The notes beneath the pieces are model-generated. The model saw only the letters and a list, made by a program, of their open reading frames with translations. It searched no databases and was not told where the DNA came from. Shown here one piece after another: positions 1 through 11,696 of a stretch of DNA of 11,696 nucleotides. Origin of the DNA: a virus. Taxonomy: Duplodnaviria; Heunggongvirae; Uroviricota; Caudoviricetes. The translations under genes were made by a program, and so were the position numbers. Numbering within the stretch: position 1 is the first letter of the stretch; each line of letters begins with the position of its first letter. The stretch is taken from IMG/VR virus record IMGVR_UViG_2617270952_000003; one strand, written 5' to 3'.

Positions 1-318
1 ATGAAAAAGATAGCTGCTATATCATTAATTAGTATTTTTATTGTGTCTGGTTGTGCTGTGCATAATGATGAGACAAGTATCGGTAAATTTGGTCTTGCAT
101 ATAAAAGTAATATTCAGCGTAAACTCGATAACCAATACTACACCGAAGCCGAAGCTTCTTTAGCCAGGGGCAGAATATCTGGTGCAGAAAATATAGTAAA
201 AAATGATGCAGCCCATTTCTGTGTTACTCAGGGCAAAAAAATGCAGATAGTTGACCTGAAGACAGAAGGTGCAGGATTACATGGCGTCGCTCGTCTGACA
301 TTCAAATGTGGAGAGTGA
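1..318 (+). CDS. Putative lipoprotein in the left host flank (105 aa)
   Basis: ORF starts at the window's first base with a hydrophobic signal-like N-terminus and a lipobox-like VSGC motif (MKKIAAISLISIFIVSGC). Lies outside the prophage att core. Confidence 0.55.
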   Translation: MKKIAAISLISIFIVSGCAVHNDETSIGKFGLAYKSNIQRKLDNQYYTEAEASLARGRISGAENIVKNDAAHFCVTQGKKMQIVDLKTEGAGLHGVARLTFKCGE

Positions 319-477
319 GAATATTTTTTGGTAAGCGTCAAACATGCGCGTTCTGGTTGTGCTTAGCCGGAACCTGTGCGAGCACGATGCCGTTACGTGA
401 AAGGCATCGTGCTATGAAGGGAGATTCTATCGATGTGGTCAATGGAAGACGGTTACCAGAGATAGGGCTTATGCATA

Positions 478-504
478 AAAAAATAAGCCCGTGTAAGGGC
501 GTTT
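478..504. other. Putative attL core of the P2-like integrase
   Basis: AAAAAATAAGCCCGTGTAAGGGCGTTT matches the P2 attP/attB core as recalled from memory (AAAAAATAAGCCCGTGTAAGGGAGATT) at 25 of 27 positions. It lies about 80 bp beyond the 3' end of int, as in P2. Confidence 0.55.
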
Positions 505-583
505 ATATACCCTTACAACAGGGGCTTTCAGCGGTGCAATGCGGGTTTGCGCGGCACGCAAGACCACTGAAAGCCATAATAAA

Positions 584-1597
584 CTACCCTACTGTGGACA
601 CTGTGTGGACACTCTGAGAGCCAACACCACCACGTAGAGGATTAAGCGTTATCGCGTCCTGTAGGTACTCAGGGGCGAAGTGCGCATATGTCATTGTCTG
701 CTCAATTCTTGAATGCCCAAGTATTCTCTGAAGCGTGATAATGTTGCCTCCGTTTATCATAAAGTGCGTGGCGAAGCTGTGCCGCAATGCGTGCGTAGCC
801 TGACCCGGTGGTAGGTCGGGTTTCAGCTCCTTCATTAGCCGTCTGAACGCGGGATAGTTAGCATCAGTGAACAGATAGCCACGCTTACCCGTTGTGATCA
901 TTGTTGCCAGTTCCTCGGATATAGGAACGGTTCGCGGCTTGTTGGTTTTTGTCTTAACGAAAGTGACGCGATTTTGAATGATATTTTCCGCTTTCAGTTT
1001 TGCTGCCTCACTCCATCTCGCGCCGGTGCTAAGGCAAAGAATCGCAATTTTTTTATTATCACCGTCCACTTTTGACAGCAGAAGCGCGATCTCCTCTTGC
1101 GTCAGGTAGCCGGTTTCTGGCTTATCCTCTTTGAGTCTTTTAAGACCTCGGAAAGGATGCTCCCCGAAAAATAGCTCCGCATCTATCAACGCGGTAAACA
1201 TCCCGCTAAGACACGTTAAATCACGATTTATACTCGATGGCTTGATGCCTTGAGAACGCCGCACAGTGCTGTATTGGCTTATCAATGACTTAGTAATCTG
1301 AAAGGCACAAGGGTCACTGGTTATCTTTGTGAACAACTCTAACTTGCCCAGGTAATCTCGGCCGTGAGTTTCATACTTGCCTTTCAGCTCCCACCAGATT
1401 TTTGTTAGCTCTGACAGATGCCGCTTATCTGTCGGTTTCGCCAACCATTCTTTGTTGTGATGGTTGTACTGGGTATGCTTCTCGAAAGCGATAGCTTCGC
1501 TTTTCTTGTCAAATTTCCTGCGGATGCGCTTTCCGTTGCGCCCTGCAGGTCTAATGTCCACTTCATAACGACCATCATCGAGCTTTTTAACAGACAT
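584..1597 (-). CDS. int: Tyrosine integrase, P2 Int-like
   Basis: Minus-strand ORF. I place the start at the internal Met (MSVKKLDDGRYEVDIRP...), which has a GGGAGG Shine-Dalgarno just upstream on the minus strand. C-terminal region has tyrosine-recombinase motifs (HALRHSFATHF, LGHS...TMTYAH). Sits next to the att core. Confidence 0.9.
   Translation of the reverse strand: MSVKKLDDGRYEVDIRPAGRNGKRIRRKFDKKSEAIAFEKHTQYNHHNKEWLAKPTDKRHLSELTKIWWELKGKYETHGRDYLGKLELFTKITSDPCAFQITKSLISQYSTVRRSQGIKPSSINRDLTCLSGMFTALIDAELFFGEHPFRGLKRLKEDKPETGYLTQEEIALLLSKVDGDNKKIAILCLSTGARWSEAAKLKAENIIQNRVTFVKTKTNKPRTVPISEELATMITTGKRGYLFTDANYPAFRRLMKELKPDLPPGQATHALRHSFATHFMINGGNIITLQRILGHSRIEQTMTYAHFAPEYLQDAITLNPLRGGVGSQSVHTVSTVG
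593..612. repeat. Direct repeat TGTGGACAC x2, possible Int arm-type binding sites
   Basis: TGTGGACAC occurs at 593-601 and 604-612, one helical turn apart, beside the att core and overlapping the 3' end of int. It resembles the P2 Int arm-site consensus as I recall it. Confidence 0.35.
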
Positions 1598-1693
1598 AAA
1601 GCCTCCCGATGATGTTACTGCGTACTTCAATTTCCTGATTTAAATAACAAAAACTCACCGTGCATTTACTGCACAGATAAGCACCGTAAATGG

Positions 1694-1990
1694 TTAGCCA
1701 GTTTTCTGGTCTGAGTGGGGTGACGTTGTTGTCTGCTGCCCAAAGTGCGCGAGAGCCGGTGCAATCTGCCCAGCTTCTGGTGATATCGTCTCAGTCATGA
1801 ACCACATGGTATATTTTTTGAACTGTGGATGATTCAAAATCTTCATCACTGCTTGTATGCCCATATCTTTTACTCCCTTCTCATAACTAGAAAGAGAGCT
1901 ATACGGAACTCCAGTTAAGTCACTGAATTCTTTTCTATTCATACGTTCCGACTCACGCATGATGGCCAGCTTCTCGTTGACGGGTATCAT
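1694..1990 (-). CDS. C: Immunity repressor, P2 C-like (about 98 aa)
   Basis: Divergent from cox and upstream of int, as in P2. Start placed at the internal Met (MIPVNEKLAIMRESERMNRKEFSDLTGVPYSSLSSYEKG), which gives an HTH-like N-terminus. The C-terminal tail (QIAPALAHFGQ...TTSPHS.QKTG) matches my recollection of P2 C. Confidence 0.75.
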   Translation of the reverse strand: MIPVNEKLAIMRESERMNRKEFSDLTGVPYSSLSSYEKGVKDMGIQAVMKILNHPQFKKYTMWFMTETISPEAGQIAPALAHFGQQTTTSPHSDQKTG

Positions 1991-2073
1991 CGTAATTAAC
2001 ACTCCACTATTGATAGAAAAACGATAACGGAGTAGTCTTCGCTTCGTTACCGCAGATTTATGGCTCCAATATG

Positions 2074-2104
2074 GCAATTAAAAGCCATTAGGAGCAATTA
2101 AAAC
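2074..2104. promoter_or_regulatory. Putative C-repressor operator / early promoter region (direct repeats GCAATTAAAA)
   Basis: GCAATTAAAA occurs at 2074-2083 and 2094-2103, 20 bp centre to centre, in the C-cox intergenic region. P2 C repressor is known to bind direct repeats flanking the early promoter. A GAGGAA ribosome-binding site precedes cox. Confidence 0.4.
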
Positions 2105-2125
2105 ACTAACGAGGAATAGTCACAA

Positions 2126-2401
2126 ATGAATAGGGTCATTGAGAGCGCGAGCGACGCGGTTCCGTATCAGGAGTTTGCGCGTCTTATTGGTAAAACCCCT
2201 GCTGCTGTCAAAGGGATGATTGAGAAAGGCAAACTACCGATAGTTGAGATGACTGATCCGCAGTCTACAAGTGGGAGAGCAGGGGAATACTGGGTATATC
2301 TGCCAGCATGGAACAAAGGCATGAAGATGGCCTATGACAGTCGCCCTAAAGAAATTCGGGATGGTTGGTTGATGTGGTTGGGATTAGGTGAACCAGCATA
2401 A
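2126..2401 (+). CDS. cox: Cox-like excisionase/transcriptional regulator (91 aa)
   Basis: First rightward gene, divergent from C. Length matches P2 Cox (91 aa). Position and orientation are as in P2. Confidence 0.7.
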   Translation: MNRVIESASDAVPYQEFARLIGKTPAAVKGMIEKGKLPIVEMTDPQSTSGRAGEYWVYLPAWNKGMKMAYDSRPKEIRDGWLMWLGLGEPA

Positions 2402-2411
2402 GGAGCCAGAA

Positions 2412-2582
2412 ATGAAAGAGCCACGTTGTATAGCTCAGTTACTGCGTAACGAAAGTCCACGCCCGATGAAGTTCAACATCACTCATGGTAAAGGGCGTAA
2501 AGGCATCATCATCCGCACTCGCAAGCCTGGATTTATTGCTATGGCTAAACGCTTTATGAAATCCCGAGGGATATCGTTATGA
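2412..2582 (+). CDS. Small early-region ORF (56 aa), P2 orf78-like by position
   Basis: ATG at 2412 is preceded by AGGAG with a 6-nt spacer. Its stop overlaps the start of B (ATGA at 2579-2582). Basic small protein. Confidence 0.5.
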   Translation: MKEPRCIAQLLRNESPRPMKFNITHGKGRKGIIIRTRKPGFIAMAKRFMKSRGISL

Positions 2583-3079
2583 CGGTTATGACTCTTGCAT
2601 TAGTTCAAAAACAACCTGCAGCTCTACGCGTCGTTATAGGAAAGCATCTTGCGGAACCTCGCTGGCACGATACCTGTGATTTTTATAATCAGATGATGGA
2701 GCGTGACCGCTTGACTGTCTGTTTTCATGCTCGGTTAAAACAGCGTCACGCAGTAATGCGCTTTGAAGAAATGAATGATGTCGACCGCGAACGTCTGGCT
2801 TGTGCTATCGATGAGCTGCGCGCTGCTTTTTCAAAACGTCGTCAGGTTGGCGCAAGTGAATCTGCATATATTAGTTTTCTAACGGTGGGTCAGCGCCGCT
2901 CTTTATTTCTACACGCGGGATTGAGTGAGGTCGAGTTCAATCAGCCTTACTGGCGCATTGACGAAGATGCTTGTTATTGGCGAGAGAAACTATTCCGCGC
3001 TTTGCGTGAGCTTTTTGGGTTATTTGAACACGCGCCAACGATATTAACCTCGGTAAAGCCTGAGCAGTATTTACATTAA
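2579..3079 (+). CDS. B: Replication accessory protein, P2 B-like (166 aa)
   Basis: Same length as P2 B (166 aa) and same position between cox/orf78 and A. Translationally coupled to the upstream ORF. Confidence 0.6.
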   Translation: MTVMTLALVQKQPAALRVVIGKHLAEPRWHDTCDFYNQMMERDRLTVCFHARLKQRHAVMRFEEMNDVDRERLACAIDELRAAFSKRRQVGASESAYISFLTVGQRRSLFLHAGLSEVEFNQPYWRIDEDACYWREKLFRALRELFGLFEHAPTILTSVKPEQYLH

Positions 3080-3145
3080 TTAATCTGGATTCGTTTTATT
3101 ACACGCCTTACTGCGTGGGGATTCCTTTTGTCTGGAGATAGGCAA

Positions 3146-3364
3146 ATGCATAAACAAAATAAAGTGCCGACGTGTGTGCTCTCGGTACATCTGGCGCAAG
3201 CGTTGCGCGATGCGCAGCTCGATACCGCGACCCGTTTATCCTCTCATTTTGATCGCCTAATTGCGCACATCAGTAAGTTAGAACTCAACCGCACCGAGAT
3301 CATCGAGCTATTGGGGCAAGAGTCCGAAAAATTGCACAACTCAATTTTTCATTGTGCTTGCTAA
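3146..3364 (+). CDS. Small early-region hypothetical protein (72 aa)
   Basis: ATG at 3146 with GGAG upstream. Lies in the P2 orf80-83 interval. Confidence 0.45.
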   Translation: MHKQNKVPTCVLSVHLAQALRDAQLDTATRLSSHFDRLIAHISKLELNRTEIIELLGQESEKLHNSIFHCAC

Positions 3365-3386
3365 TCAATTTTAGAAGGAGACAAAA

Positions 3387-3662
3387 ATGAGTATCCGTAT
3401 CGAGATAAATCATCAGTATGTAGTTACAAGCGATCGCTACCAGTTCATTTTGCAGGAAAAGAAAGTGGCGACTGCTGGAAAAAATAAAGGTAGCGAATGG
3501 CTTGATACTGTCGGGTATTACCCGACGATTCAAAAACTGATTTCTGGTCTGGTGCTACATGACCTTTTAAATGGCGGTGCTGATAGTTTTGCGGCGTTGG
3601 GTGAGCAGGTCGAGCAGTTGGGACTGCAATGTCAGACCGCGTTTTGTGCTGATGGCCGTTGA
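3387..3662 (+). CDS. Early-region hypothetical protein (91 aa)
   Basis: Strong ribosome-binding site (GAAGGAGACAAAAATG). Its stop overlaps the A start. P2 orf82/83-like by position. Confidence 0.55.
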   Translation: MSIRIEINHQYVVTSDRYQFILQEKKVATAGKNKGSEWLDTVGYYPTIQKLISGLVLHDLLNGGADSFAALGEQVEQLGLQCQTAFCADGR

Positions 3663-5943
3663 GACTCGGGGGCGTATTGCCCCCTCGCTAGCCCTGCCAA
3701 TATCTAAGCGCACCGGCGATACTTTCGTTGGTGCTTATCCCTGGAATGCTCCCCGCGCTGCCATTGGCCGTGACAGACCCCTTACACGTGCCGAATTCCG
3801 TCAGGTGCAAGGTGTTTTATACCGGATTGACCGCCTGCCTTTCTTTCTTAAGACGTTGTTTACTTCCCGTTATAACTTCATTCGTCGCACAAAGAGCCCG
3901 CCCGGGGCGCTCTATTTCCTGAAAAACACCTTTGAGCGGAAGCTGTTGCCGCGTCTTGAGCGCGTTAACGAGCTGTGCGGGATGAATGAATCTGCGTCGA
4001 TTGGTTTCTTGTCTGAGCGTGACGAATATGCGCGCTTGCCTGATATGAATGACAAAGAGCTGAAAAAATTTGCGGCCAGAATTGCCGCGCAGCTCTGGCG
4101 TAAATACGAGGAACTCAGCGACGAATGGGCTGAGGCATTCGGCGGTAAAGAGACCCTTTTCACCGATGAGGCGCAGGTGCACATATATGGTCAGGTGGCT
4201 GGTGTTGCACGCGCGTTCAACTTAACCCCGCTCTACTGGAAAAAATACCGTAAGGGTCAGATGACGATCCGCATGGCGTTTTCCGCTATTTCCCGTCTGA
4301 TAAAAGATGATTGGTGGGTTAACCAGCTCAAGGCGCAGCGTATGCGCTGGCGCGAGGCGCTGCTTATCGCTGCCGGTGAAGTCAACAAAGACCGTTCACC
4401 TTACGCCAGCAAAATGGCGATCCGCGAGGTTCACTCGCGCCGGCTGGCTAATCTCGAATACCTGAAATCCTGTGAGCTGGAAAACAAAGTTACCGGCGAA
4501 CGTATCGACCTCATCAGTAAAGTCATGGGGAGTATTTCAAACCCTGAAATACGCCGTATGGAGCTGATGAACACCATTGCCGGAATTGAACGCTATGCGG
4601 CCAGCGTTGGTGATGTGGGAATGTTTATCACGCTGACCACGCCGTCGAAGTATCACCCGACCCGACAGGTCGGCAAAGGTGACAGCAAAACGGTGCAGCT
4701 CAATCACGGCTGGAACGAAACCGCATTCACCCCTAAAAACGGCCAGCGCTATCTGTGCCGAATCTGGAGCCTGATGCGTACCGCTTTCAAAGATAACGAT
4801 TTGGAAGTGTATGGGATGCGCGTTGTCGAGCCGCACCACGACGGCACGCCACACTGGCATATGATGCTTTTTTGCAAACTCAGTCAGCGTAAAGCTATCA
4901 ACGAAATTATGCGTCGTTATGCCCTCAAAGAGGACGGACACGAAAAGGGCGCGGCAAAACAGCGCTTTGAGTCGCGTCACCTTAATCAGGGGGGCGCGGC
5001 GGGTTATATCGCCAAATACATTGCCAAAAATATCGACGGCTACGCGCTTGACGGTCAGCTCGATCACGATACCGGCAAATCTCTGAAAGATACGGCCGCA
5101 GCCGTAACCGCATGGGCGTCTACATGGCGTATCCCTCAGTTTAAACCGATTGGCCTCCCGACAATGGGCGCTTACCGCGAACTGCGTAAGCTGCCGCGCG
5201 GGGTGAGTATCGCCAGCGAGTTTGACGACCGTGTCGAGGCCGTCCGGGCTGCTGCAGATGAGGGGGAATTTGACCTGTACATCAGCGCGCAGGGTGGGGC
5301 AAACATGCCGCGTGATGCTCAGGCGGTCAGGGTCGCCCGTAAGGTGACGGATGAGGTAAACGAATACGAGGAGGATATCGAGAAAGTGGTCGGTATTTAT
5401 GCCCCTCATCTTGGGGTGAGCCGCGTACATGTAACCCGTACAGCGGAATGGCGCATAGTTCCAAAGGTTTTGGCCGTTGAGCCTTTGACCTTAAAAAGCG
5501 GCTCTGCCGCGCCTCGGAGTCCTGTCAATAACTGTGGAAAGCTTGCCGACGGTGGCGATCCAGTTATGACACCTACACCGTCTGAGCAAGCCGCAGCGGT
5601 GTTAAATCTGATTGAGGCCGGGGTTATCGGCTGGAATGAGCCAGACGTCATGAAGGTTCTTAACGGCGCGTTAAAAGCTGGCGCACCTCGCAATAATCGC
5701 CAGCAAAGAAGCAATGCGCCACTCAAAACGAGCGAGCAAGCTCCATCAGCCAGGATGACAAAACCAGAAAGGGATCGCGTGGCGAAAATTCGTTTCGATT
5801 TGGCTCAGGAGGGCATTACCCCGGAACGGTGGGCGCTCGAAGCGCTGGCGCGTGGGGCAACGGTGATTTATGGCGATAAAAAAATCAAATACGCGGCTGC
5901 TGATGAGTGGCCGGGATTCTCAATTCAAGAGGAGCAGAATTAA
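3652..5943 (+). CDS. A: Rolling-circle replication initiator endonuclease, P2 gpA-like (about 763 aa)
   Basis: HUH-type motif PHWHMM at nt 4849-4866 and twin-tyrosine motif GYIAKYIAKN at nt 5002-5031, both hallmarks of the phiX174-A / P2-A initiator superfamily. Start placed at the internal Met MAVETRG (3652), giving a length close to P2 A. Confidence 0.85.
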   Translation: MAVETRGRIAPSLALPISKRTGDTFVGAYPWNAPRAAIGRDRPLTRAEFRQVQGVLYRIDRLPFFLKTLFTSRYNFIRRTKSPPGALYFLKNTFERKLLPRLERVNELCGMNESASIGFLSERDEYARLPDMNDKELKKFAARIAAQLWRKYEELSDEWAEAFGGKETLFTDEAQVHIYGQVAGVARAFNLTPLYWKKYRKGQMTIRMAFSAISRLIKDDWWVNQLKAQRMRWREALLIAAGEVNKDRSPYASKMAIREVHSRRLANLEYLKSCELENKVTGERIDLISKVMGSISNPEIRRMELMNTIAGIERYAASVGDVGMFITLTTPSKYHPTRQVGKGDSKTVQLNHGWNETAFTPKNGQRYLCRIWSLMRTAFKDNDLEVYGMRVVEPHHDGTPHWHMMLFCKLSQRKAINEIMRRYALKEDGHEKGAAKQRFESRHLNQGGAAGYIAKYIAKNIDGYALDGQLDHDTGKSLKDTAAAVTAWASTWRIPQFKPIGLPTMGAYRELRKLPRGVSIASEFDDRVEAVRAAADEGEFDLYISAQGGANMPRDAQAVRVARKVTDEVNEYEEDIEKVVGIYAPHLGVSRVHVTRTAEWRIVPKVLAVEPLTLKSGSAAPRSPVNNCGKLADGGDPVMTPTPSEQAAAVLNLIEAGVIGWNEPDVMKVLNGALKAGAPRNNRQQRSNAPLKTSEQAPSARMTKPERDRVAKIRFDLAQEGITPERWALEALARGATVIYGDKKIKYAAADEWPGFSIQEEQN

Positions 5944-6407
5944 TGAGCAAAATCCATGAGTTAAAAATTGCACCTGAGTATTTTAACTCTGTGATATCTC
6001 AGGAAAAACGTGCTGAATTTCGTCTCAATGACCGCGATTATTCTAGCGGTGATATTCTCGGGTTGCATGAATGGGAACCGGTAAACAGATATACCGGGAA
6101 ACGTGTATCAGTGAGGGTGACAAACGTTACGGATTTATCTGAATGGGCGGAAAATTATGTGATGCTGAGTTTTCAGTTAATGATGCCAGATGTCCAGTGC
6201 GGTATGTCCCTAATGAACTGGAAAGAGTTAAGCGAGAAGGGGCTTGTTTTCAGAGTTAATCACGAAATTCTACACCCGTTAGGGCTGGCTATTAGATATG
6301 AAACACTTAACAGCGTTTCTGGTAGGGCTTACATCGCTGATGATGGTGTCTGGCAATATTCCGACAAGTTGGTCGCAGATGCTAAAAAAAATGGGTGGTT
6401 AAAATGA
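5943..6407 (+). CDS. DUF3850 / ASCH-like protein (154 aa), P2 orf91-like by position
   Basis: Start overlaps the A stop (TAATG) with a GAGGAG ribosome-binding site. N-terminus MSKIHELKIAPEYFNSVISQEKRAEFRLNDRDY resembles the DUF3850 (ASCH-like) fold family found downstream of A in P2-like phages. Confidence 0.6.
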   Translation: MSKIHELKIAPEYFNSVISQEKRAEFRLNDRDYSSGDILGLHEWEPVNRYTGKRVSVRVTNVTDLSEWAENYVMLSFQLMMPDVQCGMSLMNWKELSEKGLVFRVNHEILHPLGLAIRYETLNSVSGRAYIADDGVWQYSDKLVADAKKNGWLK

Positions 6408-6643
6408 GTCATATGCGAATGATGCCAGTGCCGCCGATACATTCAACGCAAAACATTAAGCTGATGGCCGTCGTACATCGCCTGCAACAAATTATGATTA
6501 ACGAGAATCTGACCCCTGACGAACTGGTCGGGTGTGCCGGTGTCGTCCGGGATAATCACCGCAAATACAGCGATATCAGCAATCCGAAAATTGAGGCGTT
6601 TCGGCCACCAAATATGGCAAAGCCACCACCGCGTCGACCATAG
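6404..6643 (+). CDS. Hypothetical small protein (79 aa)
   Basis: ATGA overlap with the preceding ORF's stop and GGTGG upstream. No recognisable motifs. Occupies the position where P2 carries tin/old. Confidence 0.35.
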   Translation: MSHMRMMPVPPIHSTQNIKLMAVVHRLQQIMINENLTPDELVGCAGVVRDNHRKYSDISNPKIEAFRPPNMAKPPPRRP

Positions 6644-6925
6644 CAAACGCCGCCGGTGCTGAAACTTGTTTTCAGTGCCAGCGGTGTTGAGCAACGAGCC
6701 CCGCGAGACGTTAGCCTGCACCGTAGAGACCACCCCCAACCGGCACGATTAAAGTCGGTTTTATTATGCAATTTTCCCACAATTTCCCGGTTTTTTAGCC
6801 GTGCATGCAACAGGTGCATTTTTTTGCATACGTTGGGGATGCCTGTTCTGGCCGCGCGCCGCCAGAGCAGGCGCGGATCCAGAGTGGTCATGCAACTGCA
6901 TTAAAAACGACCCATAAAGCGGGCA

Positions 6926-6944
6926 GGCGAGGCGGGGTAAGCAT
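6926..6944. other. Putative cos site (19-nt cohesive-end sequence)
   Basis: GGCGAGGCGGGGTAAGCAT matches the P2/186/P4 cohesive end as recalled (GGCGAGGCGGGGAAAGCAC) at 17 of 19 positions. It sits in a GC-rich non-coding stretch (6644-6943). Confidence 0.5.
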
Positions 6945-7015
6945 TGCGCGCGCCTGTCAAAGATATTAAGATTGTCTCAAAATCGATTGATTTTATTGAA
7001 CTAATGGAGCTAGGA

Positions 7016-8572
7016 ATGATTAAGGGTATAGGTCTTCAAAACTTCAGGAGCTTTGTCAACAAAACGTTTATTGATTTAAAACCAATTACAGTATTTGTTG
7101 GTAAGAACAGCAGTGGTAAAAGTTCCCTATTGCGCACATTTCCTTTACTTCGTCAATCTGTAGAAGAAAATACTACTGGCCCAATACTATGGTATGGGAG
7201 ATATGTGGATTTTGGCGATTTTACAGATGTACTTTCCCGAAACTCTGAAAAAAAAGAAATTACGTTTAGTTTTTCACTCTCAATTCCGCCAGAGGTTTCA
7301 CAAAGATATACATATTATCGTTCTACTGATTTAGCAAAGCAACCAACAGATATTGAAGCAGAGTTAACTGTTTACTCTAAAGATAAAAAAACAAAAACGA
7401 AAACGATTAAGCTTATATTGGCTGATTTAACAATATTTATTTCAATGGATGAGAGTAGTAATGTTAAATTACTCATTGAATCAGATGATAAAACAATAGA
7501 GCGTGATGGGATAATAGCTAAAAATCTTGGGCAGTTCATACCAAATCTAATTTTGAAGGGTAAGGAAGACAGTCCTCCTCCAAGCACATCATTCTATTTG
7601 AGACATTCTAGGCATGACAGGGCGTTAGAATTGTCATTTATTGATTCAGCGGCGAAATATATAAAGAAATATTTCCATACTAAATCTGATATAAATCAAG
7701 TGACAGAGGCATTCAAAAGAATTGGCTTTATACCCAAAGCGTACGCTAGTAAATTAGTTGCTTTTCTATTTAAGGAACAAAAAGTTTTTAGTAGAAACTT
7801 TGAATTTCAACATGATGAAATAATGAATGAGTTATATCCATTTATAATTGGATGGAATATTAATAATCTTATAGATATAATAAATACATCCTTGTCAGAT
7901 TCATTCAGAAATGTAAAGTACATAGCTCCACTGCGTGCTACATCAGAAAGATTTTATCGTTTTCAAGATTTACAGGTTAATGAGATAGATCATACTGGTT
8001 CCAATCTTGCAATGCTTTTGAATTCATTAAGACCGGCTGATAAATCAAAATTTGAAGATTGGACAAAGTTAAATTTTGATTTCATTATCAAGGTTGAACA
8101 AAGTGGCTCTCACTTTGCAATTTTAATAAACACCGGTGAAAATAGTGAGAACTATAATGTTAGTGATATGGGGTTTGGTTATTCTCAGGTTTTGCCGATA
8201 GTTACAGCCATTTGGCTTGAGACAGAACGTCGTGCTACCACGGTTAGAAAACCTATAACATTTATCATTGAGCAGCCAGAATTGCATTTACATCCGTCAT
8301 ATCAGCATAATTTAGCAAGTATTTTTGCAAAAGTAGTAACTAAAGCAAAAGAAAATAATGTAGATTTGAAGATAATTTTTGAGACACATAGCCAGACCAT
8401 GATTGAAGCACTTGGTGAATATATTGAGGAAAATGAAAGTCTTTCACAGGATGATATTTCAATACTGGTATTTGAAAAAGATGATAAGCAGCAGACTATA
8501 GTTAAGAAATCTTATTTTGACGAGAATGGTTTCCTAAAAAATTGGCCGGTTGGCTTTTTCTCGGGTAAGTAG
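7016..8572 (+). CDS. OLD-family / AAA_21-type ABC ATPase (518 aa), candidate defense ATPase (PARIS AriA-like or Septu PtuA-like architecture)
   Basis: Walker A GKNSSGKSS at nt 7101-7127. Walker B / D-loop FIIEQPELHLHP at nt 8261-8296. Signature-like SDMGFGYSQ and H-loop-like FETHS. Lys/Thr-rich insert (KDKKTKTKTIK) between the ATPase lobes. ATG at 7016 is preceded by GGAG. The gene is AT-rich relative to the phage backbone. Confidence 0.8.
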   Translation: MIKGIGLQNFRSFVNKTFIDLKPITVFVGKNSSGKSSLLRTFPLLRQSVEENTTGPILWYGRYVDFGDFTDVLSRNSEKKEITFSFSLSIPPEVSQRYTYYRSTDLAKQPTDIEAELTVYSKDKKTKTKTIKLILADLTIFISMDESSNVKLLIESDDKTIERDGIIAKNLGQFIPNLILKGKEDSPPPSTSFYLRHSRHDRALELSFIDSAAKYIKKYFHTKSDINQVTEAFKRIGFIPKAYASKLVAFLFKEQKVFSRNFEFQHDEIMNELYPFIIGWNINNLIDIINTSLSDSFRNVKYIAPLRATSERFYRFQDLQVNEIDHTGSNLAMLLNSLRPADKSKFEDWTKLNFDFIIKVEQSGSHFAILINTGENSENYNVSDMGFGYSQVLPIVTAIWLETERRATTVRKPITFIIEQPELHLHPSYQHNLASIFAKVVTKAKENNVDLKIIFETHSQTMIEALGEYIEENESLSQDDISILVFEKDDKQQTIVKKSYFDENGFLKNWPVGFFSGK

Positions 8573-8574
8573 TT

Positions 8575-9687
8575 ATGTTGATTAATATCGAAAATGCGAC
8601 ACCTGAGAAGGTGCTAAATAACTCATTTGCCATAGCGGTTGAAAATATACTTCGGGCATTCGCTGAACAAAAACACTTGGTTATAGGGGCAAGGGTTTTT
8701 TTTAAAACTATTATCAATGATCAAAGCGGGCTTTATAGCCTTTCATCAAAAAGTTACGCGCAAGAGGCTTTGTCGGGTCTAACAGAGTACTATGCTATCT
8801 TGGATCAGGTCTCATTTTATGTATCTGTCGACTTTAATATTAGTGATAAATCATTTAAATGGGTTCAGATCGGTGAATCTTTTAAATTTGTTTGTGGTCC
8901 ATTGTATTTTAATGACTCGGCACAATTGCAAAAAACGAAAATAGTATGTGAAAATCCTTTGGATTCTGATTTTTTTAAGGTTATAGCGGCTCATTATGCC
9001 GAAGGTATTAACTTATCTCGCTGCGAAATGGGTTTTATCGCTCTAAATGGCGGTGGGGGCAGTACTAAGGATATATTCGAGCGTGCAATTCAAAATAATG
9101 AGATAGTTTTTTGTATTGTGGATAATGACAAAAAACATCCTGGAGCCCCATTCGGAGGTACTTGCTCACATTTTTTGGGCTCACAAATTACTCGCTCAGG
9201 TTTCGTGGAGATTTTAGATGTACATGAAATAGAATCTCTAGTTCCTTTATCGACAATTGAAGATGTATTAAGAAGTCAAAGTCAATTGCAACAAAAAGAA
9301 AAATCTCTCATTTTCTTTAAGCATCTTTGCTCCGTAGATGAATCAGTAAAATTTTATATTGACCATAAAAAAGGTTTTGATTTTAAAACAGCCCTTGAAC
9401 TCGATCGAAAACATGGTGCATATTGGCGTCCGATATTAAAGAAGCTTGATATAAAATATGATTGTGAGTATATCGAATCAAAACGTTGTAGCTGCAACGC
9501 TGCTTGTGTAAGTTATGATGGTTTTGGAGAGAATTTGCTCAGCAATACATTGAAATATATACAAAAGGGAAGTTTAAAAAAATATAATCCTCACCTAACA
9601 CCAGTGCTTTCTGATAAATGGTATAAGTTAGGTAAGAATTTCTTTAGTTGGAGTTGTGGTCCATATAAAAAAGCAAGGGTTGGTTAA
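8575..9687 (+). CDS. TOPRIM-like (DUF4435-like) putative nuclease partner of the ATPase (370 aa)
   Basis: Start is 2 nt after the ATPase stop, suggesting translational coupling. TOPRIM-like motif 1 IVCENPLDSD (Glu at residue 126, nt 8950-8952) and DxD motif CIVDNDKK (nt 9121-9129) about 57 residues later. Gly-rich loop NGGGGS between them. C-terminal Cys cluster CEYIESKRCSCNAAC. The assignment is from motifs only. Confidence 0.55.
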   Translation: MLINIENATPEKVLNNSFAIAVENILRAFAEQKHLVIGARVFFKTIINDQSGLYSLSSKSYAQEALSGLTEYYAILDQVSFYVSVDFNISDKSFKWVQIGESFKFVCGPLYFNDSAQLQKTKIVCENPLDSDFFKVIAAHYAEGINLSRCEMGFIALNGGGGSTKDIFERAIQNNEIVFCIVDNDKKHPGAPFGGTCSHFLGSQITRSGFVEILDVHEIESLVPLSTIEDVLRSQSQLQQKEKSLIFFKHLCSVDESVKFYIDHKKGFDFKTALELDRKHGAYWRPILKKLDIKYDCEYIESKRCSCNAACVSYDGFGENLLSNTLKYIQKGSLKKYNPHLTPVLSDKWYKLGKNFFSWSCGPYKKARVG

Positions 9688-9690
9688 ATT

Positions 9691-9727
9691 ATCACAGCCC
9701 CGATAAAGTGGGCTGTGATGTTATTAT
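9691..9727 (+). terminator. Rho-independent terminator of the cargo operon
   Basis: Inverted repeat ATCACAGCCC / GGGCTGTGAT (9691-9700 and 9710-9719) with a 9-nt loop, followed by a T-rich run (GTTATTATCTG), just after the partner gene stop. Confidence 0.5.
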
Positions 9728-9782
9728 CTGTGGTTCTTGAGTTACAGGGCTGAATATAATGTTGAGATGTTTATTTTGAAAA

Positions 9783-10232
9783 TCAAAGTGAATATTTTTT
9801 AAATCTTATAACTTCCATTTCTAACCAGTTGTTTAGTTCTTTGAACCGTTCCTGTAAAGGAGTTAACTCATTTCGGACAAACACTTGTGCAGCTTTTACA
9901 ACATCACCAAAACCGCCAACATTGTTAGGCATAATTCCCATCATTTGTGGTGGTACCCTATGAGCACTCAACAAATCTTCTGCACTAACCTTTTTGATAT
10001 TGAAAAAATCATCTTTCGTGGCGACTTCACTCAACGGCACAATCTTGATGCCATCCGGTTTGCCGTTGGGCGCGTAGAAAAACAAGTTTTTGAAATTCCC
10101 GAGTCCTTTCGAGTCACGCATCGCGTTGCGGAGCGACTCGACGTCGGTACACAGCCTCAACGGGAGCGGCTTCACGACGGGCTTAGAGCTTGAGGTTAAG
10201 GTTTCTGATGTGGAGTATGAAAGCGAGGAAGT
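9783..10232 (-). pseudogene. Q: Portal protein gene fragment (3' portion only), P2 Q-like, truncated
   Basis: Minus-strand frame encodes ...LLSAHRVPPQMMGIMPNNVGGFGDVVKAAQVFVRNELTPLQERF..., which looks like the conserved C-terminal region of PBSX/P2-family portals. Only about 130-150 codons remain (P2 Q is about 344 aa). The frame is closed by a stop at 10233-10235 and ogr occupies the upstream space. Confidence 0.6.
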
Positions 10233-10316
10233 TTAACGGCGTGTGTTGTTTATGTGTTTGTTTTATAAGTAAAAATTAGTAAAATTAACACATTGAATAC
10301 GCCGGAGACCCTCATC

Positions 10317-10538
10317 ATGTTTCATTGTCCGAAATGCCATCATGCCGCCCACGCCCGCACGAGTCGCTATTTTACTGATACCACAAAAGAGCGGTATCAC
10401 CAGTGCACAAACATTAACTGCAGCTGCACGTTTGTGACCACTGAAACAGTCGAGCGTTTTATCGTGTCGCCGGGGGAAGTAGTACCCGCGCCGCCGCATC
10501 CGACATCATCAGGTCAGCAACAAATTCACTGGATGTGA
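10317..10538 (+). CDS. ogr: Ogr-family zinc-finger late-gene transcriptional activator (73 aa)
   Basis: MFHCPKCHHAAHARTSRYFTDTTKERYHQCTNINCSCTF carries the C-x2-C...C-x4-C zinc-finger signature of P2 Ogr / P4 Delta. GGAGA ribosome-binding site 8 nt upstream. Confidence 0.9.
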   Translation: MFHCPKCHHAAHARTSRYFTDTTKERYHQCTNINCSCTFVTTETVERFIVSPGEVVPAPPHPTSSGQQQIHWM

Positions 10539-10546
10539 CAAACGAG

Positions 10547-10572
10547 AAAGCCCCGCGAATGCGGGGCTTTTT
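10547..10572 (+). terminator. Rho-independent terminator downstream of ogr
   Basis: AAAGCCCCGC-GAAT-GCGGGGCTTT hairpin with a GC-rich stem, followed by TTTTT. Confidence 0.8.
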
Positions 10573-10844
10573 GCAACTTTTAGATCAGTTATGTTAAGTA
10601 CATTTCCGTCGGCAAAGTGCCAGGAGCGGGTTCTAGAGAGTGACTAACGTTAGTTATATGTGTAAAATTCCTTAAAAATAAGAAGGATATATATCCATGA
10701 CAGCAATTGCATATTGGATTAACTGAGAATCAATTGAGAAATTTTGGGGGGGGCAAAAAATAAACTAGCTAATTAAATTTTTATAAATAACGAATATAAG
10801 ACTGCAAGCCATTTAACAAAAGTTTATAAATAAAGGAGTCAGTT

Positions 10845-11696
10845 TTGAACAATATCCCCATATCTACTCAATGGACTTTAGACGCTACGGGTGAAGTTGG
10901 ACGCTCATCAGTAAATTCTGTTTATATGATTATATGTCCTGCGACAGGCTCGAAAGGATCTGGTTTTTTAATAGATAATGGGTTAATAGTAACGAACGAG
11001 CATGTTATCACTGGATGCTCTACAAATCAGATTTTCGCAATTTCAGCTTATGGACAGAAGATTCCAATTTCTCAAAAATGGATAGATTCTGATCGCGATT
11101 TAGCTGTGCTGAGACCTGCCATTACCCAGACTGGTGGGCTAAGTATTGTTAAGGATAATGATCTTAAAGTTGGTGAATCAGTAACAACTTGGGGATACCC
11201 ATTAGGATACAACGGTCCTGCACCGTTACTATCCGTTGGTTATCTAGCAGGATTTAACTCATACCAAACCGCCAAGGGACAAAAAAAACATCTAGTGGTA
11301 AATGGGGCATTTAACTCAGGAAATTCTGGTGGAGCTCTTTTAAAAGCTTCAGATAATAAAGTAATAGGTATTGTAGTGAGTAAGCATGCTCCTATCAGTC
11401 AATACCATCAATCAGCTATTGAAGCTTTGTCTGAAAATATGAGTGGCGTCACCTATACCGCTACTAATGACGCTGGAGAAACTAAAAGTTTTGTAGAATC
11501 TCAAATTGTAGCAGAATTATTGATTCATATGAGAAGTCTAACTCAAGTTATGATTGGAGAAGCAATTGCAGCAGAGGAATTACTTTCGATGCTTAGCGAA
11601 ATTGACTTGAGTCCACCACAATCTATGTCAAGAAATGCCTTATGTCATTGCGGGAGTGGAAAACGCTTCAAAGAATGTCATGGAAAGATATCCTAG
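10845..11696 (+). CDS. Trypsin-like (S1/Trypsin_2) serine protease with C-terminal SEC-C zinc-binding motif (283 aa)
   Basis: Catalytic triad contexts TNEHV (His), DRDLAVL (Asp) and GNSGGAL (Ser). C-terminal CHCGSGKRFKECHG is a SEC-C motif. TTG start with AAGGAG 7 nt upstream. AT-rich. The ORF ends exactly at the window edge (TAG at 11694-11696). Confidence 0.7.
   Translation: MNNIPISTQWTLDATGEVGRSSVNSVYMIICPATGSKGSGFLIDNGLIVTNEHVITGCSTNQIFAISAYGQKIPISQKWIDSDRDLAVLRPAITQTGGLSIVKDNDLKVGESVTTWGYPLGYNGPAPLLSVGYLAGFNSYQTAKGQKKHLVVNGAFNSGNSGGALLKASDNKVIGIVVSKHAPISQYHQSAIEALSENMSGVTYTATNDAGETKSFVESQIVAELLIHMRSLTQVMIGEAIAAEELLSMLSEIDLSPPQSMSRNALCHCGSGKRFKECHGKIS

Follow-up and report, generated by a model that had tools for sequence, protein, structure and literature searches.

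A P2-like prophage at the yegR-cyaR site of Escherichia coli very probably reduced to a satellite-like gene set by a recent 21-kb deletion

Introduction

P4-like satellites are defined by seven core components, int, psu, delta, sid, alpA, epsilon and alpha, at least five of which must be co-localised for an element to be classified as P4-like (PMC8628076). According to packaging experiments, a cos site alone is enough for the P2 terminase to package circles of 5-10 kb, as was seen with plasmids that carried only the P4 cos (PMC2231350), and P4 lacking sid is packaged as multimers into heads of P2 size (bioRxiv 10.64898/2026.03.30.715334). Defective prophages have also been discussed as "proto-hitchers", for which superinfection exclusion is the bottleneck (PMC11389934), and defective P2-like prophages retain defence genes that scarcely differ from the versions in intact phages (PMC13586616). 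A known cargo hotspot of P2-like genomes, located between gpA and gpQ, adjoins cos (PMC9122126).

In this study, we analysed a stretch of DNA of 11,696 nucleotides (hereafter, the window). A preliminary description regarded it as a remnant with exactly the gene set of a helper-dependent satellite, which a P2-like helper might mobilise. We conclude that the window very probably contains a defective P2-like (Peduoviridae) prophage, integrated between yegR and cyaR, where P2 classically inserts, that has recently lost 21 kb.

Results

The early region and the comparison with P2

The element and P2 (NC_001895) share the order int-C-cox-orf78-B-orf80-...-A-orf91-(hotspot)-cos-Q...D-ogr-att, and they have in common the att core, the Int, IHF and Cox site sequences, the ori block and cos from -30 to +7. 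The inventory of integrase, C/cox switch, B/A replication genes, cos and Ogr given in the preliminary description is real. None of int, C, cox, B, A and ogr is truncated, all are collinear with their P2 counterparts at protein identities of 60-84%, and matches to the Pfam families Phage_Cox, Phage_GPA and Ogr_Delta were obtained (Table 1). Protein A has kept the HUH and YxxxY motifs, and the nick block of the P2 ori, located at 5506-5543, is identical to that of P2, with a predicted nick near 5516. No inactivation was found in int or A; the complete prophage described below has identical copies of both genes and also of cox, B, ori, attL and attR, none of which is damaged in the element. The element differs from P2 in that the tin/old cargo of P2 has been replaced, its own cargo lies on the opposite side of cos, an additional peptidase cargo occurs past ogr, and the late genes are gone.

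Because the C protein is merely 60% identical to that of P2, its immunity class probably differs and the phage would probably be heteroimmune to P2. A search among the small ORFs for a 186-type Tum antirepressor or another inducibility function returned only PHROG families of unknown function. No deposited phage is more than 83% identical to the early region, and the activity of the parent is vouched for by no isolated phage.

Table 1. Features of the window (positions from its first nucleotide)
Feature	Position	Strand	Description
attL core	478..504		22-nt P2-type core AAAAAATAAGCCCGTGTAAGGG at 478-499, same as attR and P2 att core; phage-side (P') arm next
P' arm	505..613		Cox-binding region and tandem Int arm sites CTACTGTGGACACTGTGTGGACAC; conserved with annotated P2 attP
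int, tyrosine integrase	584-1597	-	337 aa; 84% identity to P2 Int, full length
C, immunity repressor	1694-1990	-	98 aa; 60% identity to P2 C
cox, excisionase and Pc repressor	2126-2401	+	91 aa; 73% identity to P2 Cox
orf78-like ORF and replication gene B	2412..3079	+	
B	2579-3079	+	166 aa; 83% identity to P2 B
DUF2732 (orf80-like) and DUF5405 (orf83-like)	3146..3662	+	small early ORFs
A, replication endonuclease	3652-5943	+	763 aa; 74% identity to P2 A
DUF3850/ASCH protein (orf91-like, extended) and 76-aa ORF	5943..6643	+	76-aa ORF without assigned function
cos	6887..6951	+	19-nt cohesive end GGCGAGGCGGGGTAAGCAT at 6926-6944, within block conserved with P2, 186 and P4
Two-gene AT-rich cargo	6944..9687	+	32-37% GC; in known gpA-gpQ hotspot (PMC9122126)
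AAA_15/AAA_21/DUF3696 ATPase	7016 or 6944 to 8572	+	
ATPase partner	8575-9687	+	370 aa; without family
Hairpin	9691..9719		read from sequence; between convergent cargo operon and Q
Portal gene Q, 3' fragment	9783-10150	-	C-terminal ~120 of 335 aa; P2 Q residues ~220-339
Deletion junction	10146..10150		5-bp microhomology GGTAC common to both parental breakpoints
Tail gene D, 3' end	10146-10236	+	last ~30 codons
ogr, Ogr/Delta zinc-finger late activator	10317-10538	+	73 aa; 73% identity to P2 Ogr
ogr terminator	10547..10572	+	near-identical second copy just before P arm, outside window
Trypsin-like peptidase, C-terminal SEC-C motif	10845..11696	+	between ogr and attR, inside prophage

The boundaries of the element

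On the left, the flank shared with K-12 extends to position 495. On the right, the 27-nt P2 core is present without mismatch as attR, which overlaps the 3' end of cyaR 239 bp beyond the end of the window and occupies the same position in the intact relatives and in the deletion strain's own contig. The arms of both att sites have the Int, IHF and Cox site sequences of P2, as judged against the annotated P2 attP. Because attR lies outside the window, the length of the element between the true att sites is 11,457 bp rather than the approximately 10 kb first proposed, and the right end formerly placed at 10700 must be abandoned, since TAAAAATAAG at that position is a chance partial match. A reading of 10673-10698 (TAAAAATAAGAAGG...) as attR was rejected in favour of the perfect core. 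A tRNA scan of the window gave no match, and neither did an Rfam scan inside the window; the sole Rfam match, CyaR, was found past the window end in a relative locus (L002) that was scanned together with it.

The cos site

The phage records of 186, EtG, SEN1 and PSP3 terminate exactly at the nucleotide that corresponds to window position 6925, which places the cohesive end immediately downstream. Judged by conservation rather than by mapped cos requirements, the site is intact where P2, 186 and P4 agree, that is, over the block of about -30 to +7 that the three share. The cohesive end has a single substitution, T in place of A at position 13. This T13 variant is shared with four further, divergent contigs of P2/186-like phages and is therefore probably tolerated. 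The P4 cos region aligns with 6887-6951 at 86%, and the sequence upstream of cos resembles that of 186 (85%). The site is located between the A region and the cargo and does not adjoin Q.

Two cargo modules

One cargo module comprises the AAA_15/DUF3696 ATPase and its partner, and the other is the trypsin-like/SEC-C peptidase. The ATPase matches the profiles of NsnB (5e-55), PDC-M55A (8e-46) and AriA (1e-31). For the partner, no Pfam family was obtained even at E<=5, and the only match, to PDC-M55B, was weak. On the basis of these family resemblances, the two genes probably constitute an anti-phage system. PARIS (AriA/AriB) was considered for 6944-9687 and rejected, because NsnB and PDC-M55A outscore AriA and the partner has no DUF4435/TOPRIM family. 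The hairpin that follows the module probably acts as a bidirectional terminator.

The parent prophage and the deletion

An intact P2-like prophage of about 32.5 kb occupies the same yegR-cyaR site in 35 complete E. coli genomes (for example, NZ_CM142784.1, 2734.6-2767.3 kb, and NZ_AP021944.1, 1806.8-1839.8 kb). It agrees with the element in att site, cos, cargo and early region; however, it has 21,044 bp, with every head, lysis and tail gene, that the window does not have. Over positions 1-10150, the window matches intact prophages at 100.0% identity (10,150 bp, 0 substitutions), and these go on through the complete Q-P-O-N-...-D series; over 10146-11696, it matches their D-ogr-peptidase end at 99.9% identity. 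A single 21,044-bp deletion thus separates the window from the intact prophage. Its breakpoints are located in the portal gene Q and near the 3' end of the tail gene D, and the parental flanks are unrelated on either side of the 5-bp overlap. The late operons (portal, terminase, capsid, lysis and tail) are reduced to the 3' third of Q and the end of D; therefore, the prophage is defective. The ogr gene was retained because it lies beyond the end point of the deletion, as it does in the cryptic prophage PR-X of K-12.

PR-X occupies the same locus in the same orientation and has kept ogrK and yegZ, a fragment of D, beside cyaR. It is only 629 bp long, everything from the att core to D having been lost, whereas in the present element the whole early region is preserved, together with cos and the cargo. 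PR-X and the present element arose by independent deletions.

The distribution of the junction

The deletion junction was found in none of 5,426 complete E. coli genomes, nor in the GTDB species representatives, IMG/VR or the JGI metagenome contigs. It is present in one Logan contig, found in two samples, which is 100% identical to the window and lies at the same chromosomal site; this contig is 20.6 kb long and reaches yegQ-baeSR. The cargo protein of the parent is indexed in 3,015 collection blocks. In the protein look-up, which sees only assemblies in which the truncated portal ORF of 112 aa was called, that ATG-start junction ORF matched 7 contigs, and the junction was found in one of them (L019) only; the others seem to have frameshifted or interrupted portal genes or to be contig fragments. 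The 130-aa GTG-start form of the junction ORF had no record. Complete genomes and contig collections under-sample the diversity of E. coli. The preliminary description had suggested a survey for the element at different att sites; in the searches above, the junction occurred at the ancestral site alone. One contig, an ancestral site and zero substitutions relative to the parent give no sign of horizontal spread.

The comparison with P4

According to the preliminary description, the surviving genes parallel what P4 needs to be packaged by P2. The parallel holds for a cos recognised by P2-family terminases and for an Ogr/Delta-type activator, and both elements have a tyrosine integrase and a size of about 11.5 kb, the lengths being strikingly close (11,457 bp, or 11.46 kb, vs 11,624 bp, or 11.62 kb, in P4). 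In other respects it is superficial. When P4 proteins were compared with the window by tblastn, the single match was Delta, at ogr; Sid, Psu, Epsilon and alpha gave none, nor did alpA (P4 ORF88/Vis), and the P4 Int is unrelated to the element's integrase at E <= 0.01. The window thus has no homologues of the genes by which P4 manipulates its helper, those for redirection of capsid size (Sid) and for helper derepression (Epsilon), although ORFs without assigned function might encode functional analogues. Replication in the element relies on P2-type A and B with a rolling-circle ori, and in P4 on alpha, ori and crr; immunity is conferred by a protein repressor in the former and by RNA in the latter; and P4-like elements are dispersed over lineages and sites, whereas this element is not. 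The gene set is also not "exactly" that of a satellite. The genes named are present, but so are the DUF3850/ASCH gene, small P2 ORFs and the two cargo modules. The co-localised core components number fewer than the five of seven by which P4-like elements are recognised (PMC8628076), and because only Delta/Ogr and cos are common with P4, we consider that, by sequence, the element is not a P4-like satellite.

Discussion

Origin of the gene set

P2-type phages have all their head, lysis and tail genes side by side, in a single stretch that reaches from cos/Q to ogr. A single deletion of this stretch therefore leaves a "satellite-like" set. We propose that illegitimate recombination between two GGTAC pentamers, one in Q and one in D, very recently removed the 21,044 bp from a prophage of about 32.5 kb and would have yielded att-int-C-cox-B-A-cos-cargo-Q'-D'-ogr-cargo-att without selection for that set. 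The remnant would then be an intermediate in decay toward the state of PR-X in K-12 and not an evolved satellite. It presumably makes no particles and would serve its host as an island of immunity and defence, in which C would repress its own early operon and those of homoimmune superinfecting phages, and the ATPase pair, and perhaps the peptidase, would exclude other phages. As it stands, the element is one more defective prophage of little importance. However, it is a clean worked example, with its parent, breakpoints and microhomology known exactly, and it indicates that a "satellite-like gene set" can arise as a by-product of P2 genome geometry.

Selection for a defence island

An island of this kind could also have been favoured by selection, if the loss of the lytic genes removed the risk of host killing while C, the ATPase pair and the peptidase were kept. 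The deletion does spare the cargo genes and C, which is reminiscent of the defence genes in other defective P2-like elements, near-identical to those of intact phages (PMC13586616). Nevertheless, we consider such domestication unlikely. With 0 substitutions in 10,150 bp, the deletion is so recent, and its junction so rare, that selection cannot be inferred. An island would have no use for int, cox, A and B, yet all four are intact; this is the pattern predicted by neutral, very recent loss. Moreover, P2-type prophages are already non-inducible, so little would be gained by losing the late genes.

Mobilisation by a helper

It is also conceivable that the remnant behaves as a satellite-like "proto-hitcher", which in the presence of a P2-like helper would excise, replicate by means of A, B and ori, be cut at cos, be packaged as a dimer or trimer and spread its defence cargo. 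The cis sites attL, attR, ori and cos and the genes for Int, Cox, A and B are all intact at the sequence level; every site and function for excision, replication and packaging has therefore been kept, rescue by a helper appears mechanistically possible, and the sequence contains nothing that would preclude efficient mobilisation. The packaging of P4-cos plasmids (PMC2231350) and of sid-less P4 multimers in P2-size heads (bioRxiv 10.64898/2026.03.30.715334) supports the same view. Two routes can be envisaged, one through multimers in T=7 heads (2 x 11.46 = 22.9 kb or 3 x 11.46 = 34.4 kb, both within the size range of P4 multimers) and the other through T=4 heads formed with Sid from a co-resident P4. 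The presence of the T13 cos in the four divergent contigs is also in its favour.

However, P2 biology itself poses barriers to this route. The C repressor of P2 is not SOS-inducible, the A protein is cis-acting, and the P2 terminase acts on circular DNA, so that an integrated, repressed remnant is no substrate. Rescue would require derepression of a non-inducible P2-type switch, either spontaneously or by an antirepressor of the P4 Epsilon type, and a heteroimmune helper that evades the cargo defences; such a helper is not expected to lift the repression exerted by the element's C. The C protein of the remnant is identical to that of the parent; the parent, which would be the best-matched helper, is therefore excluded, which is the bottleneck identified for proto-hitchers (PMC11389934). 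The element also has no recognisable late promoter on which Ogr could act, as TGT-N12-ACA dyads occur at chance level (2 seen vs 2.7 expected), and Sid, Psu, Epsilon and alpha are missing. Finally, the distribution seen, a single contig from two samples, still at the ancestral site and with zero divergence from the parent, gives no sign of spread. We regard active hitching by this remnant as improbable.

Counterparts of the element include the proto-hitchers (PMC11389934) and the defence-retaining defective P2-like elements (PMC13586616), which are likewise deletion derivatives of phages of the helper type; as in proto-hitchers, a packaging signal and defence cargo are kept and movement is possible only with functions supplied in trans. 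Unlike those cases, its single causal deletion and its parent have been identified exactly, and it is known from sequence alone. The element is thus an ordinary defective prophage and, at most, a "proto-hitcher". If rescue did occur, it would offer a tractable start for asking whether one deletion can make satellites or hitchers from helper phages, and would make it possible to test what limits immunity and defence cargo set to that step (the bottleneck of PMC11389934). A special form of rescue, in which the cell contains a heteroimmune P2-like helper and also, as the source of Epsilon and Sid, a P4-like satellite, and the remnant rides on the two as a monomer in T=4 heads, seems to us very improbable; if true, it would be a snapshot of how reductive evolution can turn a member of a helper lineage into a satellite.

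The idea that the deletion is an assembly artefact joining two parts of an intact prophage, to which the 0 of 5,426 complete genomes with the junction might lend weight, can hardly be credited, because an independent Logan assembly contains the junction at 100% identity in a 20.6-kb contig that reaches into yegQ-baeSR, and a 5-bp repeat would be far too short for a false k-mer join.

Other cos-bearing loci

Among 85 cos-bearing IMG/VR loci, none combines an early region, cos and ogr with a loss of the late genes, in a screen that is weak, as IMG/VR is biased towards regions that contain virion genes and the 85 loci are truncated. One of the 85 (L057) is a P2-like element with a different deletion of head genes.

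Deletion of the late genes

The element is a P2-like prophage of an ordinary kind that has newly become defective. Over positions 1-10150, the window matches at 100.0% identity a prophage present in 35 complete Escherichia coli genomes; in these genomes, the prophage runs on into the portal, terminase, scaffold, capsid, lysis and tail genes. Over positions 10146-11696, the window matches the D-ogr-peptidase end of these prophages at 99.9% identity. The two alignments overlap at GGTAC, with unrelated parental sequence on each far side, and the missing segment measures 21,044 bp in the coordinates of CM142784, one of the genomes with an intact prophage. The junction k-mer is GACTCGACGTCGGTACACAGCCTCAACGG. 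An intergenic tract upstream of the peptidase gene (10744-10752) reads T4G8 in the window and T5G7 in the intact relative L002 according to two sequence read-outs judged by eye. The 99.9% identity of the right-hand 1.5 kb implies one mismatch, which may be this difference.

In P2-type genomes, all virion and lysis genes form a single block with cos/Q at one end and ogr/att at the other, and any single deletion within this block leaves int, immunity, replication, cos and ogr behind. The retention of ogr is positional, and Ogr-type promoter dyads on which Ogr could act did not occur above chance in the window. The K-12 cryptic prophage PR-X, in which the deletion begins in the att core and only ogrK and a D fragment are left, shows a later stage of decay at the very same locus. 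In the unrelated P2-like IMG/VR contig IMGVR_UViG_2574180000_000003, a different head-gene deletion adjoins cos. This second defective P2-like element (positions 1-7000 of locus L057) has lost its head genes, so that lysis and gpR/gpS genes directly adjoin cos, and its cargo comprises an 827-aa helicase-like gene and a CdiA-CT RNase A/CdiI pair.

The junction was found in none of 5,426 complete E. coli genomes, and GTDB representatives, IMG/VR and JGI metagenome contigs likewise lacked it. When the truncated portal product was looked up, one Logan contig with the junction was retrieved (SRR1186493; two samples carry the contig). From position 5514 to the window end, this contig and the window are 100% identical, and the contig runs on into yegQ-parDE-yegP-baeRS, the chromosomal site of the intact prophages. 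The cargo protein of the parent occurs in 3,015 indexed blocks of the same collection. The deletion is very recent, because there are no substitutions relative to the parent across 10 kb, and as far as can be seen it is confined to one lineage. The Logan contig ends at window position 5514, inside an ori block (5506-5543) perfectly shared with P2, so the same sample may contain a further P2-like element that could serve as a helper.

Boundaries and early region

The P′ arm that follows the attL core contains a Cox region and tandem Int sites matching the annotated P2 attP. A perfect 27-nt P2 core, attR, lies 239 bp past the window end, both in the intact relatives and in the contig of the strain with the deletion; this core overlaps the 3′ end of cyaR, and the P arm that precedes it has P2-like Int and IHF sites. 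Therefore, the element is 11,457 bp long (parent, ~32.5 kb), the peptidase gene lies inside the prophage, and the end point at 10700 initially proposed is not the att site. The attP of the excised circle would read P arm TTACATGC, core AAAAAATAAGCCCGTGTAAGGG and P′ arm CGTTTATATACCC. Immediately to the left of the real attL core, positions 411-445 (GAAGGGAGATTCTATCGATGTGGTCAATGG) consist of the end of a P2 att core joined to the start of a P2 P-arm Int site, and K-12 has the same sequence. This segment, now in the "bacterial" arm, resembles a scar left by an older P2-like occupant.

In the early region, every base of the P2 ori nick block is kept, and the HUH and YxxxY motifs are present in A.

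Features of the element and its left flank
Feature	Position	Strand	Remarks
yegR	1-318		Chromosomal; left end of window
attL	478-499		P2 attachment core AAAAAATAAGCCCGTGTAAGGG; sequence match
int	584-1597	-	Full length, collinear with P2 Int, 84% identity
C	1694-1990	-	Full length, collinear with P2 C, 60% identity
cox	2126-2401	+	Full length, collinear with P2 Cox, 73% identity
orf78-like ORF	Between cox and B
B	2579-3079	+	Full length, collinear with P2 B, 83% identity
DUF2732 and DUF5405 ORFs	Between B and A
A	3652-5943	+	Full length, collinear with P2 A, 74% identity
DUF3850/ASCH gene and 76-aa ORF	After A
AAA_15/AAA_21/DUF3696 ATPase	Within 6944-9687		Best PADLOC matches NsnB, PDC-M55A, AriA
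Q remnant	9783-10150		C-terminal third; late-gene fragment
D remnant	10146-10236		Last ~30 codons; late-gene fragment
Trypsin-like peptidase with SEC-C motif	10845-11696		After ogr; second cargo gene

The cos site

A 19-mer at 6926-6944 differs from the P2 cohesive end by two mismatches, and no such match is expected by chance. The deposited genomes of 186, EtG, SEN1 and PSP3 all end exactly at window position 6925 (83-88% identity, ~280 bp aligned upstream), and these record ends fix the cleavage site. The cos junctions of P2, 186 and P4 were circularised and aligned with the window. The only block common to the three extends from about -30 to +7 relative to the cohesive end, with additional GGTGCAT/TTGCAT motifs upstream, and the window aligns across this block. 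The AT-rich cargo of the window begins past +7, and the divergence of the window there is no defect because P2, 186 and P4 already disagree among themselves. Position 13 of the cohesive end (window 6938) is T, whereas it is A in all seven phages examined (P2, 186, P4 and four others). In IMG/VR, T13 is rare, with five contigs, the parent lineage included, compared with more than 120 carrying A13. Because the four other T13 contigs are clearly divergent and P2/186-like, T13 is probably a tolerated cos variant.

Cargo genes

The GC content falls to 32-37% across 6944-9687. This two-gene cargo begins 7 nt past the cohesive end, in the gpA-gpQ hotspot that adjoins cos (PMC9122126). The ATPase scores higher against NsnB and PDC-M55A than against AriA in PADLOC, and its 370-aa partner matched no Pfam or PHROG family; together they are a candidate for an uncharacterised anti-phage pair.

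The peptidase gene has the ogr terminator on one side and a second, near-identical terminator on the other (window 10547-11696; 8552-8745 in the relative locus L002), the latter lying directly 5′ of the P arm. This position between two terminator copies points to a site for cargo insertion between ogr and attP. The peptidase may be a single-gene defence candidate, because its protease domain matches RT-Protease_XI, PDC-M35A, LmuA and HamA in PADLOC.

Possible mobilisation by a helper and comparison with P4

As judged from the sequence, everything that excision, rolling-circle replication and cos cleavage require in cis sites and trans functions is intact, including cos, int and A, the inactivation of which the preliminary description regarded as evidence against mobilisation by a P2-like helper. 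Plasmids of 5-10 kb with the P4 cos alone are packaged in P2+P4 infections (PMC2231350), and P4 without sid enters P2-size heads as multimers (bioRxiv 10.64898/2026.03.30.715334). Low-frequency laboratory rescue of the element is plausible. However, the P2 C repressor does not undergo SOS induction, the P2 A protein is cis-acting, and the substrate of the P2 terminase is circular DNA; therefore, the integrated, repressed remnant would be no substrate until derepressed. In addition, the parent phage is homoimmune and would be excluded as a helper, a heteroimmune helper would not lift the repression, and the cargo may attack helpers. Because of these barriers of derepression, immunity and cargo, we consider meaningful biological mobilisation of the element very unlikely. 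Such a bottleneck has already been described for "proto-hitchers" from defective prophages (PMC11389934). Mobilisation is thus a legitimate but generic possibility, unsupported by the population evidence.

The preliminary description also held that the remnant retains exactly the gene set of a helper-dependent satellite. Its inventory of int, immunity, rep, cos and ogr is largely borne out, with early proteins that are full length relative to P2, but "exactly" was an overstatement and the boundaries were wrong. Of the P4 proteins, Delta alone matches the window, at ogr, and of the P4 DNA, the cos block alone matches. The P4-like family has seven co-localised components, of which at most two are missing (PMC8628076), whereas the element has one, or possibly two if any integrase counts; by gene content, it is not a P4-like satellite. 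The sole curiosity of the element is its P4-like size of 11.46 kb.

Follow-up and report, generated by a model that had tools for sequence, protein, structure and literature searches.

An AT-rich, exchangeable two-gene cargo beside the cos site of a P2-like prophage as a candidate anti-phage cassette

The window (the whole stretch of DNA that was analysed, 11,696 nt) carries a P2-like prophage integrated at the cyaR terminator of E. coli. Between gpA (3652-5943; Phage_GPA, 6e-109) and a fragment of the portal gene Q (9783-10150), a cargo adjoining cos was found, which consists of one compact two-gene operon closed by a predicted hairpin terminator. Its left flank is the packaging (cos) region of the P2-like backbone (6644-6925), which is non-coding and GC-rich and is kept at 79-90% in other P2-like prophages. 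This is followed on the forward strand by a cos 19-mer (6926-6944), the cohesive-end sequence GGCGAGGCGGGGTAAGCAT, which agrees at 17 of 19 positions with the annotated cosL/cosR sequence of P2, GGCGAGGCGGGGAAAGCAC. Positions 6897-6951 aligned with the P2 cos region at 87%, and homology to P2 and to four prophages (L022-L025) ended at 6950-6951. The segment 6952-7015 (forward strand) spans this junction on the left of the variable slot together with the ORF1 leader, in which a GGAG Shine-Dalgarno sequence occupies 7006-7009. A scan for the sigma-70 consensus identified no site upstream of ORF1 in this segment, matches being no commoner than in shuffled sequences.

ORF1 (7016-8572, forward strand) encodes 518 aa, and its start is the one annotated by RefSeq in the identical region of NZ_AP021944. 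The protein contains an AAA_15/AAA_21 core (Pfam, 4e-27, 96.2 bits and 8e-19, 69.3 bits, respectively) and a C-terminal DUF3696 helix (4e-7, 30.7 bits against a cut-off of 22). Among PADLOC models it matched NsnB (5e-55, 186 bits), PDC-M55A (7.5e-46, 155 bits) and AriA (7e-31, 106 bits; a further AriA model gave 1e-17). Several motifs were kept across phyla, including Walker A (GKNSSGKS, K35), the signature (DMGFGYSQ), Walker B (IIEQPELHLHP), the H-loop (ETHS) and a C-terminal NWPVGFF. A sequence search of PDB gave a marginal match to a class 1 OLD ATPase (E 0.0011). These similarities place ORF1 among the ABC ATPases of the NsnB/OLD-ABC clade, with DUF3696 forming a helix at its C terminus.

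ORF2 (8575-9687, forward strand, 370 aa) is predicted to comprise an N-terminal alpha/beta domain (residues 1-120), a Toprim-like core (approximately 121-235) and a helical C-terminal region with a conserved Cys cluster. It had no Pfam domain, nothing was found in PDB with either the single sequence or a profile, and its sole PADLOC match, PDC-M55B, was weak (19 bits, 2.1e-4). The best structural matches of the core were OLD, AriB and GajA nucleases. Searched as a whole model against PDB with Foldseek, ORF2 gave no match at E <= 0.001, with GajA and retron Eco2 ranking top, weakly. The predicted catalytic residues are E126, D183-x-D185 and E218/E220. In the model, E126 directly follows a strand (122-125) and D183-x-D185 lies at the end of another (178-183), as Toprim requires, with the conserved Glu after strand 1 and the DxD after strand 3. 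The motifs and the model suggest that the ORF2 core is probably a Toprim-type metal-dependent nuclease. Downstream, a hairpin (9690-9720) lies between the convergent ORF2 and portal genes, at the position of the P2 tQ terminator. Folding of 9680-9740 (61 nt, including the hairpin) gave an MFE of -20.8 kcal/mol (z = -4.06), none of 200 shuffles being as stable, and the hairpin is a probable bidirectional terminator.

The sequence-only reading had described the cargo as an AT-rich block within a GC-richer backbone, with AT-rich codon usage, and our calculations confirmed this. GC content was 0.339 in 6944-9782, compared to 0.486 in 1-6643, 0.553 in the cos region (6644-6943) and 0.542 in gpA. 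The two cargo genes had a GC3 of 0.25-0.27 and backbone genes one of 0.40-0.58, and codons made of A and T only accounted for 28-30% and 13-18% of these genes, respectively. A maximum-likelihood fit with two change points (over 3500-10560) placed the breaks at 6959 and 10016, and its log-likelihood gain of 118.6 exceeded all shuffles (n = 100, 50-bp blocks; mean 15, maximum 29). The GC step at the cargo is thus far beyond chance. Both ends of the window were AT-rich as well: yegR (1-318) had a GC content of 0.39 and 10561-11696 of 0.37, so the cargo is not the only low-GC block in the window.

Of the two edges proposed from the letters alone, the left one, at a cos-like site, held, as the cos 19-mer and the end of homology to P2-like phages coincide with it and a computed step (6959) lies near 6945. 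The right one, at the portal stop (9783), did not: AT-richness runs about 215-235 bp into the portal frame, to the break at 10016. The last ~72 codons of the portal gene (9783-9998, reverse strand) are AT-rich (GC 0.36, GC3 0.28), whereas the adjoining portal segment (9999-10150, reverse strand) has backbone composition (GC 0.50; GC3 0.67 in 9999-10145). Residues 11-130 of the portal fragment shared 70% protein identity with P2 gpQ. Five comparison prophages showed a pattern of co-inheritance of this 3' end with the cargo. In an EC11-type prophage, 9783-9998 was 98% identical and the remaining portal sequence ~86%, whereas in prophages with other or no cargo the respective values were 57-81% and 80-90%. 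Compared with a diverged prophage lineage that carries the same cargo, 6952-9782 had 1.9% mismatches and the low-mismatch run extended from 6939 to 9997, against 8.5-9% in the backbone. The agreement between change points and mismatch limits indicates that the exchanged unit comprises the cargo and the last ~72 portal codons. The right boundary, as placed by these comparisons, is a crossover that lies some 215 bp within the portal gene, and the cargo accordingly travels with this portal end. The presence of ~72 codons of an essential structural gene in the exchanged unit suggests that cos and the portal 3' end serve as recombination arms in the swapping of cargo. Outside the cargo, its right-hand context is set by a deletion junction with GGTAC microhomology (10146-10150), which joins mid-portal to the end of gpD. 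Window positions 1-10150 correspond to NZ_AP021944 1806788-1816936 and 10146-11696 to NZ_AP021944 1837982-1839532, five bases being common to both sides, and correspondence with the intact prophage stops at 10150.

Related P2-like prophages, the comparison proposed at the outset, had this slot either empty or filled with other cargo. The cos-to-portal slot is 2.8 kb in the window; the distance from cos to the portal stop is 167 bp in P2 and 176-177 bp (GC 0.61) in two E. coli prophages, L023 and L024, in which the slot is empty. Other AT-rich cargo was present in L022 (with a GmrSD domain) and L025 (two unrelated genes), and the same cassette as in the window in L011 and L012. The position between gpA and portal beside cos, with contents that vary while the flanks stay homologous, is that of the gpA-gpQ hotspot already described for P2-like phages (Rousset et al. 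2022, PMC9122126; also PMC13586616), which likewise has cargo of ~3 kb and variable content between close prophages. The exact ORF2 protein, WP_000906719, occurs 11 times in Table S5 of PMC9122126; the cassette is absent among the validated systems in part 1 of 4 of Table S2A of Rousset et al. 2022. P2 itself carries its old/tin cargo on the A side of cos, whereas the window has its cargo on the Q side, with only a DUF3850 gene and a 76-aa ORF on the A side. We conclude that the segment ~6952-9998 has been exchanged horizontally, as a cargo module that occupies the cos-to-portal slot of a P2-like prophage. Homologous recombination between P2-like genomes is the probable route by which this module moves. 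Four independent lines speak for the proposal of a horizontally acquired moron in a P2-like backbone: the short GC-rich spacer at this position in P2 and two E. coli prophages, the unrelated cargo found there in others, the low divergence of 6939-9997 relative to the backbone, and the occurrence of the gene pair in unrelated contexts (see below). Of the traits of a moron, an accessory transcription unit with a promoter and terminator of its own and a distinct composition, the cargo shows the distinct composition and a strong hairpin after ORF2, with no promoter-like site found upstream of ORF1. A transposon or integrative element was also considered as the origin and rejected, as 6600-10200 contained neither a transposase nor an integrase and the cargo had no convincing direct or inverted repeats at its flanks. 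The whole window had no matches in Rfam and tRNA scans.

We further checked the occurrence of the gene pair in other genomes. At 50% identity, the ORF2 family formed 1858 clusters, whose members all had a similar length. In each of the 12 loci examined, an ORF1 homolog was located directly upstream of an ORF2 homolog and in the same orientation; these loci were from Enterobacterales, Pseudomonas phage 62-2, Thiothrix, Vibrio, Desulfuromonadales, cyanobacteria and Lachnoanaerobaculum; a related-locus search that started from an alignment of closer sequences gave 8 loci. The contexts were unrelated, such as a Pseudomonas inovirus, a Klebsiella chromosomal island, cyanobacteria and a Firmicute. 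In phage and plasmid collections, ORF2 relatives were detected only in Pseudomonas inovirus 62-2 and two Planococcus plasmids. In each of the 12 loci the GC content of the cassette was 7-19 points below that of its flanks, which themselves ranged from 35% to 58% GC. Since the cassette is AT-richer than its surroundings everywhere, its low GC identifies no donor: it is an intrinsic property of the mobile cassette in every host examined and not the fingerprint of a single source. Acquisition stands, but the idea that the low GC reflects the composition of a different donor does not, and this persistence across hosts is a warning against the use of GC as a donor signature. Overall, the step, the left edge and the codon usage survived from the sequence-only reading, and the right edge had to be moved.

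The locus is a swappable cassette of an ATPase and a probable nuclease in the P2 cos-side slot, most likely an anti-phage system, which may work as follows. The mechanism is proposed by analogy with the solved PARIS complex (PMC11464382) and the NsnB-NsnC model of Menshen (PMC12065111). ORF1 oligomers would hold ORF2 inactive, possibly by binding of the DUF3696 tail to the N-terminal domain of ORF2. When the ATPase senses a cue of infection, in a manner that depends on ATP, the ORF2 nuclease would be released or activated and may then cut nucleic acid, either tRNA, as do AriB and P2 Old, or DNA, as does GajA. Such cutting would halt the growth of the phage, the infected cell probably being lost in the process, and the lysogen population would thereby be protected from competing phages. 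Anti-phage defense is the most likely function of the cassette.

One alternative is that the cassette serves the prophage as a toxin-antitoxin or addiction module, or as a Rad50/SbcC-like accessory of repair or replication. Consistent with this idea, AAA_21 is labelled a putative AbiEii toxin domain, ORF1 has weak Pfam matches to AAA_23/SMC_N, and the annotation of the homolog in Pseudomonas phage 62-2 is that of a Rad50-type repair ATPase. In addition, no defense phenotype has been reported. However, the slot is dispensable, being empty in P2, L023 and L024, the best family matches are all components of defense systems, and the pair occupies accessory positions of unrelated mobile elements, beside TA and IS genes, as is usual for defense cargo. 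The hotspot described in PMC9122126 is, moreover, enriched in validated defense systems. We consider a role outside defense improbable.

If the cassette is for defense, it could be a divergent but true PARIS, in which AriA and a DUF4435 Toprim nuclease, AriB, respond to an anti-restriction trigger by cleavage of tRNA-Lys. In PARIS (PDB 8v46), an AriA ABC ATPase is paired with an AriB Toprim protein; anti-restriction proteins activate the system and the released AriB cleaves tRNA (PMC11464382). PARIS is common in P2/P4 hotspots, and its detection rule asks for an ATPase that passes AAA_15 (32 bits) or AAA_21 (27 bits) and an adjoining DUF4435 (PF14491) AriB. ORF1 exceeded both cut-offs and matched the AriA models. 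In ORF2, the E...D, GxG and DxD motifs occur in the order seen in AriB, and hhalign placed the family in register with AriB of E. coli O42, although weakly (E 0.008, probability 5%, which is no proof of homology); AriB of B185 gave no meaningful alignment. In contrast, DUF4435 was absent at E <= 1 from ORF2 and all 36 diverse family members, only one of which matched the PADLOC AriB model (4e-4). NsnB and PDC-M55A both outscored AriA on ORF1, whose NsnB-type GFG signature and EQ Walker B differ from the SGE and DE of AriB185. ORF2 also has a 120-aa extra N-terminal domain and the Cys cluster, whereas the compared AriB sequences lack the cluster and have the Toprim glutamate already at residue 26, which leaves no room for a long domain N-terminal to it. 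With an NsnB-like, DUF3696-tailed ATPase and no DUF4435, the cassette appears quite unlikely to be PARIS.

Another possibility is a decayed, non-functional Menshen system (NsnA-NsnB-NsnC; PMC12065111) from which the gene for the NsnA (ParB-DUF262) sensor has disappeared. Among PADLOC models, ORF1 matched NsnB best (4.9e-55), and it resembles NsnB in the DUF3696 tail, which marks that protein, in the GxG signature and in Glu for Asp in Walker B. ORF2 shares the layout of NsnC, an N-terminal alpha/beta domain followed by a nuclease, and some NsnC have Toprim effectors (PMC12065111); NsnC has an inactive PIN domain at its N terminus, of which the ORF2 N-terminal domain is at most a possible counterpart. 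However, no ParB-like DUF262 gene lies upstream of ORF1; the annotated neighbors of the pair are DUF3850, a small ORF and portal. In five E. coli and phage records, too, the annotation showed no DUF262 gene next to the pair. At the motif level only, DGQQR, the DUF262 hallmark, was absent from all frames up to ~8 kb on either side in 15 of 16 sequences; a DGHQR in L001 was discounted because of its distance from the cassette (~26 kb) and its antisense orientation within the baseplate region, leaving none near the cassette in the 16. The two-gene unit also stands alone in all 12 loci across phyla with intact catalytic motifs, suggesting selection on the pair itself, and decay is very improbable. 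That the GC step merely reflects local mutational or selective bias in ancestral phage DNA, with no acquisition, is scarcely credible: although the AT-rich last portal codons encode a normal portal C-terminus and core sequence can thus have such composition, this reading is already contradicted by the empty slots in other P2-like genomes, and divergence shifts sharply at 6939 and 9997 and the same cassette occurs in non-phage contexts of other phyla.

Returning to the ATPase-nuclease defense cassette, we propose more tentatively, as a possibility somewhat short of an even chance, that the pair is a distinct and widespread two-gene immune system, in which an NsnB-clade ATPase without a ParB-like sensor would detect infection directly and regulate a Cys-cluster Toprim nuclease, and which would spread among P2-like phages with a portal-gene "handle". 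If true, such a system would form a bridge between the architectures of Menshen and PARIS/OLD. A compositional break of this type is textbook, as AT-rich swappable defense cargo beside cos is known in P2-like phages, and the exact gene arrangement is already in the published hotspot catalogue; it is an ordinary kind of feature that would hardly surprise a specialist.

With regard to other known systems, the OLD family (P2 Old, class 1; GajA, class 2) has fused ATPase and Toprim domains, whereas those of the cassette are separate proteins, divided by the stop codon at 8570-8572 in the window and separate in 12 of 12 loci; sequence similarity to the OLD family was undetectable by HMM. Gabija does not fit either, as the slot contains only ORF1 and ORF2 and no gene for a UvrD-like GajB helicase. 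The closest layout is that of PDC-M55, a computationally defined PADLOC candidate, which has the same two-gene arrangement: adjacent genes of the window matched PDC-M55A and, weakly, PDC-M55B, and the latter model matched 26 of 36 diverse ORF2 family members (best E 6.4e-13). In the literature searched, no paper named PDC-M55 or the two RefSeq protein accessions. With its low PDC-M55B score, the ORF2 of the window represents a divergent branch. Because the cassette, judged by defining features, fits neither PARIS nor Menshen and is nevertheless widespread, it is a reasonable candidate for functional testing.

GC content falls sharply over the cargo, a pair of plus-strand genes for an ABC ATPase (ORF1) and a Toprim-like protein (ORF2). 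It was 0.486 over 1-6643, 0.542 in gpA and 0.553 in the non-coding cos region (6644-6943), versus 0.339 over 6944-9782. A two-change-point likelihood fit placed the breaks at 6959 and 10016, with a log-likelihood gain of 118.6 (100 block shuffles gave no more than 29.4), and third-position GC (GC3) was 0.25 in ORF1 and 0.27 in ORF2 versus 0.40-0.58 in the backbone genes. Therefore, the compositional break and the AT-rich codon usage that had been noticed by eye in the sequence-only reading are real. That reading had also correctly located the left break at the cos-like site: a 19-mer at 6926-6944 shares 17 of its 19 bases with P2 cos, and homology to P2 and four other prophages stops at 6950-6951. 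The right break, however, does not coincide with the portal stop at 9783, as had been proposed, but lies inside the portal gene, whose last ~72 codons (9783-9998) are also AT-rich (GC 0.36), mainly at third positions (GC3 0.28, versus 0.67 in the adjoining portal segment).

Similar limits were obtained when the intact prophage of NZ_AP021944 was compared with a diverged lineage that bears this cargo too (locus L012, from strain EC11). The density of mismatches was 8.5% left of cos, 1.9% in 6952-9782 and 9.0% from 10020 on, with switches at 6938/6939 and about 9998 that agree with the GC change points, the two being independent sources of information. The segment is almost certainly an exchanged cargo module, and to this extent the mismatch limits uphold the earlier idea of horizontal acquisition. 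Compared with prophages that have other or no cargo, the 3' ~215 bp of the portal gene showed 57-81% identity and the remaining portal 80-90%; the whole portal fragment still had 70% protein identity to P2 gpQ. The simplest reading of the five comparison prophages is that recombination would swap cargo among P2-like genomes, with one crossover at cos and the other within the 3' end of Q, so that a short portal 'handle' would move with the cargo. On the slot side, GC over the first 210 bp of portal sequence was 0.37-0.46 at occupied slots and 0.56 at empty ones, and this small sample suggests that portal 3' ends may generally travel with the cargo.

Among related prophages, the slot between cos and the portal stop was empty, filled with other AT-rich cargo, or occupied by the same cassette, in line with the view of the block as cargo. 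In P2, it holds the tQ terminator only (167 bp), with old and tin across cos, and in 600029 and EC6868 (L023 and L024) it is essentially empty (176-177 bp, GC 0.61). OkiPb01676 carries a GmrSD-domain protein and a hypothetical protein (L022, 5557-7496; 1946 bp, GC 0.353), FORC 064 carries two other hypothetical proteins (L025, 5305-7092; 1794 bp, GC 0.333), and both EC11 and UTAK-6 have the cassette of the window (2838 bp and GC 0.34 in EC11). The portal 3' end beside the cargo of OkiPb01676 and FORC 064 had a depressed GC of 0.40-0.46. On the A side of cos (5943-6643), at the position of tin and old in P2, the window prophage has a DUF3850/ASCH gene (GC 0.42, an orf91 homologue with an extra DUF7415) and a 76-aa proline-rich ORF, and nothing more.

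The slot is the gpA-gpQ, cos-adjacent hotspot of Rousset et al. 2022 (PMC9122126), which is reported there with 1,650 arrangements among 18,150 loci. Table S5 of that study has at least 11 entries for the exact ORF2 protein, WP_000906719, which is absent among the validated systems in part 1 of 4 of its Table S2A. AT-rich accessory cargo in this P2 hotspot is of an already described kind, and the sequence-only reading was a correct observation of an ordinary, already described phenomenon, with one boundary corrected. Of 5,426 complete E. coli genomes, 39 contained the 3.1-kb region over 80% or more of its length, and every copy was chromosomal.

Judged by alignment, the window DNA is E. coli chromosome, with 1-10150 sharing 99.95% identity with 1806788-1816936 of NZ_AP021944 (strain WP2-S18-ESBL-07) and 10146-11696 corresponding to 1837982-1839532 of the same sequence. 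The counterpart region is an intact P2-like prophage with the order integrase, C-type repressor, cox, B-like gene, DUF2732, DUF5405, gpA, DUF3850, small ORF and the two cargo genes, followed by portal Q, terminase P, other late genes, gpD, ogr and a trypsin-like peptidase. The prophage of the window is defective: a deletion has removed ~21 kb of late genes, so that the middle of the portal gene now runs directly into the final bases of gpD. The junction (10146-10150) has a 5-bp microhomology (GGTAC), and a search of 5,426 complete E. coli genomes did not find this junction. The attachment sites attL and attR are marked by two copies of a 22-bp direct repeat, AAAAAATAAGCCCGTGTAAGGG, one at 477-498 and the other ~240 bp past the right end of the window (4272-4293 of locus L010). 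The latter overlaps cyaR, an sRNA gene (Rfam CyaR, 100.7 bits), at its 3' end, which places the integration site in the cyaR terminator; yegR (1-318, GC 0.39) lies outside the prophage. A second AT-rich accessory gene was observed in the ogr-attR interval (10845-11696, GC 0.39, GC3 0.26). The product is a Trypsin_2 peptidase carrying a SEC-C motif at its C terminus; in PADLOC, it matched RT-Protease_XI in the protease domain (7e-21) and, as a candidate system, PDC-M35A (6e-13).

All 12 loci examined contain homologues of both genes on one strand, with that of ORF1 immediately upstream of that of ORF2. The pair was found in Klebsiella aerogenes (in an island adjoining rplS), Pectobacterium, Morganella, Thiothrix, Vibrio, the Pseudomonas inovirus 62-2, a Desulfuromonadales MAG, four cyanobacterial loci (Geitlerinema, Planktothrix and two Oscillatoriales) and Lachnoanaerobaculum. 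In three cyanobacterial loci (L018, L019 and L021), the pair adjoins rplI, as judged from translated neighbours identified by eye; likewise by eye, an intein-containing dnaB lies across from rplI in L019 and L021, and the L018 contig ends within the cassette. This site may be a chromosomal hotspot. In phage 62-2 (filamentous, Tubulavirales), the ATPase and ORF2-like pair is at the genome end (L013, 2399-5035) and adjoins a repressor/excisionase module, and the second gene was labelled 'putative OLD family nuclease' by the depositors. The Morganella copy (L015, 6436-9068) matched in several shifted pieces, and an IS (DDE_3 transposase) interrupts the ATPase gene of the Thiothrix copy (L002, 3338-6001); both cassettes look inactivated. 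The DUF262 hallmark motif was absent near the cassette in all 16 sequences scanned, and a lone DGHQR match in locus L001 was discounted, being ~26 kb from the cassette and on the antisense strand. The cassette was AT-richer than its flanks in every locus (GC 0.27-0.405 versus 0.35-0.58); thus, low GC is inherent in this mobile cassette and does not indicate any particular donor, and on this point the earlier reading of the AT-richness as a sign of a different donor fails.

ORF1 (7016-8572) encodes 518 aa from the start annotated by RefSeq in the identical NZ_AP021944 region, with GGAG 6 nt upstream. It matched Pfam AAA_15 (96 bits), AAA_21 (69 bits) and a C-terminal DUF3696 (30.7 bits). Its best PADLOC model was NsnB of Menshen (4.9e-55), followed by PDC-M55A (7.5e-46), HEC-03B and AriA (7e-31), with GajA/Old weaker. 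Alignment of homologues from six distant loci revealed a conserved Walker A (GxNSxGKS, K35), signature (DMGFG(Y/F)SQ), Walker B (EQPELHLHP), H-loop (ETHS) and C-terminal NWPxGF motif, and shows ORF1 to be intact and conserved as a predicted ABC ATPase.

ORF2 (8575-9687, 370 aa) starts 2 nt past the ORF1 stop and is separated from the convergent portal gene by a strong hairpin (9690-9720, z = -4.06). ORF2 had no Pfam match and a sole PADLOC match, PDC-M55B (2e-4). A word-indexed search yielded 31 relatives; an exhaustive profile search yielded a family of 1,858 clusters at 50% identity, nearly all of 340-390 aa and matching end to end. Across 36 diverse members, E126, G161, D183, D185, E220, G267 and W359 were invariant and D130, G159, G160, C180, E218, C299, C305 and C311 near-invariant; the family shows conserved acidic residues of predicted Toprim type. 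In the AlphaFold2 model (pLDDT 90, pTM 0.87), E126 comes right after strand 122-125 and D183-x-D185 closes strand 178-183, which is the Toprim arrangement. Comparison scores were 7.4 with the class 2 OLD Toprim region, 6.2 with class 1 OLD, 6.1 with AriB, 6.0 with the retron Eco2 protein and 5.3 with GajA. Because these scores are moderate and Foldseek returned no significant match, the assignment of ORF2 as a Toprim-type protein is well supported but not proven. Residues 1-120 form a separate alpha/beta domain, which, when modelled alone (pLDDT 94), gave generic Rossmann-like matches only. A conserved Cys cluster (C299/C305/C307/C311, window 9469-9507), located in the sole low-confidence loop of the model (300-312), may be a putative metal site, Zn or Fe-S; no comparable cluster was present in the AriB sequences examined.

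These data show a compact two-gene unit with strict co-occurrence, sited in phage accessory slots, and this candidate is probably an anti-phage system. In PARIS, AriB is held by the AriA hexamer until a trigger frees it in an ATP-dependent manner, and freed AriB dimerises and then cleaves tRNA-Lys (PMC11464382). In the NsnB-NsnC model, the NsnC N-terminal domain is clamped by paired DUF3696 tails (PMC12065111). By analogy, ORF1 oligomers would keep ORF2 inactive via the DUF3696 tail and, on an infection cue, would release or activate it; cleavage of RNA or DNA by the ORF2 nuclease would then abort phage growth. We give this specific hold-and-release mechanism about an even chance of being correct.

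Among known systems, the cassette matches the PADLOC phage-defence candidate PDC-M55, although its B component does so only weakly; we found no publication on PDC-M55. In its proposed working, it most resembles PARIS and the part of Menshen formed by NsnB and NsnC. The GxG signature and Glu-first Walker B of ORF1 are deviations reported for NsnB (PMC12065111), whereas E. coli B185 AriA has SGE and DE at these places. Menshen was rejected because no NsnA gene turned up among the annotated neighbours or in the DUF262 motif scan, and PARIS, by its own detection rule, because there is no DUF4435. A class 1-3 OLD protein was rejected since the ATPase and nuclease are separate genes, and Gabija since there is no helicase. 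The cargo is a new candidate member of the ABC-ATPase-plus-Toprim class of defence systems.

Follow-up and report, generated by a model that had tools for sequence, protein, structure and literature searches.

A two-gene cassette in the remnant of a P2-like prophage of E. coli probably represents an autonomous anti-phage cargo, to which we assign a probability of about 0.7, and combines an NsnB-type ATPase with an effector containing an OLD-like Toprim domain. The analysed window comprises 11,696 nucleotides, in which gene A (7016-8572) encodes the ATPase of 518 amino acids and gene B (8575-9687) the Toprim protein of 370 amino acids. A role in defence is suggested by the location of the cassette in a defence hotspot, its low GC content, the type of ATPase and the conserved pairing of both genes, and by analogy with HEC-03, WonAB and PARIS, which are validated systems with the same logic. 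An earlier note on this DNA, made from the sequence alone, had put the pair forward as a candidate anti-phage system; as a candidate it is supported, and the two genes stay paired well beyond E. coli.

The cassette has been flagged by three computational surveys: Table S5B of Rousset 2022 contains it as system #36 with 105 occurrences, DefensePredictor lists it as "predicted novel defense gene", and PADLOC contains the related candidate PDC-M55. Rousset 2022 listed the cassette without cloning it, and its sequences do not appear among the tested systems tabulated in that study. A search of the literature revealed no report of an experimental test of the cassette and no phage-resistance data for any member of the B family; the name 'PDC-M55' was found in no paper, and neither Menshen nor PDC is named in a 2026 study of how the P2/P4 defence hotspots evolved. 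Since three surveys have already flagged the cassette, experiment rather than discovery is the remaining step.

Position and organization of the cassette

The prophage is defective, adjoins yegR and has lost all of its structural genes. Upstream of A, the window encodes gpA, a DUF3850/ASCH protein and small ORFs without a family, which are separated from A by a cos-like site (6926-6944); on the other side, the cassette is flanked by a portal gene remnant that is convergent to B. Similarity to P2/186-like phages stops at ~6951, just past the cos-like site, and the GC content between 7000 and 9800 is 0.30-0.37 (about 0.32) compared to 0.44-0.57 in the upstream phage genes. This position is the validated gpA-gpQ defence hotspot, the same prophage slot in which P2 carries old (Rousset 2022), in agreement with the previous assignment of the pair to the old/tin cargo slot. 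The features are as follows:

6945-7015, + strand: 5' UTR of the cassette with a ribosome-binding site (GGAG, 7005-7008)
7016-8572, + strand: gene A, ATPase of the NsnB type (OLD-ABC), 518 amino acids, ending in a DUF3696 tail (Pfam, PADLOC)
7100-7123, + strand: Walker A motif GKNSSGKS of A, residues 29-36 (direct sequence reading)
8270-8296, + strand: Walker B region EQPELHLHP of A, residues 419-427 (identical in 11 of 11 ATPases examined)
8444-8560, + strand: DUF3696 tail of A, residues 477-515, with the NWPxGF motif (Pfam DUF3696)
8575-9687, + strand: gene B, putative effector of 370 amino acids in three parts: alpha/beta domain at the N-terminus, Toprim domain of the OLD type, and helical region rich in Cys at the C-terminus
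8575-8934, + strand: N-terminal alpha/beta (Rossmann-like) domain of B, residues 1-120
8950-9234, + strand: Toprim catalytic core of B, with E126/D130 (8950-8964), D183-N-D185 (9121-9129) and H217-E-I-E220 (9223-9234)
9367-9369, + strand: K265 in the D263-x-K265-x-G267 motif of B (at least 90% conserved in 73 sequences)
9469-9507, + strand: Cys-rich loop of B (C299, C305, C307, C311)
9690-9720, no strand assigned: stem-loop in the interval between B and the portal remnant, probable bidirectional terminator

Both genes start with ATG, and a gap of 2 nt lies between the stop codon of A (TAG, 8570-8572) and the start codon of B (8575), as described before for this two-ORF operon. The region of A had been taken to begin at 6944; however, this is only where the first in-frame TTG occurs, on the last base of the cos-like site. 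The true start is ATG 7016, which is preceded by GGAG at a distance of 6 nt and is equivalent to the position at which the RefSeq annotation and the homologues begin. A sigma-70 scan from the cos-like site to ATG 7016 revealed no promoter site. The terminator claimed for the pair corresponds to the stem-loop downstream of B, which is strong, with a stem of 10-12 bp and a folding energy of -19.5 kcal/mol (z -4.5; 0 of 200 shuffled sequences fold as well), but its U-tract is weak and a consensus terminator scan did not pick it up.

The ATPase and its Toprim partner

A matches the Pfam families AAA_15 (2.4e-27, 96.9 bits) and AAA_21 (7e-19, 69.4 bits), which bears out its designation as an OLD/AAA_21-type ABC ATPase, as well as DUF3696 (3.6e-7, 30.8 bits against a gathering cutoff of 22). 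The best PADLOC match is NsnB (3.7e-55), followed by PDC-M55A (6.9e-46) and HEC-03B (1.4e-37). Judged by these matches, A is an OLD-type ABC ATPase of the Menshen NsnB type and not specifically an AriA, the ATPase of PARIS, which the pairing had been said to resemble. Residues G29, N31, S32, G34, K35 and S36 of the Walker A motif are invariant across six diverse homologues. The Walker B region carries an invariant E-Q (E419-Q420) where D-E is usual; R307 is found at the position of the expected Q-loop Gln and G386-x-G388 at that of the expected SGG, and both are invariant. The NWPxGF motif is likewise invariant, and the DUF3696 tail is kept in every partner ATPase. It is the predicted docking site for B, based on AlphaFold3 models of Menshen in which this tail is placed on NsnC. 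A hypervariable insert spans residues 95 to 290 approximately, and A probably assembles as a dimer of dimers.

Structural comparison of B retrieved OLD family nucleases and Gabija GajA as best matches. Within the B family (73 sequences, 19-71% identical to B), E126, G161, D183, D185 and E220 are invariant, and D130 and E218 are at least 90% conserved. The order of these acidic residues corresponds to E400/E404, D455/D457 and T506/E508 of BpOLD. K265 may be the equivalent of K562, the catalytic lysine of BpOLD, which is located in the helical domain past the Toprim core; this assignment is based on the order of residues, not on superposition. B combines a Toprim fold with the invariant Glu, the DxD, the second acidic pair and a candidate for the lysine that jointly build the two-metal site of OLD-type enzymes, and the previously noted Toprim-like character, with E...DxD motifs and DND at residues 183-185, is supported by fold and conservation. 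A Pfam search with B yielded no match at E values up to 1, including DUF4435, DUF4276 and RloB, and a comparison of the family profile with profiles of solved structures (PDB) gave nothing below E 0.18, where the matches were spurious. Fold and conserved residues support B as an OLD-family-like Toprim protein and putative metal-dependent nuclease of a family without a name.

Conserved catalytic residues are absent from the N-terminal domain of B, for which we propose a role as adaptor to the ATPase. A fold search with this domain retrieved generic Rossmann-like folds only, and PIN domains were absent among the 60 best matches. In the C-terminal region, C299, C305, C311 and C361 (9655-9657) are at least 90% conserved among the 73 sequences, and the Cys-rich loop and C361 may form a zinc site. 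The pLDDT of the structure model falls to 57-63 at this loop, which is missing in the homologue of a Pseudomonas Pf-phage.

An A homologue is located directly upstream of B in all 15 other loci examined, with distances ranging from an 11-nt overlap to a 48-nt gap. These loci derive from Enterobacterales, Vibrio, Thiothrix, Desulfuromonadales, Arcobacteraceae, a cyanobacterium, metagenomes and a Pf-like Pseudomonas phage; a genome-locus search with the closer alignment gave 5 loci, and further context came from contigs encoding homologues. The A and B homologues of these loci diverge in parallel. Both are encoded by separate, complete ORFs with intact catalytic motifs (15/15), and the persistence of this form across phyla argues for selection on an autonomous pair. 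A frameshifted P2 old gene, already doubted in the earlier note, could be rejected on the same grounds.

Proposed mechanism and alternative explanations

In the proposed mechanism, A and B would be co-translated, and the paired DUF3696 tails of an A dimer would grip the N-terminal alpha/beta domain of B, thereby holding the nuclease in check. A phage product or phage DNA would be sensed by A itself through its hypervariable insert, a role suggested by the lack of a separate sensor such as NsnA. The binding or hydrolysis of ATP by A would then release or activate B, which might cut DNA in the manner of OLD and GajA or tRNA in the manner of AriB. This would halt phage growth, and the infected cell would probably be sacrificed.

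Several observations were counted against a role in defence. HEC-01, a related Toprim candidate, was tested and did not confer protection, B has no profile link to DUF4435, DUF4276 or RloB, its N-terminal domain retrieved no PIN domains, and the sigma-70 scan found no promoter.

The resemblance to PARIS raises the question of whether the cassette is a divergent AriA-AriB pair, in which an Ocr-like anti-restriction trigger would release a tRNA-cleaving Toprim dimer. In the detection rule of Rousset 2022, AriA has to reach 32 bits with AAA_15 or 27 bits with AAA_21, and the adjacent AriB 27 bits with DUF4435 (PF14491). A scores above both ATPase thresholds; however, this feature is generic to OLD-ABC ATPases, and so is the match of A to the AriA model, since it covers the same 373 positions as AAA_15 and is far exceeded by the matches to NsnB, PDC-M55A and HEC-03B. 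DUF4435 is absent from B and from all of the 73 family members (0/73), and hhalign of the B family profile against AriB of E. coli B185 gave a probability of only 0.6%. Furthermore, AriA lacks the DUF3696 tail, and AriB is bound at the ATPase dimer interface. Membership in PARIS is therefore very improbable, and the initial impression of a PARIS-like logic outside canonical PARIS proved correct. The cassette could also be a Menshen system that has lost its sensor NsnA and is either inactive or reliant on a ParB/DUF262 protein encoded elsewhere. A is closest to NsnB, with which it has the unusual motifs and the DUF3696 tail in common, B has a layout analogous to that of NsnC, and Toprim effectors occur in NsnC. 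However, the window contains no DUF262/ParB (NsnA) gene, the called neighbours of the other loci include no member of the DUF262 family, and no ORF with the DUF262 motif DGxQR is present in the three loci L002, L004 and L005. The two-gene form with intact catalytic motifs in 15 of 15 loci across phyla, the two-gene relative HEC-03, which works without NsnA, and the lack of PIN folds in the search with the B N-terminal domain also argue against this explanation, which we consider unlikely. With a B protein that lacks DUF4435 and no NsnA gene found among the loci examined, the cassette is neither PARIS nor canonical Menshen.

A function outside defence would make the cassette a repair or recombination module for phage replication or a selfish addiction module of the toxin-antitoxin type. 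RecF and RecR are an ABC ATPase and a Toprim protein bearing a Cys4 motif, a pairing that resembles the design of A and B. In one deposited annotation, the homologue of A bears the name 'DNA double-strand break repair rad50 ATPase', and the cassette persists in a prophage stripped of its structural genes, as an addiction module might. Such a function has little probability, and an anti-phage cargo remains the preferred reading of the cassette.

A more far-reaching proposal, which we hold tentatively and rate somewhat below even odds, is that the cassette belongs to a widespread unnamed defence family, which would comprise some 1,400 or more protein clusters at 50% identity. A Menshen-type ATPase without NsnA would sense infection by itself via the hypervariable insert and control a new branch of OLD-like Toprim nucleases with an adaptor domain and a Cys4 module, possibly binding zinc, whose target may be RNA or tRNA rather than DNA. 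If true, unrelated effectors would plug into the NsnB ATPase and its DUF3696 tail as into a portable 'socket', docking via an N-terminal adaptor whether or not a sensor is encoded upstream; these effectors would include PIN (HEC-03), BECR and others (Menshen) and Toprim (the cassette described here). ABC ATPases of the OLD type combined with a nuclease, as in OLD, Gabija, PARIS, Septu, Menshen, HEC-03 and WonAB, are among the commonest designs in bacterial immunity, and how such ATPases sense infection is known for few systems only. The cassette provides a compact, natively E. coli Menshen-type ATPase without a separate sensor, and would offer a simple system in which to study the control of an effector by the NsnB ATPase and the DUF3696 tail. 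The large family to which its effector belongs is absent from domain databases and occurs in many phyla and in two unrelated groups of temperate phages. The practical gain is modest, as the cassette was already flagged by surveys.

Comparison with known defence systems

The cassette is a sister to the PADLOC candidate PDC-M55, whose ATPase profile PDC-M55A matches A. PDC-M55B is the only PADLOC model that matches B, and this match is weak and restricted to the Toprim core (2.1e-4, 19.2 bits, residues 123-281); the model also matches 52 of the 73 family members, with a best value of 6.4e-13. With 315 positions, PDC-M55B is shorter than B and has no counterpart to the N-terminal domain and the Cys-rich C-terminal region of the latter.

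Menshen consists of NsnA, NsnB and NsnC (Millman 2022; Li et al. 2025, PMC12065111). NsnA, a ParB-DUF262 protein with a ParBDB domain, is encoded immediately upstream of NsnB, and NsnC contains an N-terminal inactive-PIN-like domain and a C-terminal effector domain (BECR, DUF4276 or RloB Toprim, PLD and others). NsnB has Arg instead of the Q-loop Gln, GxG instead of SGG and E-N at Walker B (PMC12065111), and its DUF3696 tail contacts the N-terminal domain of NsnC in AlphaFold3 models. A shares the tail, the Arg, the GxG and a modified Walker B motif, and the layout of B, a variable alpha/beta N-terminal domain followed by a nuclease, parallels that of NsnC, some of which have a Toprim fold. 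However, no NsnA gene was found in the window or among the called neighbours of the related loci, B shows no match to DUF4276 or RloB in its Toprim domain, and its N-terminal domain is not demonstrably PIN-like. HEC-03, a validated system of an ABC ATPase and a PIN protein, both of which are needed (Payne et al. 2024), has a related ATPase and likewise consists of two genes without a separate sensor, but its effector is a VapC-like PIN ribonuclease.

PARIS differs in both components: AriA belongs to another ATPase clade, B is not a DUF4435 protein such as AriB, and AriB sits on the dimer interface of AriA instead of being held by a C-terminal tail, so that the docking mode is likely unlike that of the cassette. 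WonAB of the Vibrio cholerae WASA-1 prophage is a validated prophage-borne pair of an OLD-ABC ATPase and a nuclease that leads to abortive infection; the nuclease is predicted to sit on dimerised C-terminal extensions and requires the ATPase for its action, but it is of the PD-(D/E)xK type and not a Toprim protein. The OLD family (P2 Old, BpOLD and TsOLD) and GajA of Gabija share the fold and the ordered catalytic residues of B, although sequence similarity is undetectable by Pfam or PDB profiles. In these proteins, ATPase and Toprim domains form one polypeptide, the fusion that defines OLD Class 1/2 and is absent here and in 15 of 15 related loci, whereas the cassette encodes them as two proteins and adds an adaptor domain as well as a Cys-rich insertion.

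The ATPase–Toprim cassette and its place in the prophage

The cassette is best described as an autonomous module of an NsnB-type ATPase and an OLD-like Toprim effector, and the probability that it is a defence system is put at about 0.8. It lies in the following setting:

6395-6643 (+), 6656-6904 (+) and 6556-6891 (-): small ORFs
6926-6944: cos-like site, GGCGAGGCGGGGTAAGCAT
7016-8572 (+): gene A, ABC ATPase, 518 aa, ATG start
8575-9687 (+): gene B, Toprim-like protein, 370 aa, ATG start
9690-9720: stem-loop downstream of gene B
9783-10175 (-): portal remnant
~10146-10150: deletion junction
10293-10538: ogr-like zinc-finger gene
10845-11696 (+): gene for a trypsin-like peptidase

The earlier note had described two ORFs separated by 2 nt, and both were found in the window, with the TAG of gene A at 8570-8572 followed by the ATG of gene B at 8575. 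Gene A starts at the ATG at 7016 and not at the TTG at 6944, since a GGAG is located 6 nt upstream of the former and the same start is found in RefSeq and all homologues; the TTG is merely the first in the open frame of ORF A and coincides with the last base of the cos-like site. The GC content is 0.30-0.37 across 7000-9800 versus 0.44-0.57 in the upstream phage genes. Of the terminator that had been assigned to the pair, the strong stem-loop was recovered (-19.5 kcal/mol, z -4.5); it points towards the convergently oriented portal gene, has only a weak U-tract and was not picked up by a consensus terminator scan.

The cos-like site is a 19-nt match with two mismatches to the P2/P4 cohesive-end sequence GGCGAGGCGGGGAAAGCAC, taken in part from the P4 cos region in print; no such match is expected by chance. 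Likeness to sequenced P2/186-like phages ends at ~6951, directly past this site; the cassette is therefore cargo that entered between cos and gene Q, rather than between gpA and cos. The proposed location in the P2 old/tin slot was confirmed: the cassette occupies the gpA-gpQ hotspot of a P2-like prophage, which houses old/tin and many further defence systems (Rousset et al. 2022). None of the three small ORFs between the DUF3850 gene and cos (6395-6904) matched a family. P2-like phages of Yersinia and Salmonella carry a ~89% identical counterpart of 6644-6951 at their cos-proximal end, and this stretch is therefore probably a packaging signal and not a coding region.

The 2,784-bp cassette stretch is 100% identical to the chromosome of E. 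coli WP2-S18-ESBL-07 and is present in 39 of 5,426 complete E. coli genomes, chromosomal every time and with one copy per genome. In WP2-S18-ESBL-07, it lies inside a P2-like prophage adjoining yegR, flanked on one side by the gpA replication endonuclease, a DUF3850 gene and a small ORF and on the other by the portal gene; Pfam searches confirmed Phage_GPA and DUF3850/ASCH genes upstream of the cassette in the window. At the window's deletion junction, the interior of the portal gene is joined to the last 91 nt of the late-control gene D at a 5-bp GGTAC microhomology; the prophage has thereby lost ~21.5 kb with the head, tail and lysis genes, and just the C-terminal 130 codons of the portal gene are left. 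No copy of this junction turned up among the 5,426 complete E. coli genomes. The window prophage is a defective deletion derivative, and the putative defence cassette is retained in a prophage no longer able to make particles. At the attR-side prophage end, past the ogr-like gene, lies a low-GC (~0.38) gene whose 283-aa product is a trypsin-like peptidase (Trypsin_2, 1e-19) carrying a SEC-C motif (3.6e-7) at its C terminus; this gene is possibly a second item of cargo or another candidate for defence.

The ATPase and its Toprim-like partner

Pfam and PADLOC searches were run on both proteins. The identity of A as an OLD/AAA_21-type ABC ATPase was upheld by matches to AAA_15 (2.4e-27, full length) and AAA_21 (7e-19), and residues 477-515 correspond to DUF3696 (3.6e-7; 30.8 bits, cutoff 22). 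Among the PADLOC models, Menshen NsnB ranked first (3.7e-55), followed by PDC-M55A (6.9e-46), HEC-03B (1.4e-37) and AriA (3.1e-31); the AriA match is generic, since that model and Pfam AAA_15 coincide in the 373 positions covered. An alignment of six ATPases with 33-79% identity to A revealed as invariant the Walker A residues G29...K35 S36, R307 at the Q-loop position, G386-x-G388 at the signature position, E419-Q-P-E-L-H-L-H-P427, H458 and the tail motif N/H-W510-P-x-G513-F. The ABC insert region, at residues ~95-290, is hypervariable. A shares all three peculiarities described for NsnB, namely Arg for the Q-loop Gln, GxG for SGG and an altered Walker B (PMC12065111).

B has no match in Pfam, NCBIfam or PHROG, its sole PADLOC match is PDC-M55B (2.1e-4, residues 123-281), and its effector family has no description in domain databases. 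The family is nonetheless large and uniform: a profile built from 25 relatives detected 1,860 representatives at 50% identity (E <=1e-3; 1,409 at E <=1e-10), and nearly all of the best 150 matches listed are full-length, with ~370 aa. Across 73 members with 19-71% identity to B, E126, G161, D183, D185 and E220 are invariant, and D130, G159, G160, C180, P189, G194, T196, E218, P224, D263, K265, G267, W284, C299, C305, C311, W349, G353, W359 and C361 are at least 90% conserved. The Burkholderia OLD nuclease (BpOLD) has an active site of E400, E404, D455, D457, T506, E508 and K562; E126, D130, D183, D185, E218, E220 and K265 of B follow in the same order with similar spacing and would be the equivalent residues.

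Structural matches to B (score; length of match)
Burkholderia OLD C-terminal region: 7.4; 159
Thermus OLD: 6.4; 154
AriB: 6.0; 157
Retron Eco2 protein: 6.0; 167

Foldseek of B against the PDB gave nothing significant (best E 0.036 for retron Eco2, next GajA), the B-family profile did not match AriB, and a B profile search over PDB sequences returned nothing meaningful. B is annotated in RefSeq as WP_000906719.1, and the cluster of this accession appears in the DefensePredictor supplement as a 'predicted novel defense gene' (log-odds 12.75). The HH match recorded there, to the YbjD ATPase_TOPRIM family (95.4%, covering 32% of the protein), provides independent support for the assignment of B.

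Residues 1-120 of B make up an alpha/beta domain of their own (pLDDT 96.2, modelled alone), in which M1 is the lone invariant residue; its structural neighbours are generic Rossmann-like proteins (Z <=5.3), and no PIN domain is found among the best 60. The C-terminal third is helical, with a low-confidence loop bearing four conserved cysteines. This loop is missing from the B homologue of Pseudomonas phage 62-2 and is thus an insertion, which may bind zinc.

Conservation of the gene pair

An A homologue is located directly upstream of a B homologue in every other locus examined, the two genes overlapping by up to 11 nt or lying up to 48 nt apart. These loci come from Pectobacterium, Morganella, a Desulfuromonadales MAG, an Arcobacteraceae MAG, Vibrio sinensis, Thiothrix, the cyanobacterium Geitlerinema, six metagenomic or genome contigs and the Pf-like filamentous Pseudomonas phage 62-2. 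None of the complete partner ATPases examined lacks the Walker A motif, EQPELHLHP or the NWPxGF tail. A/B identities to the window proteins are, for example, 79/70%, 37/30%, 33/24% and 33/27%, and the two proteins diverge in step. The neighbouring genes vary by locus (transposases, BrnT/BrnA, an integrase fragment, an HNH protein, a phage repressor with excisionase), and no ParB/DUF262 gene was seen near the pair in the loci examined. The A-B pair forms a unit.

Two of the loci carry decayed cassettes: both genes are in fragments in Morganella psychrotolerans (L003, 4436-7071), and in Thiothrix unzii (L007, 3338-7101) HTH/DDE transposase genes of insertion sequences split the ATPase gene, with B intact. 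In Pseudomonas phage 62-2 (L017, OR621022.1, 2399-5035), the ATPase and nuclease pair (33% and 27% identity) adjoins the repressor and excisionase genes and was annotated by the depositors as 'rad50 ATPase' and 'putative OLD family nuclease'.

Proposed mechanism and relation to known systems

A and B would be co-translated, and a dimer or tetramer of A would clamp the N-terminal domain of B by its DUF3696 tails. The hypervariable insert of A might recognise a phage product or phage DNA, and ATP binding or hydrolysis would then release or activate B, which would cut nucleic acid via a two-metal Toprim site and block phage growth. The odds that the mechanism runs from clamp to nuclease activation in this way are roughly even. 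Possible models for the substrate are OLD and GajA, which cleave DNA, and AriB, which cleaves tRNA.

Rousset 2022 already contains this very pair, which appears in Table S5B as system #36 ('AAA_15/AAA_21/AAA_23', 105 occurrences); the sequences do not occur in that study's table of cloned and tested systems. It was also predicted in the DefensePredictor work, where no sign of testing was found, and no literature report of experiments on the cassette was found. Thus, the cassette is an unnamed computational candidate flagged by both studies, and PADLOC has a related candidate.

The earlier note saw a resemblance to PARIS but doubted a DUF4435 partner, and this doubt proved justified: PARIS was rejected, as the DUF4435 that defines its second protein is missing from B, the AriB profile comparison was blank and the ATPase falls within the NsnB clade. 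A split old gene was likewise rejected because the two-ORF form is conserved across loci, in agreement with the earlier view that the pair is no frameshifted P2 old. Canonical Menshen has NsnA, whereas the cassette lacks it, and this assignment was rejected since NsnA was not seen in the window or the related loci. In AlphaFold3 models of Menshen, an NsnB dimer has its two DUF3696 tails on either side of the N-terminal domain of NsnC. The NsnB-type ATPase and OLD-like Toprim module appears to be a sister of the PADLOC candidate PDC-M55, as 52 of the 73 B-family members match the PDC-M55B profile (best 6.4e-13). Two validated systems show that such an ATPase-effector logic is workable with two genes: HEC-03 combines a related ABC ATPase with a PIN protein, both genes being required, and the prophage-borne WonAB combines an OLD-ABC ATPase with a PD-(D/E)xK nuclease, which is predicted to dock on dimerised C-terminal extensions, needs the ATPase for its action and leads to an abortive outcome.

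Follow-up and report, generated by a model that had tools for sequence, protein, structure and literature searches.

A P2/186-family cos site adjoining an ATPase cargo module at a known accessory-gene position in an Escherichia coli prophage

The 19-mer at positions 6926–6944 of the window, by which we mean the whole 11,696-nucleotide stretch of DNA analyzed here, is very probably the cohesive-end cut site of cos in a prophage of the P2/186 family (Peduoviridae) integrated between yegR and yegQ of Escherichia coli, the cut being predicted by homology. A low-GC cargo module (6952–9782, + strand) follows and replaces the spacer of ∼170 bp that normally separates cos from the portal gene Q. Our comparisons confirmed that the cos site is real and that the position proposed for the cargo is correct, and they also established that this position was already known, having been described in 1996 and catalogued in 2022.

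Identity of the 19-mer as cos

Read directly from the window, positions 6926–6944 (+ strand) are GGCGAGGCGGGGTAAGCAT. When up to three mismatches were tolerated, the degenerate pattern of the family, GGCGWGGCGGGGWAAGCAY, matched the window once and matched none of 200 dinucleotide-preserving shuffles, and the 19-mer is also an exact match, the sole one in the window, to GGCG(A/T)GGCGGGG(A/T)(A/T)AGCA(C/T). A preliminary description of this DNA had likened the site to the P2/P4 cohesive end and had proposed aligning it against the cos regions of P2, 186, and P4. That likeness proved essentially right: the annotated cohesive ends of 186 (GGCGTGGCGGGGAAAGCAT) and P2 (GGCGAGGCGGGGAAAGCAC), the latter identical to that of P4, each agree with the window at 17 of 19 positions, and the surrounding 62-bp block (6890–6951) agrees with 186 at 58, with P4 at 53, and with P2 at 51 of its 62 positions. 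The cos sites of these three phages thus share with the window the same 19-mer family, the same flanking core, and the same place on the map, between the gene A region and the convergent portal gene. They have 19-nt 5′ cohesive ends, whereas the window copy encodes no terminase and its cut is a prediction.

For a wider comparison, we sampled relatives as 80 loci of different species, collected via the portal protein, and 120 viral contigs, collected via the cos pattern, with all loci oriented on the cos 19-mer. Every base of the window 19-mer was found at the same position in natural variants among these 200 related loci, although the exact 19-mer was absent from the sample. Its A at position 5 and its T at position 13 are each natural variants, here combined; the T at position 13 also occurred in five sampled loci, but alongside T rather than A at position 5. 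In the linear genome records of four phages (186, Erwinia phage EtG, and Salmonella phages SEN1 and PSP3), the last base aligns with 6925, so that the left cohesive end would begin at 6926, corresponding to base 1 in those phages, with the qualification that some of these record ends may have been set by homology and that none represents virion DNA of the window lineage. On the map, the 19-mer lies between gene A (3652–5943, + strand) and a fragment of Q (9783–10150, − strand), and the A/cos/Q order is identical in 186, in P2, and in an intact prophage of E. coli WP2-S18-ESBL-07 (NZ_AP021944.1; locus L003 of our survey).

These same data bear on the idea that the 19-mer is a chance or relic likeness and that the real packaging site lies elsewhere. 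Two of the 19 bases do differ from each reference phage, but no shuffled sequence matched the pattern, the flanking 43 bp are conserved too, the position between A and Q is syntenic, phage genome records end exactly at the site, and 194 of the 200 relatives have one such site per locus. We consider this idea effectively refuted and take 6926–6944 as cos in what follows. As a separate observation on the sample, survey loci L029, L051, and L052 carry a second, weaker cos-like 19-mer (e.g., GGCGTGGCTGCGTGAGCAT, with three mismatches), and viral contig L155 has two good cos matches 306 bp apart.

The conserved cos core

Across 193 unique family sequences, per-column information content was high from −36 to +26 and collapsed at +27, which corresponds to window position 6952. 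The conserved core delimited in this way (6890–6951, + strand) comprises 36 bp on the A side, the 19-mer, and then TGCGCGC on the Q side, and its family consensus is ATGCAACTGCATTAAAACCGnCCC..AAAGCGGGCA, followed by the 19-mer and TGCGCGC. The window retains all 62 bp. In the parts of two articles that deal with it (PMC5694545, PMC2231350), the P2-family cos core is given as 55 bp and attributed to Ziermann and Calendar (1990), and the 62-bp block, as drawn from the alignment, fits this reported core. Most of the core lies toward gene A, at the right end of the mature genome, which makes it lopsided.

Outside the core, a moderate conservation peak at −110 to −95 coincides with TGCAT/ATGCA-type repeats (6804–6832, + strand), and CATGCAAC is exactly repeated at 6804–6811 and 6889–6896. 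Motifs of the TGCAT/ATGCA type therefore occur ∼95 to 120 bp upstream of the cut and again within the core (6889–6902), and both places are conserved family-wide; judging from this pattern, the repeats are possibly an accessory terminase-binding sequence. A structured element in the cos core was also considered and was dropped because the core folds no better than shuffled sequence.

Layout of the prophage and an intact relative

The window opens in host DNA with yegR (1–318, + strand), followed by the attachment core AAAAAATAAGCCCGTGTAAGGG (478–499) between yegR and yegQ. The prophage genes then run from an integrase (584–1630, − strand) and a repressor (1694–2077, − strand) through a cox/apl-type gene (2126–2401, + strand) to the replication gene A (3652–5943, + strand; Pfam Phage_GPA, 5.7e-109; annotated as a replication endonuclease in L003), which is the left landmark of the A–cos–Q hotspot discussed below. 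Two ORFs, assigned by Pfam and by the L003 annotation, fill the A side of cos (5943–6643, + strand): a DUF3850/ASCH gene (5943–6407, + strand; Pfam DUF3850, 1.8e-18), homologous to P2 orf91, which is itself annotated as DUF3850, and a small ORF (6413–6643, + strand; L003 annotation). No defense cargo was found on this A side (5943–6643). Beyond the cos 19-nt cohesive end (6926–6944, + strand) and the cargo lies the 3′ fragment of the portal gene Q (9783–10150, − strand; Pfam Phage_portal), which represents its last 122 codons and whose translation ends in EVIRFKKYSL and a stop, as in P2 Q and 186 W. The window closes with ogr (10317–10538, + strand) and a trypsin-like/SEC-C gene (10845–11696, + strand). 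E. coli K-12 presumably carries a P2 remnant, ogrK/yegZ, at the same yegR/yegQ locus.

The trypsin-like peptidase gene is low in GC, has a C-terminal SEC-C motif, and is present in the NZ_AP021944.1 prophage (L003 32682–33533). It matches the protease parts of the PADLOC models RT-Protease_XI, PDC-M35A, LmuA, and HamA, and its place within the prophage, in the interval from ogr to attR, marks a third accessory-gene site of the element.

The intact relative is a 32.5-kb prophage (NZ_AP021944.1 1,807,264–1,839,792) at the same yegR/yegQ site, annotated with terminase, capsid, lysis, and tail genes, D, and ogr. It is 99.95% identical to the window over positions 1–10150 and 100% identical over 5900–10150, a block that contains cos, the cargo, and the 3′ end of the portal gene. 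The cos–cargo–portal order therefore exists in an apparently complete prophage, this being the one inspected in full of 39 genomes that carry the cargo. Comparison with intact relatives had been put forward as a check on gene order, and in NZ_AP021944.1 the proposed order stands beside a complete set of annotated late genes.

The window copy, in contrast with this intact copy, lacks 21,050 bp of late-gene sequence that begins inside Q and ends inside D. Homology of the Q fragment to the intact portal gene stops at 10150, where a 5-bp GGTAC microhomology (10146–10150) marks a deletion junction that joins the truncated Q to the last 90 nt of D, and the D tail reads through to a stop at 10236. 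Window positions 1–10150 correspond to L003 789–10937 and positions 10146–11696 to L003 31983–33533. The terminase, capsid, and tail genes are absent from the window element; with every morphogenesis gene lost, this copy is unable to package itself, and its cos is at best usable in trans. The terminase genes deleted here are present in the intact relative. No att repeat was found inside the window, because attR lies beyond the window end; it was located in the intact relative, whose att cores are at L003 1265 and 33772, and the remnant between att cores would measure 11,457 bp, compared with 11,624 bp for P4.

A cos usable in trans raises the question of whether a superinfecting or co-resident helper of the P2/186 type packages and spreads the 11.5-kb remnant, much as P4 or a cos plasmid is spread. 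The remnant keeps int, the repressor, cox, gene A with its origin, cos, the cargo, and ogr; its cos core is fully intact; its length of 11,457 bp is close to the 11,624 bp of P4; and, in the section of PMC2231350 that describes them, plasmids of 5 to 10 kb with a P4 cos fragment were packaged when P2 and P4 functions were supplied. Against this, we found the deletion junction nowhere else in 5426 E. coli genomes, in IMG/VR, or in JGI metagenomes, which gives no sign of spread, and the element is without a Sid-like capsid-size gene, so that a monomer would under-fill a P2-size head. The deletion itself may be natural, recent, or an assembly artefact. Helper-driven spread of this remnant is, in our judgment, quite improbable.

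The cargo module

The cargo module (6952–9782, + strand) is ∼2.8 kb long and has a GC content of 0.338, compared with 0.556 at positions 6700–6951 and 0.543 in gene A. On its left, the match to cargo-free relatives breaks off at 6951–6952, 27 nt from where the 19-mer begins, so that the cargo edge, the end of family-wide conservation, and the fall in GC coincide at 6952. On its right, homology to other phages resumes at ∼9792–9798, a few codons (∼10–15 nt) inside the 3′ end of Q. The cargo had been proposed to lie between cos and the 3′ end of Q, and it does, occupying 6952–9782 with the Q end at 9783, in the window as in NZ_AP021944.1. It had also been expected to be the first DNA after the left cos end of a packaged genome; by geometry this would hold for the intact relative, and the window element, which has no morphogenesis genes, cannot yield a packaged genome on its own.

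The first cargo gene (7016–8572, + strand) encodes a 518-aa AAA_15/AAA_21/DUF3696 ATPase, identified by Pfam (AAA_15, 2.4e-27; AAA_21, 7e-19; DUF3696, 3.6e-07) and by PADLOC (NsnB, 3.7e-55; PDC-M55A, 6.9e-46; AriA, 3.1e-31). Mechanical ORF calling starts it at a TTG at 6944, overlapping the last base of the cohesive end. Translation almost certainly begins instead at the ATG at 7016, which has a GGAG ahead of it and 71 nt between it and the 19-mer. A promoter scan of 6600–10300 found no promoter-like site between cos and this ATG, the number of matches not exceeding that in shuffled sequence. The second gene (8575–9687, + strand) encodes a 370-aa partner, WP_000906719 in the NZ_AP021944.1 prophage. 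It has no Pfam family, a weak PADLOC match to PDC-M55B (2e-4), and no significant match to a relative with a solved structure; an IVDNDKK stretch in it might, as a guess from the residues, be a divergent Toprim-like DxD motif. Taken together, the two-gene module resembles candidate anti-phage systems at the level of domains, and such a role is a prediction.

Between the cargo operon and the convergent Q lies a strong hairpin (9692–9718), whose folding energy is −20.8 kcal/mol (z-score, −4.8) for the + strand and −17.8 kcal/mol (z-score, −5.5) for the − strand. It is likely a bidirectional terminator that replaces the tQ/tW terminator of the family; the tQ/tW sequence of cargo-free relatives is absent from the window. 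The module was present in 39 of 5426 complete E. coli genomes, always as a single chromosomal copy with the same flanks, and was absent from 50,697 phage records, so that none of the phages with mapped ends has it. In P4-like and other sampled loci we found only distant relatives of the ATPase (∼30% identity), which provides no evidence of the module moving between helper and satellite.

The cos-to-Q site in relatives

Cargo-free relatives have a cos-to-Q spacer of 160 to 175 bp that ends in the tQ/tW terminator. More than 500 bp separated cos from the Q stop codon in 36 of 80 portal-anchored loci, 31 of which exceeded 1 kb (the largest credible distance being 4.2 kb), and in 9 of 94 cos-anchored viral contigs. 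When loci were divided by portal type, this threshold was exceeded with the window-type portal in 25 of 40 portal-anchored and 3 of 8 viral loci, with the 186-type portal in 6 of 32 and 3 of 31, and with the P2-type portal in 2 of 5 and 3 of 55. The inserts are diverse, their 99 ORFs falling into 85 clusters, and as in the window they are mostly low in GC and mostly transcribed away from cos. Seven of ten of the largest insert ORFs, taken from different loci, had PADLOC matches at E ≤ 1e-5. The matches among inserts were to Avs5, Lamassu LmuB (twice), Olokun OloA, the UG36 defense reverse transcriptase (DRT), a PD-T4-4/HEC-02-type ATPase, and, weakly, PDC-S12.

Counted from the first base of the 19-mer, all inserts in 43 cargo-bearing loci started at +27 or beyond, most of them between +27 and +51, with the window at the minimum. 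This left limit of Q-side inserts marks, as a comparative estimate, what would be the functional right edge of cos. A contrary reading would be that signals to the right of +26 are needed, that insertion crippled cos, and that cargo-bearing prophages are packaging-dead relics. It is true that the whole spacer of ∼170 bp, including the usual tQ/tW, is missing from the window. However, the spacer past +26 is unconserved across the family, the 43 independent loci carry inserts from +27 to +51 or later beside complete portal genes, a prophage annotated with a full complement of late genes carries the same cargo, and the cos core of the literature, as stated in the passages of PMC5694545 and PMC2231350 that give its length, is 55 bp. 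We therefore regard a crippled cos as very improbable and retain +26 as the estimated right edge of cos.

The A-to-cos and cos-to-Q distances were negatively correlated in two samples (Spearman −0.29, p 0.011, and −0.33, p 0.006), with kinship ignored. Similarly, and again with kinship ignored, Q-side cargo was present in 18 of 24 prophages with a short A side, as against 13 of the 50 others. This anticorrelation may reflect a limit on genome size or one cargo load per phage. In the loci sampled, the A–Q hotspot appears as two sub-sites split by cos, with the side that is used depending on lineage.

Discussion

The position that the cargo occupies is a recognized one. According to the relevant passage of PMC5694545, which cites Dodd and Egan (1996) and Nakayama (1999), the position between cosL and Q is a suggested hotspot for foreign genes in P2-like phages. 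As cited in the sections of PMC5694545 and PMC6868368 that discuss them, the retrons Ec67 and Ec86 of Dodd and Egan (1996) replace DNA between cos and a terminator of a 186-related prophage. In the portion of Rousset (2022) that presents it (PMC9122126), the cos-proximal gpA–gpQ interval is a defense hotspot with 1,650 arrangements in 18,150 loci, and the hotspot definition is repeated in the corresponding portion of a 2026 study (PMC13586616). WP_000906719, the 370-aa partner, is listed 11 times among the P2 hotspot loci tabulated by Rousset (2022). In our own comparison, the cargo (6952–9782) lies between A and Q, where relatives carry nothing or unrelated cassettes. The P2 map runs A, orf91, tin, old, cosR, with a gap of only 167 bp from cosL to Q. 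The preliminary description had placed P2 old and tin across cos from the present cargo, between A and cos, and was therefore accurate on this point. Of the two options that it offered for the window, a variant insertion point or a different arrangement of the hotspot, the former did not hold, as cosL–Q is itself a known hotspot and falls within the gpA–gpQ interval of Rousset (2022).

Comparison with the described insertions places the window among them and also shows where it departs. The retron insertions Ec67 and Ec86, as represented in the cited passages, likewise place foreign DNA on the portal side of cos, directly beyond it, in a 186-type prophage; the cargo there is a retron and here an ATPase–partner module. 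At the left boundary the window agrees with the type of Dodd and Egan (1996), with foreign DNA directly after the cos core and the native spacer replaced. At the right boundary it differs: that type, as it is summarized, keeps the portal-operon terminator, whereas the replacement in the window also removes tW/tQ, reaches the last codons of Q, and has a new hairpin instead. Several relatives share the right-boundary pattern of the window, which argues for a boundary variant rather than a different site. The gpA–gpQ hotspot, in the description given by Rousset (2022), is likewise located between gpA and gpQ by cos, highly variable, and rich in defense systems; within it, the window cargo is on the Q side of cos, whereas P2 old and tin are on the A side. 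Foreign ORFs between cosL and the Q homologue, as in the window, are also described for the group of Ralstonia phage RSY1 and by Nakayama (1999), both in the relevant text of PMC5694545, and these RSY1-group insertions, compared here by description only, differ from the window in hosts and in types of cargo.

The satellite P4 offers a further parallel. Its hotspot (gop, beta, cII) likewise starts right after cosL and reads away from it, with gop from base 247. The far flank of the P4 cargo is the integrase gene, whereas that of the window cargo is the portal gene, and P4 is without structural genes by design, whereas the window element lost them by deletion. Since Q-side cargo shares with P4 the geometry of a cos core followed by cargo, helper and satellite could exchange cargo by one crossover in the shared core. 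The 11.46-kb deletion derivative, for its part, retains int, immunity, replication, cos, the cargo (a candidate defense module), and ogr. We regard it as unlikely that either a P4-sized satellite of 11.46 kb, mobilizable by a helper, was born from its own helper lineage by one deletion, or that helper and satellite trade cargo through a single cos-core crossover.

We propose that the terminase of an intact relative would recognize a core of ∼55 to 62 bp (window 6890–6951), mostly on the gene A side of the cut, would introduce nicks staggered by 19 nt to yield the cohesive ends of the linear virion genome, and would then package that genome. Core binding, 19-nt nicking, and packaging by terminase are established for P2 and P4. 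The DNA required for cos function would end 7 bp past the 19-mer. Because the spacer from +27 to the Q stop (∼170 bp) appears from the comparisons to hold no required signal, cassettes there could be exchanged by recombination, with the conserved cos core and the 3′ end of the portal gene probably serving as its two anchors. The spacer has been replaced repeatedly by foreign gene cassettes, here by an ATPase with its partner, read away from cos and ending at a hairpin of their own. By likeness to lambda cosB, the lopsided core hints that packaging may start from the A side, in which case the cargo end would be last in. As to which genome end P2 or 186 packages or injects first, the literature searched yielded only citations of Chattoraj and Inman (1974).

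What these data add is a description of the gpA–gpQ hotspot as two-sided, with the portal lineage of the window mainly using the cos-to-Q side; the passages of the two gpA–gpQ papers that define the hotspot (PMC9122126, PMC13586616) do not separate the two sides of cos. That no insert enters the 26 bp counted from where the cohesive end starts also allows the functional right edge of cos to be estimated by comparison. For the prophage itself, cos at 6926–6944 sets the zero point of the map and allows the cargo module to be defined as 6952–9782. The general understanding of P2-type packaging and of its hotspots is unchanged, and the ATPase and its partner are best viewed as a swappable accessory cassette in a recognized defense hotspot rather than as part of the core machinery of the phage.

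Follow-up and report, generated by a model that had tools for sequence, protein, structure and literature searches.

Some of the most widespread anti-phage effectors are modules that pair an ABC-type ATPase with a TOPRIM nuclease (Old, Gabija, retron Eco8 and PARIS), two of which were recently found to cut tRNA. GajA and Vibrio OLD nick DNA. RecR, DnaG and topoisomerase IA combine a TOPRIM domain with a zinc module. PARIS, also termed 'class 4 OLD', consists of the ATPase AriA and the DUF4435 TOPRIM nuclease AriB, and is operationally defined by the DUF4435 (PF14491) partner (PMC9122126). The catalytic Glu of AriB is E26, and the nuclease is first sequestered by the PARIS system and then released (PMC12409363). 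In the OLD protein of Burkholderia (BpOLD), the two-metal catalytic set comprises E400, E404, a Gly, D455/D457, T506/E508 and K562, with E508 serving as a metal-B ligand and K562 as the catalytic Lys, and the TOPRIM glycine motif follows strand β2 (PMC6755086). The effectors of the Menshen system (NsnA-NsnB-NsnC) are highly polymorphic proteins in which an N-terminal α/β adaptor domain precedes the nuclease domain, and the DUF3696 tails of NsnB are predicted to sandwich the N-terminal domain of NsnC (PMC12065111).

The window analyzed here is a stretch of 11,696 nucleotides of Caudoviricetes DNA (IMG/VR record IMGVR_UViG_2617270952_000003), and contains a gene pair in which only 2 nt separate the stop codon of an ATPase gene from the ATG of the gene for its partner protein (Table 1). 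The mechanically called ORF of the ATPase opens at TTG 6944, and the RefSeq start is the ATG further downstream given in Table 1. RefSeq names this protein 'DUF3696 domain-containing protein', and Pfam analysis revealed matches to AAA_15 (4e-27), AAA_21 (8e-19) and DUF3696 (3.8e-7; 30.7 bits against a cut-off of 22). The sequence contains a Walker A motif (GKNSSGKS), a Walker B motif (IIEQPELHLHP), an H-loop (ETHS) and a DUF3696 tail ending in NWPVGFFSGK. Its best matches in PADLOC were defence ATPases, namely NsnB (4.9e-55, over ORF residues 25-539), PDC-M55A (7.5e-46), HEC-03B (2e-37) and AriA (7e-31). The Walker B motif carries a natural E-Q instead of D-E, and the ATP chemistry may therefore differ from that of OLD and AriA.

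Every one of the eight lineages inspected (E. coli, Pectobacterium, Providencia, Morganella, Vibrio, Desulfuromonadales, Thiothrix and Geitlerinema) has an NsnB-like ATPase gene directly upstream of the partner gene, and in the Pseudomonas Pf-like phage 62-2 an ATPase gene likewise occupies this position. This bears out the status of partner given to the protein in a preliminary description made from the sequence. A constant association of the gene with an ATPase of the NsnB/DUF3696-tail clade, through co-transcription or at least direct adjacency, is strongly supported. A related-locus search with a closer-relative alignment returned four loci. In the window, scans for promoters and terminators flanking the operon gave results at chance level.

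The partner protein is identical to WP_000906719. It matched no sequence model in Pfam, NCBIfam or PHROGs, sequence searches of the PDB with two profiles of its family gave matches at chance level only, and family members are labelled in RefSeq solely as 'hypothetical protein'. No characterization of the ATPase-partner pair was found in the literature on the RefSeq accessions, PDC-M55 and the DefensePredictor systems. The family is extensive, with 1856 profile matches at 50% clustering and at least 1400 sequence clusters (50% identity), distributed from Enterobacterales to cyanobacteria. The preliminary description had called the architecture unusual, which does not hold within the family, as the best 150 of the 1856 profile matches are nearly all 340-396 aa in length and match end-to-end. 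The translation placed its individual features where it had put them: E126 within IVCENPLDSD (codon 8950-8952), the Gly-rich loop NGGGGS, the DxD motif, the Cys-containing run and a second Cys within WSCGPY (residues 359-364), with about 120 residues N-terminal of the Glu and about 185 C-terminal of the DxD.

Residue conservation was analyzed in an alignment of 131 representatives, with 20-43% identity to the window protein and a mean column identity of 24%. The only invariant columns are E126, G161, D185 and E220. D183 is present in 130 of the 131 sequences and D130 in 127, the other four having Glu; the remaining glycines of the loop, G159 and G160, are present in 128 and 118, respectively, and K265 in 126 (96%). 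D130, D183, D263, K265 and G267 are each conserved in at least 93% of the relatives. Judged from the aligned sequences, this pattern of conservation is far beyond chance.

An AF2 model of the partner protein (pLDDT 88.8, pTM 0.87) displays the four-stranded parallel sheet between helices that is typical of TOPRIM domains, with strands β1 (122-125), β2 (155-158), β3 (178-183) and β4 (209-214). The invariant Glu lies immediately after β1, the Gly motif follows β2, and the DxD motif ends β3. Foldseek comparison of the predicted fold gave OLD, AriB, retron-TOPRIM and GajA proteins, all TOPRIM nucleases of the OLD type, as the best matches. A TOPRIM-like core with E126, D183 and D185 as the putative catalytic set, as first suggested, is supported by both the fold and the alignment, in which these residues are invariant or nearly so. 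The Gly-rich loop had been listed among the additions to this core, and is instead the canonical TOPRIM glycine motif.

Structure comparison revealed that the TOPRIM domain together with the helical C-terminal region resembles solved OLD proteins. Profile-profile alignment with the class-1 C-terminal region of P2 Old using hhalign gave P values of 0.0099 and 0.0056, compared to 0.11, 0.54, 0.12 and 0.27 for the controls, with a shared register at E, E+4, G and DxD. In the sequence and the AF2 secondary structure, E218-x-E220 lies at the start of the first C-terminal helix and D130 at Glu+4, in the order and secondary-structure position found in BpOLD, while K265, within D263-x-K-x-G, is the sole near-invariant Lys C-terminal of the TOPRIM domain among the 131 relatives. 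The proposal that E126, D130, G159-161, D183/D185, E218/E220 and K265 reproduce the two-metal set of BpOLD by order and spacing is strongly supported at the level of sequence. Within this set, we infer that E218/E220 and K265 are equivalent to T506/E508 and K562 from their order, spacing, secondary-structure position and conservation. The Pfam model for OLD-like TOPRIM domains, PF20469, did not match the window protein at E 0.01, 19 family members at E 10 or 10 distant members at E 1. A middle part composed of a TOPRIM domain and then a helical domain, the layout of OLD-family nucleases, is strongly supported. The region beyond the core had been regarded as an additional sensor or substrate-recognition module; its first 80 residues or so past the TOPRIM sheet look OLD-type helical and include the invariant E220 and the highly conserved K265, and much of this "C-terminal extension" is probably an OLD-type helical domain carrying catalytic residues.

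Table 1 Features of the ATPase-partner locus (window coordinates)
Feature	Position	Strand	Basis
Low-GC cargo island, P2 gpA-gpQ hotspot, between the gpA/DUF3850 genes and the portal gene	6905..9780	.	GC, flanking genes, P2 map
ABC-type ATPase, 518 aa from ATG 7016	7016..8572	+	Pfam, PADLOC, RefSeq start
Partner gene, 370 aa, candidate OLD-type TOPRIM nuclease	8575..9687	+	translation
N-terminal α/β (Rossmann-like) domain, residues 1-120; putative ATPase-docking/adaptor domain	8575..8934	+	
TOPRIM domain, residues 121-215	8935..9219	+	secondary structure, conservation, profile-profile alignment
E126-N-P-L-D130, TOPRIM Glu (metal A) and acidic residue at +4, BpOLD E400/E404 pattern	8950..8964	+	conservation
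G159-G160-G161, TOPRIM glycine motif after β2	9049..9057	+	conservation
D183-N184-D185, DxD motif	9121..9129	+	conservation
Helical C-terminal domain, residues 216-370: E218-I-E220, D263-H-K265-x-G267, W284, W349, W359	9220..9684	+	
Cys-rich loop CEYIESKRCSCNAAC, residues 297-311; family Cys positions 299 (Tyr here), 305 and 311; fourth Cys, C361, at 9655-9657	9463..9507	+	frequencies, co-occurrence

The N-terminal extension is a genuine separate domain, as had been proposed. It is found throughout the family and contains no conserved acidic catalytic residues. Possible roles include sensing, substrate reading and docking of the ATPase. No specific structural relative of residues 1-120 was present among the structure matches, and the domain is not recognizably PIN-like. 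An origin by duplication and degeneration of the TOPRIM domain was considered and rejected, with hhalign P values of 0.12 for this comparison and 0.27 for an alignment with the OLD C-terminal region.

On this evidence, the partner protein is probably the nuclease component of a phage-carried split-OLD module, made up of two genes, for anti-phage defence by exclusion or abortive infection. A divergent PARIS system, in which the ATPase would sense anti-restriction proteins such as Ocr and free an AriB-type tRNase, appears unlikely. The pair does share with PARIS an AAA_15/AAA_21 ATPase adjacent to a nuclease, but DUF4435 did not match the window protein or 29 family members even at E 1 to 10, and the PADLOC AriB model did not match the window protein and matched only one of the 131 relatives (3.9e-4). 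PARIS proper was rejected because the window protein matches neither DUF4435 nor AriB. The ATPase, with its DUF3696 tail, is also nearer to NsnB than to AriA, and the N-terminal domain of the partner spans 120 residues, compared to a catalytic Glu at position 26 in AriB.

A reduced Menshen system, in which the NsnB ATPase is retained, NsnC is swapped for a TOPRIM nuclease, and NsnA is lost or acts in trans, is similarly improbable. It would account for NsnB being the best PADLOC match over the whole ATPase and for the DUF3696 tail, and the two-part logic of the effector, an adaptor followed by a nuclease, is as in Menshen (PMC12065111). No DUF262 gene that could represent NsnA (ParB/DUF262) was found in the window or in the related loci examined, and the partner does not display the inactive-PIN N-terminal domain and C-terminal RNase-type effector by which NsnC is recognized. 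A complete Menshen system was therefore rejected.

The C-terminal Cys cluster, previously described as possibly metal-binding, is real at the level of the family, in which C299 is present in 127, C305 in 122, C311 in 121 and C361 in 114 of the 131 sequences, but C297 and C307, which had been counted as part of it, are not conserved. C180, C299, C305, C311 and C361 occur together in 91 of the 131, and C361 is replaced by a hydrophobic residue in 17, in 16 of these by F, L, I, V or Y. The pLDDT across the loop is 61-66 in the AF2 model. The window protein, which has the non-conserved C297 and C307 nearby, is alone among the 131 in having Tyr at position 299. The loop is deleted from P0005, P0028 and the homologue in the Pf phage, and all three keep every catalytic residue, which rules out a cluster essential to the family. 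As the loop is mutated here and deleted in several lineages, core activity cannot depend on it.

Together with a deletion of about 21 kb in the window prophage, from which the portal gene to gpD are missing, Y299 suggests that the window copy might not be fully functional. Decay is also evident in other lineages: frameshifts occur in Morganella, and the Thiothrix ATPase carries an IS insertion. We nevertheless regard a decaying or inactive allele of the nuclease family as quite improbable, since both ORFs are intact with all catalytic residues present, and Y299 is the standard E. coli allele, shared by cluster P0001 (99% identical, 134 member sequences). In addition, the window DNA has matches of ≥99% in 35 complete genomes, and the retention of every catalytic residue in the loop-less lineages argues that the loop is not required.

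The pair is located in a low-GC island (34%, versus 49% for the prophage backbone) at the gpA-gpQ hotspot of a P2-like prophage. In P2 itself this hotspot carries tin and old, and the catalogue of hotspot genes by Rousset et al. lists WP_000906719 with the label 'hypothetical' (PMC9122126). Among 5426 complete E. coli genomes, 53 carry the pair. The pair also occurs outside prophages, and its spread as cargo of prophage accessory regions is strongly supported. The least probable alternative, that the partner functions in the DNA metabolism of the phage or host (replication, recombination, repair) and not in defence, would fit the combination of TOPRIM domain and Cys cluster reminiscent of RecR, DnaG and Topo IA, the position just downstream of the replication gene gpA, and the annotation of the Pf-phage ATPase as a Rad50-like repair ATPase, but the best structural matches are OLD-type nucleases and not RecR or DnaG, several lineages do without the Cys loop, the pair is rare low-GC accessory cargo that is also found outside prophages, and the site is occupied in P2 by non-essential exclusion genes.

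In the favoured interpretation as a split-OLD anti-phage module, an oligomer of the ATPase would keep the nuclease inactive and sense a phage cue, and ATP binding or hydrolysis would then release or activate the nuclease. The active nuclease would cut nucleic acid by two-metal catalysis, followed by arrest of phage growth. In analogy to the complex predicted for NsnB and NsnC in Menshen, the Rossmann-like domain may be the handle held by the DUF3696 tails of the ATPase, while the Cys loop may be an optional metal-stabilized knuckle that aids substrate binding. The preliminary description was right that the choice between tRNA and DNA as the target cannot be read from the sequence. tRNA would be a reasonable guess because AriB and P2 Old both cut tRNA anticodon arms, and DNA nicking is equally possible. 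A more specific proposal, which we offer tentatively, is that the pair represents a further, unnamed split-OLD immune lineage, in which a hydrolysis-attenuated, NsnB-like ATPase with an E-Q Walker B motif holds the TOPRIM nuclease via the adaptor domain, a Cys3-4 (Zn or Fe-S) knuckle tunes the choice of substrate, and neither the trigger nor the nucleic-acid target is shared with PARIS, Gabija or P2 Old.

With the OLD-type assignment, a cargo found repeatedly in the P2-like prophages of E. coli and the Pf-like phages of Pseudomonas acquires a function that can be tested. The assignment also connects a TOPRIM effector to a Menshen-type ATPase bearing a DUF3696 tail, which helps to show effector swapping by defence ATPases, and the family offers a natural series of Cys loops (intact, mutated and deleted) for probing the accessory modules of TOPRIM nucleases. 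No new principle is revealed on present evidence.

Among known systems, the nearest PADLOC entry is PDC-M55 (A+B), a predicted candidate system. The PDC-M55B model matches the TOPRIM domain and helical part in 100 of the 131 relatives (best 6.4e-13). The window protein is matched weakly and over residues 123-281 only (2.1e-4), and these models have no curated thresholds. Single members among the 131 scanned match the AriB, GajA, ATPase-Toprim and RT-Toprim models of PADLOC. HEC-01, which gave no defence in published tests, likewise combines an ABC ATPase with a TOPRIM protein, but its TOPRIM model does not match the partner. The HEC-03 ATPase shares the C-terminal region of the ATPase described here, and its partner is a PIN nuclease.

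NsnB of Menshen is the protein most similar to the ATPase, with the helical DUF3696 tail common to both, and NsnC resembles the partner in having an N-terminal α/β domain followed by a nuclease domain. The effector described here is of the TOPRIM type, and not the BECR or other RNase domain described for NsnC. Compared to PARIS, the partner additionally carries an N-terminal domain of 120 residues and the Cys loop, and the ATPase belongs to the NsnB/DUF3696-tail clade with its E-Q Walker B motif, with NsnB and PDC-M55A outscoring AriA. The DUF3696 tail is absent from the domain strings of AriA in the tables of Rousset et al. and present in this ATPase. OLD proteins carry the ATPase and TOPRIM domains fused in one polypeptide, whereas two genes are found here; they match PF20469 and have neither the N-terminal adaptor domain nor the Cys loop, while the opposite is true of the partner, in which the spacing from D185 to E220 is 35 residues, compared to 51 in BpOLD. 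Overall, the pair looks like a variant of the PARIS/OLD-type anti-phage systems, belonging to a large, unnamed family, and not a new kind of machine.

The protein encoded downstream of the ABC-type ATPase (the partner) is a TOPRIM protein of the OLD type, and its residue set of the two-metal kind is intact and strongly conserved. An AlphaFold2 model built with the family alignment (pLDDT 88.8, pTM 0.87), in which confidence is low only in the Cys loop (pLDDT 61–66) and at the last three residues, showed a three-part architecture (see table) with the TOPRIM landmarks in place: E126 lies past β1, the GGG past β2, and the DxD closes β3. Structural comparison ranked the C-terminal region of Burkholderia OLD first (6nk8, score 7.4, 162 residues aligned), followed by Thermus OLD (6p74, 6.4), AriB of PARIS (8v46_D, 6.3) and the retron Ec67 TOPRIM protein (9i2f, 5.9), with GajA seventh (8u7i, 5.3); the scores are moderate and the list is coherent. 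The same proteins led in Foldseek, weakly (E 0.025–0.09). Together with residue conservation, the predicted fold supports the earlier reading of the partner as a TOPRIM nuclease effector.

Close relatives of the partner (31) were gathered by a word-indexed search, and a profile run against 1.84 billion cluster representatives matched 1856 proteins at E ≤1e-3, 1411 at 1e-10 and 349 at 1e-30. Conservation was analyzed in 131 representatives with 20–43% identity to the window protein. Only E126, G161, D185 and E220 are invariant, while conservation of at least 87% was found for D130, G159, G160, C180, D183, P189, G194, T196, P224, D263, K265, G267, W284, C299, C305, C311, W349, G353, W359 and C361. 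Translation and an alignment check placed all the residues named in the preliminary description at the positions it gave. It had taken loss of E126, D183 or D185 among homologs as grounds for rejection; two of these are invariant and D183 is nearly so (at least 87%), and conservation therefore does not refute the TOPRIM reading.

In the active site of Burkholderia OLD (BpOLD), the metal A residues are E400, D455 and D457, and those of metal B are E404, T506 and E508, the last lying on the helical domain's first helix; the helical domain also supplies K562, and the invariant TOPRIM glycine is needed as well (Schiltz et al., PMC6755086). The partner family has counterparts in the same order, E126, D130 (E+4, like E400/E404), G159–161 and D183/D185, with an E-to-DxD spacing of 57 versus 55 residues. 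E218-x-E220 opens the first helix after β4, and K265 lies within an almost invariant D-x-K-x-G motif. From this correspondence in sequence, we infer E220 as the putative metal B ligand and K265 as the putative catalytic lysine. Alignment of the family C-terminal part with 115 P2 Old relatives by hhalign gave P 0.0099, and P 0.0056 for the TOPRIM segment alone, in register at E, E+4, G and DxD, versus P 0.11–0.54 in four control comparisons, suggesting a weak but specific profile link to OLD. The PADLOC model PDC-M55B was matched by 100 of the 131 members (best 6e-13; window protein 2e-4 over residues 123–281), and the AriB, GajA, ATPase-Toprim and RT-Toprim models were touched by single members. 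Searches of Pfam, NCBIfam, PHROGs and PDB sequences returned no match for the partner.

The preliminary description regarded the partner's architecture as unusual, a view borne out only in part. Nearly all of the best 150 of the 1856 profile matches are 340–396 aa long and align end to end, so the three parts are nothing peculiar to this gene but the norm of a large family. The Gly-rich loop is present, as the canonical TOPRIM glycine motif and not as an add-on. The first ~80 residues after the TOPRIM sheet, part of a region suggested to be an extra sensor, resemble an OLD-type helical domain with conserved catalytic candidates, and so probably belong to the enzyme. The N-terminal extension is a genuinely separate, family-specific domain (pLDDT 94.9), which hardly any member lacks (4% gaps), with conserved positions N24, K33, H34, E/Q71, F112 and D114 and no catalytic-looking acidic set. 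A duplicated TOPRIM origin for this domain was rejected by profile comparison (hhalign).

The Cys cluster is conserved at the family level as C299-x5-C305-x5-7-C311, plus C361 fifty residues on; C297 and C307, proposed earlier, are not conserved. Position 299 is Cys in 127 of 131 representatives and Tyr (window 9469–9471) in the E. coli allele, cluster P0001 (134 members) included. C361 is replaced by a hydrophobic residue in 17 members (F, L, I, V or Y in 16), two close relatives (P0005 and P0028) lack the loop altogether, and so does the homologue in Pseudomonas phage 62-2, which keeps every catalytic residue. Members can thus do without the Cys cluster; as an optional module, it is most simply read as a knuckle stabilised by a metal, either Zn or Fe-S.

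The partner is strictly coupled to the ATPase, which lies directly upstream at every locus examined, in E. coli, Pectobacterium, Providencia (chromosomal, outside prophage), Morganella, Vibrio, a Desulfuromonadales MAG, Thiothrix and the cyanobacterium Geitlerinema; no ParB/DUF262 gene was found beside the pair at any of the loci. The Morganella psychrotolerans copy (L009, 3436–6068) is decayed, with both genes frameshifted and broken into several ORFs, and in Thiothrix unzii (L002, 3338–6001) an IS element (HTH + DDE_3) splits the ATPase, leaving the partner intact. Both genes also occur in a Pf-like filamentous phage of P. aeruginosa, 62-2, adjoining repressor and excisionase genes, with a partner 27% identical and named 'putative OLD family nuclease' by the depositor. 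Its cassette spans 2399–5035 (L013, OR621022, Tubulavirales). Its presence in a Pf-like filamentous phage as well as a P2-like prophage shows that the cassette moves between temperate phages of unrelated types.

The ATPase matches Pfam AAA_15, AAA_21 and DUF3696 and, in order, the PADLOC models NsnB of Menshen (5e-55), PDC-M55A, HEC-03B and AriA. Its Walker A and H-loop are normal. Walker B (residues 416–427, IIEQPELHLHP) reads I-I-E-Q-P-E versus I-D-E-P-E in P2 Old, and six distant lineages share both the Glu-Gln and a C-terminal NWP-x-GFF tail. ABC ATPases lose hydrolysis when an E-to-Q substitution is engineered at that site. The natural, conserved E-Q suggests that the signal is ATP binding or slow turnover, not fast hydrolysis.

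Features of the window and predicted parts of the partner
Feature	Position	Strand	Remark
Integrase	584-1630	minus	
cox-region genes	within window		
Replication endonuclease gpA	3571-5943		
DUF3850/ASCH (PUA-like) gene	5907-6407	+	overlaps gpA end, precedes cassette
ABC-type ATPase gene	7016-8572	+	RefSeq start, ATG at 7016
Partner ORF	8575-9687	+	begins 2 nt past ATPase stop
Alpha/beta domain	residues 1-120		AlphaFold2 model
β-α-β-α-β-α-β, TOPRIM pattern	residues 122-214		AlphaFold2 model
Helical part	residues 216-360		AlphaFold2 model

In the window, which covers the left part of a P2-like E. coli prophage, a 34% GC island (~6905–9780) with two plus-strand genes interrupts a 49% GC backbone. 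Given gpA on one side and, in intact relatives, the gpQ portal gene as the next gene after the pair, the island occupies the cos-proximal gpA–gpQ slot, the site of tin and old in P2 and a described hotspot of anti-phage systems (Rousset et al., PMC9122126). The DUF3850/ASCH gene is the first element in many hotspot arrangements (Rousset et al. Table S5) and is followed by two 82-aa ORFs (6395–6904), one matching phrog_11386. Of 5426 complete E. coli genomes, 53 have the cassette, chromosomal in every case; as mobile low-GC cargo, the pair occurs in temperate phages of two unrelated types and in chromosomal islands.

Compared with intact prophages (e.g. NZ_AP021944), the window lacks ~21 kb, with a junction near 10145/10146 (window 9690–11696), and a 130-aa portal fragment (9783–10175, minus) directly adjoins the gpD/ogr prophage end and a trypsin-like peptidase gene. 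The junction was found in none of the collection's complete E. coli genomes, so the source is either a prophage remnant retaining defence cargo or an assembly artefact. The peptidase gene is a 283-aa ORF (10845–11696, +) whose product combines Trypsin_2 (1e-19) with a SEC-C metal-binding motif at its C-terminus. It falls within a second patch of low GC (38%), past ogr at the far prophage end, and may be a further accessory or defence gene.

In PARIS, the AriA hexamer sequesters AriB and frees it on sensing phage proteins (PMC12409363), and in the predicted Menshen complex two DUF3696 tails clamp the effector's N-terminal domain (PMC12065111). On that basis we propose a mechanism in which the ATPase would keep the nuclease inactive via the 1–120 domain, infection would cause the ATPase to free or activate it, and the nuclease would then cut a nucleic acid, aborting phage growth. 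The target may be tRNA, whose anticodon arms AriB and P2 Old cut, or DNA, which GajA and Vibrio OLD nick.

In its proposed working, the pair resembles a split OLD/PARIS system. It falls outside PARIS, the definition of which needs a DUF4435 partner. Menshen is ruled out, since NsnA is absent, the partner begins with a domain not recognisable as PIN-like, and the effector type differs. The Pfam OLD TOPRIM model does not pick up the partner, and the ATPase clade, N-terminal domain and Cys loop are described for none of the published OLD classes, 1–4 plus archaeal class 5 (PMC12796447). The sole relative in the databases is PDC-M55, a PADLOC candidate known as a prediction only (Payne et al. preprint). 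No new principle is evident; the family is large, unannotated and phage-borne, and the prediction is clear and testable.

Follow-up and report, generated by a model that had tools for sequence, protein, structure and literature searches.

Genes and sites retained at the locus

The stretch of DNA analysed (11,696 nucleotides; here the window) is a defective derivative of an E. coli P2-like (Peduovirus-type) prophage located between yegR and cyaR/yegQ. The host gene yegR occupies positions 1–318, left of the prophage, and the left prophage boundary is marked by an attL core, AATAAGCCCGTGTAAGGG (482–499, plus strand), an exact 18-nt match to the P2 attP core where 0 are expected by chance. A direct-repeat search within the window returned no att pair because attR lies outside it, in the 3' end of the sRNA gene cyaR, about 243 bp past the right-hand limit of the window. 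The second copy of the att core was found adjoining CyaR in the comparison sequences L004, L011 and L002, the last of these being from E. coli GPEC1222 (accession number NZ_CM142784.1).

The lysogeny and integration module of P2 (int, C and cox) is present in the P2 order together with the P2 att core. It consists of an intact gene for a 337-aa integrase (584–1597, minus strand), which includes Int_N and Phage_integrase Pfam domains and is annotated as 'phage integrase' by RefSeq at the identical L002 sequence; an intact gene for a 98-aa C-type immunity repressor (1694–1990, minus strand), which is in the position of P2 C and is annotated by RefSeq as a helix-turn-helix protein at L002 32361–32657; and an intact cox gene for the excisionase/early repressor (2126–2401, plus strand; Phage_Cox Pfam domain, RefSeq 'regulatory phage cox family protein'). 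The early replication operon follows (2579–5943, plus strand), with B (RepB; 2579–3079, Phage_RepB), the DUF2732 and DUF5405 genes, and A, which encodes the rolling-circle replication endonuclease (3652–5943; PF05840 Phage_GPA, 364 bits). A gene for a DUF3850/ASCH protein (5943–6407, plus strand) comes directly after A. This protein is a fusion with DUF7415, and within the interval 5943–6643 its gene is followed by an ORF of 76–82 aa with no family match, located before cos; both are conserved accessory genes.

The cos cohesive end, GGCGAGGCGGGGTAAGCAT (6926–6944, plus strand), matches that of P2 at 17 of 19 positions with 2 mismatches, a match that none of 200 shuffled sequences reached, and its flanks are identical to those of the intact prophage. 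Hence the gpA endonuclease, gpB, a P2-type 19-nt cos and, further right, the Ogr zinc-finger activator are all found in this element.

An intact low-GC cargo of two genes (7016–9687, plus strand; GC 0.32–0.37) lies between cos and the portal gene Q. This position, adjoining cos between gpA and gpQ, has been published as the defence hotspot of P2 (PMC9122126). The first gene (7016–8572, plus strand) encodes an ATPase with AAA_15, AAA_21 and DUF3696 Pfam matches, for which the best PADLOC matches were NsnB (5e-55), PDC-M55A (7.5e-46) and AriA. The second gene (8575–9687, plus strand) encodes a partner of 370 aa in which no Pfam domain was found and which matches PADLOC PDC-M55B only weakly (2e-4). 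The pair probably constitutes an ATPase-plus-effector anti-phage system, as yet an uncharacterised candidate, in the P2 hotspot. The longest ORF for the ATPase, of 542 aa, begins with a TTG codon that takes in the final base of cos (6944). RefSeq and Prodigal-type calls place the start at 7016 (518 aa), and the longer form probably extends too far upstream.

At the right, the native D–ogr intergenic region, ogr and its terminator (10236–10570, plus strand) were recognised by alignment to the D–ogr region of P2. The ogr gene (10317–10538, plus strand) encodes 73 aa and scored 73 bits against PF04606 Ogr_Delta (cut-off 26.3), its promoter region was assigned by alignment to the annotated −35/−10 signals of P2, and its rho-independent terminator (10547–10570, plus strand) was detected in the terminator scan. 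That terminator was the one signal above background when the sequence near the junction described below was scanned for sigma-70 promoters and terminators. The Ogr-type dyad TGT-N12-ACA occurs 2 times in the window against 2.7 expected by chance, and there is thus no evidence of a surviving late promoter.

The last gene of the window (10845–11696, plus strand) is a second low-GC cargo gene (GC about 0.37) located between the ogr terminator and attR, and it encodes a trypsin-like peptidase with a C-terminal SEC-C motif (Trypsin_2 and SEC-C Pfam domains). As attR lies past this gene, it is prophage cargo and not host DNA, and it also adjoins ogr in intact prophages.

The junction between Q and D and the missing late genes

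An intact prophage of the same type is present in E. coli GPEC1222 (NZ_CM142784.1; coordinates 2734350–2766851), and also in AR_0137 and ST167-type strains, with the same att site, the same cos and both cargo loci. When the window was compared with 5,426 complete E. coli genomes using megablast, the left alignment stopped at 10150 and the right alignment began at 10146. The two blocks therefore overlap by the 5 bp GGTAC (10146–10150), a microhomology at the deletion junction that is present at both parental breakpoints. In GPEC1222, the parental Q side reads ...GACGTCGGTAC to the left of the breakpoint and TGCTTTGC... to the right, and the parental D side reads ...GTCGTGTGGTAC to the left and ACAGCCTC... 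to the right; the window reads ...GACGTCGGTACACAGCCTC... across the join. Direct reading of these sequences found GGTAC as the only sequence common to both parental breakpoints. The chance of a microhomology of at least 5 bp at a random join is 0.0046. The breakpoint had been placed near 10176–10235 when the sequence was read on its own, which is 26–85 bp too far right.

Positions 1–10150 of the window are 100.000% identical to L002 and positions 10146–11696 differ from it by 1 mismatch, bearing out the earlier view that int, immunity, replication, cos, ogr and the cargo are intact. The two blocks are 21,044 bp apart in L002, and match coordinates give about 21.3 kb for the same gap in strain AR_0137. 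From att core to att core, the intact prophage measures 32,501 bp and the remnant 11,457 bp. Comparison with intact P2-like prophages thus upheld the deletion proposed in the sequence-only reading, including the absence of the whole virion structural module. Relative to GPEC1222, the window lacks the 21,044 bp running from Q codon 214 to D codon 359.

In the intact prophage the missing block comprises, in order, Q (codons 1–214), P, O, N, M, L, X, holin, lysozyme, lysB/C, R, S, a cargo gene, V, W, J, I, H, G, FI, FII, E, E', T, U and D (codons 1–359). The annotated products include the terminase ATPase, scaffold, major capsid protein, small terminase, head completion protein, tail protein X, baseplate proteins V/W/J/I, tail fibre and its assembly protein, sheath, tube and tape measure. 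Both terminase genes, the holin, lysozyme and spanins, and the DNA that bears the four late promoters in P2 have accordingly gone. No virion or lysis gene was found anywhere in the window, and none of the late operons (Q-P, O-N-M-L..., V-W-J-I-H-G, FI-FII-E-T-U-D) is complete; what remains is Q codons 215–335 and D codons 360–387. The deletion endpoints are at neither att nor cos, and an Int-mediated or cos-mediated origin was ruled out for that reason. The cargo gene lost from between S and V encodes a 328-aa hypothetical protein in GPEC1222 (L002 14650–15636). The S–V interval is a further variable cargo slot in intact prophages, removed here by the deletion, and on a Logan contig (L003 1–1584) it is occupied by GmrSD_N and HEPN_RiboL-PSP genes.

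The portal gene fragment left of the junction, Q' (9783–10150, minus strand), consists of codons 215–335 of 335 plus 2 nt of codon 214. It shares 100% identity with L002 24201–24568, and its peptide is 100% identical to residues 215–335 of the 335-aa portal protein of the intact prophage (WP_000747182.1), confirming that a 3' fragment of Q is present. However, 121 portal codons are left rather than the 130–150 estimated earlier. When the fragment was compared with P2 gpQ using BLASTP, portal similarity was found to residues 220–339 of 344 (70% identity, E 1e-59), and the alignment begins exactly at the deletion junction. Q' spans positions 200–276 of the 321 in the Pfam Phage_portal profile (PF04860), and it scored below the gathering cut-off (E 2e-7; 30.9 bits against 39.1) because it is only a fragment. 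It does not have the full-length portal fold (about 335–344 aa) at the Pfam gathering score, nor does it have a start codon or promoter of its own, and it is a gene remnant rather than a portal protein.

To the right of the junction, D' (10151–10235, plus strand) is the last 28 codons and stop of the tail/late-control gene D, which has 387 codons. Its residues, HSLNGSGFTTGLELEVKVSDVEYESEEV, match the C-terminal end of the L002 D protein (387 aa) without a difference and share 74% identity with residues 359–385 of P2 gpD. The right-hand genome match overlies a RefSeq 'phage late control D family protein' as well as the Ogr-type regulator, which identifies the DNA directly before ogr as the 3' end of D. 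Thus the Q fragment does not abut ogr, as had been proposed, but is followed by the D stub, then by the native promoter region and only then by ogr.

The minus-strand portal frame is open only from 10175, with an in-frame stop within 9783–10235, and the GTG start of the resulting 130-aa ORF, at 10175, falls inside D-derived DNA. The upstream extension of this frame had been described as a Ser/Thr-rich peptide unrelated to the portal; it is indeed not portal sequence, but it is really D read antisense. Exact-protein look-ups for this chimeric ORF found records only for the 112-aa (ATG) and 100-aa (TTG) calls, and no exact record for the 130-aa (GTG) or 125-aa (TTG) forms or for a 48-aa plus-strand ORF. 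The 100-aa stub is named 'phage portal family protein' by NCBI (KDT39912.1 and KDT51339.1, from E. coli 3-105-05_S3_C2 and 3-105-05_S3_C1, respectively), and these two look like sibling isolates. For annotation purposes, calls of a 100–130-aa 'portal family protein' at this position denote a fragment of a pseudogene, the longest ORF beginning with antisense D sequence.

At 9693–9717, where the cargo gene and Q converge, a perfect GC-rich hairpin (cacagcccc-gataaagt-ggggctgtg type) separates the cargo gene from the Q stop codon. It probably terminates transcription in both directions, as the counterpart of tQ of P2, and it was not reported by a simple terminator scan because it has no T-run.

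Occurrence of the join and comparison with related elements

The sequence-only reading had raised the question of whether the same deletion is shared across strains. The join was found in 0 of the 5,426 complete E. coli genomes searched with megablast, of which 35, GPEC1222 and 34 others, carry an intact prophage at the same locus. The best coverage of the window by any single place in these genomes was 87%, and the right block lies 21.0–21.3 kb from the left block in the intact prophages. Exact scans with a 32-nt junction probe, CGACTCGACGTCGGTACACAGCCTCAACGGGA, gave no hit in the GTDB species-representative genomes or in JGI metagenome contigs.

Carriers of the join were also sought among contigs encoding the 112-aa and 100-aa stub products, and two were identified. 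Contig 64 of the Logan assembly SRR1186493 (L004) is 100% identical to window positions 5514–11696, and contig JNMA01000003.1 (265 kb) of the NCBI assembly GCA_000700185.1 includes the whole window with 2 mismatches. Each of these two assemblies is reported for 2 samples, and all join carriers found are short-read draft assemblies. Among the sequences searched, the join occurs only in a few near-identical drafts, and the deletion is apparently private to the strain. Position 6938, in the G-run of cos, is T in the window, in L004 and in GPEC1222, and G in GCA_000700185.1; the discrepancy reflects either an error of sequencing or a genuine cos polymorphism. A second difference between the two deletion-bearing assemblies is at position 3516.

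The other contigs that encode short portal products were rejected as deletions. L003, L005, L006, L009, L012 and L013 are intact prophages with a split portal call, L008 is a truncated contig and L007 has a 30-bp portal indel. The split calls in otherwise intact copies are of 223–252 aa plus 100–112 aa, and in L007 (1–900) the portal gene includes a 30-bp gap and a segment of 96% identity. These split portals and the L007 variant may be due to sequencing indels, real frameshifts or recombinant portals.

To the right of the element, the 265-kb contig carries cyaR, yegQ, parDE, yegP, baeSR and mdtCD, which are chromosomal genes only, and the last gene seen to the left is yegR. Between yegP and yegQ, the deletion-bearing strain carries a toxin-antitoxin pair, parD/parE (L004 6003–6552; L011 5922–6516), that is absent there in K-12.

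As the retained genes match those of the intact phage, the deletion is judged to be recent. That divergence from the intact relative is zero and that only a few near-identical assemblies show the join both point to a recent event private to one lineage.

Phage P2 itself (NC_001895) has the same order int-C-cox-B-A ... cos ... Q and the same attP core as the window. Over the remnants, Q is 70% and D 74% identical between the two, and the ogr genes are homologous. In P2, however, the cargo (tin and old) precedes cos, and 187 bp separate the end of Q from that of the genome, whereas the window cargo is between cos and Q. The window further differs from P2 in having the peptidase gene between ogr and att and in lacking the late genes.

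A comparable remnant occupies the same locus in E. coli K-12, where the cryptic prophage PR-X lies between yegR and cyaR/trhP. PR-X is the P2-like remnant in K-12 derivatives of Barreiro & Haggard-Ljungquist (J Bacteriol 1992), a work cited in PMC3091744. The right end of PR-X resembles that of the window, with a D 3' stub (yegZ), intact ogr (ogrK) and its terminator, and attR, and the window accordingly has the features of a PR-X-type remnant, namely a D 3' stub, ogr and attR at the 3' end of cyaR with the virion genes lost. However, PR-X is only 629 bp, and unlike the window it has lost int, C, cox, B, A, cos and the cargo. Its deletion runs from the attL core into D (L010, NC_000913.3, 7184–7830), where AAAAAATAAGCCCGTGTA is joined to GCAGAG..., and leaves a longer D stub of 219 nt. 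The sequence of PR-X is P2-like, whereas D'–ogr of the window is about 72% identical to P2. On sequence grounds, the deletions in PR-X and in the window are independent events, and that in PR-X is the older. As the attL core is fused directly to the interior of D, the left junction of PR-X suggests an event associated with the att core rather than a random internal one.

Defective P2-like prophages with defence genes that stay identical to those of intact phages have been described (PMC13586616, NAR 2026). Those elements have likewise lost virion or mobility functions and carry hotspot cargo identical to that of intact elements. In contrast to them, the window has undergone a single clean deletion and includes no pseudogenes or point decay, indicating a first step rather than a long-degraded island.

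A relationship to P4-like satellites was also considered, as these have a similar size (11.5 kb here), a P2-type cos with an adjoining defence hotspot, an integrase and an activator of the Ogr/Delta family. However, the window has the replication genes for P2 gpA and gpB and the immunity switch of P2 (C/cox). Pfam searches of all window ORFs found none of the domains of sid, psu, delta, epsilon or the alpha primase-helicase, and all genes are P2 orthologues or cargo. As there are no P4 hallmark genes, membership in the P4-like satellites was ruled out; by descent the element is a deleted P2 and not a relative of P4.

Origin and likely consequences of the deletion

These observations make it very probable that a P2-like prophage at the cyaR/yegR site was reduced by one internal deletion of 21,044 bp to a defective remnant. 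The single deletion fused Q codon 214 to D codon 359 at GGTAC, converting a prophage of 32.5 kb to a remnant of 11.46 kb. Judging solely from the 5 bp of microhomology, the most likely route would be RecA-independent illegitimate recombination, for example replication slippage or microhomology-mediated end joining.

Given that every carrier is a short-read draft and that the join was seen in none of the 5,426 complete genomes, the GTDB representatives or the JGI metagenomes, the join could be an artefact of assembly, produced by mis-joined contig ends or a collapsed region in a genome that carries an intact prophage. This is highly improbable, as two assemblies made separately, the 265-kb NCBI WGS contig and the Logan contig, show the identical junction, and the flanks have only 5 bp in common. 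For assemblers based on k-mer graphs, an overlap of 5 bp is far too little to make a false join, and reads must therefore span the junction. It is also conceivable, though extremely improbable, that the structural module was moved by an inversion or translocation with one endpoint here, so that the strain still makes particles. The flanks examined extend about 8 kb beyond the right end and include almost nothing past yegR, which leaves some room for such an event. However, the junction flanks have the order and orientation of a simple deletion, Q' and D' keep their outward-facing ends, and a block moved without the 3' ends of Q and D would leave both genes broken. Structural genes placed beside the locus by rearrangement had been named as an observation that would count against a deletion, and only chromosomal genes were seen in the visible flank of the 265-kb contig. 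Elsewhere, the chromosome may nonetheless harbour another P2-like prophage or the 21-kb block in translocated form, and as the join is known from assemblies, the culture may be heterogeneous with mixed forms of the prophage.

A remnant formed by simple deletion would be unable to build virions or to lyse the cell, and its Ogr would have no late promoter to activate inside the element. Immunity (C), excision, replication, cos and both cargo loci should still work, their function being deduced from identity to an intact prophage whose own function is presumed. The remnant would thus probably still confer P2-type immunity and the function of its cargo, and it may still be able to excise, using int, cox and both att sites, and to replicate, using A and B.

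The same retained functions raise the possibility that the remnant is a helper-dependent 'mini-P2', that is, an integrating, self-replicating, cos-bearing element of 11.5 kb, the defence cargo of which is spread by a P2-like phage. Not only are cos, int, cox, both att sites, A, B and ogr all kept unchanged, but at 11,457 bp the remnant is also about as long as P4, for which roughly 11 kb is quoted, and three copies amount to 106% of the intact 32,501-bp genome. It is likewise conceivable, though with little probability, that a hetero-immune P2-like phage could package the remnant, as trimers in heads of normal size or singly in the Sid-shrunken heads formed with P4. Were this so, a satellite-like defence carrier would have arisen from its helper phage in a single deletion step. 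However, the remnant carries no genes for redirecting capsid size or manipulating a helper, and its own C repressor would make it homo-immune and co-repressed with its closest potential helpers. The match in size is a single coincidence, and confinement of the join to a few near-identical assemblies argues against a spreading element, making the mini-P2 a very unlikely explanation.

The deletion reading, under which the remnant is a defective prophage, is preferred. It represents an early step of prophage decay or domestication and not a distinct kind of element, and it is a new instance of a well-known type of event. Bobay et al., in PNAS in 2014, are said to have given the general picture of prophage domestication. 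Within that, the locus is a clean case, and a datable one, of how decay begins: a single deletion has stripped the lysis and virion genes, which are lethal or costly to the host, and left immunity and two cargo loci untouched. No new question is opened by it unless the remnant can be mobilised.

At least one of the two spared cargo loci is a candidate anti-phage system, in agreement with published work in which defective P2-like prophages stabilise defence genes. The protease domain encoded by the other locus, between ogr and attR, resembles the PADLOC models RT-Protease (type XI), LmuA and HamA. In P2, the ogr–att interval holds only about 100 bp of Int/IHF arm sites, whereas here it holds the peptidase gene, and the ogr–attR interval may be a further insertion site for cargo or defence genes in P2-like phages.

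What the first reader, a model, noticed from the sequence alone, without database searches (positions are those of the whole stretch)
10845..11696. Stand-alone trypsin-like protease fused to a C-terminal SEC-C motif, AT-rich, just outside the prophage
The ORF has a complete S1 catalytic triad and ends in a SEC-C zinc-binding motif (CHCGSGKRFKECHG). There is no obvious N-terminal signal peptide (MNNIPISTQWTLDATGEVGRSS), which suggests a cytoplasmic protease. Its AT-rich composition and position next to a prophage junction suggest it belongs to an accessory island. Cytoplasmic trypsin-like proteases occur in some stress and phage-defense contexts, but its partners would lie beyond the window.
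Basis: partly seen in the sequence, partly recalled or inferred. Interest (0 to 1): 0.45.

Follow-up and report, generated by a model that had tools for sequence, protein, structure and literature searches.

The report
Prophage cargo protease with SecA-like tail
A single self-contained gene at the right end of a P2-like prophage encodes a cytoplasmic HtrA-type serine protease with a SecA-like metal-binding tail; the same gene moves between unrelated phages and integrons, so it is mobile accessory cargo of untested function (possibly phage exclusion), not a housekeeping protease or part of a larger operon.

Summary
The ORF at 10845-11696 is real. It has a TTG start with an AAGGAG ribosome-binding site, a Trypsin_2 domain, an invariant His53/Asp85/Ser161 triad, a C-terminal SEC-C knuckle close to the SecA metal-binding domain, no signal peptide and 39% GC. 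It does not lie outside the prophage. It is a ~1.26-kb insert between the ogr terminator and the phage attP arm, and attR, CyaR and yegQ follow. No partner genes lie beyond the window. The gene is stand-alone: 51 species-level loci share no conserved neighbour, and in Vibrio parahaemolyticus it is a one-gene integron cassette. Close SEC-C-bearing copies sit at accessory-gene sites of P2-like, K139-like, lambdoid/P22-like and Mu-like prophages. More distant relatives lie in a casposon-like locus and beside IS91-type transposases. The family is small (210 clusters), strongly conserved and patchy across bacteria and archaea. Some members have signal peptides. Only leaderless members carry C-terminal adaptor tails (SEC-C or TPR). 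It fails every HtrA/DegP orthology cutoff and has no PDZ domain. The best reading is a mobile single-gene cytoplasmic protease, perhaps docked to SecB or ribosomes, with a possible phage-exclusion role. That role is inferred from context only; nothing tested here or in the literature shows it.

The parts
478..499 (+). attL core of the P2-like prophage (AAAAAATAAGCCCGTGTAAGGG)
   Evidence: A 22-nt exact direct repeat with L001 17376-17397 (attR), found downstream of the identical protease gene in E. coli WP2-S18-ESBL-07. It matches the P2 attP core.
10293..10538 (+). ogr late-gene activator, the last backbone gene before the insert
   Evidence: Pfam Ogr_Delta 2.2e-20. In P2, ogr is followed within about 100 nt by a terminator, the Int P arm, the IHF site and the attP core.
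10547..10575 (+). ogr rho-independent terminator hairpin, the left boundary of the insert
   Evidence: The terminator scan finds the hairpin (reported on the minus strand) at 10547-10570. It aligns with the P2 ogr terminator, and a near-identical second copy follows the protease gene in L001.
10615..10844 (+). AT-rich upstream non-coding region that travels with the gene (promoter-like site 10640-10668, Shine-Dalgarno 10833-10838)
   Evidence: It is conserved with the upstream regions of the Klebsiella copies, which sit in a different prophage type (A4). The promoter-like matches are not above chance, 6 found against 4.4 expected. The leader has no significant RNA structure, z = 0.30.
10845..11696 (+). 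283-aa stand-alone serine protease gene (WP_001059829.1); the TTG start is conserved in all six subfamily loci aligned
10920..11378 (+). HtrA-like (S1C) chymotrypsin-fold protease core, aa 26-178; His53 at 11001-11003, Asp85 at 11097-11099, Ser161 at 11325-11327
   Evidence: Pfam Trypsin_2 covers aa 38-176. A PDB profile search hits DegQ at 8e-17. The AF2 model (pLDDT 81.5) matches Deg1, DegQ, DegP, DegS and MarP at E about 1e-12 and roughly 20% identity. The triad is invariant.
11394..11549 (+). Family-specific helix / beta-hairpin / helix insertion (aa 184-235) before the last barrel strand (QVMIGEA) and the C-terminal helix
   Evidence: Secondary structure of the model. The region is strongly conserved (VESQIVAELL..LTQVMIGEA). 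It is not covered by the matches to HtrA sequences, which end at about aa 178.
11631..11687 (+). SEC-C / SecA-like metal-binding domain (aa 263-281; ligands Cys267, Cys269, Cys278, His279)
   Evidence: Pfam SEC-C scores 30.4 bits against a cutoff of 20.4. PDB SecA MBD peptides 1TM6, 1SX0 and 1OZB and the YchJ C-terminal peptide match. The C-x-C-x8-C-(H/C) pattern is kept across the subfamily down to 65% identity.

Best explanation
The gene is a phage 'moron': a self-contained ~1.26-kb unit made of an AT-rich leader, one ORF and a terminator. It is inserted between the ogr terminator and the attP arm of a P2-like prophage integrated at the cyaR/yegQ site. It encodes a leaderless, catalytically competent HtrA-like (S1C) serine protease. 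The protease has no PDZ domain. Instead it carries a family-specific insertion and a C-terminal SecA-type metal-binding domain. The gene works alone. It circulates as a single-gene module among integron cassette arrays and the accessory-gene sites of at least four kinds of temperate phage.

Shown here: the anatomy, the position inside the prophage, the mobility, the absence of any partner gene, and the failure of housekeeping orthology.

Inferred, about 40% likely: the SEC-C tail docks the protease onto SecB and/or the ribosome, as the near-identical domains of SecA and AscA/YecA do. This would put it next to nascent or pre-secretory polypeptides. Other leaderless relatives carry TPR repeats at the same position.

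Inferred, about 40% likely: the benefit to the lysogen is exclusion of other phages, through infection-triggered or targeted proteolysis. The conserved weak TTG start would keep basal levels low.
For: Inside the prophage: the att core repeat lies at window 478-499 and at L001 17376-17397, which is the 3' end of CyaR. The sequence after the gene is colinear with the P2 terminator, P arm, IHF site and attP core. Six further long contigs show the same layout.

A discrete mobile unit: GC is 0.37 against 0.49 for the backbone. The flanking non-coding DNA is conserved between the copies in E. coli P2-like, Klebsiella lambdoid and Mu-like phages.

Single gene: the V. parahaemolyticus copy is one cassette bounded by attC repeats within a 23-repeat array. 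No conserved neighbour was found within +-4 ORFs in 51 species-level loci, and the neighbour Pfam families are heterogeneous.

Phage accessory sites: the Vibrio K139-like int-cI interval is a published antiviral hotspot (PMC9122126). Other sites are a Yersinia P22/lambdoid prophage between the replication genes and the holin, a Klebsiella prophage end beside umuDC and a TIR-domain gene, and a Mu-like genome end after the tail-fibre assembly gene. More distant relatives sit in casposon-like and IS91 contexts.

Active protease: the triad is invariant and the fold is HtrA-like.

Cytoplasmic: no leader was found. C-terminal SEC-C or TPR tails occur in 24 of 99 leaderless members and 0 of 60 signal-peptide members.

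Tail function: the tail matches the SecA MBD. The MBDs of SecA and AscA/YecA bind SecB and ribosomes (bioRxiv 10.1101/613315 and 10.1101/2020.07.21.215244).

Defence plausibility: integron cassettes and P2 cargo loci are rich in defence genes (PMC13434031; PMC13586616). Trypsin-like domains are recurrent defence modules.
Against: There is no experimental evidence for any phenotype, and no paper names this protein. No known defence model matches beyond the protease or SEC-C domain level. Most neighbours in non-proteobacterial genomes are housekeeping genes. The neighbours in the Vibrio and Yersinia loci do not match PADLOC models. About a third of full-length family members are predicted to be exported, which is hard to reconcile with one cytoplasmic anti-phage mechanism for the whole family. 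The 50-57% identity between the E. coli protein and archaeal copies is unusual for fast-evolving sensor-type defence proteins. The ogr-att interval is not among the P2 defence hotspots listed in PMC13586616. SEC-C motifs can serve other roles, such as redox or metal sensing and DNA binding in YchJ. The gene is absent from 50,697 deposited phage genomes and appears in only 3 of 2.9 million IMG/VR contigs.
Confidence: 0.45

Rival explanations
1. It is a resistance or immunity protease. It is mobile cargo that destroys an incoming proteinaceous or peptide toxin (bacteriocin, contact-dependent or T6SS effector, peptide antibiotic). Exported forms would act in the periplasm or outside the cell, and leaderless forms in the cytoplasm.
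For: Integron cassettes classically carry resistance functions. The family has both signal-peptide and leaderless forms with the same conserved mature N-terminus. The very high conservation across bacteria and archaea fits a host-independent substrate. The gene is self-sufficient as a single unit.
Against: No toxin or bacteriocin genes were seen nearby. No known resistance protease family matches. This reading does not explain the SecA-like or TPR adaptor tails.
Confidence: 0.15
2. It is an accessory proteostasis or stress factor. It would be a cytoplasmic HtrA-like quality-control protease that removes misfolded or mislocalised pre-secretory proteins held on SecB or ribosomes. This would improve lysogen fitness without any role in phage exclusion.
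For: The closest solved relatives are protein-quality-control proteases: DegQ, DegP, DegS, Deg1 and MarP. The SecA-like MBD links it to the Sec/SecB/ribosome interface, and AscA/YecA uses the same domain for chaperone work.
Against: It is not an orthologue of any housekeeping HtrA. It is rare and strictly mobile, with 35 of 5426 E. coli genomes and only 58 loci found by a two-motif pattern scan of 185,579 species genomes. A general proteostasis gene would not be expected to sit at phage moron sites and in integron arrays.
Confidence: 0.15
3. It is a phage-benefit function rather than a host benefit. The protease would act for the prophage itself, for example as counter-defence by degrading a host or rival-element immune protein or repressor, or by processing during induction.
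For: It is carried by several temperate phage types. It lies next to the late activator ogr.
Against: It is separated from ogr by a terminator and is absent from P2 and most P2-like phages. It is also found in sedentary integron arrays, a casposon-like locus, IS91 contexts and non-phage chromosomal sites. It is retained in the defective remnant in this window, where all late genes are missing.
Confidence: 0.1
4. The protein is exported or released (periplasmic or extracellular protease, virulence or nutrition factor), like its signal-peptide-bearing relatives.
For: 60 of 169 full-length family members examined have classical signal peptides directly before the conserved N-terminal motif. The fold is that of periplasmic HtrA proteases.
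Against: This copy and its whole SEC-C subfamily have no leader and no possible upstream start. A Cys/His metal knuckle that binds cytoplasmic partners occurs only on leaderless forms.
Confidence: 0.07
5. One reading: it is one component of a multi-gene defence island outside the prophage, with its partners downstream of the window.
For: PADLOC domain-level hits to protease modules of multi-gene systems.
Against: Downstream lie a terminator, the att site, CyaR and the core genes yegQ, parDE, yegP and baeSR in every genome examined. No conserved neighbour was found anywhere.
Confidence: 0.03

Closest known systems
HtrA/DegP/DegQ/DegS/MarP serine proteases (MEROPS S1C)
   Same: Both have the chymotrypsin fold, a His-Asp-Ser triad and the GNSGG active-site motif. 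These are the best sequence and structure matches.
   Different: This protein has no PDZ domain and no signal peptide or membrane anchor. Identity is about 20%, and scores fall far below every orthologue cutoff. It has an extra N-terminal helix, a ~50-aa insertion before the last barrel strand and a SEC-C tail. It is encoded on mobile elements, not in the core genome.
SecA C-terminal metal-binding domain and the SecA-like MBDs of AscA/YecA and YchJ
   Same: The tail RNALCHCGSGKRFKECHGK aligns to the E. coli SecA RNDPCPCGSGKKYKQCHGR, with all metal ligands, the conserved Ser and the basic residues in place. In SecA and AscA this domain binds SecB and ribosomes.
   Different: Here the domain is attached to a protease instead of a translocase ATPase or chaperone. 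Binding partners were not tested. In YchJ, related motifs serve redox-controlled DNA binding.
Trypsin-like protease modules of anti-phage systems (retron type XI RT-protease, trypsin-HamA/Avs2 with MBL or nuclease proenzymes, Lamassu LmuA variants, gasdermin-activating proteases)
   Same: The protease superfamily is the same, and PADLOC profile hits reach 7e-21 to 8e-7. Both have mobile, defence-associated genomic settings.
   Different: In those systems the protease is fused to, or encoded next to, a sensor and a latent effector that it cleaves (papers listed). Here there is no RT, no STAND/Hachiman/Lamassu partner and no adjacent proenzyme.
Lit protease of the e14 prophage (single-gene abortive-infection protease that cleaves EF-Tu); cited from my own knowledge, not tested here
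   Same: Both are single prophage-borne protease genes that could act on the translation apparatus.
   Different: Lit is a zinc metalloprotease with a known phage trigger, the T4 Gol peptide. No trigger, substrate or phenotype is known for this protein.
Phage morons and integron gene cassettes as carriers of accessory or defence genes
   Same: The gene is an insert between genes that are adjacent in P2, with deviant GC and terminator flanks. The Vibrio orthologue is a bona fide attC-bounded cassette.
   Different: The ogr-att interval is not among the P2 defence hotspots described so far (gpA-gpQ, tail genes, int-att, int-gpA). The E. coli copy has no recognisable attC site.

Membership tests
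HtrA/DegP/DegQ/DegS housekeeping proteases | Chymotrypsin-fold protease domain with a His-Asp-Ser triad | tested here: met
   Pfam Trypsin_2 1e-19. Invariant H53/D85/S161. Foldseek matches Deg1, DegQ and DegP at E about 1e-12.
HtrA/DegP/DegQ/DegS housekeeping proteases | One or two C-terminal PDZ domains | tested here: not met
   No PDZ hit in Pfam. The C-terminus is a helical insertion plus SEC-C.
HtrA/DegP/DegQ/DegS housekeeping proteases | N-terminal signal peptide or membrane anchor (periplasmic location) | tested here: not met
   Hydropathy maximum 1.49 (11-aa window) in the first 35 aa, and no upstream start is possible. This is a heuristic only; SignalP was not available.
HtrA/DegP/DegQ/DegS housekeeping proteases | Score above the curated orthologue cutoffs; conserved core-genome locus | tested here: not met
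   NCBIfam best scores are 60 bits against cutoff 250 (MarP), 55 against 470 (HtrA) and 50 against 416 (Do family). The gene is present in 35 of 5426 E. coli genomes, inside a prophage.
SecA-like metal-binding domain (Pfam SEC-C) proteins | C-x-C-x8-C-(H/C) knuckle with the conserved GSGK core, scoring above the Pfam gathering threshold | tested here: met
   30.4 bits against 20.4. Matches 1TM6, 1SX0 and 1OZB.
SecA-like metal-binding domain (Pfam SEC-C) proteins | Binds Zn/Fe and docks onto SecB and/or ribosomes | not testable with these tools
   Known for SecA and AscA/YecA. Here it is inferred from sequence identity only.
Phage moron | Extra DNA between two elements that are adjacent in related phages | tested here: met
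   In P2, the ogr terminator is followed directly by the Int P arm. Here ~1.26 kb lies between two copies of that terminator.
Phage moron | Deviant base composition and its own transcription signals | tested here: inconclusive
   GC is 0.37 against 0.49 and a downstream terminator is present. Upstream promoter-like sites are not above chance. The upstream region is, however, conserved across carriers.
Integron gene cassette | A single ORF bounded by attC recombination sites | tested here: met
   This is met for the 72%-identical V. parahaemolyticus orthologue (L002 repeats at 7855-7986 and 8849-8978). It is not met for the E. coli copy, where no attC-like site was recognised in L001 17138-17280.
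Known protease-containing anti-phage systems (retron XI, trypsin-Hachiman/Avs/Lamassu with MBL or nuclease, gasdermin) | Protease fused or adjacent to a sensor (RT, STAND, HamAB, LmuB) and a cleavable effector | tested here: not met
   The neighbours are ogr and attR. No conserved partner was found in 51 loci. PADLOC hits cover only the protease domain.
Known protease-containing anti-phage systems (retron XI, trypsin-Hachiman/Avs/Lamassu with MBL or nuclease, gasdermin) | Demonstrated protection against phage | not testable with these tools
   No publication mentions WP_001059829. No trypsin-like or SEC-C protein is mentioned in the main text of the P2-hotspot or integron screens I read.

The most novel reading that the evidence does not exclude
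The SEC-C tail parks a latent HtrA-like protease on SecB and/or at the ribosomal exit tunnel. There it cleaves nascent or pre-secretory polypeptides, which could be phage proteins or SecB-dependent outer-membrane phage receptors. If so, a one-gene prophage or integron module would confer phage exclusion by proteolysis at the translation/secretion interface. That would be a defence logic not described so far. TPR-tailed and exported relatives would be retargeted versions of the same enzyme.
Probability: 0.15. Interest if true: 0.75.

Novelty: new variant of a known kind. Interest (0 to 1): 0.45.

Why it matters
If the protease is shown to protect lysogens, it would add a compact single-gene system to the defence repertoire, with an unusual targeting device: a SecA-type SecB/ribosome-binding domain. 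It would also mark the ogr-att interval as another P2 cargo site. Independently of function, the family is a clear example of one ~1.2-kb module shuttling between integron arrays and the accessory slots of at least four unrelated temperate phage types, with more distant relatives in transposon-like elements and in archaea. The exact protein is very common in sequenced E. coli: it is indexed in 3785 blocks of the assembly collection and occurs in 35 complete genomes, several of whose strain names (NDM3-6, 5CRE51) suggest carbapenem-resistant isolates. A phenotype would therefore be relevant to phage susceptibility in clinical strains.

Tried and rejected
1. A partner gene beyond the window was rejected. 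Identical loci continue into a terminator, attR, CyaR and yegQ.
2. A conserved neighbour elsewhere was not found. Clustering ORFs within +-4 positions in 51 loci gave none, and the Pfam families of the +-1 neighbours are heterogeneous.
3. A PADLOC scan of neighbours in the Yersinia, Klebsiella and Vibrio loci returned only a TIR-domain protein and one marginal PDC-S05 hit.
4. Housekeeping HtrA orthology was rejected.
5. Searches of deposited phage genomes found no protein match and no near-identical DNA for the ogr-to-protease interval.
6. Rfam found nothing in the window. The 5' leader shows no significant fold, z = 0.30.
7. Promoter-like sites are not above the shuffled expectation.
8. Foldseek against viral structures gave only generic trypsin-fold hits.
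9. Literature searches for the accession, and searches of the main text of the P2-hotspot and integron-screen papers for a SEC-C or trypsin-like protein, found nothing specific.
10. The look-up of P0022 found no record.
11. I could not inspect model coordinates. The roles of the N-terminal helix and the insertion, such as autoinhibition or oligomerisation, remain open.
Full report
**The observation.** The ORF at 10845-11696 (+) is real. It encodes 283 aa. The start is a TTG preceded at 6 nt by AAGGAG, and an in-frame TAA at 10827-10829 rules out any longer N-terminus. RefSeq annotates exactly this ORF as WP_001059829.1, 'trypsin-like peptidase domain-containing protein'.

- Pfam gives Trypsin_2 (aa 38-176, E 1e-19), Trypsin (5e-8) and SEC-C (aa 263-281, 30.4 bits against a gathering score of 20.4).
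- In an alignment of 26 homologues, His53, Asp85 and Ser161 (GNSGG) are invariant.
- The tail SRNALCHCGSGKRFKECHGKIS matches the solved SecA metal-binding-domain peptides 1TM6, 1SX0 and 1OZB (E 6e-6 to 4e-5) and the YchJ C-terminal peptide.
- No hydrophobic leader or transmembrane segment is present. The 11-residue hydropathy maximum in the first 35 aa is 1.49 and the 19-residue maximum is 1.17.
- GC is 0.388 for the ORF and 0.371 for the whole insert, against 0.491 for the phage backbone.

**Where the gene is.** The window is a P2-like prophage. Its parts, in order, are:

- a yegR-like lipoprotein gene (1-318);
- the attL core (478-499);
- int, C, cox, B and gpA;
- a low-GC two-gene cargo in the classical gpA-portal hotspot (6944-9687);
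- a portal fragment;
- ogr (10293-10538);
- the protease.

Thirty-five of 5426 complete E. coli genomes carry the protease region at 99.7% identity or more. In strain WP2-S18-ESBL-07 (L001) it follows gpD and ogr of a complete P2-like prophage. A 22-nt repeat of the window's attL core lies 239 nt after the stop codon. It coincides with the 3' end of the CyaR sRNA, and yegQ follows.

The 120 nt before that core align colinearly with the P2 ogr terminator, Int P arm, IHF site and attP core. In P2 itself these elements start 11 nt after the ogr stop codon. Here ogr has its own copy of the terminator (10547-10575), followed by ~1.26 kb of foreign AT-rich DNA and then a second near-identical terminator.

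The gene is therefore inside the phage genome, as an insert at its right end. It is not outside the prophage, and nothing but attR and core genes lies downstream. Another P2-like prophage at the same chromosomal site carries a different insert in this interval, a small ORF plus a group II intron. The interval therefore accepts foreign DNA.

**What the protein is.** A profile of the family finds DegQ, DegP, HtrA, DegS and MarP in the PDB (best 8e-17), but only over aa 34-180. An AlphaFold2 model (mean pLDDT 81.5) matches the same proteases by Foldseek at E about 1e-12 and roughly 20% identity.

Relative to the HtrA proteases it has four differences:

- no PDZ domain;
- an N-terminal helix (aa 6-23);
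- a strongly conserved helix / hairpin / helix insertion (aa ~184-235) before the last barrel strand;
- the SEC-C knuckle.

All NCBIfam HtrA, DegP, DegS, DegQ and MarP models score far below their cutoffs. It is a distinct S1C-like family, not a housekeeping orthologue.

**The family.** An exhaustive profile search of 1.84 billion representatives finds only 210 clusters at E <= 1e-30, against 65,126 generic trypsin/HtrA-like hits at E <= 1e-3. A pattern scan (two conserved peptide motifs) of one genome from each of 185,579 species found only 58 loci. Yet these span Gammaproteobacteria, many Acidobacteriota, Dehalococcoidia, candidate-phyla-radiation (CPR) lineages, Chlamydiae, Bacteroidota and archaea (Nitrosocosmicus, Nitrosopumilus, Iainarchaeum, Pacearchaeota), at 40-57% identity to the E. 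coli protein. This is a patchy, horizontally spread and strongly constrained family.

Among 169 full-length members examined:

- 99 are leaderless;
- 60 have classical signal peptides placed directly before the conserved (I/L)P(V/I)(S/A)T N-terminal motif;
- 10 have N-terminal extensions with no predicted signal peptide.

C-terminal add-ons occur only on leaderless members. Nineteen carry SEC-C, all close relatives of the query; the named ones are gammaproteobacterial. Five carry longer helical or TPR tails (P0129 and P0105 have clear TPR repeats). That is 24 of 99 leaderless members against 0 of 60 signal-peptide members (Fisher p = 4e-6, indicative only because the sequences are related). 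This supports a cytoplasmic location for the SEC-C subfamily. It also suggests the C-terminus is an exchangeable protein-interaction adaptor.

**Stand-alone and mobile.** In V. parahaemolyticus the 72%-identical orthologue sits in the chromosomal superintegron. The locus has 23 attC-type repeats of ~130 nt, and the protease is the only gene between two of them. The neighbouring cassettes differ between strains. The Microbulbifer copy is likewise flanked by attC-like sites.

In one V. parahaemolyticus genome the same cassette lies between the integrase and the cI repressor of a K139-like prophage. It begins exactly at the G|TTATAC crossover point and ends with a complete attC site. Rousset et al. 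described this interval as an antiviral hotspot (PMC9122126).

Other close copies (>=80% identical, SEC-C tail) sit at:

- the end of a lambdoid prophage in Klebsiella, next to umuDC and a TIR-domain gene;
- a position between the replication genes and the holin of a P22-like prophage in Yersinia;
- the end of Mu-like viral contigs, after the tail-fibre assembly gene.

More distant relatives without the SEC-C tail sit in a casposon-like Cas1/PolB locus and next to IS91-type transposases.

The ~230-nt upstream and ~100-nt downstream non-coding flanks are conserved between the E. coli, Klebsiella and Mu-like copies, so a discrete ~1.2-kb module has moved. Across 51 species-level loci, no neighbour within +-4 ORFs recurs at a fixed position, and the neighbour domains are heterogeneous. 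The TTG start is conserved in all six subfamily loci aligned.

**How it most likely works.** Shown: it is an intact, conserved and probably active serine protease that functions as a single gene and is carried as cargo by mobile elements.

Inferred from the literature: SecA-type metal-binding domains bind SecB and ribosomes in SecA and AscA/YecA. The tail here keeps the ligands, the GSGK core and the basic residues. Docking to SecB or ribosomes is therefore the most economical reading. I put it at about 40%, because related motifs do other things in YchJ.

Inferred from context: integron cassettes and P2 cargo loci are rich in anti-phage genes, one carrier site is a published hotspot, and trypsin-like domains are recurrent defence modules. 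I therefore favour phage exclusion as the selected function, also at about 40%.

The weaknesses of this reading are:

- there is no phenotype and no literature on this protein;
- database matches are domain-level only;
- most neighbours are uninformative;
- exported family members exist;
- the conservation across domains of life would fit a host-independent substrate at least as well.

**Comparison and novelty.** The protein works like an HtrA-type protease and shares its fold. It fails three of four defining features of the housekeeping family: the PDZ domain, export, and orthologue-level score or core locus. It carries a bona fide SecA-like MBD. It is not a member of any described protease-containing defence system, because it has no sensor or effector partner. 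It meets the positional and compositional criteria of a phage moron, and its Vibrio orthologue is a true integron cassette.

I rate it a new variant of a known kind. It is an uncharacterised, compact, mobile S1C-like family with exchangeable C-terminal adaptors. Interest is moderate. It makes a good experimental candidate, but the functional claim rests on circumstantial evidence.

Noticed in passing
window 6944-9687: This is a low-GC (0.34) two-gene cargo in the classical P2 gpA-portal hotspot. It comprises a 542-aa AAA_15/DUF3696 ATPase, whose best PADLOC hit is NsnB (4.9e-55; the Menshen-system ATPase, PMC12065111), plus a 370-aa partner. The partner has no Pfam, NCBIfam or PHROG match and only a weak PDC-M55B hit. 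It is probably a Menshen-like or PDC-M55-like defence pair.
   Followed up: partly
window ~10146-10150 (portal fragment 9783-10175 on the minus strand joined to the last ~90 nt of gene D): The prophage in the window lacks the whole ~21.6-kb late region (portal to gpD). In all 35 complete E. coli genomes carrying the gene, and in 6 further long contigs with the identical protease, the two halves lie ~22 kb apart. No complete genome has this junction. It is either a rare deletion remnant that kept only the early genes plus both cargo loci, or an assembly artefact.
   Followed up: partly
window ~440-499: A P-arm-like sequence (ATCGATGTGGTCAATG) lies just left of the attL core, where bacterial DNA is expected. 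This suggests a trace of an older P2-type element at the cyaR/yegQ attachment site.
   Followed up: no
L001 17376-17464: The prophage att core overlaps the 3' end (terminator) of the CyaR/RyeE sRNA gene (Rfam 100.7 bits). Integration therefore regenerates the sRNA 3' end at attR.
   Followed up: partly
L006 7980-10600 (V. parahaemolyticus K139-like prophage): Integron cassettes with intact attC sites (8859-8985, and 10483 onward) are inserted between the phage integrase and cI. The left boundary falls exactly at the G|TTATAC crossover point. Integron cassettes are apparently being recruited into a prophage defence hotspot.
   Followed up: partly
L078 3997-6179 (E. coli strain A15): A different P2-like prophage at the same chromosomal site carries a 69-aa ORF and a degenerate group II intron between the ogr terminator and attR. 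This interval repeatedly accepts foreign DNA.
   Followed up: no
L014 6196-13453 (metagenome contig): A 59%-identical, SEC-C-less family member lies between a Cas1 gene and a family-B DNA polymerase gene, which is a casposon-like arrangement.
   Followed up: no
window 10845-10847 and the homologous loci in alignment A4: The TTG initiation codon is conserved in the E. coli, two Klebsiella, Yersinia, Microbulbifer and Vibrio copies. This may be selection for low translation of a potentially harmful protease.
   Followed up: no
L026, L034, L037, L075 (archaeal MAG contigs): Family members 50-57% identical to the E. coli prophage protein occur in Nitrosocosmicus, Iainarchaeum, Pacearchaeota and Nitrosopumilus genomes. 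Several loci elsewhere (L032, L067, L068, L069, L072, L074, L075) look truncated or disrupted.
   Followed up: no
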